A DNA stretch of 48,134 bases. Origin: a virus. Lineage: Duplodnaviria; Heunggongvirae; Uroviricota; Caudoviricetes. Under the pieces are notes generated by a model. That model ran no database searches. It was not told the origin of the DNA and saw nothing but the letters and a program-made list of their open reading frames with translations. Made by a program: the position numbers and the translations under genes. This document shows positions 1 through 48,134 of the stretch, piece by piece. Location: the IMG/VR virus record IMGVR_UViG_2651869782_000034; one strand, written 5' to 3'. How positions within the stretch are numbered: position 1 is the first letter of the stretch; every line of letters begins with the position of its first letter.

Positions 1-192
1 TCAGGAGCATTTCTGATTAACGCCACCGTTAAGAATCCACCCTTCAACAGCTTCACGAAGGTATGATTTGGGGTGGGTTCTGACTGGCTTCGGAAATCCG
101 TGCCGTTTGGTATAGTTCCAGATTGTCTGACGTGATGAAACACCGAGCTTGTTCATCACTTCTTTCTCAGGAATCAGGCTGGTATCGGTCAT
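1..192 (-). CDS. AlpA/Xis-like excisionase-type DNA-binding protein
   Basis: 63-aa ORF MTDTSLIPEKEVMNKLGVSSRQTIWNYTKRHGFPKP; GGAGA RBS 7 nt upstream of ATG at 192; stop at 1-3. Confidence 0.65.
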   Translation of the reverse strand: MTDTSLIPEKEVMNKLGVSSRQTIWNYTKRHGFPKPVRTHPKSYLREAVEGWILNGGVNQKCS

Positions 193-205
193 CTTAATTC
201 TCCAG

Positions 206-229
206 GCAAAAAAAACCGCCATCAGGCGG
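206..229 (-). terminator. Rho-independent terminator (hairpin CCGCC-atca-GGCGG followed by T9 on minus strand)
   Basis: Plus-strand aaaaaaaaaccgccatcaggcgg read on minus strand gives GC hairpin plus U-run. Confidence 0.6.
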
Positions 230-389
230 CTTGGTGTTCTTTCAGTTCTTCAATTCGAATATTGGTTACGTCTGCATGTGCTATCTGCGCCCATATCATC
301 CAGTGGTTATAGCAGTCGTTGATGTCCTCTGCTTCGATAACTCTGTTGAATGGTTCTCCATTCCATTCACCTGTGACTCGGAAGTGCAT
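222..389 (-). CDS. Hypothetical phage protein
   Basis: ORF track 222..404; ATG at 389 with GGAGA upstream, TTG at 404 alternative. Confidence 0.4.
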   Translation of the reverse strand: MHFRVTGEWNGEPFNRVIEAEDINDCYNHWMIWAQIAHADVTNIRIEELKEHQAA

Positions 390-424
390 TTGTGATTTCT
401 CCAAAAGATGCTTGAGTGCGCTTC

Positions 425-724
425 TTATTCGATTCGCACACCTGGTATTTCGCCTTTTGAAATGGCTAAGTCATAAATTTGCGCAGCACTATACCCATCT
501 CGCATCCATGAATCTAAGGCGCGAATAGCCTCGCTACGCTTTTTATCTTCTCTTTCATTTTTGATATCAACGAGGACATCAACGCAATTAAGGCAAATGT
601 GGATTTTGTCCTTACATTCGATCATGGCGGCTTTGCCATGATTTCCGCCACACAGTGAGCATAAATCTTCATGGTCTGGCTGGTATTTCTGTAACGTTAG
701 AGGGTTGAATGTTGAACAGGCCAT
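425..724 (-). CDS. Hypothetical protein with Cys-rich zinc-finger-like motif
   Basis: CSLCGGNHGKAAMIECKDKIHICLNC; GGAG 9 nt upstream of ATG 724. Confidence 0.45.
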   Translation of the reverse strand: MACSTFNPLTLQKYQPDHEDLCSLCGGNHGKAAMIECKDKIHICLNCVDVLVDIKNEREDKKRSEAIRALDSWMRDGYSAAQIYDLAISKGEIPGVRIE

Positions 725-736
725 AATCATCTCCAT

Positions 737-760
737 AAAACAAAACTCGCCGTAGCGAGT
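737..760 (-). terminator. Candidate rho-independent terminator
   Basis: Minus-strand hairpin ACTCGC-tacg-GCGAGT followed by TTTGTTTT. Confidence 0.45.
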
Positions 761-795
761 TCAGATAAAAGAAATCCCCGCGAGTTCGAGGATTG

Positions 796-1078
796 TTATT
801 CATTGCCGATATTCACCTTTATCGCGAACACCTTTACCGGTTTATCGCCGAAGTGTGGATGTGTGATTGTCTTGATTTCATATCCTCCATACGGAACATC
901 AATTCTGCGACTGGAGTCGTCGCGCTTCGGATATCCCTTTGTGATAATCAGGCGGTCATACTCCCGGAACATAATTCGCTTATTCCAATAGTCATTACAC
1001 AGGCGATACTCTTCCGTTTTCTCTCCGCGAATCATGGCATCGAAGTATTCACCTTTAACGGCTAGTTGCAGGTTAGCC
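796..1078 (-). CDS. ASCH-like domain protein
   Basis: GTG start 6 nt after AGGAGG; GEKTEEYR motif resembling ASCH GxKxxExR; start overlaps upstream stop. Confidence 0.5.
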
Positions 1079-1867
1079 ACGGTTAACCTCCTGCGGCGGT
1101 TCTGGTAGCCGCATCCAGTGTGACGGTTTCCACGACGCACCAGGAATTATCCACCCATCATTAGCGTCAGGATGACCCGGGATGTAAGTCGCCCATTTCA
1201 TTCGCCAGTCACCTTTCCTGTCAAACTCCACGGCAACAAGAACGGCTGTTTTGGTATCCGGCATTCGCTCACTACAGCTTATCCAACCATCCGGAGTTAC
1301 CGGATAGTTGCGCATTGCGACCTTTAATGCCTCATAGAAGCACTCTTTCAAATTGTTGAACTGACACCCATTTAGAGGGCCGTGTTCAGTCAGCATGTTG
1401 TGTAATTTCCATGCCGCGTCGTTTACTTCTCTGGATGACAGGGGAGGCAACTTGTAAGTTTGGCTTACAGGTTCGGCACCATGAAGCATGGCAGCACGGC
1501 AGGCGTTCCAGCCAGCTGTTCGCCCAAGCGAGTAAACTTCAGATGGCTCAAGATAATCAATGTCATGCCCGTCCTCATCGTCGTTCTCAGGTAATGCAGC
1601 AGGTACTACTGGCACTGGAGGGGCGGCATAAACAGGAATAACGTCCGATTGCTCTTTATTGCTTTCATCCGTTAAAGCCCAGAATAATTTTCCAGCCGGA
1701 TGTTTGAAAATATAAGCAACTGGTTCTGCTTCCAGCGATGCCAGCGCCAACTTGAACGCCTGAAGCTCAATGGCACTGTTGGTATCCAGTCCAAACGGTA
1801 ATTCATCACGATTGGCTTCGTATTGAGCGATAGTTTGCTTCAGCCATTCTTTGGTTAGTTCAGCCAT
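1073..1867 (-). CDS. Phage protein with C-terminal DUF551-like domain
   Basis: C-terminal PDGWISCSERMPDT...WMRLPEPP resembles DUF551; ATG at 1867 (MAELTKEW). Confidence 0.55.
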   Translation of the reverse strand: MAELTKEWLKQTIAQYEANRDELPFGLDTNSAIELQAFKLALASLEAEPVAYIFKHPAGKLFWALTDESNKEQSDVIPVYAAPPVPVVPAALPENDDEDGHDIDYLEPSEVYSLGRTAGWNACRAAMLHGAEPVSQTYKLPPLSSREVNDAAWKLHNMLTEHGPLNGCQFNNLKECFYEALKVAMRNYPVTPDGWISCSERMPDTKTAVLVAVEFDRKGDWRMKWATYIPGHPDANDGWIIPGASWKPSHWMRLPEPPQEVNRG

Positions 1868-1871
1868 ATCC

Positions 1872-2258
1872 CTAATTCCCCTTGATGCTGACTTTGACGC
1901 CAACCTTGCGAATCTCATCGGCGCATCTGTTCACGATACTCCGGTGAAACTCACAAAAAATTTTCGCCGACTGCGGCCCTAATGGGTGAACATCGTGCGC
2001 ACGCGGCAGTACAACCTCCCGCGCATCCATGTCAGCAATCCGCTTGTCTTTGGCTTCCAGCTCATCCAGCAGCGCCAGCACGGTTTCTGGTCCGGCCAGA
2101 AATTTGAAGGCGTTGAGCGCATCAATATCCACACCGTAATCTTTAAGTTCCTGTTCACTTAACAAATCATCATCAGCTGGCAACATTAACAGGCGTTCCA
2201 TTGCTAGAATTGCACGTTCCGCCGCCTCACGCAGTGCCTGGTAATTAATTTCGCTCAC
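1872..2258 (-). CDS. Hypothetical early-left protein
   Basis: GTG start with AGGAGG 6 nt upstream; GTGA overlap with upstream stop. Confidence 0.5.
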   Translation of the reverse strand: MSEINYQALREAAERAILAMERLLMLPADDDLLSEQELKDYGVDIDALNAFKFLAGPETVLALLDELEAKDKRIADMDAREVVLPRAHDVHPLGPQSAKIFCEFHRSIVNRCADEIRKVGVKVSIKGN

Positions 2259-2704
2259 TGGTTGCCTCCTTTGCGAAGCTCAGCGGCGAAGGCTACTGCG
2301 TGATCATGATGTTCAAGTGTGTATGCACACTCCGCAAACATCTCCACGCCCTGCGCACGAATTTCAGCCAGGAAAGCATCGGTGGCTGGGGTTTCAGTAA
2401 CATCATCTTCCCATTCGCTAAACTCCTCACGACAAAAGTCATTAAATTCCTTCTCAGATTGCTTAAGCGAGGTATTTTCAGCAGCCATCTTCGCGCACTT
2501 GGCCTCAAGGTTATCAATCGTGATTCCAGCAGAACTACACTCCCGCAACGCCGTTTCTAGTTTTGATTCAAGTTCACCGAACTTACGCACAAGATATTCA
2601 GCGTTTGTTTCGTTAACCTTTAAATCACATGGGATGCATTTACCTTTCAGAAATCCATCCATCTCAATTAGTGTCATTTGTTTCATTTTTTCCCACTCCG
2701 CCAC
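2255..2704 (-). CDS. Ead/Ea22-like protein
   Basis: 149-aa acidic coiled-coil ORF in position and composition typical of Ea22 family; GTG start. Confidence 0.5.
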
Positions 2705-2865
2705 ATCGCATTCAGATATTTGTTTTGATTCACTGATGGAAAAGAATTTCTCTTAAGCAATCCCTCTCTCGATGGCATTGGCTTTACGCGTTGGCGAATA
2801 ATCATTTCTGCCGGAAGAATGCCGGGATTGTATGCAAGTCCTCTCATGGTAAATTCCTCAGTCAT
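2683..2865 (-). CDS. Hypothetical small protein
   Basis: ATG at 2865 overlaps upstream stop (ATGACTGA), translational coupling. Confidence 0.4.
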
Positions 2866-3154
2866 TACTGATAGCGCCATAGCGTGAGCGGTAATTACGC
2901 AGGCGCGGGTCGATATATTCAGGGAAGTGGGTATATGTGGCTTTGCGGAATGGTCGGATTGATGTCTGGTAAATTCGCTCGCGTTCTTCTTTCTCTGCAA
3001 GCCATATACAGTGGCGAAATTCCTTTTCCTCTTTCGTTTCCTGCGGTAGCGACATTATCCGATCGTAGTTTTTTCTGAATTTATCCAGCACCTCCGATAC
3101 GGAATTGCCGGAACAGCGGCGCGGGTCATCCACACCATACAGAGGCACTGGCAT
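2858..3154 (-). CDS. Hypothetical protein
   Basis: 98-aa ORF, AAGGA RBS 7 nt upstream of ATG 3154. Confidence 0.5.
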
Positions 3155-3177
3155 GATTAAATCCTTATGTTGCTAAT

Positions 3178-3561
3178 TTAGAAGGGAATTGAATCGTCGT
3201 GTTCAGGATGATTTTGATGATTGCTACTTTGTTGCTGTTGGCTGTTTCCTGAAGTTGCAAATCCAATCTTTGCATTCAGTAATTCAAGAGTGATTGATTG
3301 ACCATTTTGCCCCTGATAAACATCAACCCTGATGTTTTCTCCGGTAATTTCAGCAATGCCACCTTCAACAAGAACACTACGGTAGTAATCCGCTTGCGCT
3401 CCCGGCTTGGCAAATACAACGGCGCTGTAGTTTGTCCATTCTTTCTTTTTTGTCTGGCGATCGTAATACTGAACGCCAGCACGGATGTTGAATCCGATAT
3501 TTTCCCCGGCCTGAAACTCTCTTGCGGGCTTGTTTAGTCTTACAGTAATCGAATGTGCCAT
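3178..3561 (-). CDS. Single-stranded DNA-binding protein (phage SSB-like)
   Basis: OB-fold-like core, Q-rich linker and acidic C-terminal tail ending DDSIPF as in SSB; ATG overlaps erf stop (TAATG). Confidence 0.65.
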   Translation of the reverse strand: MAHSITVRLNKPAREFQAGENIGFNIRAGVQYYDRQTKKKEWTNYSAVVFAKPGAQADYYRSVLVEGGIAEITGENIRVDVYQGQNGQSITLELLNAKIGFATSGNSQQQQSSNHQNHPEHDDSIPF

Positions 3562-4166
3562 TAAGCAGCCGCTCCTTCTAATTCGTCTCGTCTGATGTTG
3601 TAAACGTCCTGCGCTTTGTGCTGCTCCGGTGTGCCTTCGAGCATCTTCCACGCTTTGGCGAACGCCTGTTTAAGCTCTTCTACGGTGTTTTTCTGCATTG
3701 CTGCGTCAGTGAATGCTTTTAGAACCTGTTCAGGTGTAGGTGATGGTTTTGATTGCTTTGCTGCTGCGTTCTGCTGATGTTTATGCTCGTCGGTATCTGC
3801 ATCTTTCGCATCATCAATGCCGAACAAACCATTGAGGCAATACTTGCGTGCATAAGAGCTTGTAGCTCCCGTAACTTGTGCAGAATCCATTCCTTTCTTG
3901 CTTTCTTCCTCTCGTGCAAGAGCGGTTGCCGTATGACTGTTTTCGCCATCGGTAATAGTTGCCGTGGCTTTCACATAATACCGATCACCAATCAACACAA
4001 CTTCATCGCTGATTGATAAAAACAGGCCATTCAGTAACGGCTTAACGCCTTCAAGAATGTCTTCGCAGCTTCTGTATTTATATTTACCGAATGAGTTGTA
4101 CTGATTCTTTGGCGCATTCAGATTCTCCTGAATAGCTGCCAGTCTTGCGTAAAATTCTTTGCTCAT
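3561..4166 (-). CDS. erf: ERF-family single-strand annealing recombinase
   Basis: MSKEFYARLAAIQENL... N-terminus and domain organisation of P22 Erf. Confidence 0.8.
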   Translation of the reverse strand: MSKEFYARLAAIQENLNAPKNQYNSFGKYKYRSCEDILEGVKPLLNGLFLSISDEVVLIGDRYYVKATATITDGENSHTATALAREEESKKGMDSAQVTGATSSYARKYCLNGLFGIDDAKDADTDEHKHQQNAAAKQSKPSPTPEQVLKAFTDAAMQKNTVEELKQAFAKAWKMLEGTPEQHKAQDVYNIRRDELEGAAA

Positions 4167-4176
4167 ATGATTGTTC

Positions 4177-4347
4177 TCAGAATGGACACGGCCCAAGGAA
4201 ATAACGCTGATTTAATACTTCAGTCTTTGCCGCATTTAAAAATACGCGAACACCTTCACGATCTCCCTTCTGGCGATACATTAACGCCTGCTGCGTGTAC
4301 ATGCGTCTCTGTAACTTGCTTTCCTTCACTGTGGTTGCAAGTGACAT
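4177..4347 (-). CDS. Small protein (56 aa) directly upstream of erf; Arf/Kil-position gene
   Basis: AAGGAG 7 nt upstream of ATG 4347; MSLATTVKESKLQRRMYTQQALMYRQKGD...; not in ORF track (<60 aa). Confidence 0.4.
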   Translation of the reverse strand: MSLATTVKESKLQRRMYTQQALMYRQKGDREGVRVFLNAAKTEVLNQRYFLGPCPF

Positions 4348-4426
4348 GAATATCTCCTTCGTTACCGATTAATTCTTTCATCTGACGAATGAATTCTTCG
4401 TCTGACCAGTTATCTGTGAAACTCAT
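4256..4426 (-). CDS. Alternative small ORF overlapping 4177..4347 in another frame
   Basis: ORF track 4256..4441; ATG 4426 MSFTDNWSDEEFIRQMKEL; only one of the two overlapping ORFs is likely real. Confidence 0.25.
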   Translation of the reverse strand: MSFTDNWSDEEFIRQMKELIGNEGDIHVTCNHSEGKQVTETHVHAAGVNVSPEGRS

Positions 4427-4560
4427 TTCCTGCGATACCACGGAAGGTTGATAGCTGATTTCATCGCTTTATTTGCTTCAAGCCACATTATTGGAATCAC
4501 CAATAAATCTGGCTATTACTGCTTTGTTTTGTGCCGCACGAAGCATCTGGTGATTAATGG

Positions 4561-4692
4561 CTATTTCATTGCGCATAATAAGACCTCAACTCTTTTCCAT
4601 CCGTCACGTAATTTACGGGTGATTCGTTCAAGTAAAGATTCATTTAATTGGAAGGCACCCATGCGAGCGCCTCCCGCGATTGCGTAAATCAT
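4561..4692 (-). CDS. cIII: CIII-like protease inhibitor (protects CII from FtsH)
   Basis: MIYAIAG...ESLLERITRKLRDGWKR matches lambda CIII core; AAGGAA RBS; 43 aa so absent from ORF track. Confidence 0.65.
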   Translation of the reverse strand: MIYAIAGGARMGAFQLNESLLERITRKLRDGWKRVEVLLCAMK

Positions 4693-4716
4693 GGGTGGTT
4701 CCTTATGTTGGTTTTA

Positions 4717-5685
4717 TTAGTAGGTTATTTTTGTTGCGAATACTTCGCCTTTTACGATGGCTGTTATGATATTTTTAGCAACATCTTCTGATGCACCAAC
4801 CTTGATAAGGTCAGCAAGTATTTTGTTATTTACTTCTTTCCGGTGAGCTTTATCCTTTGCTCTACGCTCTTCTTCTTCCTTGATTCTTTTTTCTTCTGCT
4901 ATTCTGGCTTGCTCTTTTGCTTCAGCCTCGCGCCTGATTCGTTCAGCCTCCTCCTGTGCTTTTCGGCGTTCTGCTTCAATTGCCGCCTGCTTTTCTCTTT
5001 CAGCTCGTTCTGCTGCCTCTTTTGCTTCGCGCTGTGCTCGTTGCTCGGCTTCAATGCGTTCACGCTCTGCACGTTCCGCTGCGGCCTTAGCTTCTGCTTC
5101 TCGCCTTGCTGCTGCTTCAATTTCGGCTTTTGCCTTTGCTTCGGCTTCTGCTCTGGCTTTCTCTTCAGCTTCTCTTTTTAAGCGTTCTTCATGCTCTCGC
5201 TTTTCCTGCTCCGCTTTGAGTCTTGCCTCTTCTCTTTGGCGGTCAAATTCGCGATCCATCAAAATCGCTATTTCATGGTCAGACTCAATTTGCTTTGCGA
5301 GAGCTTCAGCTGCTGCCTTAGCTTCTTCTTCGGCTTTAATCCGCGCCTGTTCTTCCTCATAATCAGTAAGAGGCTGGCGCGCCTTGGCTTTCAGTTCATC
5401 AAGGCGATCACGCACTGTCTTGCGGTTAGCATCAATTAGCTTTGGAATTTCCTTCAGTTCAGCAACAAGGTCTTTGCCAAGACCATCGAGATATGTTTTC
5501 GTCTGCGCAACTTTATACGCCAGAGAAGCGATCTCCTTTCTGCCCTTTGCCGTTGTGATATCAGGCACAAAGGACATAACTTCACGTTCAACCTTTTGAA
5601 GGATTTCTTCAATCTGGTCGGCAGACTGAAATACAGTCATTGCATTTGCTTTTTCAATAACAACTAAATCTGTTACTTCACTCAT
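4717..5685 (-). CDS. Coiled-coil protein with long E/A/K/R low-complexity repeat region
   Basis: GGAGGA RBS 6 nt upstream of ATG 5685; about 150 aa of AEAKAKAE/REAEEK repeats. Confidence 0.6.
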   Translation of the reverse strand: MSEVTDLVVIEKANAMTVFQSADQIEEILQKVEREVMSFVPDITTAKGRKEIASLAYKVAQTKTYLDGLGKDLVAELKEIPKLIDANRKTVRDRLDELKAKARQPLTDYEEEQARIKAEEEAKAAAEALAKQIESDHEIAILMDREFDRQREEARLKAEQEKREHEERLKREAEEKARAEAEAKAKAEIEAAARREAEAKAAAERAERERIEAEQRAQREAKEAAERAEREKQAAIEAERRKAQEEAERIRREAEAKEQARIAEEKRIKEEEERRAKDKAHRKEVNNKILADLIKVGASEDVAKNIITAIVKGEVFATKITY

Positions 5686-5696
5686 ATATCCTCCAT

Positions 5697-5724
5697 CAAA
5701 AAAAATTGCCCTCACACTGGAGGG
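5697..5724 (-). terminator. Rho-independent terminator inside early-left operon
   Basis: Minus-strand hairpin GCCCTC-cagtgt-GAGGGC followed by AATTTTTTTT. Confidence 0.55.
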
Positions 5725-5820
5725 CAAAGAAGATTTCCAATAATCAGAACAAGTCGGCTCCTGTTTAGTTACGAGCGACATTGCTCCGTGTATTCACTCG
5801 TTGGAATGAATACACAGTGC

Positions 5821-6009
5821 TTATTCGTCATGCATTTCAGGTAATTCTTCGTATTCGACGCCCCATACGTTTTCACACCAACTAACTCGCTCATATCTTT
5901 TACAGAAATCAGACCACATAACTTGTGTTTCATCATGGTTTGTTATTATTTCTGTAATATCACCAACACTAACAAAACTGGTATTAGAAGCAGTTATTTT
6001 TACTTTCAT
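5821..6009 (-). CDS. Hypothetical protein
   Basis: 62-aa ORF, start overlaps stop of upstream gene. Confidence 0.4.
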   Translation of the reverse strand: MKVKITASNTSFVSVGDITEIITNHDETQVMWSDFCKRYERVSWCENVWGVEYEELPEMHDE

Positions 6010-6299
6010 TACTCATCTCCAAGAGCTTTGCTAATTGCTGACTGTGCTTTCGATACTTCATCAGGATAATGGTCATTCCAGTTTTGCTTGTATGCCTTGT
6101 TTAGCATCGCTTTCAGGGCATTTAAAAGGTCAGGTGCTGCCGCTATTAGATTGGCATCTTCAATACATTGAACTTCCTCACAGATTGCAATATACGAACG
6201 CCAGCCTGCGCCATTTTCAAGTGAGTCTGCCTGGATGATTTTAATCTCATCGCCATCCATCATTATTTCCCACTTACCTTCAGTACCTTTAAATTCCAT
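6009..6299 (-). CDS. Hypothetical protein
   Basis: ATG 6299 with AGAGG RBS; ORF track 6009..6323. Confidence 0.45.
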   Translation of the reverse strand: MEFKGTEGKWEIMMDGDEIKIIQADSLENGAGWRSYIAICEEVQCIEDANLIAAAPDLLNALKAMLNKAYKQNWNDHYPDEVSKAQSAISKALGDE

Positions 6300-6336
6300 G
6301 TTAGCCTCTGTTGTTAGTGCCAAAAATAAAGGCCGA

Positions 6337-6660
6337 CTATGCGGCCTTATCTACATTTCTGAACCAAACGCAGATCGGACCGTCTTCTGTATCGTGAATC
6401 GAACCGACAAACCATCCTTCTCCATCTGGCATGCTTGGCTCCCATCCACTGATGTTTGGATTCCCATCTTCAAAATACGCGTCAATTACCGTTTGATTGT
6501 TGTCGTTTTCCATTTCAACAATTGATGATTCAATGCCATGCTGCTTGCAGAAAGATCTGAACTCATCAACTGAAATTACCTCTCTATCCCCAAACAGGTT
6601 GGCGTATTCTGGGTGCGTCCAGTAGCCATCCTCGCTTCGCTCTACTACTAATGCTTCCAT
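6337..6660 (-). CDS. Hypothetical protein
   Basis: GAGGTG RBS directly upstream of ATG 6660. Confidence 0.5.
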   Translation of the reverse strand: MEALVVERSEDGYWTHPEYANLFGDREVISVDEFRSFCKQHGIESSIVEMENDNNQTVIDAYFEDGNPNISGWEPSMPDGEGWFVGSIHDTEDGPICVWFRNVDKAA

Positions 6661-6668
6661 ATCTCACC

Positions 6669-6995
6669 TCAAATAAGTGGTTTGCTGCCTAATTTCATTT
6701 TCTGGCGACCAACACAAGTCACACCCATTTCACTGCGTGGCTTGCTGTACCTTGTGCGCTGATTCTTGCGCTCAATACGTTGCAGGTTGCTTTCAATCTG
6801 TTCGTGGTATTCAGCCAGCACCGTAAGGTCTATCGGATTCAGTGCGCTTTCTACTCGTGATTTCGGTTTGCGATTCAGCGAGAGAATAGGGCGGTTAACT
6901 GGTTTAGCGCTTACCCCAACCAACAGGGGATTTGCTGCTTTCCATTGAGCCTGTTTCTCTGCGCGACGTTCGCGGCGGCGTGTTTGTGCATCCAT
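6669..6995 (-). CDS. N: Antitermination protein N (lambda-type)
   Basis: MDAQTRRRERRAEKQAQWKAANPLLVGVSAKPVNRPILSLNRKPKSRVESALNPIDLTVLAEYH matches lambda N including arginine-rich motif. Confidence 0.9.
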   Translation of the reverse strand: MDAQTRRRERRAEKQAQWKAANPLLVGVSAKPVNRPILSLNRKPKSRVESALNPIDLTVLAEYHEQIESNLQRIERKNQRTRYSKPRSEMGVTCVGRQKMKLGSKPLI

Positions 6996-7105
6996 CTGGA
7001 TTCTCCTGTCAGTTAGCTTTGAGTAACGCGCCGTGATGCTTATCTCCACGGTTGCTGTCTTGCAGCTGCATTTCGCGCTACTCAAAGCTTTCTGCTTTGA
7101 ATGCT

Positions 7106-7137
7106 GCCCTTCTTCAGGGCTTAATTTTTAAGAGCCT
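7106..7137 (-). promoter_or_regulatory. nutL (boxA GGCTCTTAA, boxB GCCCTGAAGAAGGGC)
   Basis: Minus-strand read gctcttaaaaattaagccctgaagaagggcagca matches lambda nutL; boxB is a perfect hairpin. Confidence 0.85.
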
Positions 7138-7139
7138 CA

Positions 7140-7265
7140 CCTTCAATGGTGGTTAGTGCATCCTGCTGATGGCTAAATAGTACGATTTGTACTTTATCGA
7201 GTCAATACAAAATGTTCTAAATATAATTGGTTTTTTATAACGCTTTGTATTTAATGGGTTTATAT
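7140..7265 (-). promoter_or_regulatory. pL/OL region with palindromic operator candidates
   Basis: Palindrome AGTACgatttGTACT at 7179-7193 and ACAAAATGT at 7206-7214; unlike lambda OL. Confidence 0.5.
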
Positions 7266-7267
7266 TT

Positions 7268-7300
7268 TGGAAAAAGAAAACCCGACACTAAGGTCGGGTT
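7268..7300 (-). terminator. Terminator downstream of cI
   Basis: Minus-strand hairpin CCCGACCTTAGTGTCGGG followed by TTTTCTTTTT. Confidence 0.6.
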
Positions 7301-7330
7301 ATTGTTGTGTGCTTTAGAGTGGTGAGGCTG

Positions 7331-7990
7331 TTAACTAAATGTCTCTTCAGGCCACTGGCTGGCGATAACTTTCCCTACAACGGAACAGCTATCATTGCAT
7401 GGGATCATTGGATATTGCGGGTTTAGTGGCTGTAGGAACACCTGACCGCTATCCCTGATCAGTTTCTTGAAGGTAAACTCGTCACCACCAAGTCTGGCTA
7501 TGCAGAAATCACCTGGCTCAACAGCCTGCTCAGGGTCAACGAGAATTAACATCCCGTCAGGAAAGCTTGGCTTGGATCCTGTTGGCGCGGTCATGGAATT
7601 ACCTTCAACTTCAAGCCAGAACGCACAATCACTGGCTTTTTTGGTTGTGCTGACCCATCTCTCCGCATCACCTTTGGTAAAGGTTCTAAGCTCAGGCGAG
7701 AACATCCCGGCCTGAACATGAGAAAAAACAGGGTACTCATATTGTTTTTTAACGGGGGCAGATGAGTATTCGCCAACAGGTGAAAATGTACCGTCGTGGT
7801 TGAATGAGACGTTATCAATACCAAGGTATTTAAACACCACACCAATCTCGTCAAGAGATGGATGACGAGATCCGCGCAACCAGTGACCAATTCCACCCTG
7901 CGTCATACCAAGCTCTTCAGCTAACTTCTCTTGAGTTATGCCGAGCTCTTTCATTCTGGATCTAGCCAGTTCATACCATTTCATTTTCAT
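7331..7990 (-). CDS. cI: CI-type prophage repressor, hybrid: heterologous HTH N-domain plus lambda-type S24 C-terminal domain
   Basis: C-terminal [30 protein letters not shown]...[11 protein letters not shown] matches lambda cI; N-terminal [37 protein letters not shown] is a different XRE-type HTH. Confidence 0.9.
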
Positions 7991-8101
7991 ACCCTTATTA
8001 TTACGCTCTGTACTAAAACCATCCATGCACAAGATGTATTTTTTGTTTGCATTCTAAAAGTACATATCGTATTATTGTTTCATGGTTACTATGGAGGGCA
8101 T
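7991..8101. promoter_or_regulatory. OR / pRM / pR divergent control region
   Basis: Between divergent cI and cro; AGTACatatcGTATT and ACAAGATGT operator-like sequences; candidate pR -35 TTTGCA / -10 TATTAT. Confidence 0.55.
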
Positions 8102-8317
8102 ATGAGCAACCTACGAAAATATCGAGAGTCACTGAATATCTCTCAAACAACACTTGCTAAGGCAGTTGGATGCACACAGGGAGCTATCGGACATTGGGAA
8201 TCTGGTCGTCGCTTCCCAGACCTTAAAACATGCCGTGCTCTTGTTGAGTGCCTAAACAAGTTAGGCGCAAAAGTCAGTCTTGATGACGTGTTCCCGCCGG
8301 AACACAAAGCCGCTTAA
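8102..8317 (+). CDS. cro: Cro-like HTH repressor
   Basis: GGAGGG RBS; 71-aa HTH ORF divergent from cI, followed by nutR. Confidence 0.75.
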   Translation: MSNLRKYRESLNISQTTLAKAVGCTQGAIGHWESGRRFPDLKTCRALVECLNKLGAKVSLDDVFPPEHKAA

Positions 8318-8326
8318 GACATTCTA

Positions 8327-8357
8327 GCTCTTACACATCCCCGCCCTGGAAAAGGGC
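8327..8357 (+). promoter_or_regulatory. nutR (boxA GCTCTTACA, boxB GCCCTGGAAAAGGGC)
   Basis: agctcttacacatccccgccctggaaaagggc closely matches lambda nutR. Confidence 0.85.
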
Positions 8358-8433
8358 ATTACCAGAAACAAATCTCTATGGTTTTGCGTTTCTTTGCGAA
8401 GCCAACTCTATCTAATCATTAAGGAAATTATCT

Positions 8434-8715
8434 ATGGGTACTATTGCAACTAAAAGCAAGAAAGCGGCTCGCATCGAGTCAGCCTTGCTGAACAAACTGG
8501 CACTGATGGGGCAGAAGACATTCGCTCGAGCGATGGGGGTTCCTGAATATCAGGTAAGCCGATGGAAGAATGGTTTCTTCTCGCAGGTAAGCATGATGCT
8601 GGCTGTTCTGGAATACGGAATCGAAGACGATGAAATGGCTGAGCTGACTAAGCGGCTTGCCAATTACCTGACAAAAGAAAAAGCCCCGAAGAACGGCGAA
8701 TTCTTCGAGGCCTGA
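8434..8715 (+). CDS. cII: CII transcriptional activator
   Basis: ARIESALLNKLALMGQKT...SRWK...SMMLAVLEYGIEDDEMAEL matches lambda CII. Confidence 0.85.
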   Translation: MGTIATKSKKAARIESALLNKLALMGQKTFARAMGVPEYQVSRWKNGFFSQVSMMLAVLEYGIEDDEMAELTKRLANYLTKEKAPKNGEFFEA

Positions 8716-8749
8716 TGTAGAAAAACTGGATCAATCCACAGGAGTAATT

Positions 8750-8917
8750 ATGACAAAACGTCGTAAGAAATACCAGGAAAAAGAAGAGATTCGACACCCT
8801 GATTCACCTGAGGGATTAGTGGTAGCCGCAGCAAATAACAGGGCGTTCGCAGAGCGCCTTGTTGGTGTTTACAGACTAGCCAAAGCAGGAGTGAAACATG
8901 GGCGTCGTTAAGTTAGC
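8750..8917 (+). CDS. Small basic ORF (55 aa) between cII and replication gene
   Basis: AGGAG RBS 6 nt upstream of ATG 8750; MTKRRKKYQEKEEIRHPDSPEG...; overlaps the 8898 start option of the next gene. Confidence 0.3.
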
Positions 8918-9788
8918 TGATTACAGGCATAACCCTGTACAACATCAGGAGGCATCCAGTATGGGGTATGTCTCTATACACCGCCAGTTTATGGACAGCA
9001 GGCTCTATAAGGACTCTCAGGCAGTACATCTTTGGCTTCACTTAATCCTCAAGGCTAATCACGAATCTACTGTCGTCAATACGTATATCGGTCCGATAAC
9101 TGTTGATCGCGGTCAGATGATAACTGGACGCCCGTCGCTGGTCAGAGAAACATTCATCCCCGACAACAAAGTTCGGAGCTTATTACGGACTTTTGAGTCG
9201 AAAGGGATGCTTAATATTTGCTCGATGGGGAAGAAATTTAGCCTGTTTACAATCGTTAAATATGACGATTTTCAGGCAAAAAATTGTCCAACGGTTGTCC
9301 AACGGTTGTCCAACGCAAACACCAGTAATGGCGCGGCTCTCAGCGGAGATTGTCCAACTGTTGTCCAACGGTTGTCCATAAACAATAATATAAATAATAT
9401 CTCTAATACTGACGTATTAGAGAGTGCCACAGCAGACAAAAAGTCTGACAAGAAAAAACCTCCCGTCAGCTGTCAGGATGTTGTCGATGCTTACCACGAA
9501 ATCCTTCCTGAAGCGCCAAGAATCCGCGCACTGAATGACAAGCGTAAAAACCAGATCCGAACGTTCTGGCGCAAAGCCGGAGTGATAACCCGCCAGCTTG
9601 ACGGGCATGGGTTCACGATGCAGGACTGGAGAAATTATTTGAGCTACGTAGGCGAAAATTGCCGATGGATGTTCGAAGAGCGTCCAAACCATCAACGCGG
9701 AACCGTCTGGCACAAAAAGGGATTTGATTTCCTGCTTAACGACAATACCTACCTGAAAGTTCGTGAGGGTGAACACGATGACCGATAA
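8898..9788 (+). CDS. Replication initiator (O-like / P22 gp18-like) containing origin iterons
   Basis: Position after cII, internal iterons and AT-rich tract; alternative start ATG 8961 with AGGAGG RBS. Confidence 0.75.
   Translation: MGVVKLADYRHNPVQHQEASSMGYVSIHRQFMDSRLYKDSQAVHLWLHLILKANHESTVVNTYIGPITVDRGQMITGRPSLVRETFIPDNKVRSLLRTFESKGMLNICSMGKKFSLFTIVKYDDFQAKNCPTVVQRLSNANTSNGAALSGDCPTVVQRLSINNNINNISNTDVLESATADKKSDKKKPPVSCQDVVDAYHEILPEAPRIRALNDKRKNQIRTFWRKAGVITRQLDGHGFTMQDWRNYLSYVGENCRWMFEERPNHQRGTVWHKKGFDFLLNDNTYLKVREGEHDDR
9284..9420 (+). repeat. Replication origin: six 11-bp iterons TTGTCCAACGG in two clusters plus AT-rich tract
   Basis: ttgtccaacggttgtccaacggttgtccaacgc ... ttgtccaactgttgtccaacggttgtccata then aaacaataatataaataatat. 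Confidence 0.8.
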
Positions 9789-11214
9789 TTTTTATGCGCC
9801 GCCCCATAGCATCGAGGCAGAGCAGGCGGTGATTGGTGGATTACTTCTGGATGATGACAGCAGTGAGCGCGTCCAGAAAGTTCTGGCGATGCTGAAGCCT
9901 GATTCATTTTACAGCCGACCACACAAAATCATTTTCGAAGAAATAACCAGAATGCACCGGGAGCAAAAGCCAGTAGATGGCCTGACGCTTTTCGATGAAC
10001 TGGAGCGCAAATCGTTAACGGCGTCTGTTGGCGGTTTTGCTTATATCGCTGAGATCGCAAAGAACACGCCAAGCGCAGCAAACATCGTTGCCTATGCAAT
10101 GCAGGTTCGTGAAACCGCAATGGAACGCTACGCCATCAACCGCATGACTGAAGCGACGGAATTGCTCTATTCCCGCAACGGAATGACTGCAACGCAGAAG
10201 TACGAAGCTATTCAGGCGATTTTCACGCAACTGACAGACCATGCAAAAACCGGATCGCGTCGCGGCCTTCGCTCATTTGGTGAGGTCATGGAAGACTGGG
10301 TTAGCGACCTTGAGAAGCGATTTGACCCGTCAGGCGAACAACGAGGAATGAGCACAGGGATCCCATCTCTGGACAGGATGCTGTCACCGAAAGGTCTGGT
10401 GAAAGGCTCTCTGTTCGTCATTGGCGCTCGCCCTAAGATGGGGAAAACGACGCTATACAGCCAGATGGCAATCAACTGCGCAGTGCATGAGAAAAAGCCC
10501 GCTCTGATGTTCAGTCTTGAAATGCCAGGCGACCAGATACTGGAAAAGCTGGTAGGGCAGAAGTCTGGTGTTAACCCGAATATTTTTTACCTTCCGGCGA
10601 CAAATGACGCCGATGACGGCTATCAGGGTGATTACGATGGTGACTTCAACATGGCGATCGAAACAGCCAATCGCTTGAGTGAAATCGACCTGCTTTACAT
10701 CGACGACACGCCTGGATTATCTCTGGCTCAAATCTTCAGCGAAAGCCGTCGAATCAAGCGAGAAAAAGGATGTGTTGGGATGATTCTGGTCGATTACCTG
10801 ACACTAATGACCGCTGAGAAAGCCGATCGTAACGACCTTGCTTACGGCATGATCACCAAAGGACTGAAGAACCTTGCCAAAGAGCTTGATTGCGTTGTTG
10901 TGCTTCTGACGCAGCTTAACCGCGCACTGGAAAGCCGAACCAATAAACGCCCATTACCAAGTGACTCGCGCGATACAGGGCAGATTGAACAGGATTGCGA
11001 TTATTGGGTGGGGATCCATCGTGAAGGTGCTTTTGATGACAGTGTTCCGCCTGGTGAAACCGAACTAATCCTTCGTCTCAATCGTCATGGAAATACCGGC
11101 ACGGTGTATTGCATTCAGGCAAATGGCGCTATTTATGACACAGACCAACAGTCTGCTGAAATGCGCCGCCGTGAACGCGAGGAACCGCAGTCCAAGAAGA
11201 AAGGAGGATTCTGA
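9778..11214 (+). CDS. Replicative DNA helicase (DnaB family, P22 gene 12-like)
   Basis: Walker A GARPKMGKTT, DnaB N- and C-domains; ATG 9778 overlaps upstream stop. Confidence 0.9.
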   Translation: MTDNFYAPPHSIEAEQAVIGGLLLDDDSSERVQKVLAMLKPDSFYSRPHKIIFEEITRMHREQKPVDGLTLFDELERKSLTASVGGFAYIAEIAKNTPSAANIVAYAMQVRETAMERYAINRMTEATELLYSRNGMTATQKYEAIQAIFTQLTDHAKTGSRRGLRSFGEVMEDWVSDLEKRFDPSGEQRGMSTGIPSLDRMLSPKGLVKGSLFVIGARPKMGKTTLYSQMAINCAVHEKKPALMFSLEMPGDQILEKLVGQKSGVNPNIFYLPATNDADDGYQGDYDGDFNMAIETANRLSEIDLLYIDDTPGLSLAQIFSESRRIKREKGCVGMILVDYLTLMTAEKADRNDLAYGMITKGLKNLAKELDCVVVLLTQLNRALESRTNKRPLPSDSRDTGQIEQDCDYWVGIHREGAFDDSVPPGETELILRLNRHGNTGTVYCIQANGAIYDTDQQSAEMRRREREEPQSKKKGGF

Positions 11215-11244
11215 TGACCATCTACATCACTGAGCTAATAACAG

Positions 11245-11271
11245 GGGCTATTTACACAGTAGCCCTTTTTT
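11245..11271 (+). terminator. tR2-like rho-independent terminator
   Basis: Hairpin GGGCTA-tttacacag-TAGCCC followed by TTTTTT. Confidence 0.65.
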
Positions 11272-11298
11272 ATTGGATTAAGAACTAGGGGGATCCTA

Positions 11299-11511
11299 AT
11301 GGACACCGTTAACGGAATGTGTTCAGACGCACCGCGTGCCAAAAAATGTAAATGCGGAAAATCACCGACAATATTCGACATGGAGAACGGGTGCCAAATC
11401 TACTGCGCTAACCACGCTGCTGTGGCGGCCGCGAATTATCGCAGTGCGGTAACGGAGTGGAATAACCTGAAATCTGTTAGAGAGGGAAGTCATGAAAAAA
11501 CTAACCTTTGA
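11299..11511 (+). CDS. Hypothetical Cys-rich protein
   Basis: 70-aa ORF with CKCG...CANH motif; overlaps ninB start. Confidence 0.5.
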   Translation: MDTVNGMCSDAPRAKKCKCGKSPTIFDMENGCQIYCANHAAVAAANYRSAVTEWNNLKSVREGSHEKTNL

Positions 11512-11932
11512 AATTCGATCTCCAGCACATCAGCAAAACGCTATTCACGCAGTACAGCAAATCCTTCCAGACCCAACCAAACCAATCGTAGTAACCATTC
11601 AGGAACGCAACCGCAGCTTAGACCAGAATCGGAAGCTTTGGGCTTGCCTTGGTGACGTTTCGCGTCAGGTTGAATGGCATGGTCGCTGGCTGGATGCAGA
11701 AAGCTGGAAGTGTGTGTTTACCGCAGCATTAAAGCAGCAGGATGTTGTTCCTAACCTTGCCGGGAATGGCTTTGTGGTAATAGGCCAGCCAACCAGCAGG
11801 ATGCGTGTAAGCGAATTTGCGGAGCTATTAGAGCTTATACAGGCATTCGGTACAGAGCGTGGCGTTAAGTGGTCAGACGAAGCGCGACTGGCTCTCGAAT
11901 GGAAAGCGCGATGGGGAGATCGGGCAGCATGA
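11492..11932 (+). CDS. ninB: NinB (Orf-family recombination mediator)
   Basis: MKKLTFEIRSPAHQQNAIHAVQQILPDPTKPIVVTIQERNRSLDQNRKLWACLGDV matches lambda NinB. Confidence 0.9.
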   Translation: MKKLTFEIRSPAHQQNAIHAVQQILPDPTKPIVVTIQERNRSLDQNRKLWACLGDVSRQVEWHGRWLDAESWKCVFTAALKQQDVVPNLAGNGFVVIGQPTSRMRVSEFAELLELIQAFGTERGVKWSDEARLALEWKARWGDRAA

Positions 11933-12456
11933 CTATCAAATCAAATACGGCAGCACACGACAAGGACTGCTGGAGAACGCCGCTTTGGCTTTTTGATGCA
12001 CTGGATATTGAGTTTGGATTCTGGCTGGATTCGGCAGCGAGCGACAAAAATGCTCTGTGTGCTCACTGGCTAACTGAGGCCGACGACGCGCTCAATTCTG
12101 AGTGGGTAAGCCACGGTGCAATCTGGAATAACCCACCGTACAGCAATATCAGGCCGTGGGTGGAAAAAGCCGCTGAGCAGTGCATACAACAGCGACAGAC
12201 GGTAGTGATGCTTGTGCCAGAGGATATGTCTGTCGGATGGTTCAGCAAGGCTCTGGAGAGTGTTGACGAAGTTCGCATTATCACTGATGGACGGATTAAT
12301 TTTATCGAACCATCGACAGGGATAGAGAAGAAGGGAAACAGCAAAGGTTCCATGCTGCTGATTTGGCGACCGTTCATCAGTCCTCGACGGATGTTTACTA
12401 CCGTATCCAAAGCGGCATTGATGGCGATCGGGCAGGGCGTCAGGAGGTCGGCATGA
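11929..12456 (+). CDS. DNA N6-adenine methyltransferase (phage Dam-like)
   Basis: [13 protein letters not shown] and NPPY catalytic motif; ATGA overlap with ninB stop. Confidence 0.8.
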
Positions 12457-12629
12457 GACGACAGCGACGAAGTATCACCGACATCATCTGCGAAAACTGC
12501 AAATACCTTCCAACGAAACGCTCCAGAAATAAACGCAAGCCAATCCCAAAAGAATCTGACGTAAAAACCTTCAACTACACGGCTCACCTGTGGGATATCC
12601 GGTGGCTAAGAAATCGTGCGAGGAAATGA
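12453..12629 (+). CDS. ninE: NinE
   Basis: [53 protein letters not shown] matches lambda NinE; CAGGAGG RBS. Confidence 0.8.
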
Positions 12630-12802
12630 CAATGCTTTTAATTCAACCAGGATTTGGCCTTAGCATCAAAAAAATGGCACATGTTTGGCGAGAAAGAGTC
12701 TCAACGAAAAATGGTGCTTATCAAGTTGCCATGTATCAGTATTTGTTGGCTAAACAGGGAGGCAGCAAATTATTTGTCTACATGCGCCAGAGCAGCATTT
12801 AA
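12626..12802 (+). CDS. Hypothetical protein (overlaps alternative ORF 12654..13034)
   Basis: ATG 12626 overlaps ninE stop with GAGGAA RBS. Confidence 0.35.
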
Positions 12803-13034
12803 CGACCCTGAGTGGTTTGTAGAAAACCATCACGCTGTTCGTCAGGCAAAGAGAAAGGCCAAAACGACATACATGAAGGCGTATCGAAAAGCATGGAAAG
12901 AACACCGCGATCGATACCAGCAAGACATGGAAAAGCTTGAATCAGAAAACATGGAATTAAGACGAAAGCTTGGTGAAGCAAAACGAGATATTGATGCTTA
13001 CAAGCGACTTTTTAATGGTGAAAGTCATGCTTAG
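12654..13034 (+). CDS. Hypothetical basic coiled-coil protein (start uncertain; possible ATG 12873)
   Basis: C-terminal KAYRKAWKEHRDRYQQDMEKLESENMELRRKLGEAKRDIDAYKRL is strongly protein-like; stop overlaps ninF start. Confidence 0.35.
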   Translation: MALASKKWHMFGEKESQRKMVLIKLPCISICWLNREAANYLSTCARAAFNDPEWFVENHHAVRQAKRKAKTTYMKAYRKAWKEHRDRYQQDMEKLESENMELRRKLGEAKRDIDAYKRLFNGESHA

Positions 13035-13140
13035 TCCATCCCAATCCCTTCAATACCAGAAAGAAAGCGTCGAGCGGGCTTTAACGTGCGCTAACTGCGG
13101 TCAGAAGCTGCATGTGCTGGAAGTTCACGTGTGTGAGCGT

Positions 13141-13682
13141 TGTATATATGAATGCTTAAATATGGTGGAACATAATGAGAAATATAAGCAACATAGACGA
13201 ATTAAGAAATAAATTATCATATGATGATGTTTTAGGTGCACTTAGATGGAAAGTGTCTCCTTCTAATAATGTTAAGGTTGGCAGTGTTGCTGGTTACATT
13301 AGGAGTGATGGTTATAGGATGTTAACTATCGATGGTGTAATTACTTATGCTCACCACGTTATATGGATGATAAATAATGGTGAGATTCCATTAGGGTATA
13401 AAATTGATCATATAAATGGAGTAAGGTCAGATAATAGGCTATCTAATCTTCGATTGGTTACACACCAACAGAATGCACAGAACCAAAAGAGAAAAATAAC
13501 CAATTCGTCAGGAGTGACTGGAGTGTATTTCAATAAAGAGAGATGCAAGTGGATTGCGAATATATGCGTAGATGGGCGCACCAAATATCTTGGAATATTT
13601 GCTAGCATCATTGACGCTATTGCAGAAAGGAAGAGGGCAGAAAAAGAACTGGGTTTTCATGAAAACCATGGCAGACCATAAC
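13141..13682 (+). mobile_element. Free-standing homing endonuclease gene insertion (AT-rich)
   Basis: Insert sits between two in-register halves of ninF and is visibly more AT-rich than flanks. Confidence 0.65.
13175..13681 (+). CDS. HNH homing endonuclease with AP2 DNA-binding domain
   Basis: HNH motif IDHINGVRSDNRLSNLRLVTHQQN; AP2-like GVTGVYFNKERCKWIANICVDGRTKYLGIFASIIDAIAER. Confidence 0.8.
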   Translation: MRNISNIDELRNKLSYDDVLGALRWKVSPSNNVKVGSVAGYIRSDGYRMLTIDGVITYAHHVIWMINNGEIPLGYKIDHINGVRSDNRLSNLRLVTHQQNAQNQKRKITNSSGVTGVYFNKERCKWIANICVDGRTKYLGIFASIIDAIAERKRAEKELGFHENHGRP

Positions 13683-13734
13683 TGCGCAGAGCTGATGAGC
13701 GATCCGAATAGCTCAATGTACGAGGAAGAAGACG

Positions 13735-14340
13735 ATGGCTAAACCAGCGCGAAGGAAATGCAAAATATGCAAGGAATGGTTTCACCCGGCATTCTCAAAT
13801 CAGTGGTGGTGCTGCCCGGAACACGGAACTCAGTTAGCACTCAAACTACAAAGTAAACAGCGAAAAAAAGCGGAAAAAGCAGCAGAGAAGAAACGGCGAC
13901 GAGAGGAGCAGAAACAGAAAGATAAACTTAAGATTCGAAAACTCGCCTTAAAGCCCCGCAGTTACTGGATTAAACAAGCCCAACAAGCCGTAAACGCCTT
14001 CATCAGAGAAAGAGACCGCGACTTACCATGTATCTCGTGCGGAACGCTCACGTCTGCTCAGTGGGATGCCGGACATTACCGGACAACTGCTGCGGCACCT
14101 CAACTCCGATTTGATGAACGCAATATTCACAAGCAATGCGTGGTGTGCAACCAGCACAAAAGCGGAAATCTCGTTCCGTATCGCGTCGAACTGATTAATC
14201 GCATCGGGCAGGAAGCAGTAGACGAAATCGAATCAAACCATAACCGCCATCGCTGGGCTATCGAAGAGTGCAAGGCGATCAAGGCAGAGTACCAACAGAA
14301 ACTCAAAGACCTGCGAAATAGCAGAAGTGAGGCCGCATGA
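13735..14340 (+). CDS. ninG: NinG (Rap-like recombination endonuclease)
   Basis: Near-identical to lambda NinG over most of its length. Confidence 0.9.
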
Positions 14341-14543
14341 CGTTCTCAGTAAAAACCATTCCAGACATGCTCGTTGAAGCATACGGAAACCAGACAGAAG
14401 TAGCACGCAGACTGAAATGTAGTCGCGGTACGGTCAGAAAATACGTTGATGATAAAGACGGGAAAATGCACGCCATCGTCAACGACGTTCTTATGGTTCA
14501 TCGCGGATGGAGTGAAAGAGATGCGCTATTACGAAAGAATTGA
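14337..14543 (+). CDS. ninH: NinH
   Basis: [42 protein letters not shown] matches lambda NinH. Confidence 0.85.
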
Positions 14544-15192
14544 TGGCAGCAAATACCGAAATATTTGGGTAGTTGGCGATCTGCACGGATGCTACACGAA
14601 CCTGATGAAAAAACTGGAGACGATAGGATTCGACACCAAAAAAGACCTGCTTATCTCGGTTGGCGATTTGGTCGATCGCGGTACAGAGAACGTCGAATGT
14701 CTGGAATTAATCACATTCCCCTGGTTCCGAGCTGTACGTGGAAACCATGAGCAAATGATGATTGATGGCTTATCAGAGCGTGGAAACGTCAATCACTGGC
14801 TGTTTAATGGCGGTGGCTGGTTCTTTAATCTCGATTACGACAAAGAAATTCTGGCTAAAGCTCTTGCCCATAAAGCAGGTGAACTTCCGTTAATCATCGA
14901 ACTGGTGAGCAAAGGTAAAAAATATGTCATCTGCCACGCCGATTATCCTTGTGATAAATACGAGTTTGGAAAGCCAGTTGATCATCAGCAGGTAATCTGG
15001 AACCGCGAACGAATCAGCAACTCACAAGACGGGATCGTGAAAGAAATCAAAGGCGCGGACACGTTCATCTTTGGTCATACGCCAGCAGTGAAACCACTCA
15101 AGTTTTCCAACCAGATGTATATCGATACCGGCGCAGTGTTCTGCGGAAACCTCACATTGATTCAGGTACAGGGAGAAGGCGCGTGGGCATAA
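14521..15192 (+). CDS. ninI: NinI serine/threonine protein phosphatase
   Basis: Metallophosphatase motifs GDLHG, GDLVDRG, GNHE; ATG 14521. Confidence 0.85.
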
Positions 15193-15701
15193 GAGAACTA
15201 AACCTCACCAAAGAGCAGCACGAGTGGCTGAATGGCTGGCTTGAACTGTGGGGCGCATGGGTTTATTCAGGTCGTCTGGAAAAGCGCATGAGCAGCGTAA
15301 TAGCGAAGTTCATGGAGAGCGTAGAGCCGGGAAGAGTTATGACAAGGCCAATGTGCAATGATGATGATGGAATGTTGATTTCTCAGGTCGTCGATTCCGT
15401 CATGTACATTGACAAAAAAGCCTTTGGCATCCTCCTCAGCTACTACGCTCATGGTTCATCTAAGCGAGCAATTGCATCCTACTATCACGCGACTGCAAAG
15501 CCACGCAAGATGTGTGGACGTGGTGGCGATGGATGGAGAAAACCTTCACTGGCAACCTGTAGAAACGAAATTGACGACATCCTGAAAGCGTCATTATTTG
15601 TTTTGTACCAACCAATGCAAAATGCTTTCAAAATGCGTAAACGTGTTGAGAAAGTTAAGCATGTTGCTGTTAAAAACCTTGACATGCAATTAGCCATTTA
15701 G
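15183..15701 (+). CDS. Late-gene antiterminator Q-like protein
   Basis: Position between ninI and pR'/terminator/lysis genes; GTG start; Cys-containing basic protein. Confidence 0.6.
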
Positions 15702-15708
15702 CCATAAT
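15679..15708 (+). promoter_or_regulatory. Candidate late promoter pR' (-35 TTGACA, -10 CATAAT, 18-bp spacer)
   Basis: TTGACA at 15679-15684 and CATAAT at 15703-15708 overlapping the Q gene 3' end. Confidence 0.45.
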
Positions 15709-15717
15709 TAGAGGGTA

Positions 15718-15760
15718 AGCTGCCGTTAGTGACTCTTAAGTTGCAACGGTGGCTTTTTTT
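15718..15760 (+). terminator. Candidate tR' terminator
   Basis: Imperfect hairpin (ccgtt...aacgg) followed by GGCTTTTTTT. Confidence 0.4.
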
Positions 15761-15764
15761 ATTT

Positions 15765-15839
15765 GGGTCAGTCGTATAAAGGTCATTACGGAAGGCTGTT
15801 AACCTTCTTATCGTGGTTCGAGTCCACGCTGTCCCGCCA
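15765..15839 (+). tRNA. tRNA-Asn-like (anticodon GUU), slightly degenerate stems
   Basis: Anticodon arm GAAGG-CTGTTAA-CCTTC, T arm CGTGG-TTCGAGT-CCACG, 3' CCA; one mismatch each in acceptor and D stems. Confidence 0.5.
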
Positions 15840-15844
15840 AATAT

Positions 15845-15920
15845 GCTGGTTTAGCTCCAATGGTAGAGCAGTCGCCTTGTAAGCGAATGGGTAGCGGTTC
15901 AAGTCCGTTAACCAGCACCA
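15845..15920 (+). tRNA. tRNA-Thr (anticodon UGU)
   Basis: Perfect 7-bp acceptor stem GCTGGTT/AACCAGC, D arm GCTC..GAGC with GG, anticodon loop CTTGTAA, T loop TTCAAGT, discriminator A plus CCA. Confidence 0.75.
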
Positions 15921-16008
15921 TAACTGAGCCGTAGCCACTGGCTATCCTGAATTCATCAGTGATAGTTACGCTGCGGCCTTCTACACATGACCTTCGTGAA
16001 AGCGGGTG

Positions 16009-16043
16009 GCAAGAGGTTGCGCTAACAACCTCCTGCCGTTTTG
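16009..16043 (+). terminator. Candidate hairpin terminator downstream of tRNAs
   Basis: GCAAGAGGTTG-cgctaa-CAACCTCCTGC followed by CGTTTT. Confidence 0.35.
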
Positions 16044-16162
16044 CCCGTGCACATCGGTCACGAACAAATCTGATTACTAAACACAGTAGCCTGGATTTGT
16101 TCTATCAGTAATCGACCTTATTCCTAATTAAATAGAGCAAATCCCCTTATTGGGGGTAAGAC

Positions 16163-16486
16163 ATGAAGATGCCAGAAAAACATGACCTGTTAGCCGCCAT
16201 TCTCGCGGCAAAGGAACAAGGCATCGGGGCAATCCTTGCGTTTGCAATGGCGTACCTTCGCGGCAGATATAATGGCGGTGCGTTTACAAAAACAGTAATC
16301 GACGCAACGATGTGCGCCATTATCGCCTGGTTCATTCGTGACCTTCTCGACTTCGCCGGACTAAGTAGCAATCTCGCTTATATAACGAGCGTGTTCATCG
16401 GCTACATCGGCACTGACTCGATTGGTTCGCTTATCAAACGCTTCGCTGCTAAAAAAGCCGGAGTAGAAGATGGTGGAAATCAATAA
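16163..16486 (+). CDS. S: Holin S (class I, dual-start MKM)
   Basis: [66 protein letters not shown] matches lambda S. Confidence 0.9.
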
Positions 16487-16946
16487 TCAACGTAAGGCGT
16501 TCCTCGATATGCTGGCGTGGTCAGAGGGAACAGATAACGGACGTCAGAAAACCAGAAATCATGGTTATGACGTCATTGTAGGAGGAGAGCTATTCACTGA
16601 TTACTCCGATCACCCTCGCAAACTTGTCACGCTAAACCCAAAACTCAAATCAACAGCAGCCGGGCGCTATCAGCTTCTTTCCCGTTGGTGGGATGCCTAT
16701 CGTAAGCAGCTTGGCCTGAAAGACTTCTCTCCGAAAAGCCAGGACACTGTGGCATTGCAGCAGATTAAAGAGCGTGGCGCTTTACCGATGATTGATCGCG
16801 GTGATATCCGTCAGGCTATCGACCGTTGCAGCAATATATGGGCTTCACTTCCGGGCGCTGGTTATGGTCAGTTCGAGCATAAGGCTGACAGTCTGATTGC
16901 AAAATTCAAAGAAGCAGGCGGAACGGTCAGAGAGATTGAGGTATGA
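16470..16946 (+). CDS. R: Endolysin R (lytic transglycosylase)
   Basis: [49 protein letters not shown] matches lambda R. Confidence 0.9.
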
Positions 16947-17380
16947 GCAGAGTAACCGCGATTATTTCCGCTCTGGTTATCTGCATCATCGTCTGCCTGT
17001 CATGGGCTGTTAATCATTACCGTGATAACGCCATCGCCTACAAAGCCCAGCGCGACAAAGCCACATCCATCATCGCTGACATGCAGAAGCGTCAACGTGA
17101 CGTAGCAGAACTCGACGCCAGATACACAAAGGAGCTTGCTGATGCTAACGCGACTATCGAAAGTCTCCGTGCTGATGTTTCTTCTGGTCGTAAGCGCCTG
17201 CAAGTCGCCGCCACCTGTGCAAAGTCAACGACCGGAGCCAGCGGCATGGGCAATGGAGAAACCCCAGGACTTACAGCAGATGCTGAACTCAATTATTACC
17301 GTCTCCGAAGTGGAATCGACAAGATAACCGCGCAGGTTAACTACCTGCAGGAGTACATCAGGACGCAATGCCTGAAATAA
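16943..17380 (+). CDS. Rz: Rz i-spanin
   Basis: N-terminal TM anchor then coiled coil; start overlaps R stop. Confidence 0.85.
17136..17327 (+). CDS. Rz1: Rz1 o-spanin lipoprotein embedded in the +1 frame of Rz
   Basis: Lipobox LVVSAC then Pro-rich [16 protein letters not shown]; entirely inside Rz. Confidence 0.7.
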
Positions 17381-17411
17381 TTTTTTTGCAAATCACAAAG
17401 TCAATTTAATG

Positions 17412-17436
17412 AGCCTCGCGATGCGGGGCTTTTTTA
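17412..17436 (+). terminator. Rho-independent terminator after lysis cassette
   Basis: Hairpin CCTCGC-gat-GCGGGG followed by CTTTTTT. Confidence 0.55.
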
Positions 17437-17578
17437 TGTCCGCAGTAAACGCGCATCTCACGCGCATATTAACGAGAGCCTTTCAGTAAGCGAGCCTGAG
17501 AAATGCCGTTATAGGTGGCGACCTCTCTCGGGCGGCTTTTCTGTGAGACAGGCTCACTTTCTAAAAGGTAAAGACGCT

Positions 17579-18103
17579 ATGAATAATCATTCAGTTATTC
17601 CAGCCTTCGACTTCCGAGAAATGGTGCAAGCCAAAAACGGAGAGGTCGTTACCACATCCAGAAAAATTGCCAAGTACTTCGGCAAGCGACACGGTGATGT
17701 TCTCAGGAAAATCGAGCAGGTTAAGGCTGATTGCTCGCGTGAGTTTAGCCAACGCAATTTTGCGTCGGCTGATTATATCGATGAGCAGGGCAAGGTTCGC
17801 CCGATGTACAGCCTGACGAAAGATGGCTGGATCATGGTTGTGATGGGGTTCACCGGGAAAGCTGCTGCGGCAATCAAGGAGAGCTATATCGCAGCATTCA
17901 ACTGGATGGCAGAGCAACTGAGCCGCCGCATGGCAATTGGCGAAGAAATGCAGCACCGCTACGCCATCAAAGAAACACGCTCAAAGCTGAAAGGTACGAT
18001 CGGCAGTCGGTTAATGAACGAACGGAAGAAAGAGAAGCGTGTCCTGGCTGTCGAGCATGAATACATTTTGCAGGTGACACAGCCTGAACTGCTGATTAAT
18101 TGA
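17579..18103 (+). CDS. Rha-family phage regulatory protein
   Basis: Position between lysis and terminase genes as in P22; ATG 17579 (MNNHSVIPAFDF). Confidence 0.65.
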   Translation: MNNHSVIPAFDFREMVQAKNGEVVTTSRKIAKYFGKRHGDVLRKIEQVKADCSREFSQRNFASADYIDEQGKVRPMYSLTKDGWIMVVMGFTGKAAAAIKESYIAAFNWMAEQLSRRMAIGEEMQHRYAIKETRSKLKGTIGSRLMNERKKEKRVLAVEHEYILQVTQPELLIN

Positions 18104-18207
18104 AGATGTCATTACAAAGCCTATCTACGGGTGGGCTTGATAATGGCTTATACCCTACACGGGATAACTTAACTGATATCCCTTTTAACGGATAAACGGA
18201 GCCAACA

Positions 18208-18450
18208 ATGGCAGAGATTATTCCCATGACTGAAGAACAGAAATTCCAGTTAGAGATTTACAAACTGGTCATGAACCAGAACGCAGCCGCAGAAGAAGCA
18301 TTTCAGTTCATTGGTACTGACGAGTTGAAGCTTGAGCTATTCAAAATTCACTTCCAGTCAGGCGGCGCTAATTCAGATATCACGATCCGCACATTTGAAG
18401 CGGTGCGTAAATCGAAGGAAGCGTTAGACCTGTTCACCACCGGAGCATAA
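18208..18450 (+). CDS. Hypothetical protein
   Basis: GGAG RBS; 80-aa ORF. Confidence 0.5.
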   Translation: MAEIIPMTEEQKFQLEIYKLVMNQNAAAEEAFQFIGTDELKLELFKIHFQSGGANSDITIRTFEAVRKSKEALDLFTTGA

Positions 18451-18529
18451 ACATGGCAACTCAAGGTTTCGACAACCCATCCAAATTCCGCGATGAATGG
18501 GATAAGCAAGCAGAAGGGAAATAATCAAT

Positions 18530-18955
18530 ATGGCGACTGAGAAAAAGAAAGGTGGTCGCCCCTCTGATTATATGCCGGAGGTGGCTAATGACATTTGCGC
18601 ATTGCTTTCCTCCGGTGAGAGTCTGCGCAAAGTTTGCGAACGCCCAGGAATGCCGAGCAAAACATCAGTTTTTCGCTGGCTGGCTGAACATCAGGAGTTT
18701 CGTGACCAGTACGCGAAGGCAACAGAGACTCGGGCCGACTCTATTTTCGAAGAGATATTCGAAATTGCTGACGACGTAATCCCTGATGCCGCTGAGGTGG
18801 CAAAGGCAAGACTTCGCGTTGATACCCGCAAATGGGCGCTGGCCAGAATGAATCCCCGTAAGTATGGCGACAAGGTAACTAACGAGCTTGTCGGTAAGGA
18901 CGGCGGCGCAATTCAGATTGAAACATCACCGATGAGCACTCTATTCGGAAAATGA
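18530..18955 (+). CDS. Terminase small subunit
   Basis: HTH-containing 141-aa protein directly upstream of and overlapping TerL. Confidence 0.65.
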   Translation: MATEKKKGGRPSDYMPEVANDICALLSSGESLRKVCERPGMPSKTSVFRWLAEHQEFRDQYAKATETRADSIFEEIFEIADDVIPDAAEVAKARLRVDTRKWALARMNPRKYGDKVTNELVGKDGGAIQIETSPMSTLFGK

Positions 18956-20367
18956 CCTCGATTAATCCTATCTTTGAACCGTTCATTGAGGCGCATCGCT
19001 ACAAAGTCGCCAAAGGCGGTCGAGGTAGCGGTAAGTCATGGGCAATTGCGAGGCTGCTTGTTGAAGCGGCGCGTCGTCAGCCTGTGCGTATTCTCTGCGC
19101 TCGTGAACTGCAAAACAGTATCAGCGATTCGGTAATCCGGTTGCTTGAAGATACCATCGAGCGTGAAGGGTATTCGGCTGAGTTTGAAATTCAGCGTTCA
19201 ATGATTCGTCATCTCGGAACGAATGCTGAGTTCATGTTCTACGGCATCAAAAACAACCCGACGAAGATTAAATCGCTCGAAGGCATTGATATATGCTGGG
19301 TGGAAGAAGCGGAAGCGGTAACGAAGGAATCATGGGATATCCTGATTCCAACCATCCGTAAGCCGTTCTCTGAAATATGGGTGAGCTTTAACCCGAAGAA
19401 CATCCTCGACGATACCTATCAGCGATTCGTCGTAAATCCTCCCGATGATATTTGCCTGCTGACGGTGAACTACACCGACAACCCGCACTTTCCTGAAGTT
19501 CTCCGTCTGGAGATGGAAGAGTGCAAACGCAGAAATCCGACACTGTATCGTCACATCTGGCTTGGTGAGCCGGTAAGCGCAAGTGATATGGCAATCATCA
19601 AACGAGAATGGCTTGAAGCTGCAACCGATGCGCACAAGAAACTCGGATGGAAAGCGAAAGGCGCTGTTGTCTCTGCGCATGACCCATCAGATACAGGGCC
19701 AGATGCTAAAGGTTATGCATCGCGTCATGGTTCGGTAGTTAAGCGCATTGCCGAAGGTCTGCTGATGGACATCAACGAGGGTGCTGACTGGGCTACTTCG
19801 CTGGCGATTGAAGACGGCGCTGACCATTACCTGTGGGATGGTGATGGTGTTGGTGCAGGTCTACGCAGACAGACAACGGAAGCGTTCTCCGGTAAGAAAA
19901 TCACCGCCACGATGTTCAAGGGCAGCGAATCGCCATTCGATGAAGATGCACCATATCAGGCCGGAGCATGGGCTGATGAAGTCGTGCAGGGCGACAACGT
20001 TCGCACTATTGGCGATGTGTTCCGCAATAAGCGAGCACAATTCTATTACGCGCTGGCTGACAGGCTGTATCTGACATATCGGGCGGTTGTTCACGGTGAG
20101 TATGCAGACCCAGACGACATGCTGAGTTTCGACAAAGAAGCGATAGGCGAGAAGATGCTGGAGAAGCTGTTTGCAGAACTGACGCAGATTCAGCGCAAAT
20201 TCAATAACAACGGGAAGCTGGAGCTTATGACTAAGGTCGAAATGAAGCAGAAGCTCGGTATTCCATCTCCTAACCTGGCTGATGCGTTGATGATGTGTAT
20301 GCATTGTCCGGAGTCGGCTGCGCAACCCGACTATTCCAGTTACTCAATTCCTTGTGGTGTAGGTTGA
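18952..20367 (+). CDS. Terminase large subunit
   Basis: Walker A KGGRGSGKS; nuclease domain; ATGA overlap with TerS. Confidence 0.9.
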   Translation: MTSINPIFEPFIEAHRYKVAKGGRGSGKSWAIARLLVEAARRQPVRILCARELQNSISDSVIRLLEDTIEREGYSAEFEIQRSMIRHLGTNAEFMFYGIKNNPTKIKSLEGIDICWVEEAEAVTKESWDILIPTIRKPFSEIWVSFNPKNILDDTYQRFVVNPPDDICLLTVNYTDNPHFPEVLRLEMEECKRRNPTLYRHIWLGEPVSASDMAIIKREWLEAATDAHKKLGWKAKGAVVSAHDPSDTGPDAKGYASRHGSVVKRIAEGLLMDINEGADWATSLAIEDGADHYLWDGDGVGAGLRRQTTEAFSGKKITATMFKGSESPFDEDAPYQAGAWADEVVQGDNVRTIGDVFRNKRAQFYYALADRLYLTYRAVVHGEYADPDDMLSFDKEAIGEKMLEKLFAELTQIQRKFNNNGKLELMTKVEMKQKLGIPSPNLADALMMCMHCPESAAQPDYSSYSIPCGVG

Positions 20368-20368
20368 T

Positions 20369-22567
20369 ATGGCAGAAAAAAAGATGACTGACTGGCATCG
20401 CAAGGTGCTGTGCAACTTTGATAATGCCTGGTCAGCAACGCAGGATATGCGTGAGCAGATTATTGAGGCTCAACGTTTCGTCCGGGTGTCCGGCGCACAG
20501 TGGGAAGGCAGCACAAACGCTGGTTACTCATTTGATGAAGGCAGGTTTGAGCATTACCCGCGCTTTGAACTGAATAAGATTGCCCGTGAATGTGATCGCA
20601 TCATTGGCGAGTATCGACAGAATCGCATCAGCGTTAAATTCAGGCCGAAGGATGACAAGGCATCGGAAGCGTTAGCCGAAAAGATGAACGGCAAATTCCG
20701 CGCTGATTATCAGGAAACATCCGGTGGCGAAGCGTGTGATAACGCATTTGATGATGCTGTAACGGGCGGATTCGGTTGTTTCCGCATGTGTGCTGATTAC
20801 GAAGATGAAATGGATCCGAGTAACGAGCAGCGACGCATCAGCCTTCTTCCTGTTTACGACCCGGCGACATGCGTCTTCTTCGATCAGGACAGCAAGCAAT
20901 ATGACCGCTCTGATGCTATGTGGGCTATGGAAATGTTCTCCATGACGCCTAAAGCGTTCGAGGCTGAATACCCTGATTCCATCGCGGCAAGCCTTTCTCG
21001 TGATGACACTGGTACTCAGTATGACTGGTCAACGCCTGACGCCATCTATGTTGGACGCTACTACGAAGTCCGCATAGAGAAGGTGAAGCTCACAGCATGG
21101 CGTAACCCTGTCAGCGGAGAAACGGCAATCTATGATGAAGAGCAAATCAAAGATATTGTCGACGAGCTGACCGATGGTGCATTCGAACTGATTGGCGAGC
21201 GAACGGTGAAGAAACGCCGAGTTTATTGCGGTCTTCTGTCTGGCGCTGAATGGCTGGAAGAACCGAAGCGTATTCCGGGCGAACATATTCCTCTCATCCC
21301 GGTATATGGGCGTCGTTCATTTGTTGATAATCAGGAGCGAATCGAAGGCCACGCAGCAAAAGCGATGGATGCACAGCGTCTTGAGAACCTGATGGTTTCC
21401 ATGATTGCAGATAACGCCACTCAGGCTGGCGGTGATGGCATTCCTATCGTGGATGTTGATTTCATTCCCGGCCCATTAATGAACCACTGGGCAGAGAGGA
21501 ATAAGAAAAGACCTGCAGTTCTTCCTATGACCAGCAAGAAGGACAAAAACGGAACGGTCATTTCAGAGGCTCAGGTTGCTGGCTGGACACCTCCGACACA
21601 AATGCCTCCAGCTCTTGCAGGGCTATTGCAGTACACCGGAACGGCTATTCAGCAAATTACAGGTGCGTCGCAGCTTGAGAACATGCCGAGCAACGTCGCT
21701 ACCGATACCGTTGATAGCATCTTTAACCGGATGGACACGCAGTCCTATATCTACATGGACAACATGGCTAAATCCATGCGCCGTGCTGGCGTCGTGTGGC
21801 TTTCTATGGCTCGTGAAGTCTATGGCAGCGATACGCCAATGCGCATCGTTAATGAGGATGACAGCGATGACGTGGCGCTGATGACTGGTGAAGTGGTTGA
21901 CCGTCAGACAGGGCAGGTTATCGCGCTTAACGACCTTTCGCAGGGTAACTATGAAGTGACTGTCGATGTCGGTCAGTCGTTCGCTACTCGCCGTGATGCA
22001 ACGGTTAAGTCGTTACTTTCCATGCTGGCACTTATCCCGCCAGGAACGCCGAAGCATGACCTTGTATCGTCGATGATTCTCGACAATATGGACGGCGAAG
22101 GGATGGACGACCTGAAAGAATACAACCGCAATCAGTTGCTTCTGTCTGGCGTTATCAAGCCGAGAACGCCTGAAGAACAGCAAATGGTTGAGCAGGCGAA
22201 ACAACAACAGGCCAGTCAGCCAGATCCGGCTATGGTTGCAGCGCAAGGTCAGCTTCTGGCTGGTCAGGCTGAATTGCAGAAAGCGCAGAACGAACAGGCA
22301 GCCATTCAGGTTAAAGCATTCCAGGCACAGACTGATGCTCAGGTTGCAGCGGCAAATGTTGTGAAAATCCTCGCATCTGCCGATAGCCAGCAGAAATCTG
22401 ATATCCGCGAGGCTCTGAAACTGCTCGGACAGTTCCAGCAACAGCAAGGAGACAATGCCCGTGCTGATGCAGAGCTTGTCCTGAAAAGTCAGGCACAGGG
22501 CCATGCGCAGCGCATGGACATCAGCAGCATCCTGCAAAAATCAACTCAGCAACAACCACAGCAGTAA
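20369..22567 (+). CDS. Portal protein (P22 gp1-like)
   Basis: 732 aa; blocks such as KRRRVY, GEHIP.IPV and Q-rich C-terminal barrel parallel P22 portal. Confidence 0.9.
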   Translation: MAEKKMTDWHRKVLCNFDNAWSATQDMREQIIEAQRFVRVSGAQWEGSTNAGYSFDEGRFEHYPRFELNKIARECDRIIGEYRQNRISVKFRPKDDKASEALAEKMNGKFRADYQETSGGEACDNAFDDAVTGGFGCFRMCADYEDEMDPSNEQRRISLLPVYDPATCVFFDQDSKQYDRSDAMWAMEMFSMTPKAFEAEYPDSIAASLSRDDTGTQYDWSTPDAIYVGRYYEVRIEKVKLTAWRNPVSGETAIYDEEQIKDIVDELTDGAFELIGERTVKKRRVYCGLLSGAEWLEEPKRIPGEHIPLIPVYGRRSFVDNQERIEGHAAKAMDAQRLENLMVSMIADNATQAGGDGIPIVDVDFIPGPLMNHWAERNKKRPAVLPMTSKKDKNGTVISEAQVAGWTPPTQMPPALAGLLQYTGTAIQQITGASQLENMPSNVATDTVDSIFNRMDTQSYIYMDNMAKSMRRAGVVWLSMAREVYGSDTPMRIVNEDDSDDVALMTGEVVDRQTGQVIALNDLSQGNYEVTVDVGQSFATRRDATVKSLLSMLALIPPGTPKHDLVSSMILDNMDGEGMDDLKEYNRNQLLLSGVIKPRTPEEQQMVEQAKQQQASQPDPAMVAAQGQLLAGQAELQKAQNEQAAIQVKAFQAQTDAQVAAANVVKILASADSQQKSDIREALKLLGQFQQQQGDNARADAELVLKSQAQGHAQRMDISSILQKSTQQQPQQ

Positions 22568-22657
22568 TTAACCCATAACGTGCAATGGCTGTCTTTATGA
22601 GGCCTGGCACCCTATTGCCTTCCGATGGGCTGAACATCGAGTAAACAGGGGTAACAA

Positions 22658-23551
22658 ATGGACCAGATGGCAGAAAACACACCAGAAGTTGAAATCGAAA
22701 CCGACGCGTCAGAGCAGATTCCTGATGATGTCGAACTGGCTGAAGAAGTCGAAACAGCAGATGGCAGTGAGTCCTCAGGAAATGATGCAGAGGAAGCTAC
22801 TGACACTGATGACGACGAATCAGAACAGGAATTCTACTTTGGTGACGAAAAGCTGGATTCGCCAACCAGCGAAGATGGCGCAGAGCATGGACTGGTAAAA
22901 CACCTGCGCAAGACGATTAAAGAGAAAGACCGTGAGCTGAAAGAGCTGATGCGTCAGTCTCAGAAACCCGTCGAGCAGCAGCCGGTAATCACTCAACCAC
23001 CGCGAATGCCAAAACTGGATGATGAGGACATCGGTTTCGATGAAGAAATCTATCAGCAACGCATGGCTAAGTGGGCAGAGGATAACGGCAAATACCAGGA
23101 GCAAGTACGAGAGCGGAAACGAGAGGAAGAGGCGCGTACCGCAACGCTTCAGCAGAAAGCAGCCAATTACATGCATAGAGTAAAAGCACTGAAAGTGGCT
23201 GGTTACCAGGATGCAGAGCAGGCTGTACGCGAAGATGTTCCTGTTCACATTCAGGACATGATCCTTCTTGAGTCAGAGAAGCCGGAAATCGTTGTTCTGG
23301 CACTCGGTCGCAACGCTGAACTGCGCAAGCAACTGGCAGAAGCTACCAACTCCGTAGCAATTGGTCGTCTGCTGGAACGTATCGAATCGAAGGCCAGAAT
23401 CATGCCAAAAGCAAAAACCACGGCAGCCACAACCCCGACAGTTAAGGGGAGCAACGGCGCAGTAATCAATAACCTCGACAAATTGAAAGCCAAGGCGCTG
23501 GAAACTGGTGACTGGACGCCGTATTTCGCCGCTAAAAAGGCAAAAAAATAA
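22658..23551 (+). CDS. Scaffolding protein
   Basis: Acidic N-terminus, coiled coil, basic C-terminus; between portal and coat. Confidence 0.8.
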   Translation: MDQMAENTPEVEIETDASEQIPDDVELAEEVETADGSESSGNDAEEATDTDDDESEQEFYFGDEKLDSPTSEDGAEHGLVKHLRKTIKEKDRELKELMRQSQKPVEQQPVITQPPRMPKLDDEDIGFDEEIYQQRMAKWAEDNGKYQEQVRERKREEEARTATLQQKAANYMHRVKALKVAGYQDAEQAVREDVPVHIQDMILLESEKPEIVVLALGRNAELRKQLAEATNSVAIGRLLERIESKARIMPKAKTTAATTPTVKGSNGAVINNLDKLKAKALETGDWTPYFAAKKAKK

Positions 23552-23569
23552 CCTATCGGAGCATTAAGC

Positions 23570-24823
23570 ATGGCTAACCAATTAGCAAAAGACCTTGAAA
23601 TCATGTTCGAAAACTACGTTGAAGGCTTTGAGGCCGCCTGCGTAGTTTCCCGTAACGCTAAAAAATTCCGTCCCGGTGATACAGCAATGCAGCGAGCAGG
23701 TGATGTTCTGTATCGTCCGCAGCATTACCACATGAATATTGAGGAAGGCCTCGACCTCAGCAGCAAAACGCCAACAGCACTGGTTCAGCGCCTTGTTCCT
23801 TCTGTGTTCAAGGAGCCGAAAAACATTCTGTACACTCTGGATGCGCGTGAAATGCGTGACCCGGAACATAAAACTGAAGCTGGTCGCGCCGCAGGTATGC
23901 GCCTTGCTGCACAGATTGACTCTGACCTGATTTCCATGGTCACGCAGCGTGCTACTAACGTGATCACAATGGCTGACTCAACCACTGGTTCACAGGGCCG
24001 TGATTTGTGGAACTGTGCGGCAGGTATTGATGCCACCATGACGGCGATTGGTGTACCACAGGGTATCAACCGCCGCTCTTTCTGGAACCCCTTCAACTAC
24101 AAAGACCTTGCTGGCGAGCTTGGTCACCGTGCCTATGCTCAGGGCGCAACCCTGACAGCATACGAAAAAGCGCAGATCCCTCCGGTTGCGTCCTTCGATA
24201 GCTACAAGACCGATATTTCTGGTCGTGTTCCGAAGGGTACAGCAACTTCCCTGACGCTGGCGGCTGAACCTGCGCACAAGGTTGAAGCGAAAGATGCCAA
24301 CGATATGCCAGTGGATAACCGACAGGGGACTATTACGGTATCTGCATCTGGGTTGCAGGTTGGTGATGCGTTCACCATTGCTGGCGTGAATTCTGTACAC
24401 CAGATCACCAAAGACACCACCGGGCAGCCGCAGGTATTCCGCGTTCTGGCAGTAAGCGGAACGACAGTGACTATCTCCCCGAAAATTCTGCCGCCTGACA
24501 ACGCAGATGTCGCCAGCCGTCCATATGCAAACGTTGATGCTAACGCGGCAAATGGTGCAGCAATCACCATTCTCAACAAAAATGCCGCACCGGCTAACCT
24601 GTTCTGGGCCGATGGTTCTGTTGAGCTGATGTACGGCAAACTGGCGTTCCCGACTGGTCAGGGTCCACAGGTAATGACAGCAACCACCGAGCAGGGCGCT
24701 ACGCTGATCATGTCTTACGCCTTCGACCACATCAAAGGCGTAACCACTGCTCGTTTCACCACTCTGTACGGTTGCTCTGTACTTGTTCCTGAATATACGG
24801 GCATCGTTATTGCCGGGCAGTAA
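23570..24823 (+). CDS. Major coat protein (P22 gp5-like)
   Basis: 417 aa; GGAG RBS; C-terminal blocks including NLFWAD align with P22 coat. Confidence 0.85.
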   Translation: MANQLAKDLEIMFENYVEGFEAACVVSRNAKKFRPGDTAMQRAGDVLYRPQHYHMNIEEGLDLSSKTPTALVQRLVPSVFKEPKNILYTLDAREMRDPEHKTEAGRAAGMRLAAQIDSDLISMVTQRATNVITMADSTTGSQGRDLWNCAAGIDATMTAIGVPQGINRRSFWNPFNYKDLAGELGHRAYAQGATLTAYEKAQIPPVASFDSYKTDISGRVPKGTATSLTLAAEPAHKVEAKDANDMPVDNRQGTITVSASGLQVGDAFTIAGVNSVHQITKDTTGQPQVFRVLAVSGTTVTISPKILPPDNADVASRPYANVDANAANGAAITILNKNAAPANLFWADGSVELMYGKLAFPTGQGPQVMTATTEQGATLIMSYAFDHIKGVTTARFTTLYGCSVLVPEYTGIVIAGQ

Positions 24824-24830
24824 TTTTGGT

Positions 24831-24851
24831 GGGGCTTCGGCCCCATTTTTA
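24831..24851 (+). terminator. Rho-independent terminator after coat gene
   Basis: GGGGC-ttcg-GCCCC followed by ATTTTTA. Confidence 0.65.
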
Positions 24852-24864
24852 TTGGGAGAAGACA

Positions 24865-25053
24865 ATGGCACGAACAATGCTCTATAAGCCTGGAAACATG
24901 ATCACCTGTGGTCAGTTTGCTGTCGATTACATCATTGTTGATGACGAAGAAGTTAAATCTCACCTGAAAAAAGGCTGGGTAAAAACCCCTGAAGAAACCG
25001 CAACGAAGCAAAAAGTGGCTAAGGCGGAAGAAGATGGCGAAAACGAAGGGTGA
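24865..25053 (+). CDS. Hypothetical small protein
   Basis: GGGAGA RBS, ATG 24865; position equals the small ORF after coat in P22-like phages. Confidence 0.5.
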   Translation: MARTMLYKPGNMITCGQFAVDYIIVDDEEVKSHLKKGWVKTPEETATKQKVAKAEEDGENEG

Positions 25054-25495
25054 TCTCGTTCTTAAGGCTTTACGAAAAGCCGGGCTGTATTCCAATGCCA
25101 CGTTGACAGATGCCGACCCTCAGGCAATAGAAGATGCCATTAATGACCTCGAAGACATGATGGCAGCATGGCAGGCGAAAGGTATCGAGCTTGGATATCA
25201 GTTTGCGGATACAGAAAACGGCATCATGCCGTTACCTGACGATGATTCAGGTATCCCTGCATGGGCAAATGATGGCGTCGCTTTGAAACTCGCTGTGCAA
25301 GTGTGCATGGATAACGTCATTCAGCCGTCAGACGCTCTCCTTACCGCTGCTGACAGTGCATATCAGACAATCTGTATCGCTTTAACCAAAATACCACCAC
25401 TTGAGCGACGAAATGACATGCCTCGCGGGGCGGGGTTAAAAAGCGCGTTTACGTGGAATCGGTTTTACATCGAGAAAGATGATCCGAGTACGTGA
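25034..25495 (+). CDS. Head completion protein (P22 gp4-like)
   Basis: N-terminal KTKGDLVLKALRKAG parallels P22 gp4. Confidence 0.7.
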   Translation: MAKTKGDLVLKALRKAGLYSNATLTDADPQAIEDAINDLEDMMAAWQAKGIELGYQFADTENGIMPLPDDDSGIPAWANDGVALKLAVQVCMDNVIQPSDALLTAADSAYQTICIALTKIPPLERRNDMPRGAGLKSAFTWNRFYIEKDDPST

Positions 25496-25504
25496 GGTGA
25501 ATAA

Positions 25505-26923
25505 ATGCCGATTCAGCAACTTCCGCTTATGAAAGGTGTCGGCAAAGACTTTCGAAACGCCGACTATATCGACTATCTGCCAGTGAATATGCTGGCTACG
25601 CCCAAAGAAATACTCAACAGCAGCGGATATCTTCGCTCATTCCCGGGCATTGCCAAACGTTCTGATGTGAATGGTGTATCGCGCGGTGTCGAGTACAACA
25701 TGGCGCAGAATGCTGTTTATCGCGTTTGCGGTGGCAAGCTGTACAAAGGAGAAAGTGAAGTCGGTGACATTGACGGAAGTGGTCGTGTATCAATGGCGCA
25801 TGGTCGGACATCACAGGCGATAGGCGTTAATGGTCAACTGGTCGAGTATCGCTATGATGGCACGGTTAAAACCGTCTCAAACTGGCCTACAGACAGCGGA
25901 TTCACACAGTACGAGTTAGGTTCAGTTCGCGACATTACGCGCTTACGTGGGCGCTATGCGTGGTCAAAAGACGGAACTGATTCATGGTTTATCACTGACC
26001 TTGAAGACGAATCGCATCCTGACCGCTACAGCGCACAATATCGCGCAGAGTCTCAGCCTGACGGCATCATCGGCATCGGAACATGGCGAGATTTCATCGT
26101 CTGCTTTGGTTCATCGACGATTGAATATTTCTCCCTGACTGGTGCAACCACCGTTGGTGCCGCTTTGTATGTTGCACAACCATCGCTGATGGTGCAGAAA
26201 GGTATTGCCGGAACCTACTGTAAAACGCCATTCGCTGATTCCTATGCGTTCATCAGCAATCCGGCAACAGGTGCGCCATCTGTATACATCATCGGATCCG
26301 GTCAGGTTTCACCAATCGCCAGCGCGAGCATTGAGAAAATTCTCCGCTCCTACACTGCTGATGAACTGGCTGATGGTGTGATGGAATCGCTGCGATTTGA
26401 TGCTCATGAGTTGCTGATTATCCACCTTCCGCGCCATGTTCTCGTGTACGACGCATCTTCAAGCGCCAATGGTCCGCAATGGTGTGTGTTGAAAACTGGC
26501 TTGTATGACGATGTGTACCGCGCTATCGACTTCATTTACGAAGGCAATCAGATAACGTGCGGCGATAAGCTGGAATCCGTGACCGGGAAATTGCAGTTCG
26601 ATATCAGCAGCCAGTACGACAAGCAGCAGGAACACCTGCTGTTTACTCCGTTGTTCAAAGCGGATAACGCCCGGGTGTTCGACCTTGAGGTTGAATCTTC
26701 AACTGGCGTTGCGCAGTACGCTGACCGCCTGTTCCTCTCTGCAACCACTGACGGCATCAATTACGGGCGTGAGCAGATGATTGAGCAGAATGAACCGTTC
26801 GTTTACGACAAACGCGTTTTGTGGACGCGAGTAGGGCGCATCAGGAAAAATGTTGGCTTCAAATTGCGCGTTATCACGAAGTCACCTGTAACTCTGTCTG
26901 GCGCTCAGATAAGGATCGAGTAA
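25505..26923 (+). CDS. Head completion protein (P22 gp10-like)
   Basis: [49 protein letters not shown] matches P22 gp10 N-terminus. Confidence 0.85.
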
Positions 26924-27624
26924 TGGCTGATTCGAATCTCAACACACCGGTTATTGTTCAGGCGACGCGGCTCGATACATCAATCCTTCCACGCAATATC
27001 TTCAGCCAGTCTTACCTGCTGTATGTCATTAATCAGGGGGCTGATGTCGGCGCAATTGCCGGGAAGGCAAATCAGGCTGGTCAGGGCGCTTACGATGCCC
27101 AGGTAAAAAACGATGAACAGGACGTCGAACTGGCAGATCACGATTCAAGAATCACCGCAAACACAAAAGCGATAAATCTCCTTGAGGTCAGGTTAACAAC
27201 CGCCGAAGGGAAGATAGTCGTACTGCGTAGCGATGTTGATTACTTGCTGGATGAGGTTATCGATATTCAGGCGCATCTGGTCACTGTTGACAAAAGACTG
27301 GATGGCGTAGAAAGCGATGTATCTGACATTAAGAGTGATTACGTATCGAAAACCGTAACCGAATTGCAGTCTCTTGAGTCACCGCTGGATGTAAAAACAT
27401 CATATTCAGTTGATGGAATTCAGGTTGTTGGAGCAAGAAATACCGGATGGACTGCAGCCACGGGTACGCCACTTCTTGGCTCATTCAACGCTAACCAGTC
27501 ATACGCTGTCGGCAATACGTACACACAATCCGAAGTCGCAGCACTCGCTACAGGTTTGCAGCAGGCGCGGCAGCGTATTCTGGCGCTTGAAACGGCACTT
27601 AGATTACATGGGCTGATTGACTGA
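26923..27624 (+). CDS. Tail needle (P22 gp26-like)
   Basis: [36 protein letters not shown] and C-terminal [16 protein letters not shown] match P22 gp26. Confidence 0.85.
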
Positions 27625-28079
27625 TGATTACATTCAAACCAACGCGAAACATCGACCTGATAGAAGCTGTCGGAAATCACCCTGACATTATTGCCGGGAG
27701 CAACAACGGTGATGGATACGACTACAAGCCTGAATGCCGTTACTTTGAGGTTAACGTGCACGGTCAGTTCGGCGGCATTGTTTACTATCAGGAGATTCAG
27801 CCGCTGACATTCGATTGCCACGCCATGTACCTGCCAGAGATTCGGGGATTCAGCAAGGAAATCGGGCTGGCGTTTTGGCGATACATTCTGACTAACACCA
27901 CCGTTCAGTGCGTCACATCGTTCGCTGCACGCAAATTCCGCCACGGGCAGATGTACTGCGCAATGATTGGCCTTAAGCGTGTAGGAACCATCAAGAAATA
28001 CTTCAAAGGCGTGGATGACGTGACTTTTTACAGCGCCACACGCGAAGAACTAATCGACTTCCTGAATCACGGGAGATAG
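27624..28079 (+). CDS. P22 gp14-like protein
   Basis: Gene order between gp26-like and ejection genes. Confidence 0.55.
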   Translation: MITFKPTRNIDLIEAVGNHPDIIAGSNNGDGYDYKPECRYFEVNVHGQFGGIVYYQEIQPLTFDCHAMYLPEIRGFSKEIGLAFWRYILTNTTVQCVTSFAARKFRHGQMYCAMIGLKRVGTIKKYFKGVDDVTFYSATREELIDFLNHGR

Positions 28080-28081
28080 CC

Positions 28082-28774
28082 ATGTTATATGCATTTAAGC
28101 TGGGCAGAAAACTGCGCGGCGAGGAACCGTATTGCCCTGAAAAAGGCGGGAAAGGTGGCAGTTCTGATAAAAGTGCAAAGTATGCCGCAGAAGCTCAGAA
28201 GTATGCCGCAGACCTGCAAAATCAGCAGTTCAACACCATCATGAACAACCTGAAGCCGTTTACTCCTCTGGCTGGGAAGTATGTCGGCAGCCTTGAGAAC
28301 TTATCGTCTCTGGAAGGGCAAGGTCAGGCACTTAACCAGTATTACAACTCTCAGCAGTATAAAGACCTTGCAGGTCAGGCTCGCTATCAGAGTCTGGCGG
28401 CAGCGGAAGCAACAGGTGGATTGGGTTCCACCGCAACCAGTAATCAGTTAGCAACAATCGCACCAACGCTTGGTCAGCAATGGCTATCTGGACAAATGAA
28501 CAATTACAACAACCTGGCAAATATCGGTCTTGGCGCTCTTCAGGGGCAGGCAAACGCCGGGCAAACATATGCCAACAACATGAGTCAGATTTCACAGCAA
28601 AGCGCGGCTCTTGCAGCGGCAAACGCCAACCGACCGTCAGCATTGCGGCAGGGTGTTAGTGGTGCTGCATCCGGTGCGCTTTTGGGTGGTGGCATAGCCA
28701 GTGCTCTCGAGCTATCAACTCCGTGGGGTGCTGGTATCGGTGCTGGTCTTGGTCTGCTTGGCTCGTTGTTTTAA
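28082..28774 (+). CDS. Ejection (DNA transfer) protein gp7-like
   Basis: 230 aa, Gly/Ala-rich C-terminus; gene order. Confidence 0.7.
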   Translation: MLYAFKLGRKLRGEEPYCPEKGGKGGSSDKSAKYAAEAQKYAADLQNQQFNTIMNNLKPFTPLAGKYVGSLENLSSLEGQGQALNQYYNSQQYKDLAGQARYQSLAAAEATGGLGSTATSNQLATIAPTLGQQWLSGQMNNYNNLANIGLGALQGQANAGQTYANNMSQISQQSAALAAANANRPSALRQGVSGAASGALLGGGIASALELSTPWGAGIGAGLGLLGSLF

Positions 28775-28784
28775 GGGGTAATCA

Positions 28785-30134
28785 ATGGCTACGTGGCAAC
28801 AGGGTATTAATTCTGGTGGTTTTCTGGCTGGCATCGGTACGCAAAATGAGAATGCGCCAAAGGCAAGCGACATTAACGCAGCGCTTGGTCTGATCCGCGA
28901 AAACAATGAATTGGCTCGCTCAGGTGCAAATAACGTTGGTCTGACCGCGTTACGTGGTCTGGCTGGAGTTGCTGATATTTATAAGCAGGAACAGCAACAG
29001 AAAGCGATTAGTGCGTTCAATAAGGTTCACGCTGATGCATGGGCTTCTGGTGATCCATCGGGACTATTTAAGTTTGCCCAGGAAAATCCAGCGTTTGTTG
29101 CACAGGCACAACAGGCGTTTTCCGGTCTTAATGAGCAGCAACGCAACGATATGGGCGATTTAGCCATGAGGGCTAACGTCGCTCTTTCTCAGGGACCGGA
29201 AGCCTACAGTAAATTCATTACTGACAACAAGGACAGGTTAAATCGCGTTGGTGCTAATGCTGACTGGATGATTCAGACAGGTATCCAGAATCCAGAGCAG
29301 CTATCACACATGCTGACTACGATGTCTCTCGGTGCGCTTGGGCCAGAAAAGGCGTTTGCTGTTCAGGACAAGATGGTTGGTCGCCAGCAGGAGCAGCAAA
29401 GAATTAACGAAACCATTCGCAATAATGACATGACGAATGCGAGGGCTATTAGGGGGCAGGATCTTTCCTATAAGGCTCAAATGGCAAGACTGAATCACGA
29501 CAAGTATGTGTTTAAGCAGTCACAGGCGGCCCTTGAAAGAGCAGGGCAACTTCAGGATATGGATGTTTTGTCTCTTAACTCACAGATAGCAGCGACGGGA
29601 ATTGATCCTCTAACCGGTAAAGCTGCAACGTCAGCCAGAATGTCTCAGGCTAAGAGATGGCTTGATGGCAACAATAATTACAACAATGCGTTGATTACTG
29701 GTGAGCGAGGGATAGAGAAAATAGATTCTTTGCTTGGTAAGAAGGAGCTTGAAGGTATCGGTCGCTTCGAAGGAAGAAATATAGATGGCTTCACAAGTGC
29801 TGAAGGGCTTGCAAACCGTAATGCGATAGAAGAATTAAAGTCGGGTGCGTTTGTCCAGAACGTGCAGACTATGCGAGGTATGGGTAGCCTCTCCAATGCT
29901 GAAGGCCAAAAACTGGAAAACCTGATCGCGAAACTCGATATAACACAGCCTGAAGAGGTCGTCAGAAAACAGTTATCTGAAATCCGATCGCAATATTCTG
30001 TATTTCAAAAGGTTGCAGCAAGGGAGGCTGAATCAATGGGATATAGTTCATCAGGTTATGACACATATGTTAGTGAGCGAAAATCAGGAAGCGACAGCAA
30101 TAAGTCCGGTTTCTCGTCTTTATGGGGTGATTAA
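28785..30134 (+). CDS. Ejection protein gp20-like
   Basis: 449 aa; gene order. Confidence 0.65.
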
Positions 30135-32302
30135 TGGCTAAAGCATGGAAAGATGTTATCGCTTCTCCACAGTATCAGGCGTTAACTGAAGAACAGAAAG
30201 CACAGGCTCAAGCGCAATATTTTGATGAGGTTGTTGCCCCTAAGGCTGGTGACAAATGGGCTGAAGCAAGAGATCAGTTTTATGCAGCATACCCTCCACC
30301 TCAGCAGCAGAAAGAAGAACCATCATTGATGCAACAAGCTGGTGATTGGCTCACAGGTGGTCAAAGTGCAGGGCAAATTGCAGAACAGGCTGGTCGTGGT
30401 CTGGTAAACATACCATTTGACGTATTACAGGGTGGCGCAAGTCTGATTAATGCAATCAGTCAGGGGCTTGGTGGGCCAAAAGTATTGGATGATGTCTATC
30501 GTCCAGTCGATCGACCGACAGACCATTACGCGCAAGCCGGTGAAACAATTGGCGGGTATCTCCTGCCAATTGGTACAGCGGCAAAAGCTGCTGGAGCGCC
30601 AGCAAAGCTCGCTGGAGATATCGGTTCCGCAGGAAACATGATTGCAGGTTCTCTTGCTGATGCTGCAAATCAGGAGGGCGACTTTGCACAAAATGCTGCC
30701 ATTAACGGTGGTATAAATATTGGTGCTCAGGGGATACTTTCTGGGGCTGGAAGGATCTTAACCTCTAAATCACCTCAAGTTCTTGGTGGCGGGGCAATAA
30801 ATTCCGCTGCTGATGTTTCGAAAATGGCAAAGTCTGGTACAGGAAGAGAGATTATTGCCAGACAGTCAGCTAATGTGTCAGACGAAATAGCAAAAGCAGC
30901 AGATACTGCTGGAATAGATATCAACGCATTAACTCCTGGCATGAGATCAGGTAGTCGTGGTCTTGCTCAGGCGGAGGGGATTCTGGCGTCAAAGCCCGGA
31001 ATTACACAGGATGCACACACCAAAGCATTCAGTGAAATAGAGTCGAAATTTAACTCAGCATTGGATGAGTTTGGGGCTGAAGCAGGAACTGCATCAGAAA
31101 AAAGTGCAGCCATAAAACAAAGGGTTTTGGCAAGTATTGATAAAATGAAAAATTCAGAAAAGGCCGCATGGGATAGCGTCCGCTCCACGATGCCTGACGC
31201 AAAGGCCAGAATGTCAAACCTGAACGCTACAATTCAGGGTGATATTTTGGCCGGCATGCCGCTAACTCCTGAGATGAAACAATTCGCATCTGCTTATGCT
31301 AAAACTAGTAAAAAAGGAATCACGTTTGATGCCATGAAGGCATGGCGAAGTAAACTTGCTGACGCAGAGCAGAAGTATATAAGGTCTGGTGAGGCAAATA
31401 CGGCAAGGCGCATGGCTGAGCTTCGTGATGCAGCAACGGAAGATATGCGCATAATGGCTCAAAATGGCGGTTTTCTTGATGACTGGCAAAAAGCTAATGA
31501 TCTGTCAAAAGCAAGATTTACAGCACAAGAACAGGCTGAAGCAGCGTTTGGTAGAGACCTTGCAACTGATCAGTTGGTAACTAATGGCTCTAAGGCGTTG
31601 CAGGGTTCAGCAAAAAGTGGAACAGGTCAGTTCCATAAAATAATAAGCGCCCTACCTGAGTCGGAACGCGCGCCAGCAATTGCATCAATATTACAAGATG
31701 CGGTATCGCAAGGGGTACGCGGAGGTAAGTCTGAAGAGGCTGGAATTAAGCATATCGCGACTATTCTTACCCCACAAAACGTGAAGGCAATTAGTCGATA
31801 TTCTCCAGAGCTTGGTAGGATTGCCAGGGGGTTTGGAGAACTTGCAAGAGCAGCAACAAAGCCACTTCGATATGTTGAACAAACAGGGCGCTCTATGCCA
31901 GCCATTAGCACTCTTGAGAATGGCCTTCATCCAGTTTTAGAGAGCGTATTGTCTGGCGCTTTTCCAACCGCTGGCGCTATCGCAGGGTTCTCTGGAGGAG
32001 GTGTTATTGGAGCAATAGTGGGTGGCGCTGCAGGTGGAGCAATTGATGCAATAGCAAAAGGATCGATAGCGAAATTATCCGCAACCAGAAGTGGTCGTTA
32101 CGCTATTGAAAAGGCTGTTCAAGAGGCGACAAAGGCAGTTAAAGTTGGGGCAAGTGATGGCGCATTAGCGGCGGCGGAACGCAGATTTATGGCAAATAAG
32201 GCCGCCGTAAAAGCAATTCGCGATGCACTAGGAAACGAAGAGTTCCAGCGTTTGTCGAGGGCTGGGATTGTGGCATCGCTAAGCGGAATGGCACAGGATT
32301 GA
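30134..32302 (+). CDS. Ejection protein gp16-like
   Basis: 722 aa; start overlaps upstream stop; gene order. Confidence 0.65.
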
Positions 32303-32319
32303 GGTGACGCCATGGATGG

Positions 32320-32769
32320 CTATTTTTTAAGGTAATAATCATCAAAATCGCAAGAAGCGGATATCACAGAACTTGAATCCATAGAAAAAGACAGGGTTTC
32401 GCATGCCTTTCCGGCCTGATGATATGCATGGATATCACCGGATACATATCCTCCTGTAGAAAACAACGATTTTTCACCGTTTTTTTCTACAAGAATGTGC
32501 TTATCTGAATCATTAATAAACCAAATGGAAATAGAGTGACTTTCGCCAAGGTCTGTTCTATTGAACACCTTAGGTTGGGTACCCTTGACAGCATTTTCGG
32601 CTCGCATAATCAGTTCAGCGCTTTTTTTGCTATTTTTTTGTTCTGTATAGATTTTGTCTGCCACAAAATAAACAATGGCAATGGCTAACAAAGATAGGGA
32701 AATCAGCAATGCCTTTTTAATCAATTTTTTGGCATCCCTGTAAATCTCAACTGATAATTTTTCACTCAC
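32320..32769 (-). CDS. Single-pass membrane protein (moron; sieA-position superinfection-exclusion candidate)
   Basis: GTG start 5 nt after AAGGAGG; TM helix LLISLSLLAIAIVYFV then about 110-aa extracytoplasmic domain; opposite strand to late operon. Confidence 0.55.
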   Translation of the reverse strand: MSEKLSVEIYRDAKKLIKKALLISLSLLAIAIVYFVADKIYTEQKNSKKSAELIMRAENAVKGTQPKVFNRTDLGESHSISIWFINDSDKHILVEKNGEKSLFSTGGYVSGDIHAYHQAGKACETLSFSMDSSSVISASCDFDDYYLKK

Positions 32770-32832
32770 ACCAACCTCCTTAGTTTTGTGCAGGATACCA
32801 GATGATAATGTGTAGTTGGAGTAGCGCGGTTG

Positions 32833-32928
32833 TAATGCAAGCATTTTGTTTTGGTTTTATGCTTGCTTGTATGTGTGTACAGTGCATATAATGCAAGCAT
32901 ACATCACAATAAAGGTGCTTGCATTATG
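32833..32928. promoter_or_regulatory. Four copies of near-palindromic motif ATGCAAGCAT / ATGCTTGCAT in a divergent promoter region
   Basis: taATGCAAGCATt (32833-44), ATGCTTGC (32859-66), taATGCAAGCATa (32889-900), GCTTGCATta (32916-26) overlapping ATG 32926. Confidence 0.55.
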
Positions 32929-33918
32929 ACTGAAAAGAAAAGTGGCGAAGGGAAAGCTAAGGGCGGTATCGCTCGCGCAAAGTCGCTGACTAAAGAGCAG
33001 CGTTCTGAAATAGCAAAGAAAGCAGCGGCTGCAAGATGGAAGGATAAACCATTAATTGCTACGCATAAGGGATCGTTCCAGCATGAATTCGGGATTGATG
33101 TTGAGTGCTATGTGTTAAATGATGATAACAAAACTGCCGTTATTAGCCAGAGAGGCATGGGAGAAGCGATTGGTCTTGGCGAAGGTGGCAGCAGGTTGCC
33201 AAAGTTTATTCAGGGGAAAACTATTTCTCAGTATATCGGGCATGAATTAAGGGCAAAACTTGAAAATCCTCTTATTTTTCAATACAAACAGGCGGGCACG
33301 AACACTCCAGCTAATCCTGTAATACATGGCTACGATGTAACAATATTAATTGATTTATGTCGAGCAATCTCTAATGCTAAAGCTGAAGGTAAGTTGCTTT
33401 CCAGTCAGGAAGGGATTGCTAAGCAAGCCAGAATCATTATTGATGCATCAGCCAAGGCGGGCATTCAGGGGCTTGTTTATGCTTTGGCAGGGTATGACAG
33501 AACAAAAGAAGAGGTAATTCAAGCATATAAGCGATATGTTGCTGAAGAGGCTCGTGAGTATGAAAGAGAGTTCACCCCTGAACTTTATGAGCATTGGTAT
33601 CGTCTGTATGGTATAGACAAACCAGTTAGAGGGCGACCATGGGCGTTTAAATATCTTACGATAGATCACATTTATTACCCATTAGCCAGAAGTGAAGGAA
33701 AGGTATTTAATTTAGCAAAAACGTCAAAAGAAGAAAAAGGCAGCAAAAACGATAAAATACACCAGTTTTTATCAGAGGTTGGAGTTAAGGCTCTTAGAAC
33801 CCAAATAGGTAAGGTTACTGGTATTGCAATGGTTTCTGATACTCGAGAAGAGTATGAGAAATACATAGATGAAAAGGTTATTGGACAAAGAACCATAGAC
33901 TTAAAAGATAAAGAATAA
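32926..33918 (+). CDS. Hypothetical 330-aa protein with basic N-terminal segment (possible DNA-binding)
   Basis: MTEKKSGEGKAKGGIARAKSLTKEQRSEIAKKAAAARW; start codon lies inside an operator-like repeat. Confidence 0.55.
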   Translation: MTEKKSGEGKAKGGIARAKSLTKEQRSEIAKKAAAARWKDKPLIATHKGSFQHEFGIDVECYVLNDDNKTAVISQRGMGEAIGLGEGGSRLPKFIQGKTISQYIGHELRAKLENPLIFQYKQAGTNTPANPVIHGYDVTILIDLCRAISNAKAEGKLLSSQEGIAKQARIIIDASAKAGIQGLVYALAGYDRTKEEVIQAYKRYVAEEAREYEREFTPELYEHWYRLYGIDKPVRGRPWAFKYLTIDHIYYPLARSEGKVFNLAKTSKEEKGSKNDKIHQFLSEVGVKALRTQIGKVTGIAMVSDTREEYEKYIDEKVIGQRTIDLKDKE

Positions 33919-33924
33919 GAAAAT

Positions 33925-33946
33925 CCCACCGTCAGGTGGGTTTTTT
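33925..33946. terminator. Bidirectional rho-independent terminator
   Basis: CCCACC-gtca-GGTGGG followed by TTTTTT, preceded by AAAA on the other strand. Confidence 0.65.
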
Positions 33947-33971
33947 ATAAGGAGTAATCATGATTTACCCA

Positions 33972-34508
33972 TCAAACAACCCACCAGTTTGCCTGATTGG
34001 ATGCCAGCCTTGCAGTTTTTATGGAATTAATTATGCCATGCTCAAGAGCCTTGTTAGCATCCAAAATGGTCGAGTCTGCTATCAGGGATGCCCACCTAAT
34101 ATGGGTTCCGATGTCGATATTGAACGTCTCAACGAAGCGATCAAGATCGTTATCGAGGCATTTCCCGTACTCTCTCAATCTGGCATGGTCGGCGGCTGGG
34201 GAGGCAAAGCACCATAATAGAGGATGTAACAGGAATCTTGATAATGGGTTTGCGAAACGTTCTGAGCCAGCCAGGAAAACGATATTAGCTATGGATTCAA
34301 CATTGCTTATGTTGTGAGTTCTAACGGTAACAGGGAGTGACTTAAGAAAGTTATACGCAGTAAAGCCAGCGGCAGTTTCCCCTCCCTGACTTGATATATG
34401 GATATTTAATTCAGTTGCGCCTTGAGATAATGCGGTGAGACAGTGGTTCTGAAGTTGCCCAACAGTGGCAGTGTTAACGGGGCATAAGAAATGAATTGTG
34501 TGCAGCAT
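33972..34508 (-). CDS. Clp-fold serine protease (ClpP-like, short form)
   Basis: HISSQGG vs ClpP INSPGG; ES-IANIVFLAG aligns to the ClpP active-site Ser; LLHPL aligns to MIHQP His; ATG overlaps mnt stop (TAATG). Confidence 0.7.
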   Translation of the reverse strand: MLHTIHFLCPVNTATVGQLQNHCLTALSQGATELNIHISSQGGETAAGFTAYNFLKSLPVTVRTHNISNVESIANIVFLAGSERFANPLSRFLLHPLLWCFASPAADHARLREYGKCLDNDLDRFVETFNIDIGTHIRWASLIADSTILDANKALEHGIINSIKTARLASNQANWWVV

Positions 34509-34756
34509 TATTTTTCATCCTTAGCATACATGGTCTTTAGCGTCTCAAGCAGCGCCTCTTTGAATTTGTCAGCTTCTTGCTGAGCAAATGACTCAACTGA
34601 CTTTGGCGACCTATCTTCATCAATCGCGGCTTGCAAAATCATGACGATCTCGGAGTTAACAGAGCGACCATTTTTTGATGCTCTGACAGCAAGAGCCTCG
34701 CGTAAAGATTCAGGGATTCTTACCGTAGTTGGAGAAATTGACACACCCTTTGCCAT
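34508..34756 (-). CDS. mnt: Mnt-like ribbon-helix-helix repressor
   Basis: RIPESLREALAVRASKNGRSVNSEIVMILQAAI and C-terminal coiled coil parallel P22 Mnt; divergent from arc. Confidence 0.8.
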   Translation of the reverse strand: MAKGVSISPTTVRIPESLREALAVRASKNGRSVNSEIVMILQAAIDEDRSPKSVESFAQQEADKFKEALLETLKTMYAKDEK

Positions 34757-34779
34757 ATCACACCTTTGGTATTCAATTT

Positions 34780-34834
34780 GATAGCAAAGTGTATGCAAAA
34801 AAATTTTGACTAGATATACTCACTTTGCTATCTT
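34780..34834. promoter_or_regulatory. immI control region: inverted 12-bp repeats GATAGCAAAGTG / CACTTTGCTATC flanking candidate Pant
   Basis: Repeats at 34780-34791 and 34821-34832; -35 TTGACT 34806-11 and -10 TATCTT 34829-34. Confidence 0.55.
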
Positions 34835-34870
34835 TTGTATTCGAAAAGAGTTGTTTGTGTGGAGGGTAAC

Positions 34871-35023
34871 ATGGAGAAAGAAATAAGTAAGATTTTGGTA
34901 AGGATGCCGCAGTCGTTAAAGGATGCTATAGGTAGCAGGGCAAAGGAAGAGTGCAGGTCGTTTAACTCAGAGGTTATCAAGCGCCTGATAGACAGCTTGA
35001 AGAGAGAGGGGGTAATGGTATGA
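34871..35023 (+). CDS. arc: Arc-like ribbon-helix-helix repressor
   Basis: MEKEISKILVRMPQSLKDAIGSRAKEECRSFNSEVIKRLIDSLKREG parallels P22 Arc. Confidence 0.75.
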   Translation: MEKEISKILVRMPQSLKDAIGSRAKEECRSFNSEVIKRLIDSLKREGVMV

Positions 35024-35223
35024 GTAAAGAATGTTGTTTCTGCGGCATTAGCGAATCAGACGCTGATCAAACATACATTTACTCTAAAGAAACAGGTCGG
35101 ATGCTGTGTAGTGACTGCGTGTTGGACATCATAAGATACAAGCATCTTGGATGTTCTGCCAGCATTAGCAATATAGGTGAAGTATATGAAGGGAAAGATA
35201 TAACTGATAGAGCAGAAAGTTGA
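35020..35223 (+). CDS. Small zinc-ribbon-like protein between arc and ant
   Basis: Two Cys pairs (CCFCG ... CSDC); ATG overlaps arc stop. Confidence 0.45.
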   Translation: MSKECCFCGISESDADQTYIYSKETGRMLCSDCVLDIIRYKHLGCSASISNIGEVYEGKDITDRAES

Positions 35224-35285
35224 AGCCCCAACTGCGGTAACAGTCAGGGCTTCGGTATCAACAAATCGTCTTAGGAAATATTGAC

Positions 35286-36164
35286 ATGAAAAGTATAGCA
35301 AAGGCACAAAACGATTTCACCATCTTCAAATTCGGCGACAGTGAAATCCGCGTCATCAACAAGTGCGGTGAGCCGTGGTTTGTAGCTAAAGATGTTTGTG
35401 ATGCTTTAGCTTTGACTAACTCACGCAAGGCGCTTACTGCACTTGATGACGATGAAAAGGGAGTAACTTTAAGTTACACCCTTGGTGGTGAGCAGAATCT
35501 AAGCATTGTGAGCGAATCAGGTATGTATACATTGGTTCTGCGCTGCCGCGATGCAGTCAATAAAGGTTCAGTCCCGCACAAATTCCGCAAGTGGGTAACA
35601 GCAGAAGTTCTGCCTTCAATTCGCAAACATGGCGAGTATGTTAAAGGAAAGAAAACCACTGTTGAGGAAAGAACACCGCTACGCGATGCAGTAAACATGC
35701 TGGTAGGAAAGAAAGGACTTCGCTATGACGATGCATACAATATGGTTCATCAGCGTTTTGGTATTGACAGCATTGATGAACTTTCAATTGAACAAATCCC
35801 GCAAGCTGTAGAGTACATCCACAGGGTAGTGCTTGAAGGTGAGTTCATCGGCAAACAAGAGAAGAAAACCAACGAGCTTTCTGCAAAAGAAGCAAACAGC
35901 CTTGTATGGTTATGGGATTATGCCAACCGCTCACAGGCATTATTCCGCGAACTGTATCCGGCGCTAAAACAAATTCAATCGAACTATTCCGGCAGATGTC
36001 ATGACTGCGGTTATGAGTTCTCCCGTATTATCGATATGGCGAGAGATGTTTTAATCAACCATACACGAGATGTTGATATTAATGAGCCAGACGGACCAAC
36101 GAATCTTTCCGCATGGATGAGACTTAAGAATAAAGAATTACCTCCTTCAGTACATAACTACTGA
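35286..36164 (+). CDS. ant: Antirepressor Ant (Bro-N domain)
   Basis: Bro-N motif [30 protein letters not shown]; follows arc as in P22 immI. Confidence 0.85.
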
Positions 36165-36182
36165 CAGATAACCAACGCAACG

Positions 36183-36207
36183 ACCCAGCTTCGGCTGGGT
36201 TTTTTTA
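36183..36207 (+). terminator. Rho-independent terminator after ant
   Basis: ACCCAGC-ttcg-GCTGGGT followed by TTTTTTT. Confidence 0.65.
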
Positions 36208-36264
36208 TGCCCAAAATTCACCGTAGCCATGCTGCGGCGATTCCTTGTATCTGGAGCAAATTAA

Positions 36265-38427
36265 ATGACAGACATTACAGCCAATGTTGTAGTGAGTATG
36301 CCTTCGCAACTCTTCACTATGGCGCGCTCTTTTAAAGCCGTAGCCAATGGCAAAATTTATATCGGAAAAATTGACACTGACCCGGTAAATCCAGAAAACC
36401 AGATCCAGGTTTATGTGGAGAACGAAGATGGCTCTCATGTTCCTGTTTCGCAACCAATCATCATTAACGCTGCTGGTTACCCGGTATATAACGGACAAAT
36501 TGCCAAATTCGTTACTGTACAGGGCCATTCTATGGCTGTTTATGATGCATACGGTGCGCAGCAGTTTTATTTCCCTAATGTGTTGAAGTATGAGCCGGAT
36601 CAATTAAGGTTGGAGCTTGAATCATCTGGTGGAGCAGGATTGATAGGTGGTGTTTCGAAGCCTATTACTTTTTTTGGTGCTATTGGTGATGGATTAACAA
36701 ACAATACGCAGGCATTTAACGATGCAGAGATATTAGAATTCAATGACATCTACATTCCTGATGGTGTTTATAATGTAAATAATATTAACTTAAATAAGAG
36801 ATATTGGGGGCCTGGCATAGTAGTGATTAATTACCAGACTGAATATTCTGGCTCTGGTGTTAACGACATGACCGTGTCAGGAATATACAATGGACAGCAA
36901 GATCTAAATGCAATTGTAAGAATAAAAGAAGCTTCAAATCCTGATAAGCTTGAATTCAGTACAGATAATGGAGTTACATGGCATGACACGATAGACGTGT
37001 ACAATCCAATCGATGACAGTGTATCTCCGCAACCAATCGTAATACTTGCAGGCGGGGTGGATTTTTTCGTGAGTGGATTGAAGATAAACTTTTCTTCAAC
37101 CACTGGACATACAGTAAATGACTCATGGTCATTTTTCATTCCTTCCAATCCATCAGTAATAAACACGGGAAGTGGCAGCATCGTTAAATCAGGAAGCGTT
37201 ATTTTTAATGTTAGCGGAAACAATGATACTAATACTTCCGCTGGAAAAGACTCATTAGGCGGTGGAAACGTAGGAGCTAACAATACCGCATATGGGTGGA
37301 AGAGTTTGCACTCAAACACTACAGGATACGCAAATACCGCGTCTGGGATTCAGTCTATGGAAAACAATAAGACTGGTAAAAACAATTGTGCATACGGTGC
37401 TGATTCTCTAAGAGCTAACGTATCTGGTTCTGATAACGTAGCGGTTGGGGTCTTTGCGTCCGGAGCAAACACAACCGGGTACGGTAACACTGGACTTGGT
37501 AACGATGCCAATAGGTACAATGAAACAGGATTCGGAAATACCGCAGCGGGTGTGCAGGCACTGTACCACAACAAGGCCGGTAATGAGAACACAGCTTTCG
37601 GTGAATACGCATTACGCGGAGGAAATTCCAGCCTACCTACGGGAACATCCATTCAGTATTCCGTCGCTGTAGGAGCTAAAGCCGGTTTCAACGCGTTAGG
37701 TAATAATAATACAGCTATAGGTTACGAGGCGCTATATTCTGCATCAGGATCTGATAATGTTGGTATTGGATTCGATGCAGGGTTTAAAGTAACGGCTGGT
37801 GCTTTCAATGTATTTTTAGGTTCTAATTCTGGTAACGGGTCAGAGCAGGCTACAGATGTGACAAACTGCGTCCTTATCGGAGATAATACAAAATCAACCG
37901 GAAGTAACGCAGTAGCTATCGGTAGTGGGGTAATTGCCGCTCAGAATACTGTAGCTATAGGTAATAGTGAGCATGAATTATTCTTGCATTATGGGAAATT
38001 TATACCACAAATTGATAATGCTTTTGATATTGGTGGGCCGGATGCGAGATATAAAACAATATATGCAACTACAGGAATGATAAATACATCAAATGAAATG
38101 TTGAAAACAAAACTAACAGACATTGATGTTGCTGAAAAAAAAGCTGCACTAGAAATAAAAGATAATATTAAAAAGTTTAAGATGCTGGATTCTGTTGAGG
38201 TAAAGGGATTTGATGGTGCTAGGTGGCATTTTGGTGTTGGAGCTCAAACTGTTGGTAATATAATGAGGAAGCACGGACTTGATCCTAGTAAGTATGGGTT
38301 TTGGTGTCACGATAAAACGCATCGCGAACACATGACTGGAAATATAGATATCTTTTGTGAAAGTTATGGTATAAGATATGACGAACTTGCAATGTTTATA
38401 TTGGCATCAATATCTTTATGTGAATAA
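36265..38427 (+). CDS. Tailspike: P22-type head-binding N-domain, repeat-rich beta-helix, C-terminal S74-like chaperone domain
   Basis: [11 protein letters not shown]...[19 protein letters not shown]...VTVQGHSMA matches P22 gp9 N-domain; NTAxGxxAL repeats; SNEMLKTK near C-terminus. Confidence 0.9.
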
Positions 38428-38499
38428 ACTTTGTAAATGAAGTGAATTGCAAATCCTTGTACTTGATTGCAAGGCTTTGTGCTCTTCGATAATGGTTAA

Positions 38500-38519
38500 G
38501 GTGGATCACTCCACCTTTT
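38500..38519 (+). terminator. Candidate terminator ending the late operon
   Basis: GGTGGA-tcac-TCCACC followed by TTTT. Confidence 0.5.
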
Positions 38520-39150
38520 CATCAATCCAGTCCGCCCACCACTGCATCATTTCTCTGCGCTTAACGTAGCGGATGCCTCACTATCACACGGTGATAGTCC
38601 ATTGCTGCTTTGAAGAATGGATAGAGAACTGAGGATAAAAAGATATCCCAAAACCCAAAATCTCATCTTTAGGATTTGCAGAAAGGTAGGCGTGAACAAA
38701 TACCTGCGCATGAAAACGGAACTAGTCCAGATGTGATGTTTGTGGTGATCACATACATCATTAACGATGCTCGTTATGGTGAGTTTGATGACTACCCGCT
38801 GAAGTGAAAATTGTGTTGTGTACCAAATTGCGTACCAAACTAAAATCACAAATCATGAAACCCTTGTTCATGGCGGTTCTTAGGGGTGTTGCGCGTAATC
38901 GTGAAACAAAAAGGTAGATTGTTGCTTACCGTCATTCATCATTAGGTTAAATCCGTTATTTCTGCTGTCTGCCAGAGTATCAAATATCACCGTGCTAATC
39001 AGCTTTAGCGCGACAATTTGGCAGCGAGTGGCAACAGATCATGTCAGATAAAAATGAGGTAGTAGTCACATTTTCTTGCACTTTATTCCAGCCAGTTCAT
39101 AAGTATTTCCGTAAAAAGAACAGCTATTTGAAACACCTGAGGGTTTGCTG

Positions 39151-40317
39151 TTGAAACGCCGTCTTATTATTGCTGCTTCTTTGTTCGTTTTTAATTTATC
39201 GTCTGGTTTTGCGGCGGAAAACATTCCTTTTTCACCTCAGCCTCCAGAGATTCATGCCGGGTCCTGGGTATTGATGGATTACACCACCGGTCAGATTCTC
39301 ACCGCGGGTAATGAGCATCAACAGCGCAATCCCGCCAGCCTGACAAAGCTGATGACGGGCTATGTCGTGGATCGTGCTATCGATAGTCATCGCATTACGC
39401 CAGACGATATTGTCACCGTGGGGCGCGATGCGTGGGCGAAAGATAATCCGGTGTTTGTCGGTTCTTCACTGATGTTTCTGAAAGAGGGCGATCGCGTATC
39501 GGTACGTGATTTAAGCCGTGGTTTAATTGTGGATTCCGGAAATGACGCTTGTGTTGCTCTGGCTGACTATATTGCCGGTGGGCAACGGCAGTTTGTTGAA
39601 ATGATGAACAACTATGCCGAGAAGCTGCATCTCAAGGATACGCATTTTGAAACAGTGCATGGTCTGGATGCACCTGGCCAGCATAGCTCGGCTTATGATT
39701 TAGCTGTGCTTTCTCGCGCTATCATCCACGGCGAGCCCGAGTTTTATCATATGTACAGTGAGAAAAGCCTCACCTGGAACGGTATCACTCAGCAAAACCG
39801 TAACGGGTTATTGTGGGATAAAACCATGAATGTTGACGGCCTGAAAACGGGTCATACTTCTGGTGCCGGGTTTAATCTCATTGCTTCGGCTGTGGATGGG
39901 CAGCGTCGTCTCATTGCAGTGGTAATGGGGGCTGACAGTGCAAAAGGTCGTGAGGAAGAGGCAAGAAAATTACTGCGTTGGGGGCAACAAAACTTTACTA
40001 CGGTGCAAATTTTGCACCGTGGGAAAAAGGTCGGAACGGAACGCATCTGGTATGGCGATAAAGAAAATATCGCCCTGGGAACGGAACAAGAGTTCTGGAT
40101 GGTGCTACCGAAAGCCGAAATTCCACATATCAAAGCCAAATATACCCTTGATGGTAAAGAACTCACCGCGCCAATTAGCGCCCATCAGCGGGTAGGGGAA
40201 ATTGAACTTTATGACCGTGATAAACAGGTGGCGCACTGGCCGCTGGTTACCCTGGAATCTGTCGGGGAAGGCAGCATGTTTTCCCGGCTGAGTGATTATT
40301 TCCACCATAAGGCCTGA
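39151..40317 (+). CDS. dacD: D-alanyl-D-alanine carboxypeptidase DacD (PBP6b)
   Basis: Signal peptide and SxxK, SGN, KTG penicillin-binding motifs; sequence recognised as E. coli DacD; TTG start. Confidence 0.9.
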   Translation: MKRRLIIAASLFVFNLSSGFAAENIPFSPQPPEIHAGSWVLMDYTTGQILTAGNEHQQRNPASLTKLMTGYVVDRAIDSHRITPDDIVTVGRDAWAKDNPVFVGSSLMFLKEGDRVSVRDLSRGLIVDSGNDACVALADYIAGGQRQFVEMMNNYAEKLHLKDTHFETVHGLDAPGQHSSAYDLAVLSRAIIHGEPEFYHMYSEKSLTWNGITQQNRNGLLWDKTMNVDGLKTGHTSGAGFNLIASAVDGQRRLIAVVMGADSAKGREEEARKLLRWGQQNFTTVQILHRGKKVGTERIWYGDKENIALGTEQEFWMVLPKAEIPHIKAKYTLDGKELTAPISAHQRVGEIELYDRDKQVAHWPLVTLESVGEGSMFSRLSDYFHHKA

Positions 40318-40435
40318 CCTTTCTTTTGCAGCAGACTGGCAGGAGTGCGAGTCTGCTCGCATAATCAACACTCATTCCTTGTGGTTTTAATATTGCAACT
40401 ATACTGTATATAAAAACAGTGTTAGTGGAGGCGTT

Positions 40436-40909
40436 ATGAACTACGAGATTAAGCAGGAAGATAAACGTACCGTTGCAGGTTTCCATCTTGTTGGCCCGTG
40501 GGAGCAGACGGTAAAGAAAGGTTTTGAGCAGTTGATGATGTGGATAGATAGCAAAAATATTGTGCCGAAGGAGTGGGTTGCTGTCTATTACGACAATCCG
40601 GATGAAACACCCGCCGAAAAATTACGCTGCGACACCGTCGTGACGGTACCGAATAACTTTACGCTCCCCGAAAACAGTGAGGGCGTCATTCTGACAGAAA
40701 TTTCAGGTGGTCAGTATGCGGTGGCGGTGGCTCGTGTAGTCGGTGATGATTTTGCTAAACCCTGGTATCAGTTCTTTAATAGCCTCTTGCAGGACAGTGC
40801 CTATGAAATGTTACCAAAGCCCTGCTTCGAGGTTTACTTGAACAATGGCGCGGAAGATGGGTACTGGGATATCGAAATGTATGTTGCGGTGCAGCCAAAA
40901 CATCACTAA
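40436..40909 (+). CDS. sbmC: DNA gyrase inhibitor SbmC (GyrI)
   Basis: [39 protein letters not shown] recognised as SbmC. Confidence 0.9.
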
Positions 40910-41106
40910 TTCATCTCAGGGCGGTGTGTTGACGCGAAGACCACTCTTTTTTTGAAAGTGAAAAGAGTAAGATGCGCCTTTCAATTTTTTCGCTCCTGCC
41001 GGGAAATTACACTGTTCCCGGTTTGTCCGTCGGATAATTCAGAGGCGCGCCTTCTGGCCGACAGATGAGTTATGAGCGCTTTTAATCTTCATTACGGAGT
41101 TTCTGT

Positions 41107-42165
41107 GTGCGTGCCGATAAGTCATTAAGCCCGTTTGAAATCTGGGTATACCGCCATTACCGCATTGTGCATGGTACTCGGGTCGCGCTGGCATTCCTGC
41201 TCACTTTTCTCATTATCCGCCTGTTTACTATCCCGGAAAGCACCTGGCCGCTGGTCACCATGGTGGTGATTATGGGGCCAATCTCGTTCTGGGGGAACGT
41301 TGTCCCTCGTGCCTTCGAACGTATTGGCGGTACGGTGTTGGGTTCGATTTTAGGTCTTATCGCTCTGCAACTGGAGTTAATTTCGTTACCGCTGATGTTA
41401 GTCTGGTGCGCGGCGGCGATGTTTCTTTGCGGTTGGCTGGCGCTGGGCAAGAAACCGTATCAAGGATTATTGATTGGGGTGACGCTGGCAATTGTTGTGG
41501 GTTCCCCGACAGGTGAAATTGATACGGCGTTATGGCGAAGCGGCGATGTGATCCTCGGCTCTTTACTGGCAATGTTGTTTACCGGTATCTGGCCACAACG
41601 CGCGTTCATCCACTGGCGCATTCAACTGGCGAAAAGTCTGACCGAGTATAATCGGGTCTATCAATCGGCATTCTCACCGAACTTACTCGAACGCCCACGT
41701 CTGGAAAGCCATCTACAAAAACTGCTGACCGATGCCGTGAAAATGCGTGGGCTGATTGCGCCCGCCAGCAAAGAAACCCGTATTCCAAAATCGATATATG
41801 AAGGTATCCAGACCATTAATCGCAATCTGGTTTGTATGCTGGAGTTGCAAATCAATGCATACTGGGCCACGCGCCCCAGCCATTTCGTGTTATTGAACGC
41901 GCAAAAACTTCGTGATACCCAGCACATGATGCAGCAAATACTGCTGAGCCTTGTTCATGCGCTGTACGAAGGTAATCCGCAGCCGGTTTTTGCCAATACG
42001 GAAAAATTGAACGATGCTGTGGAAGAGCTGCGTCAGTTGCTGAATAACCACCATGACCTGAAGGTTGTGGAAACACCAATCTATGGTTATGTGTGGCTGA
42101 ACATGGAAACGGCACATCAGCTTGAGTTGCTATCGAGTCTGATTTGCCGGGCCTTGCGCAAATAA
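41107..42165 (+). CDS. yeeA: Inner membrane protein YeeA
   Basis: GTG start; multi-TM N-terminus; recognised as E. coli YeeA. Confidence 0.85.
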   Translation: MRADKSLSPFEIWVYRHYRIVHGTRVALAFLLTFLIIRLFTIPESTWPLVTMVVIMGPISFWGNVVPRAFERIGGTVLGSILGLIALQLELISLPLMLVWCAAAMFLCGWLALGKKPYQGLLIGVTLAIVVGSPTGEIDTALWRSGDVILGSLLAMLFTGIWPQRAFIHWRIQLAKSLTEYNRVYQSAFSPNLLERPRLESHLQKLLTDAVKMRGLIAPASKETRIPKSIYEGIQTINRNLVCMLELQINAYWATRPSHFVLLNAQKLRDTQHMMQQILLSLVHALYEGNPQPVFANTEKLNDAVEELRQLLNNHHDLKVVETPIYGYVWLNMETAHQLELLSSLICRALRK

Positions 42166-42336
42166 TTCCTGAACTTCAGAATCATCTTGCTGCTGCTTCG
42201 ATTCAGCAAGGATAAAGGGTATGATAGTGAAAAGGGATAAAAGCATTGTCATCTGCGGCAGCTATGAGTAATGTTGGCCCTAACGAATAGCGGTTGCTTA
42301 AACGAATCCGACTCTCACATTATCAGGGGTATAAAA

Positions 42337-42666
42337 ATGGAAACTACCAAGCCTTCATTCCAGGACGTACTGGAATTTGTTCGTCTGTTCCGTCGTAAGA
42401 ACAAACTGCAACGTGAAATTCAGGACGTTGAGAAAAAGATCCGTGACAACCAGAAGCGCGTCCTGTTGCTGGACAACCTGAGCGATTACATCAAGCCAGG
42501 GATGAGCGTTGAAGCAATCCAGGGCATCATCGCCAGCATGAAAGGTGACTATGAAGATCGCGTTGACGATTACATCATCAAAAATGCCGAGCTCTCCAAA
42601 GAACGCCGCGATATCTCCAAAAAGCTGAAAGCTATGGGCGAAATGAAAAACGGCGAAGCGAAGTAA
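42337..42666 (+). CDS. yeeX: YeeX (DUF496)
   Basis: [41 protein letters not shown] recognised as YeeX. Confidence 0.8.
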
Positions 42667-42766
42667 TTCCTGTTTTATTCAATGAGGGTTGCCCGGCAAC
42701 CCTCAGTGCTCATTGATTCTTATCTGTGTATCACCGTCATCATTCTCATCTGAGAACCTATCGAAA

Positions 42767-42960
42767 TTAGCGACAGCCTTCTTCTGTATGCAGCAAGGCA
42801 AAAAGTTCTGTAACTCCATTGTTATTAACCGCACTGGTTACTAACACGTTGTGCGCTCCAGCTTCCCGTAACCAACATTTCACCAAAGATGTTTGTTCCA
42901 TACTGGCTAAATCTGCTTTGGTTACTACTCCAATGACCGGGTGATTCATGGCCCGGTAGG
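42767..42960 (-). pseudogene. C-terminal fragment of YeeP/YfjP-like GTPase
   Basis: PVIGVVTKADLA...AGAHNVLVTSAVNNNGVTELFALLHTE resembles GTPase C-terminus; no N-terminus; abuts IS66 remnant. Confidence 0.35.
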
Positions 42961-43019
42961 GCGTTTTTACCTCTAATTCCTGCTTCAGCGCTGAGATTCC
43001 TGCTTGTTGCCGGAAAAGC

Positions 43020-43187
43020 AGGCACCTGCCGTCTGAACGGTATCGATCCGGAAGCGTATCTGCGCCATATTCTGAGCATACTGCCGGAATGGCCCTCCAA
43101 CCGTGTTGACGAACTCCTGCCATGGAACGTAGTTCTCACCAATAAATAAGCGTCAATACGGTGCTCCGTTGACGCTTACTTTAATCC
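43020..43187 (+). mobile_element. IS66-family remnant: transposase 3' end plus terminal inverted repeat
   Basis: Encodes CRLNGIDPEAYLRHILSILPEWPSNRVDELLPWN; followed by GCGTCAATACGGTGCTCCGTTGACGCTTAC (reverse complement starts GTAAGCG). Confidence 0.55.
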
Positions 43188-43563
43188 GTTTTCTGAGCTT
43201 AGATTTTTCTGTTCCTACCCAGACCGTGGATTTGGAATTCATTTTTTGTCAGGTCAATGCTAATCGTTAAAACGGCCATAACGCACCTCCACTGGAAGGT
43301 TTATCAGTAATATCCTACCGTTGCTTCATGGTCGGGGCGTCCATTCCATTATTATCGGTTTTCCTTTCTGTTTATAAATGAAAACGCCAGCTGTATTCAG
43401 GCTGGCGTCAGGGGAAATGAAGCCTGTTGAGTGAGATTCACCGGTTCTGGTGCAGAAGCTGCAGATGGCGCAGGGTAAGGACATCTTCTCTTGCCTGCTT
43501 AATACAGGACAACAGTGCTGTTTCTGTGGTTAATGGCACTATACCCTGCATCACTGCATTGTC

Positions 43564-43758
43564 TTACAGCAACTGGTGAGGGCTGGCATAAGTTGCCGGT
43601 GTTTCGGTAGAGTCACGGTCATCCACCACGCGGAGTGAATAACCGTTTTCAGCGGCCTTATTAATCAGTTCAGTGATATTAACACCATCAATGTCAACGA
43701 CAATGTGCCCCATATCCAGCGCCTGTACGTTAACGCTGTCGGCTTCCAGTGTCATCAT
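43564..43758 (-). CDS. yeeW: YeeW
   Basis: 64-aa ORF recognised as CP4-44 YeeW; immediately downstream of cbtA. Confidence 0.65.
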   Translation of the reverse strand: MMTLEADSVNVQALDMGHIVVDIDGVNITELINKAAENGYSLRVVDDRDSTETPATYASPHQLL

Positions 43759-44128
43759 TTCGCCTCCGGATACTTACCCAGGGTAATGTTATTTACCGTT
43801 CTGTAATTGTCGCGGGTCATCAGGCCGGTCGCCCTGCGAGCCCGGAGGATATCGATGCTGTTTATTAACTGAGAGCGGGTACAGGCGCTGAATCCCGGCT
43901 GGTCGGTAGCACCAGCGCGTATTTTTCCACGAGAAAGTTCACCGCATCACACAGTGAAATGCCTGCCTCAATATGCTGCTCAATCACACGTTCATCGGCA
44001 AAAGGTGTGTCATTCTGTGTGAGGCCATAGTGCTGGTCCAGCAGTCGGGACAGCAGTATCTGCCAGATTTCAACAGGAGACGGGCGAGAACTGGCCGCCT
44101 GCCCGGGTAATACAGGTAATGTTTTCAT
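43759..44128 (-). pseudogene. cbtA: cbtA (yeeV) toxin gene with frameshift
   Basis: N-terminal 73 aa match CbtA then frame is lost ([11 protein letters not shown]); C-terminal TRDNYRTVNNITLGKYPEAK is present in another frame at 43759-43815. Confidence 0.6.
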
Positions 44129-44216
44129 ACTGAAGATTTTCCTGATATGCAGATATAAAAATGGAAAAGTGGCGTGGTGAAAACACCAGGCCGTAGCAGA
44201 AGGCTATTCTGGAGAG

Positions 44217-44585
44217 TTAATTTTTCATTTCGGGCGTCGGATAAACAGCCAGATAAACGTAACCACAACTGCTGAGGGTATCGGCTTTGCAGGTCAGCCC
44301 TTTTGCATACAGCGTGACGGTATGCTGATGGCGGGGATTCAGTTCACCGCTGGTGAGCATGAGTTCCAGTTGTTTCATCAGCAGCGGAAAGGCCTGGTCC
44401 AGGTGGTACGCATCTGCATCGCTGAACAGGCCTCTGATACCGGCGCGGTCGGCAAGGTAATGCAACCGGTTACCCTCCTGCACCAGACGTGCCCCGAAAC
44501 AGGGCGTCACGGTGCAGGGCAGCCCCCACCAGGGGCGGTCGTGATTGTCGTCGGGAAGTGTTGTCCCGGGGAGTGTGTCTGACAC
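44217..44585 (-). CDS. cbeA: CbeA (YeeU) antitoxin
   Basis: 122-aa ORF recognised as CbeA. Confidence 0.85.
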   Translation of the reverse strand: MSDTLPGTTLPDDNHDRPWWGLPCTVTPCFGARLVQEGNRLHYLADRAGIRGLFSDADAYHLDQAFPLLMKQLELMLTSGELNPRHQHTVTLYAKGLTCKADTLSSCGYVYLAVYPTPEMKN

Positions 44586-44658
44586 GATAAAATCCTTACA
44601 GAAAATCGGCTAAGAATGGTCCGGTAGTGGCGATAATTCTGCTCATCAGAATTCCCAC

Positions 44659-44880
44659 TCAGTTCAGGGTGACGCTCATCAGCCGGACATACGGACCAAA
44701 ACTGTCCTTACGGCGTTCAGCAAACACGGCCAGCACACCGGGAATATCCTGCACTTCACGACCGGTATACGCTTCAGCACTGCCGTGCCAGCGGTATTTA
44801 CCGGTACAGAACGGAAAAAGACGGGATGTCGGATGTTGTTGGTGAATACGCATGGCTTCACCACGGGTGATAATTTTCAT
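44659..44880 (-). CDS. yeeT: YeeT (DUF987)
   Basis: 73-aa ORF recognised as YeeT. Confidence 0.8.
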   Translation of the reverse strand: MKIITRGEAMRIHQQHPTSRLFPFCTGKYRWHGSAEAYTGREVQDIPGVLAVFAERRKDSFGPYVRLMSVTLN

Positions 44881-44942
44881 AATGGGATACCTCTGAAGAC
44901 AGAAGATAAAAGTGAAAACAGGTGTGATGTGGTTGTGAAGGG

Positions 44943-45419
44943 TTAAAGCAGACCATGTTCGGCAAAGGAGAAAACCTGGTTGCCACCGACTATCAGATGG
45001 TCCGGCACCCGGATATCCACCAGGCCCAGTGCCTGTACCAGACGTTCGGTGATAAGCCGGTCTGCCTTACTGGGTGTGACTTCACCGGACGGGTGATTGT
45101 GTGCCAGTACCACGGCAGCGGCATTGTGGTACAGGGCGCGTTTAATCACTTCCCGGGGATGGACTTCCGTGCGGTTGATGGTGCCGGTGAAGAGGGTTTC
45201 ACCGGCAATCAGCTGATTCTGGTTGTTCAGATACAGCACCCGGAATTCTTCACGCTCCAGTCCCGCCATGTTCAGAATCAGCCATTCCCGTGCTGCACGG
45301 GTGGAGGTGAAGGCCACGCCGGGTTCATGAAGATGGCGGTCCAGGGTTTTCAGGGCCCGTTGAATGAGGCTGCGCTCGCCGGGCGTCATCTCTCCGGGCA
45401 GAAAGGAAAGTTGTTGCAT
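44943..45419 (-). CDS. yeeS: YeeS, RadC-like JAB-domain protein
   Basis: JAMM-like motif HNHPSGEVTPSKAD; start MQQLSFLPGE. Confidence 0.8.
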   Translation of the reverse strand: MQQLSFLPGEMTPGERSLIQRALKTLDRHLHEPGVAFTSTRAAREWLILNMAGLEREEFRVLYLNNQNQLIAGETLFTGTINRTEVHPREVIKRALYHNAAAVVLAHNHPSGEVTPSKADRLITERLVQALGLVDIRVPDHLIVGGNQVFSFAEHGLL

Positions 45420-45434
45420 TGTGCTTCTCTCCAT

Positions 45435-45914
45435 TCAGTCGATGATGCGCATAATGGCGCTGCATTCCGGATGCTGCAGGGCGTAATCCCGCAACCGGTA
45501 ATAATGAACCGTCATGGCATAATTCTCCGTACGACAGGCATGATGACTGTACGTCATCAGACAGGCGGTAATACCGGCGGCTTCCGGGCTCATTTCTGCG
45601 CGGTTACCGTTCATGGCATTGAACAGTACCCATGTTTCGTCATCATCATCATCCGGTTCGGGTGCCATAAATGCCCCGCCGTTGTTCAGGGTGTACAGAT
45701 TCCAGATACCACCGCAGTAGTCTTCGCACAGACGGTCCATCCAGCCGAAGACACGGGGCTCCAGGGTCACCCACTGTGGAATGAGGCCAAAATGCTGCGG
45801 CCAGAAGCTGATGCGCTGTTCATCAGGGACGAGGCTGGCAACCAACTGAGGCGGATTATTCTCTGGTGTTGTAGCTGAATAAATTGTGGGGGTATTCTGA
45901 GAAACGGTTTTCAT
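45435..45914 (-). CDS. Antirestriction protein (ArdB/KlcA-like)
   Basis: 159-aa acidic protein in the usual position upstream of radC-like gene in CP4 elements. Confidence 0.65.
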   Translation of the reverse strand: MKTVSQNTPTIYSATTPENNPPQLVASLVPDEQRISFWPQHFGLIPQWVTLEPRVFGWMDRLCEDYCGGIWNLYTLNNGGAFMAPEPDDDDDETWVLFNAMNGNRAEMSPEAAGITACLMTYSHHACRTENYAMTVHYYRLRDYALQHPECSAIMRIID

Positions 45915-45995
45915 GAGATAACTCCTTAAATAACAAATAAATGTGTGTTTTTCAGGAACGAAAGCTGAATGATTCCCTCACTCAGGGAAACGGCA

Positions 45996-46814
45996 TCAGC
46001 GCAGGCTCTCCAGCATCGTTTCTGCCATCACCCACAATGCGCGATTGAGCTTAATGTCGGTATCAATGCTGTGAATGGCCCGGGTATGGATACGTTTTCC
46101 TTTTGCACTGCGACCGGAAATCCCGCCTTTCAGCATATTCTCCTGGATGGTCTGATATGCGCTCCACAGGTCCTTACCGTAATCCTCCCGGCGTCGCGGC
46201 GTCAGAATGTCGGCGGTGGTGACGGGCTGATGTTCGTCACCATAACGGTAAGTCAGTGCCGCCTGTGCCAGCGCCTGGCGTGCCGGTGGCGGCAGGACCA
46301 GCGACTGCATGGCATCACGCTTCTCCTCTATCCGGTCAAACACGCCCACCACCTCGTAAGCCCCTTCGATAACTTTCTCCACTACATTTCCCCGGTGTGG
46401 AACACGCACTTCCCCCAGAGACTGGCCACAGACGCCCCCGTTCTGGCAGACGAACCTGAAGTAACCCGGCAGCATCTGGTAGCTGGAGGTACCGTCATGA
46501 GAGTTGAGCAGAATAATTTCAGGGACATGTTCTCCGTTTATCTCTCCGGCCCGCCGCAGACGCAGCATGTGTTTTGTGTATCCCCGGCGGCCCGGGTCGC
46601 GCACACGGGTCTGGCAGGCGAAGAACGGCTGAAAGCCTTCCCGCTGCAGATTTTCCAGGACGGTAATGGTGGGAATGTACGCATACCGTTCACTGCGGGA
46701 GGTATGCCGGTCTTCCCCAAAAATACTGGGTACATAGTGCATCAGTTCTTCGTGTGTCAGCGGACGGTCACGGCGTATCTGGTTTACATGACCAAAACGA
46801 CTTGCTAATCGCAT
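45996..46814 (-). CDS. DUF932-family protein
   Basis: 272-aa ORF in the position of DUF932 genes of CP4-type elements. Confidence 0.6.
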   Translation of the reverse strand: MRLASRFGHVNQIRRDRPLTHEELMHYVPSIFGEDRHTSRSERYAYIPTITVLENLQREGFQPFFACQTRVRDPGRRGYTKHMLRLRRAGEINGEHVPEIILLNSHDGTSSYQMLPGYFRFVCQNGGVCGQSLGEVRVPHRGNVVEKVIEGAYEVVGVFDRIEEKRDAMQSLVLPPPARQALAQAALTYRYGDEHQPVTTADILTPRRREDYGKDLWSAYQTIQENMLKGGISGRSAKGKRIHTRAIHSIDTDIKLNRALWVMAETMLESLR

Positions 46815-47024
46815 GATTTGCTCCTTATGAATGAGTTAGCGGTATAAATGAAAAAGCTGCGTCTCCCGGAGAAGACGCGGCCTGACGGGTGAAATGAATA
46901 AGGTTTATTGTCTGAGAGGCCTTTCACTGGCGAGCCACGCATTAAGCGGCTTTCCGGTAACAATGGCTGGGGCTGTATTTACCTTTGATATTAATAATGT
47001 GCAGAGAAACGCATGGTTTACTCC

Positions 47025-47435
47025 TTAGATTTTAAGTTTGTCCTGGGCTACAACGACAGGTTTTCCGGATGTGTCGATGACTCCTACCGTCGGTACGCCA
47101 TTTTTGATTTCGAAGAACGGTTTGTTGCTACCTGAGCACAGTTGATTGTCCCCGTATTCAATCATTTGTGCTTTCCCGGTTTTCAGGTTAACTACCGAGA
47201 CAGTGTAGTCGTAGCACCAGGCACCACCACGTTCAAGCACGAAAACATAGCTGTTATCTTTATAGTTGAACTGATTCTTTGTCTGGCAATTCATACCGTC
47301 AATTTCGGTACAGGAAAACGCTTCTGTAGTATTAACGTATTTGATGTTATTTGGCAGTTTTACTTGTTTCGCAGTAGCGAAGACAGAGAACAGAATAGTT
47401 ACAGCAACGAGTAAAGTTTTGATAAAAGTTTTCAT
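47025..47435 (-). CDS. Secreted hypothetical protein
   Basis: Signal peptide MKTFIKTLLVAVTILFSVFATA; four Cys. Confidence 0.5.
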   Translation of the reverse strand: MKTFIKTLLVAVTILFSVFATAKQVKLPNNIKYVNTTEAFSCTEIDGMNCQTKNQFNYKDNSYVFVLERGGAWCYDYTVSVVNLKTGKAQMIEYGDNQLCSGSNKPFFEIKNGVPTVGVIDTSGKPVVVAQDKLKI

Positions 47436-47450
47436 GATAGACTCCTTAAA

Positions 47451-48134
47451 TTAGTTAACCGCAGCTACGTAGTTTTTCACCAGATACGCGAATTCATGCA
47501 CGCCAATTTCACCGAACCAAACCAGGTAGGCCGGGTCATCTAAACCAAAGTAACGGTAGCCAACAACTTCATGGGTTTTTGGGTTATAGAGTGTTACGAT
47601 AAAGTCCCAGCCGCAGGTATTGGCTTTGCAACCGTCGCCCTGGAACCAGACTGTACCGTTAATGTTTACTGGCGTGATACCTCCACCAGGGCCATCCATA
47701 TAGCCGCCTTTACCGAACATGCCGCTCAGTCCGACCGGTTTTAATGCTTTGTCGATAGCGGCTTTGTAGGTAGCGTCACCTTCGTACAACTCGTACGTTG
47801 ATGGACACGCTCCAGGTTGTTCAGCCCAGGCTTCTGGGTTACAACTAAGAGCTTGTTTTACGGTAGCCGCTTCTGCGTTAAAGTTAAAGCCCGTGAACAG
47901 AACCGCCAGAAATAACATAAGGGTATGTAAACGTTTCATTGTAAATATTCTTCCGTTGTAAATGGCGCTGGAAAATTTCTCATCAGTGAAACCTTCCGGA
48001 AGTTTCCCCCCCTTGTATGATGTATATCGCCAGTATTTTATTTCATCCCGGCTGTAATTTTTATATTCCCCGGCACGTGCAATAACGCTGACCAGAGATA
48101 TAAGGCTCATTAATAACTTTACAGGTAATTTCAT
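47451..48134 (-). CDS. Secreted hypothetical protein (start uncertain: ATG 48134 at window edge or internal ATG 47936)
   Basis: ORF begins at the last base of the window; internal MKRLHTLMLFLAVLFTGFNFNAEA is a second signal-peptide-like segment. Confidence 0.4.
   Translation of the reverse strand: MKLPVKLLMSLISLVSVIARAGEYKNYSRDEIKYWRYTSYKGGKLPEGFTDEKFSSAIYNGRIFTMKRLHTLMLFLAVLFTGFNFNAEAATVKQALSCNPEAWAEQPGACPSTYELYEGDATYKAAIDKALKPVGLSGMFGKGGYMDGPGGGITPVNINGTVWFQGDGCKANTCGWDFIVTLYNPKTHEVVGYRYFGLDDPAYLVWFGEIGVHEFAYLVKNYVAAVN

Follow-up and report, generated by a model that had tools for sequence, protein, structure and literature searches.

A P22-type tailspike built from swapped modules and ending in a predicted self-cleaving chaperone, encoded by an Escherichia prophage

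The tailspikes of the phages P22 (gp9), Sf6 (gp14) and HK620 are right-handed beta-helix endoglycosidases that do without a cleaved S74 chaperone. They share three things with the tailspike described here: the head-binding domain, the position of the gene and the type of phage. The order of parts in this spike is that of the endosialidase tailspike of CUS-3 (siaK1, Lederbergvirus), in which a P22-type head-binding domain is followed by a foreign receptor part, a stalk and a self-cleaving chaperone. The CUS-3 spike is longer (981 aa against 720 aa), is annotated as an endosialidase whose activity, according to the note on its record, has been experimentally shown, and is likewise encoded immediately after an antirepressor gene. 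A homologous chaperone also terminates pb1, the L-shaped tail fibre of T5 (PDB 4uw8; PMC4690869), where the mature part is a “bullet” domain in place of the solenoid found here, and where the whole sits on a siphovirus fibre and not behind a P22-type head-binding domain. A host-recognition spike made of swapped modules is an already known design, and the general rule is that the anchor follows the genus of the phage while the receptor-binding part follows the serogroup (PMC10408124).

The window, by which we mean the whole stretch of 48,134 nucleotides that was analysed, carries the tailspike as a single ORF with an ATG start and a TAA stop, and RefSeq already lists an identical protein under WP_052893117.1 (“phage tailspike protein [E. 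coli]”). Upstream lie genes for the P22 portal and for injectosome translocase/ejection proteins, and directly before the tailspike gene come an Arc-like ORF and a Bro-N/P22_AR_C antirepressor gene, which we take to be the immI (arc/mnt/ant) region; dacD-sbmC-yeeA sit downstream. The gene closes a P22-like morphogenesis and ejection cluster, after the immI region, in the layout also seen in APEC O2-211 and CUS-3, and it belongs to a P22-like prophage adjoining dacD on an Escherichia chromosome. PADLOC gave no matches among the accessory genes upstream. The cluster of proteins at 90 % identity or more has 47 members, among them intact copies of 720/721 aa in E. coli and E. albertii, and the full-length gene was present in only 2 of 5,426 complete E. 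coli genomes. From the ribosome-binding site to the stop codon, the features of the gene are these:

36253..36256, plus strand: Shine-Dalgarno sequence GGAG, separated from the ATG by 8 nt (from inspection of the sequence)
36265..38427, plus strand: tailspike coding sequence, 720 aa and stop, predicted mass 76.4 kDa
36265..36603, plus strand: P22-type head-binding (particle-attachment) domain, aa 1-113 (Pfam PF09008, full profile, E=5.3e-67)
36604..36663, plus strand: left recombination junction and linker, aa 114-133, placed by the change of DNA matches
36664..36834, plus strand: short “FGAxGDG” pectin-lyase-type entry segment, aa ~134-190 (HMMER)
36838..37179, plus strand: all-beta domain of ~100 aa with an Asp-box (STDNGVTW), aa 192-305, from an unnamed, widespread family
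37225..37869, plus strand: Asn/Gly-rich beta-solenoid with a 17-residue period, aa 321-535 (repeat xxNTAxGxxALxxNTTG)
37873..38088, plus strand: stalk before the chaperone, aa 537-608 (Pfam PF12219, End_tail_spike), carrying Asp584, Arg595 and Thr608
38086..38091, plus strand: codons of the predicted scissile bond Thr608-Ser609, from alignment to T5 pb1 and EndoNF; also the right-hand junction relative to the homolog P0003
38089..38424, plus strand: predicted intramolecular chaperone (Peptidase_S74, Pfam PF13884), aa 609-720, 12.8 kDa

The anchor is of a familiar kind. The head-binding region is identical to that of P22 gp9 at 86 of 118 positions (73 %) and to that of Sf6 gp14 at 105 of 118 (89 %), and CUS-3 matches aa 1-120 at ~97 % identity. 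A first-pass annotation of this DNA had likened the N terminus to gp9 and found the remainder unlike the P22 endorhamnosidase. The full-profile PF09008 match and the 73 % identity bear out the former statement, and the latter agrees with the search of PDB sequences, where chains of the P22, Sf6 and HK620 type align to aa 1-119 only and the body of a gp9-like right-handed beta-helix endoglycosidase was not found beyond aa 119. On these alignments anchor and position make the protein a P22-type tailspike, while its body is not orthologous to gp9.

At the DNA level, matches to other P22-like spike genes end at nucleotides 335-368 of the gene (~345), and nucleotides 366-1703 are ~88 % identical to the tail-protein genes of ST4 (Gamaleyavirus) and P817 (Nouzillyvirus), the encoded proteins sharing 84-86 % aa identity over aa 116-608. 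This switch at nucleotide ~345/366 demonstrates the swapped receptor-binding module on a P22-type anchor that had been proposed at first pass. The linker carries a motif, LRxxL...GAGLIGG, common to homologs with a PF18668 anchor; the metagenomic P0003 and P0005 (the 833-aa cluster, equal in length to P817) have the PF18668 TSP1/Gp66-type anchor instead of PF09008 and a chaperone of a different lineage (27-63 % identical). Against P0003, the closest homolog, identity is 97-100 % across aa 206-610 and 27-77 % in the flanks, and at about aa 610 it falls from 97-100 % to 27-63 %. To judge from these identities, the chaperone is of other origin than the mature part. One recombination junction coincides with the predicted chaperone cleavage site, and a junction exactly there fits a view of the chaperone as a generic, exchangeable folding cassette.

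The mature receptor-binding module turns up again on three unrelated phage backbones, those of ST4, P817 and a 58-kb contig that has a tape-measure gene. P22-like prophages of E. coli and of E. albertii carry it as well, as do four IMG/VR viral contigs (27-45 kb), the last known to us by the module match only. The mature part has moved among four very different backbones: P22-like, N4-like, T1-like and the 58-kb tape-measure contig. No functional characterisation was found for the tail proteins of ST4, P817 or P0003. ST4, named STEC P4 in its own paper, produces spot lysis on several serogroups and possesses two tail proteins, which does not allow a receptor to be assigned. The main text of the survey of anchors and serogroups (PMC10408124) mentions neither P817 nor ST4, and no description of this module was found there.

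Between anchor and stalk, the receptor-binding module is itself mosaic, with three or more sub-modules. An exhaustive HMMER search set the entry segment (residues 19-75 of the fragment) apart as a sub-module of its own; it is 63-77 % identical to P0003/P0005, and another homolog, P0012, matches PF12708 at profile positions 2-51 of 213 only. The family models recognised no extended right-handed beta-helix domain of the pectin-lyase fold. Other proteins carry several copies of the Asp-box domain that follows, arranged in tandem, and Pfam has no family for it, also when run on proteins rich in Asp-box modules. The third part is the solenoid, consisting of 8 regular rungs (aa 321-456) and, after an interruption, ~4 degenerate ones. 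The first pass had noticed many Asn/Gly-rich repeats of the form NTAxGxxAL, and the NTAxG motif indeed recurs at ten positions (aa 323, 340, 357, 374, 391, 408, 425, 442, 482 and 498), with a residue autocorrelation of 0.266 at lag 17 against 0.095 in shuffles (z=8.8) and a further peak at lag 34 (z=7.3). The polar residues D414, Y418, Q431, Y434 and R451 are invariant and stacked on rungs 6-8.

In aa 120-535 Pfam, NCBIfam and PHROGs gave no catalytic families, and NCBIfam gave no family for the whole protein. Neither the profile of the Asp-box domain nor that of the repeat found a solved homolog among PDB sequences; the best match of the repeat profile (E=0.2) was to hexapeptide-repeat proteins, so that at sequence level neither adhesin heads nor left-handed beta-helices are connected with it. 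An AlphaFold2 (AF2) monomer model has a mean pLDDT of 65, with the chaperone part poorly modelled, and comparison of the whole monomer with the PDB (Foldseek) yielded generic beta-helix matches at TM-scores of ~0.1, which were uninformative save for weak matches to chaperones. The heads of trimeric autotransporter adhesins (UspA1, 3pr7; BpaC, 7o23; YadA_head repeats) are among the closest known systems, and remote homologs bear the label “trimeric autotransporter adhesin”; adhesins end in a membrane-anchor barrel, whereas this tailspike ends in a cleavable chaperone and repeats with a period of 17 residues. YadA_head (PF05658) has no match in the tailspike at E<=1 in Pfam, P0012 passes the cut-off of that family on its last rungs (27.2 bits against 25), and the repeat profile A3 retrieved no adhesin heads from PDB sequences.

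Chaperones of this kind sit behind a triple-beta-helix stalk. The stalk here covers positions 90-160 of the 160 in the PF12219 profile (28.5 bits, cut-off 25) and aligns to the stalks of EndoNF, T5 pb1 and CUS-3; its pLDDT is below 50 in the monomer model. The chaperone segment is low in GC (0.34). A Peptidase_S74 domain search, the check suggested at first pass, gave a Pfam match at aa 609-672 (23.4 bits, cut-off 22), and solved chaperones match aa 573-716 in PDB sequences: 7y5s (E=1e-18), 6eu4 (2e-15), T5 pb1 (4uw8, 3e-13), 9vvr, EndoNF (3gw6, 5e-10) and 3gud (6e-4). The stalk and chaperone of CUS-3 are 31 % identical over aa 531-683 (E=6e-15). Foldseek pairs the chaperone part with 3gw6 chains and 3gud at probabilities of 0.69-0.89, but at E=0.04-0.09 and in a low-confidence part of the model. 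The S(D/N)xxLKxN signature claimed in the first-pass annotation holds in part: SNEMLK begins at Ser609, the exact start of the Pfam match, and the final N is absent, the sequence here being S-N-E-M-L-K-T-K.

A mechanism in which a Ser-Lys dyad with supporting Asp, Arg and Thr lets such domains (the class of EndoNF, T5 pb1 and phi29/GA-1 gp12) cut themselves has been proposed for T5 pb1 (PMC4690869). All five published mechanism residues are present here (D584, R595, T608, S609 and K614), at the same spacing as in T5 pb1 (Asp-25, Arg-14, Thr-1, Ser, Lys+5). Ser609 is aligned with Ala in the T5 pb1 and EndoNF chains, the Ala in the T5 pb1 chain being the S1264A substitution (PMC4690869). Within the family Ser609 and Lys614 are conserved in 18 of 18 members and Arg595 in 16 of 18. 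C-terminal autoproteolysis is as well supported as sequence allows, and its predicted products are of 63.6 kDa and 12.8 kDa.

These observations suggest the following mode of action. The head-binding domain, as its homology shows, attaches the trimer to the tail hub. The chaperone would trimerise first and template the folding of stalk and solenoid, and a correct trimer would place Arg595 of the neighbouring chain beside Asp584 and Thr608. Lys614 would then activate Ser609 and the Thr608-Ser609 bond would be cut, releasing the chaperone and leaving the mature 63.6-kDa chain; this step is proposed because it can be transferred from the mechanism of T5 pb1 and K1F. The mature solenoid and Asp-box part would recognise a surface glycan, O-antigen or capsule, and set the host range, a role assigned because the protein occupies the tailspike slot and because exactly this part has been transferred horizontally between unrelated phages. 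We give this overall reading, of a P22-type anchor, foreign modules, a self-cleaving chaperone and glycan recognition by the mature part, a probability of about 0.75.

Two readings would take the gene out of this model, and both appear improbable. The one we credit least takes the protein for an endosialidase tailspike of the K1 type, such as CUS-3 and K1F possess, a suggestion prompted by the Pfam matches to Peptidase_S74 and to End_tail_spike (“Catalytic domain of bacteriophage endosialidase”), by the STDNGVTW Asp-box and by the resemblance of the head-binding domain and the stalk/chaperone to CUS-3. The End_tail_spike match, however, is confined to the last third of the profile, at aa 537-608, which align just before the CUS-3 chaperone, and similarity to CUS-3 is not detectable between aa ~160 and ~530 of the tailspike; for some 370 residues in the middle the two proteins are unlike, the Asp-box beta-domain and the 17-residue solenoid standing here instead. 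The tailspike has one Asp-box in a 100-aa domain and not the six-bladed beta-propeller with several Asp-boxes of the K1F/CUS-3 type, and the Asp-box profile met sialidases in the PDB at the level of the motif only (E>=0.002), with no significant stretch, so that sialidase activity could not be argued from it. The endosialidase reading is effectively refuted. Slightly less improbable, and still very unlikely, is that the prophage is cryptic and the gene decaying and without function. Some relatives have a longer chaperone, and a comparison with P0007 places an internal deletion near aa 685; the Pfam S74 score clears the cut-off by little, and no integrase was seen in the window. Against decay stand the intact 720-aa ORF with its good ribosome-binding site, the retention of every mechanism residue, the intact copies from E. 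coli and E. albertii in the 47-member cluster, and the series of P22-type morphogenesis and ejection genes that the window carries.

A closer question is what the mature part does once it has met its glycan. Our working assumption is an adhesin-like middle in which binding dominates. To our knowledge every characterised P22-like tailspike is an enzyme, which argues against a purely binding module, and a catalytically active triple-stranded beta-helix has a precedent in the streptococcal phage hyaluronidase HylP1. The middle may, then, be a true depolymerase or modifying enzyme of polysaccharides whose active site, on the 17-residue solenoid, has escaped recognition, so that the spike would digest its way through O-antigen or capsule as other P22-like tailspikes do; we regard this as possible, at well under even odds. 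It accords with an entry segment typical of pectin-lyase-fold depolymerases, and with the stacked, invariant D414, Y418, Q431, Y434 and R451, which could be an active site. The same slot holds O-antigen-specific enzymes in P22-like phages and in Gamaleya- and Nouzillyviruses (PMC10408124). Yet the profile searches of Pfam, NCBIfam, PHROGs and the PDB gave no catalytic family, the rungs are highly regular, short (17 aa) and contain only ~6 % acidic residues, the pectin-lyase likeness spans just ~50 profile positions, and the invariant patch, adjoining the point where the solenoid is interrupted, could have a structural role. We also put forward, tentatively and as something that may well prove wrong, a more specific proposal: a P22-like podovirus with a non-depolymerising, adhesin-type fibre, made of a 17-residue solenoid related to autotransporter-adhesin heads and an unnamed Asp-box beta-domain, or else a solenoid on which these five residues form a new glycan-cleaving site.

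Current understanding of tailspike modularity is not overturned by this locus. No relative of its central module is solved or characterised, and the module contains a confidently folding domain family that is absent from Pfam. Either form of the last proposal, if true, would represent a new structural class among the receptor-binding proteins of P22-like phages and would define the Asp-box module as a new, widespread domain family. The spike probably determines which strains are open to infection by this temperate phage, and its receptor-binding part, as a portable host-range cassette, could help to engineer phages against avian and other E. coli.

The tailspike gene is a single uninterrupted frame of 720 codons running from an ATG to a TAA, with a GGAG located 8 nt 5' of the ATG, and is surrounded by P22-type virion genes.

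Tailspike gene and its P22-type neighbors
20369-22567: P22 portal
28785-30134: injectosome translocase
30134-32302: 722-aa ORF, corresponding in size and position to the SK0189 gene annotated "P22-gp16 family phage DNA ejection protein"
35286-36164: Bro-N/P22_AR_C antirepressor, immediately 5' of the tailspike gene with an Arc-like ORF
36265-38427, + strand: tailspike ORF

Residues 1-113 of the spike match Pfam Head_binding across the whole profile (E = 5.3e-67), and gap-free alignments of the head-binding segment with solved domains give 86/118 identical residues (73%) for P22 gp9 and 105/118 (89%) for Sf6 gp14. Past residue ~119, a PDB sequence search gave no alignment to P22, Sf6 or HK620-type chains. 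The first-pass annotation had described a P22 gp9-like N-terminus followed by a remainder unlike the P22 endorhamnosidase, and both descriptions hold.

An exhaustive HMMER search sets residues ~134-190 apart as an independent sub-module which is, judged by its sequence, an entry segment typical of pectin-lyase-fold proteins; in the homolog P0012 the match of this segment to PF12708 is limited to profile positions 2-51 of 213. It is followed at residues ~192-305 by a module of about 100 residues with one Asp-box (STDNGVTW), which elsewhere occurs in multiple tandem copies, with up to 11 matched stretches in the library search and six copies in the homologous protein P0124 on a local phmmer re-scan. 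A Pfam scan of the spike and of proteins rich in module copies assigned it to no family, and an AlphaFold2 model built from a 50-sequence alignment is all-beta (pLDDT 92, pTM 0.80). The profile search of PDB sequences returned only Asp-box-motif matches to sialidases, without a significant stretch, and these were rejected as evidence of sialidase activity.

Residues ~321-535 consist of eight regular 17-residue units (xxNTAxGxxALxxNTTG), a loop and then about four degenerate units, with the NTAxG motif at positions 323, 340, 357, 374, 391, 408, 425 and 442 and, after the break, at 482 and 498. Such periodicity lies well outside what chance would give: at a lag of 17 the residue autocorrelation reaches 0.266, compared with 0.095 in 2,000 shuffles (z = 8.8), and lag 34 yields z = 7.3. 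In the AF2 monomer model each unit forms one rung of short strands (pLDDT 74-87). Because the repeat profile found no solved relatives among PDB sequences, the Pfam scan gave no YadA_head match in the spike, and P0012 alone passes the YadA_head model, on its last rungs, we call the modeled region a 17-residue beta-solenoid resembling adhesin heads in fold, a label that does not imply family membership. Five polar residues, D414, Y418, Q431, Y434 and R451 (window 37504-37617), are invariant in 18 of 18 aligned relatives and occupy equivalent positions on rungs 6-8, right before the repeat break; they could form a binding, catalytic or structural site, or stabilize the break.

Residues 537-608 match Pfam End_tail_spike over its final third (profile positions 90-160 of 160; 28.5 bits, cut-off 25) and align with the region directly ahead of the chaperone in the endosialidase tailspike of the P22-like phage CUS-3; they are taken to be a putative stalk. 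Despite the Pfam name "catalytic domain", a sialidase propeller was rejected here, the CUS-3 counterpart being that pre-chaperone region. Residues 609-720 are the predicted intramolecular chaperone. The Pfam Peptidase_S74 match (residues 609-672, 23.4 bits, cut-off 22) begins exactly at Ser609, the start of the motif SNEMLK, and over its last 150 residues the spike can be aligned with the PDB chains 7y5s (E = 1e-18), 6eu4, T5 pb1 4uw8, 9vvr, EndoNF 3gw6 and 3gud, all of which contain a chaperone. The S74-like C-terminal motif reported from the first reading is thus borne out by domain search, as its NTAxG repeats are by ten positions and the lag-17 signal; all features it listed are present, and its interpretation of the spike is supported.

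In the PDB alignment Ser609 lies opposite Ala in both the T5 pb1 and EndoNF chains; in T5 pb1 this Ala is the S1264A substitution, made to block cleavage.(PMC4690869) The K1F mechanism was carried over to T5 pb1, where Arg1250 of the neighboring chain lies between Asp1239 and Thr1263, Ser1264 is activated by Lys1269, and the Thr1263-Ser1264 cut requires a correctly formed triple beta-helix.(PMC4690869) Asp584, Arg595, Thr608, Ser609 and Lys614 of the spike have spacings identical to T5 pb1 (−25, −14, −1, 0, +5), and among the 18 family sequences Asp, Ser and Lys never vary, with Thr in 17/18 and Arg in 16/18. We infer autoproteolysis at Thr608-Ser609, for which the computed products are 63.6 kDa (residues 1-608) and 12.8 kDa.

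DNA similarity with other P22-like spike genes stops at gene nt 335-368, and nt 366-1703 are ~88% identical to genes of the Escherichia phages ST4, a G7C-like Gamaleyavirus,(PMC9404725) and P817 (Drexlerviridae, genus Nouzillyvirus), the only cultured phages in which the receptor-binding module was found. The closest protein, P0003, is encoded on a 58-kb metagenomic contig with a tape-measure gene. Its identity to the spike is 63-77% over residues 116-205, 97-100% over 206-610 and 27-63% over 611-720, and since it falls past residue 610, the right-hand junction (window 38086-38091) is placed at the predicted cleavage site. This coincidence indicates that the chaperone (GC 0.34) and the mature part (GC 0.46) have separate ancestry; the chaperone is nearest to that of another homolog, P0007 (73-87% over residues 626-685). 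An extra junction probably lies near residue 310, as homolog P0006 shares the solenoid (83-100%) without the Asp-box domain (~50%). The window as a whole has a GC of 0.47; within the spike gene GC varies, at 0.43 in the head-binding domain, 0.38 over residues 116-330, 0.46 in the repeats and 0.32-0.34 in the stalk end and chaperone. The homologs P0003, P0005, P0007 and P0008 carry the Pfam PF18668 Tail_spike_N anchor, and other relatives have unrelated N-termini. This mosaicism is the general pattern of E. coli tailspikes, in which the anchor tracks phage genus and horizontal transfer spreads the receptor-binding part.(PMC10408124)

The Arc-like ORF and antirepressor 5' of the spike are read as the immI region, and Escherichia dacD, sbmC and yeeA lie downstream. 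Many E. coli genomes hold a P22-like prophage with a different spike at the dacD site, the best covering just 69% of a 20-kb query. The full-length spike gene occurs in only two of 5,426 complete E. coli genomes, APEC O2-211 and GPEC60-33-648 (95-96% identity), the APEC O2-211 copy being located at tRNA-Arg with IntS. RefSeq lists the identical protein as WP_052893117.1 under the name "phage tailspike protein [Escherichia coli]". The ≥90% identity cluster containing it has 47 members from E. coli and E. albertii, and the receptor-binding part recurs at 95-100% identity in four viral contigs from IMG/VR that are 27-45 kb long.

Elsewhere in the window, tRNA-Asn(GTT) and tRNA-Thr(TGT) are adjacent at 15765-15839 and 15845-15920, ~2.6 kb 5' of the first large + strand ORFs ahead of the portal gene. 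No integrase was seen within the window. The spike stop is separated from dacD by ~720 bp of non-coding or unannotated DNA (38428-39144), whose sole ORF (100 aa, 38547-38849, − strand) is doubtful; the hairpin at 38500-38515 (GGTGGATCACTCCACC) and the TTTT after it resemble a spike terminator. As the host flank at 44217-48134 aligns with the CP4-44-type island gene region of strain SK0189 (cbtA/cbeA toxin-antitoxin pair, yeeT, and JAB-domain, antirestriction and DUF932 genes), the prophage adjoins another mobile island. An accessory block at 32320-34798, between the large ORF 30134-32302 and the Arc-like ORFs, gave no PADLOC matches and may be superinfection-exclusion or defense cargo.

ORFs of the accessory block
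174 aa, − strand: without family
355 aa, + strand: P63C-domain protein
178 aa, − strand: ClpP-like protease (PF00574, E = 2e-11)
96 aa: abuts the ClpP-like gene, Arc/ribbon-helix-helix-like by the look of its sequence alone

In the mechanism we propose, the head-binding domain would attach the trimer to the tail, the chaperone would nucleate the trimer and then cleave itself off at Thr608-Ser609, and the mature solenoid and Asp-box part would recognize a surface glycan and so determine host range. The spike may also degrade or modify that glycan, as its module sits in the enzyme's slot in four backbones and it has both the pectin-lyase-type entry segment and the invariant polar patch; however, no catalytic family is detectable, and its best structural neighbors, as modeled, are adhesin heads and flagellar proteins.

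Among known tailspikes the CUS-3 endosialidase comes nearest as a precedent: it shares the head-binding domain (~97% over residues 1-120), the putative stalk plus chaperone (31%, E = 6e-15) and the gene position, whereas its middle is unrelated. Since Peptidase_S74 domains terminating non-enzymatic, modular fiber proteins are also widely documented,(PMC4690869, PMC12220804) the spike is an ordinary modular tailspike, an uncharacterized protein of known architecture that databases already list by a generic name. What is new is its central module, which joins an unnamed Asp-box domain family to a 17-residue solenoid without a solved relative.

Follow-up and report, generated by a model that had tools for sequence, protein, structure and literature searches.

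A frameshifted, probably inactive cbtA allele beside an intact cbeA in a CP4-44-like island of Escherichia coli

One of the closest described relatives of the locus analyzed here is the CbtA/CbeA module of CP4-44 in E. coli K-12, in which the genes lie in the order yeeS, yeeT, cbeA, cbtA, and yeeW, followed by yoeD/yoeF remnants, tmaR, yeeA, sbmC, and dacD. In CbtA, R15 is a contact residue for MreB and F65 a contact residue for FtsZ (PMC5624674), and a review summarizing Tan et al. assigns the interaction with FtsZ to the N-terminus and that with MreB to the C-terminus (PMC3920263). CbeA is reported to act on the targets of the toxin and not to bind the toxin (PMC3827094). It shields FtsZ assemblies generally and protects from several FtsZ inhibitors that act in different ways (PMC5624674). 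Moreover, CbeA neutralizes YkfI and YpjF, and the three antitoxins cross-neutralize the three toxins (PMC5371832). The YkfI/YafW pair on CP4-6 and the YpjF/YfjZ pair on CP4-57 belong to the same families, lie on other islands, and are intact in K-12; both pairs are absent from the DNA analyzed here. For DUF5983-adjacent sequence in cbtA operons, it has been proposed that a real domain is read via a frameshift, a proposal that does not concern cbtA itself (PMC13294457).

We analyzed a 48,134-nt stretch of DNA (IMG/VR record IMGVR_UViG_2651869782_000034), referred to in full as the window. On its minus strand, positions 43564-45434 contain yeeS (RadC-like JAB), yeeT (DUF987), cbeA, cbtA, and yeeW (DUF5983_N). 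An antirestriction gene and a DUF932 gene are located on the 5′ side of this block, while yoeD/yoeF remnants, tmaR, yeeA, sbmC, and dacD are located on the 3′ side of yeeW. This region, in which the gene order follows the annotation of K-12 MG1655 and ATCC 11775, forms the right arm of a cryptic island that resembles CP4-44. Further upstream, the island diverges from that in K-12, which has flu and yeeR, whereas the window has the DUF932 gene, the antirestriction gene, and hypothetical genes. At its right end (42767-43554), the island is a chain of remnants that includes a 3′ fragment of a DUF957 gene following yeeW (43438-43554, minus strand), a C-terminal fragment of an IS66-family transposase (about 42985-43150, plus strand), and a fragment of EutP/PduV (yoeF). 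Positions 1-38500 are mostly a P22-like prophage that adjoins dacD; the nearest phages are phiv205-1, CUS-3, and Sf6 (coverage, 58%; identity, 96.8%). This prophage carries a sar antisense RNA (35218-35284, minus strand), two phage-borne tRNAs (Asn and Thr; 15765-15920), and a tailspike-like open reading frame (36265-38427). None of the complete E. coli genomes of the collection covered more than 73% of positions 33000-48134.

The cbtA (yeeV) gene occupies 43755-44128 on the minus strand from its ATG at 44128 to its original TGA and comprises 374 nt, compared to 375 nt in K-12. The alignment to cbtA of K-12 MG1655 places the lesion between 43909 and 43908, where the Arg74 codon CGT has lost its G, such that GTG CGT ACC in K-12 corresponds to GTG C-T ACC in the window. 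A functional member of the CbtA family has a single open frame of ~124 codons that encodes the whole domain. The frame in the window is broken at codon 74 and reaches a stop after only 87 codons (43865-44128, minus strand). Frame 0 encodes CbtA residues 1-73 (MKTLPV...EKYALV), with the YALV codons at 43921-43910 just ahead of the deletion, followed by 14 unrelated residues and two consecutive TAA stop codons (43867-43865 and 43864-43862). With the G lost from the Arg74 codon, translation would run through these 14 out-of-frame codons to the stop at 43867-43865, giving a product of 87 amino acids. CbtA residues 75-124 (TDQPGF...YPEAK; 50 amino acids) are displaced to the -1 frame at 43758-43907 on the minus strand, in a stretch of 150 nt that is identical to that in K-12. 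This remnant ends at the TGA at 43757-43755, which overlaps the ATG of yeeW at 43758 (ATGA). The 64-residue yeeW product, the N-terminal domain of DUF5983, is encoded at 43564-43758 on the minus strand, and the gene has its own GGAGG 4 bases upstream of the start. Matches to the Pfam profile CbtA_toxin (PF06755) are divided accordingly, with frame 0 covering positions 1-73 of the 112 profile positions (E = 1e-36) and the -1 frame covering positions 75-112 (E = 2.6e-13). The deletion takes away 51 of the 124 residues of CbtA and, with them, a conserved helix at the C-terminus.

The original prediction, which was made from the sequence before any search, had a CbtA-like frame of 73 residues that shifts directly after YALV and a displaced frame that ends at the yeeW start; the translation together with the divided Pfam match bears out the former, and the overlap of the TGA with the yeeW ATG the latter. 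Three of its details need correction. What had been taken for the shift at 43864-43870 is the premature stop (AGT TAA at 43870-43865), which lies ~40 nt 3′ of the lesion; the C-terminal part that is displaced comprises 50 residues instead of 20; and the gene ends at 43755 and not at 43759. The alignment to K-12 cbtA that it had proposed as a check resolves the change to one missing G in codon 74.

The genomic context is that of the CbtA family, with cbeA 88 nt upstream, yeeT and yeeS further upstream, and yeeW downstream. The spacer between cbeA and cbtA (44129-44216, minus strand) is identical to that in K-12. In the 1,033-nt segment spanning cbeA to yeeW, two substitutions separate the window from K-12 in addition to the missing G. 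One of these is the nonsynonymous change L38Q (CTG to CAG) at 44016 on the minus strand within the truncated cbtA frame, and the other gives G108 in CbeA, which has D108 in K-12. On the basis of its reading frames, the cbtA gene of the window belongs to the CbtA/YeeV family by descent yet is a pseudogene. The NCBI pipeline PGAP annotates the identical sequence in ATCC 11775 and O157:H7 as "frameshifted," and the 15 RefSeq carrier records that we inspected are all labeled "cbtA ... frameshifted." The allele is, in this respect, an ordinary decayed toxin gene that is already marked in PGAP/RefSeq and is nothing new in kind. In the literature on cbtA frameshifts, pseudogenes, or orphans, we found no paper on this allele or its frequency.

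Single-base indels are frequent as assembly artefacts, and the original prediction had offered a sequencing error as an alternative to toxin inactivation, in which case the true gene would be intact. We searched 5,426 complete E. coli genomes with a 40-mer centered on the deletion; the intact allele is not found by this 40-mer, with which it shares only two 20-nt blocks that are shorter than the 28-nt seed. The junction was present in 1,508 of these genomes (about 28%), nearly always in a single copy, and these genomes come from many laboratories and sequencing platforms. In the 16 complete-genome carriers inspected (15 RefSeq records and one Shigella flexneri genome), the junction is always at the same locus. 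ATCC 11775, APEC O1, SMS-3-5, and many other genomes share the whole 374-nt allele with 100% identity. The indel is, therefore, not private to one assembly; nor does it lie in a homopolymer or a low-complexity context, the surrounding bases being GTGC|TACC. The window also carries G at 43549, a linked variant that we found in all 17 frameshifted and none of the 8 intact sequences compared. We consider that there is next to no chance that the missing base is an error in the window; population frequency, sequence context, and the linked variant together argue that resequencing would not restore the 124-codon frame. The other alternative of the original prediction, inactivation of the toxin in a cryptic element, is supported by a heritable 1-bp deletion, the loss of 51 of 124 residues, the RefSeq label, and a 5′ part without signs of purifying selection (see below). 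We therefore regard the cbtA gene of the window as very probably a type IV toxin gene with a real and inherited loss of function, located in a CP4-44-like island.

A full-length toxin could still be made if ribosomes slipped by -1 upstream of the deletion, spontaneously or in a programmed manner, in which case the frameshift would serve regulation. From codon 59 on, the -1 frame is open, and the A-rich GAA AAA UAC at 43927-43919 is located 10 nt upstream of the deletion; by our reasoning, a -1 slip at this point would yield a protein of 124 residues that differs from CbtA only at residues 70-74. However, the interval from codon 59 to the stop contains no X XXY YYZ heptamer, and at GAA AAA U, only one tRNA could re-pair. 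Downstream, we found weak hairpins and no convincing stimulatory structure, such that cbtA of the window has neither of the two features, heptamer and stimulatory structure, that define programmed -1 frameshifting. Scans of 43300-45600 for Rfam families and for promoters and terminators gave nothing relevant. Moreover, the same A-run is present in the intact alleles, and one uninterrupted open frame is the norm in the family. Finally, other copies have independent frameshifts at another site, as predicted for decay. Based on these considerations, recoding is a highly improbable explanation, and a decayed gene is the reading that we retain.

The other site is the A5 run itself (GAA AAA TAC; 43922-43926, minus strand), which is unbroken in the window and has lost one A in other copies of the family. 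In the protein database, we identified 87-residue products that combine YkfI/YpjF-type N-termini with the same tail as the window product. In other 87-residue products, one A of the A5 run was lost independently, and the frame runs to the same stop (..LVENTRWCVPTSRDS..). These A5-loss proteins (P0011, P0012, P0015-P0018, P0048, P0052, and P0055) mostly represent single-member clusters, and some may be homopolymer sequencing errors. The independent A5 losses argue that disabling frameshifts are recurrent in the CbtA family. Exchange between its members is suggested by a metagenome contig (L004, 240-1250) from the same chromosomal locus, in which a patch of ~250 nt extending from the 3′ end of cbeA to approximately codon 22 of cbtA is YkfI/YpjF-like, while the flanks match the window exactly, the frameshift included. 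This mosaic points to gene conversion between paralogous modules, in a contig of low read coverage in which a chimeric assembly is possible.

To estimate how common the allele is, a count of intact alleles is also required, and a 41-mer spanning the K-12 junction was rejected for this purpose because paralogous toxins elsewhere share the identical 41-mer. Instead, we used a locus-specific census of the variant at 43549, which lies 15 nt past the yeeW stop and 360 nt downstream of the deletion. On the minus strand, this position is G in 17 of 17 frameshifted and A in 8 of 8 intact alleles, i.e., linkage is perfect in 25 sequences, and it offers a convenient marker of the haplotype with the frameshift. 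Genome-wide, the G variant was found in 1,574 genomes and the A variant in 2,324, each in a single copy, and the former number agrees with the 1,508 genomes that have the junction. The full arm from yeeW to tmaR is present in 3,139 genomes and the yeeW/DUF957 junction in 3,898. Relating the 1,508 junctions to these 3,139-3,898 loci, the frameshift is present in roughly 40-50% of the copies of the locus.

Going by strain names, we take the carriers to include phylogroups B2 (ATCC 11775 and APEC O1), F (SMS-3-5), E (O157:H7), and B1 (O111:H8 and O104:H4); a Shigella flexneri genome is also among them. Intact cbtA is found in K-12, presumably a phylogroup A strain, and in several clinical isolates. 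Among species-representative genomes, a 22-mer across the junction had a single match, in a Shigella flexneri. A single origin is favored by the perfect linkage over 360 nt and by the fact that the site is not repetitive. Flanking variants ~1 kb away (42671-42877) are mixed relative to the frameshift, indicating that the frameshifted haplotype has recombined onto different backgrounds. The allele would, then, have arisen once and spread by descent and recombination. The his/gnd/rfb region, which we take to be a recombination hot region, lies about 20-30 kb from the locus. The haplotype is widely distributed, yet there is very little diversity within it. A more speculative interpretation is that this is an adaptive toxin-null haplotype that spread across phylogroups by recombination and left CbeA on its own to stabilize FtsZ and MreB or, in an "anti-addiction" role, to protect against CbtA-carrying islands that arrive, or, alternatively, that the 87-residue remnant has a mild FtsZ-directed activity; we consider this interpretation doubtful.

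In our search for a solved structure related to CbtA, we found none, the matches being weak and local (E = 0.11). We therefore used an AlphaFold2 model of an intact homologue, which was built from a 22-sequence alignment and has moderate confidence (mean pLDDT 70; highest in the first three helices and lowest in the C-terminal part). The model is all-helical, with helices at residues 18-34, 46-54, 59-75, 82-101, and 106-116, and, according to this model, the break at residue 74 takes out predicted helices 4 and 5. The lost segment includes residues 86-99, which are invariant in 22 intact family members. Toxin activity would probably be lost completely.

The retained part leaves room for a different reading, i.e., that the 87-residue protein is an attenuated yet active toxin, e.g., an FtsZ inhibitor that affects division only, and is kept as useful, which would also account for the retention of cbeA. 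Both R15 and F65, which are needed for the interactions with MreB and FtsZ (PMC5624674), are encoded in the retained 73 residues, and the review cited above places the interaction with FtsZ in the N-terminus (PMC3920263). The model is at its most confident in the first three predicted helices, the start codon and the spacer are unchanged in the window, and codons 1-73 are free of nonsense mutations in all 17 frameshifted sequences. On the other hand, the lost segment contains the stretch that is invariant in the family, and carriers exist in which cbeA is deleted or truncated by a nonsense mutation. The substitutions also speak against a maintained function. In a sample of 24 alleles of this locus (16 frameshifted and 8 intact), the frameshifted alleles had four nonsynonymous changes (A12T, R15H, A71V, and the L38Q of the window itself) and no synonymous change, whereas the intact alleles had 1 nonsynonymous (R106S) and 10 synonymous changes. 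The two sets of counts differ (Fisher's exact p = 0.0037) in a test that comprises 15 sites only and in which several of the synonymous changes, five in one intact allele and three in another, are clustered, probably as gene-conversion tracts, and so are not independent events. All four substitutions in the frameshifted alleles are, thus, nonsynonymous, and one affects R15. Weighing these points, we find it unlikely that a useful residual activity has been kept.

The pattern of substitutions fits relaxed constraint on truncated cbtA. The truncated gene would have escaped purifying selection and would, therefore, be a pseudogene. No second disabling mutation was found in the frameshifted alleles of the sample, and the 3′ remnant has zero changes among them, which suggests a young allele or simply a low level of diversity. 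Regarding the distribution of the individual changes, L38Q occurs in the sample only in the window, ATCC 11775, and GF131; R15H, at the residue reported to contact MreB, occurs in the frameshifted strain 2011C-4315; and A12T is present in eight carriers, which are the same eight that have N38K in yeeW.

The cbeA (yeeU) gene is intact, as had been predicted originally. It occupies 44217-44585 on the minus strand, starts with GTG, and encodes 122 amino acids that match the Pfam profile CbeA_antitoxin (PF06154) over positions 1-100 of 101 (E = 4.3e-53), i.e., over essentially its full length. The survival of the antitoxin gene alongside a dead toxin gene is plausible. CbeA would work independently of its own toxin by stabilizing FtsZ and MreB polymers and by neutralizing the paralogues YkfI and YpjF, which are usually also carried, and this independence may explain why cbeA is intact in the window. 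In O157:H7 PV15-279, frameshifted cbtA occurs together with intact-type junction copies in CbtA-family genes elsewhere. In two other strains, cbeA is damaged. Strain 58-3 has kept the frameshifted cbtA, while its cbeA is reduced to the last 63 nt and the rest is replaced by zinc-ribbon genes, and USMARC-51688 has the frameshifted cbtA together with a W20* mutation in cbeA. That some carriers of the frameshift have lost cbeA indicates that the gene is dispensable. When we compared cbeA between backgrounds for signs of decay, there was no difference (6 nonsynonymous and 7 synonymous changes in frameshifted backgrounds vs 17 and 16), in counts that are dominated by gene-conversion patches.

The locus is a classic example of a disabled chromosomal toxin gene with a surviving partner, and it holds little new biology. 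Its consequences are practical. Surveys of CbtA that rely on domain hits overcount functional toxins, as the allele scores well above the Pfam threshold and occurs in over a quarter of the complete E. coli genomes. All functional work has relied on the K-12 allele, which accounts for only about half to 60% of the natural copies at the locus. Finally, the frameshifted allele is a natural truncation at residue 73 that could be used to ask whether the three N-terminal helices suffice against FtsZ.

The known systems closest to the locus include those in ATCC 11775 (EAS44_RS10510) and O157:H7 PV15-279 (ECpv15279_RS14500), in which the deletion, the locus, and the neighboring genes are identical to those in the window. 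The ATCC 11775 allele is 100% identical over the 374 nt, and the window differs from these strains in the adjacent P22-like prophage. K-12 has the same locus and gene order with cbtA open over 124 codons, whereas the gene in the window is frameshifted at codon 74. A close parallel for the fate of the module is the decay described for orphan or "anti-addiction" antitoxins, which it resembles in that the toxin is disabled, the antitoxin frame is open, and the antitoxin can neutralize related toxins. It is unlike the orphan-antitoxin model in that CbeA is reported to act on the toxin's targets, so that its retention needs no toxin (PMC3827094).
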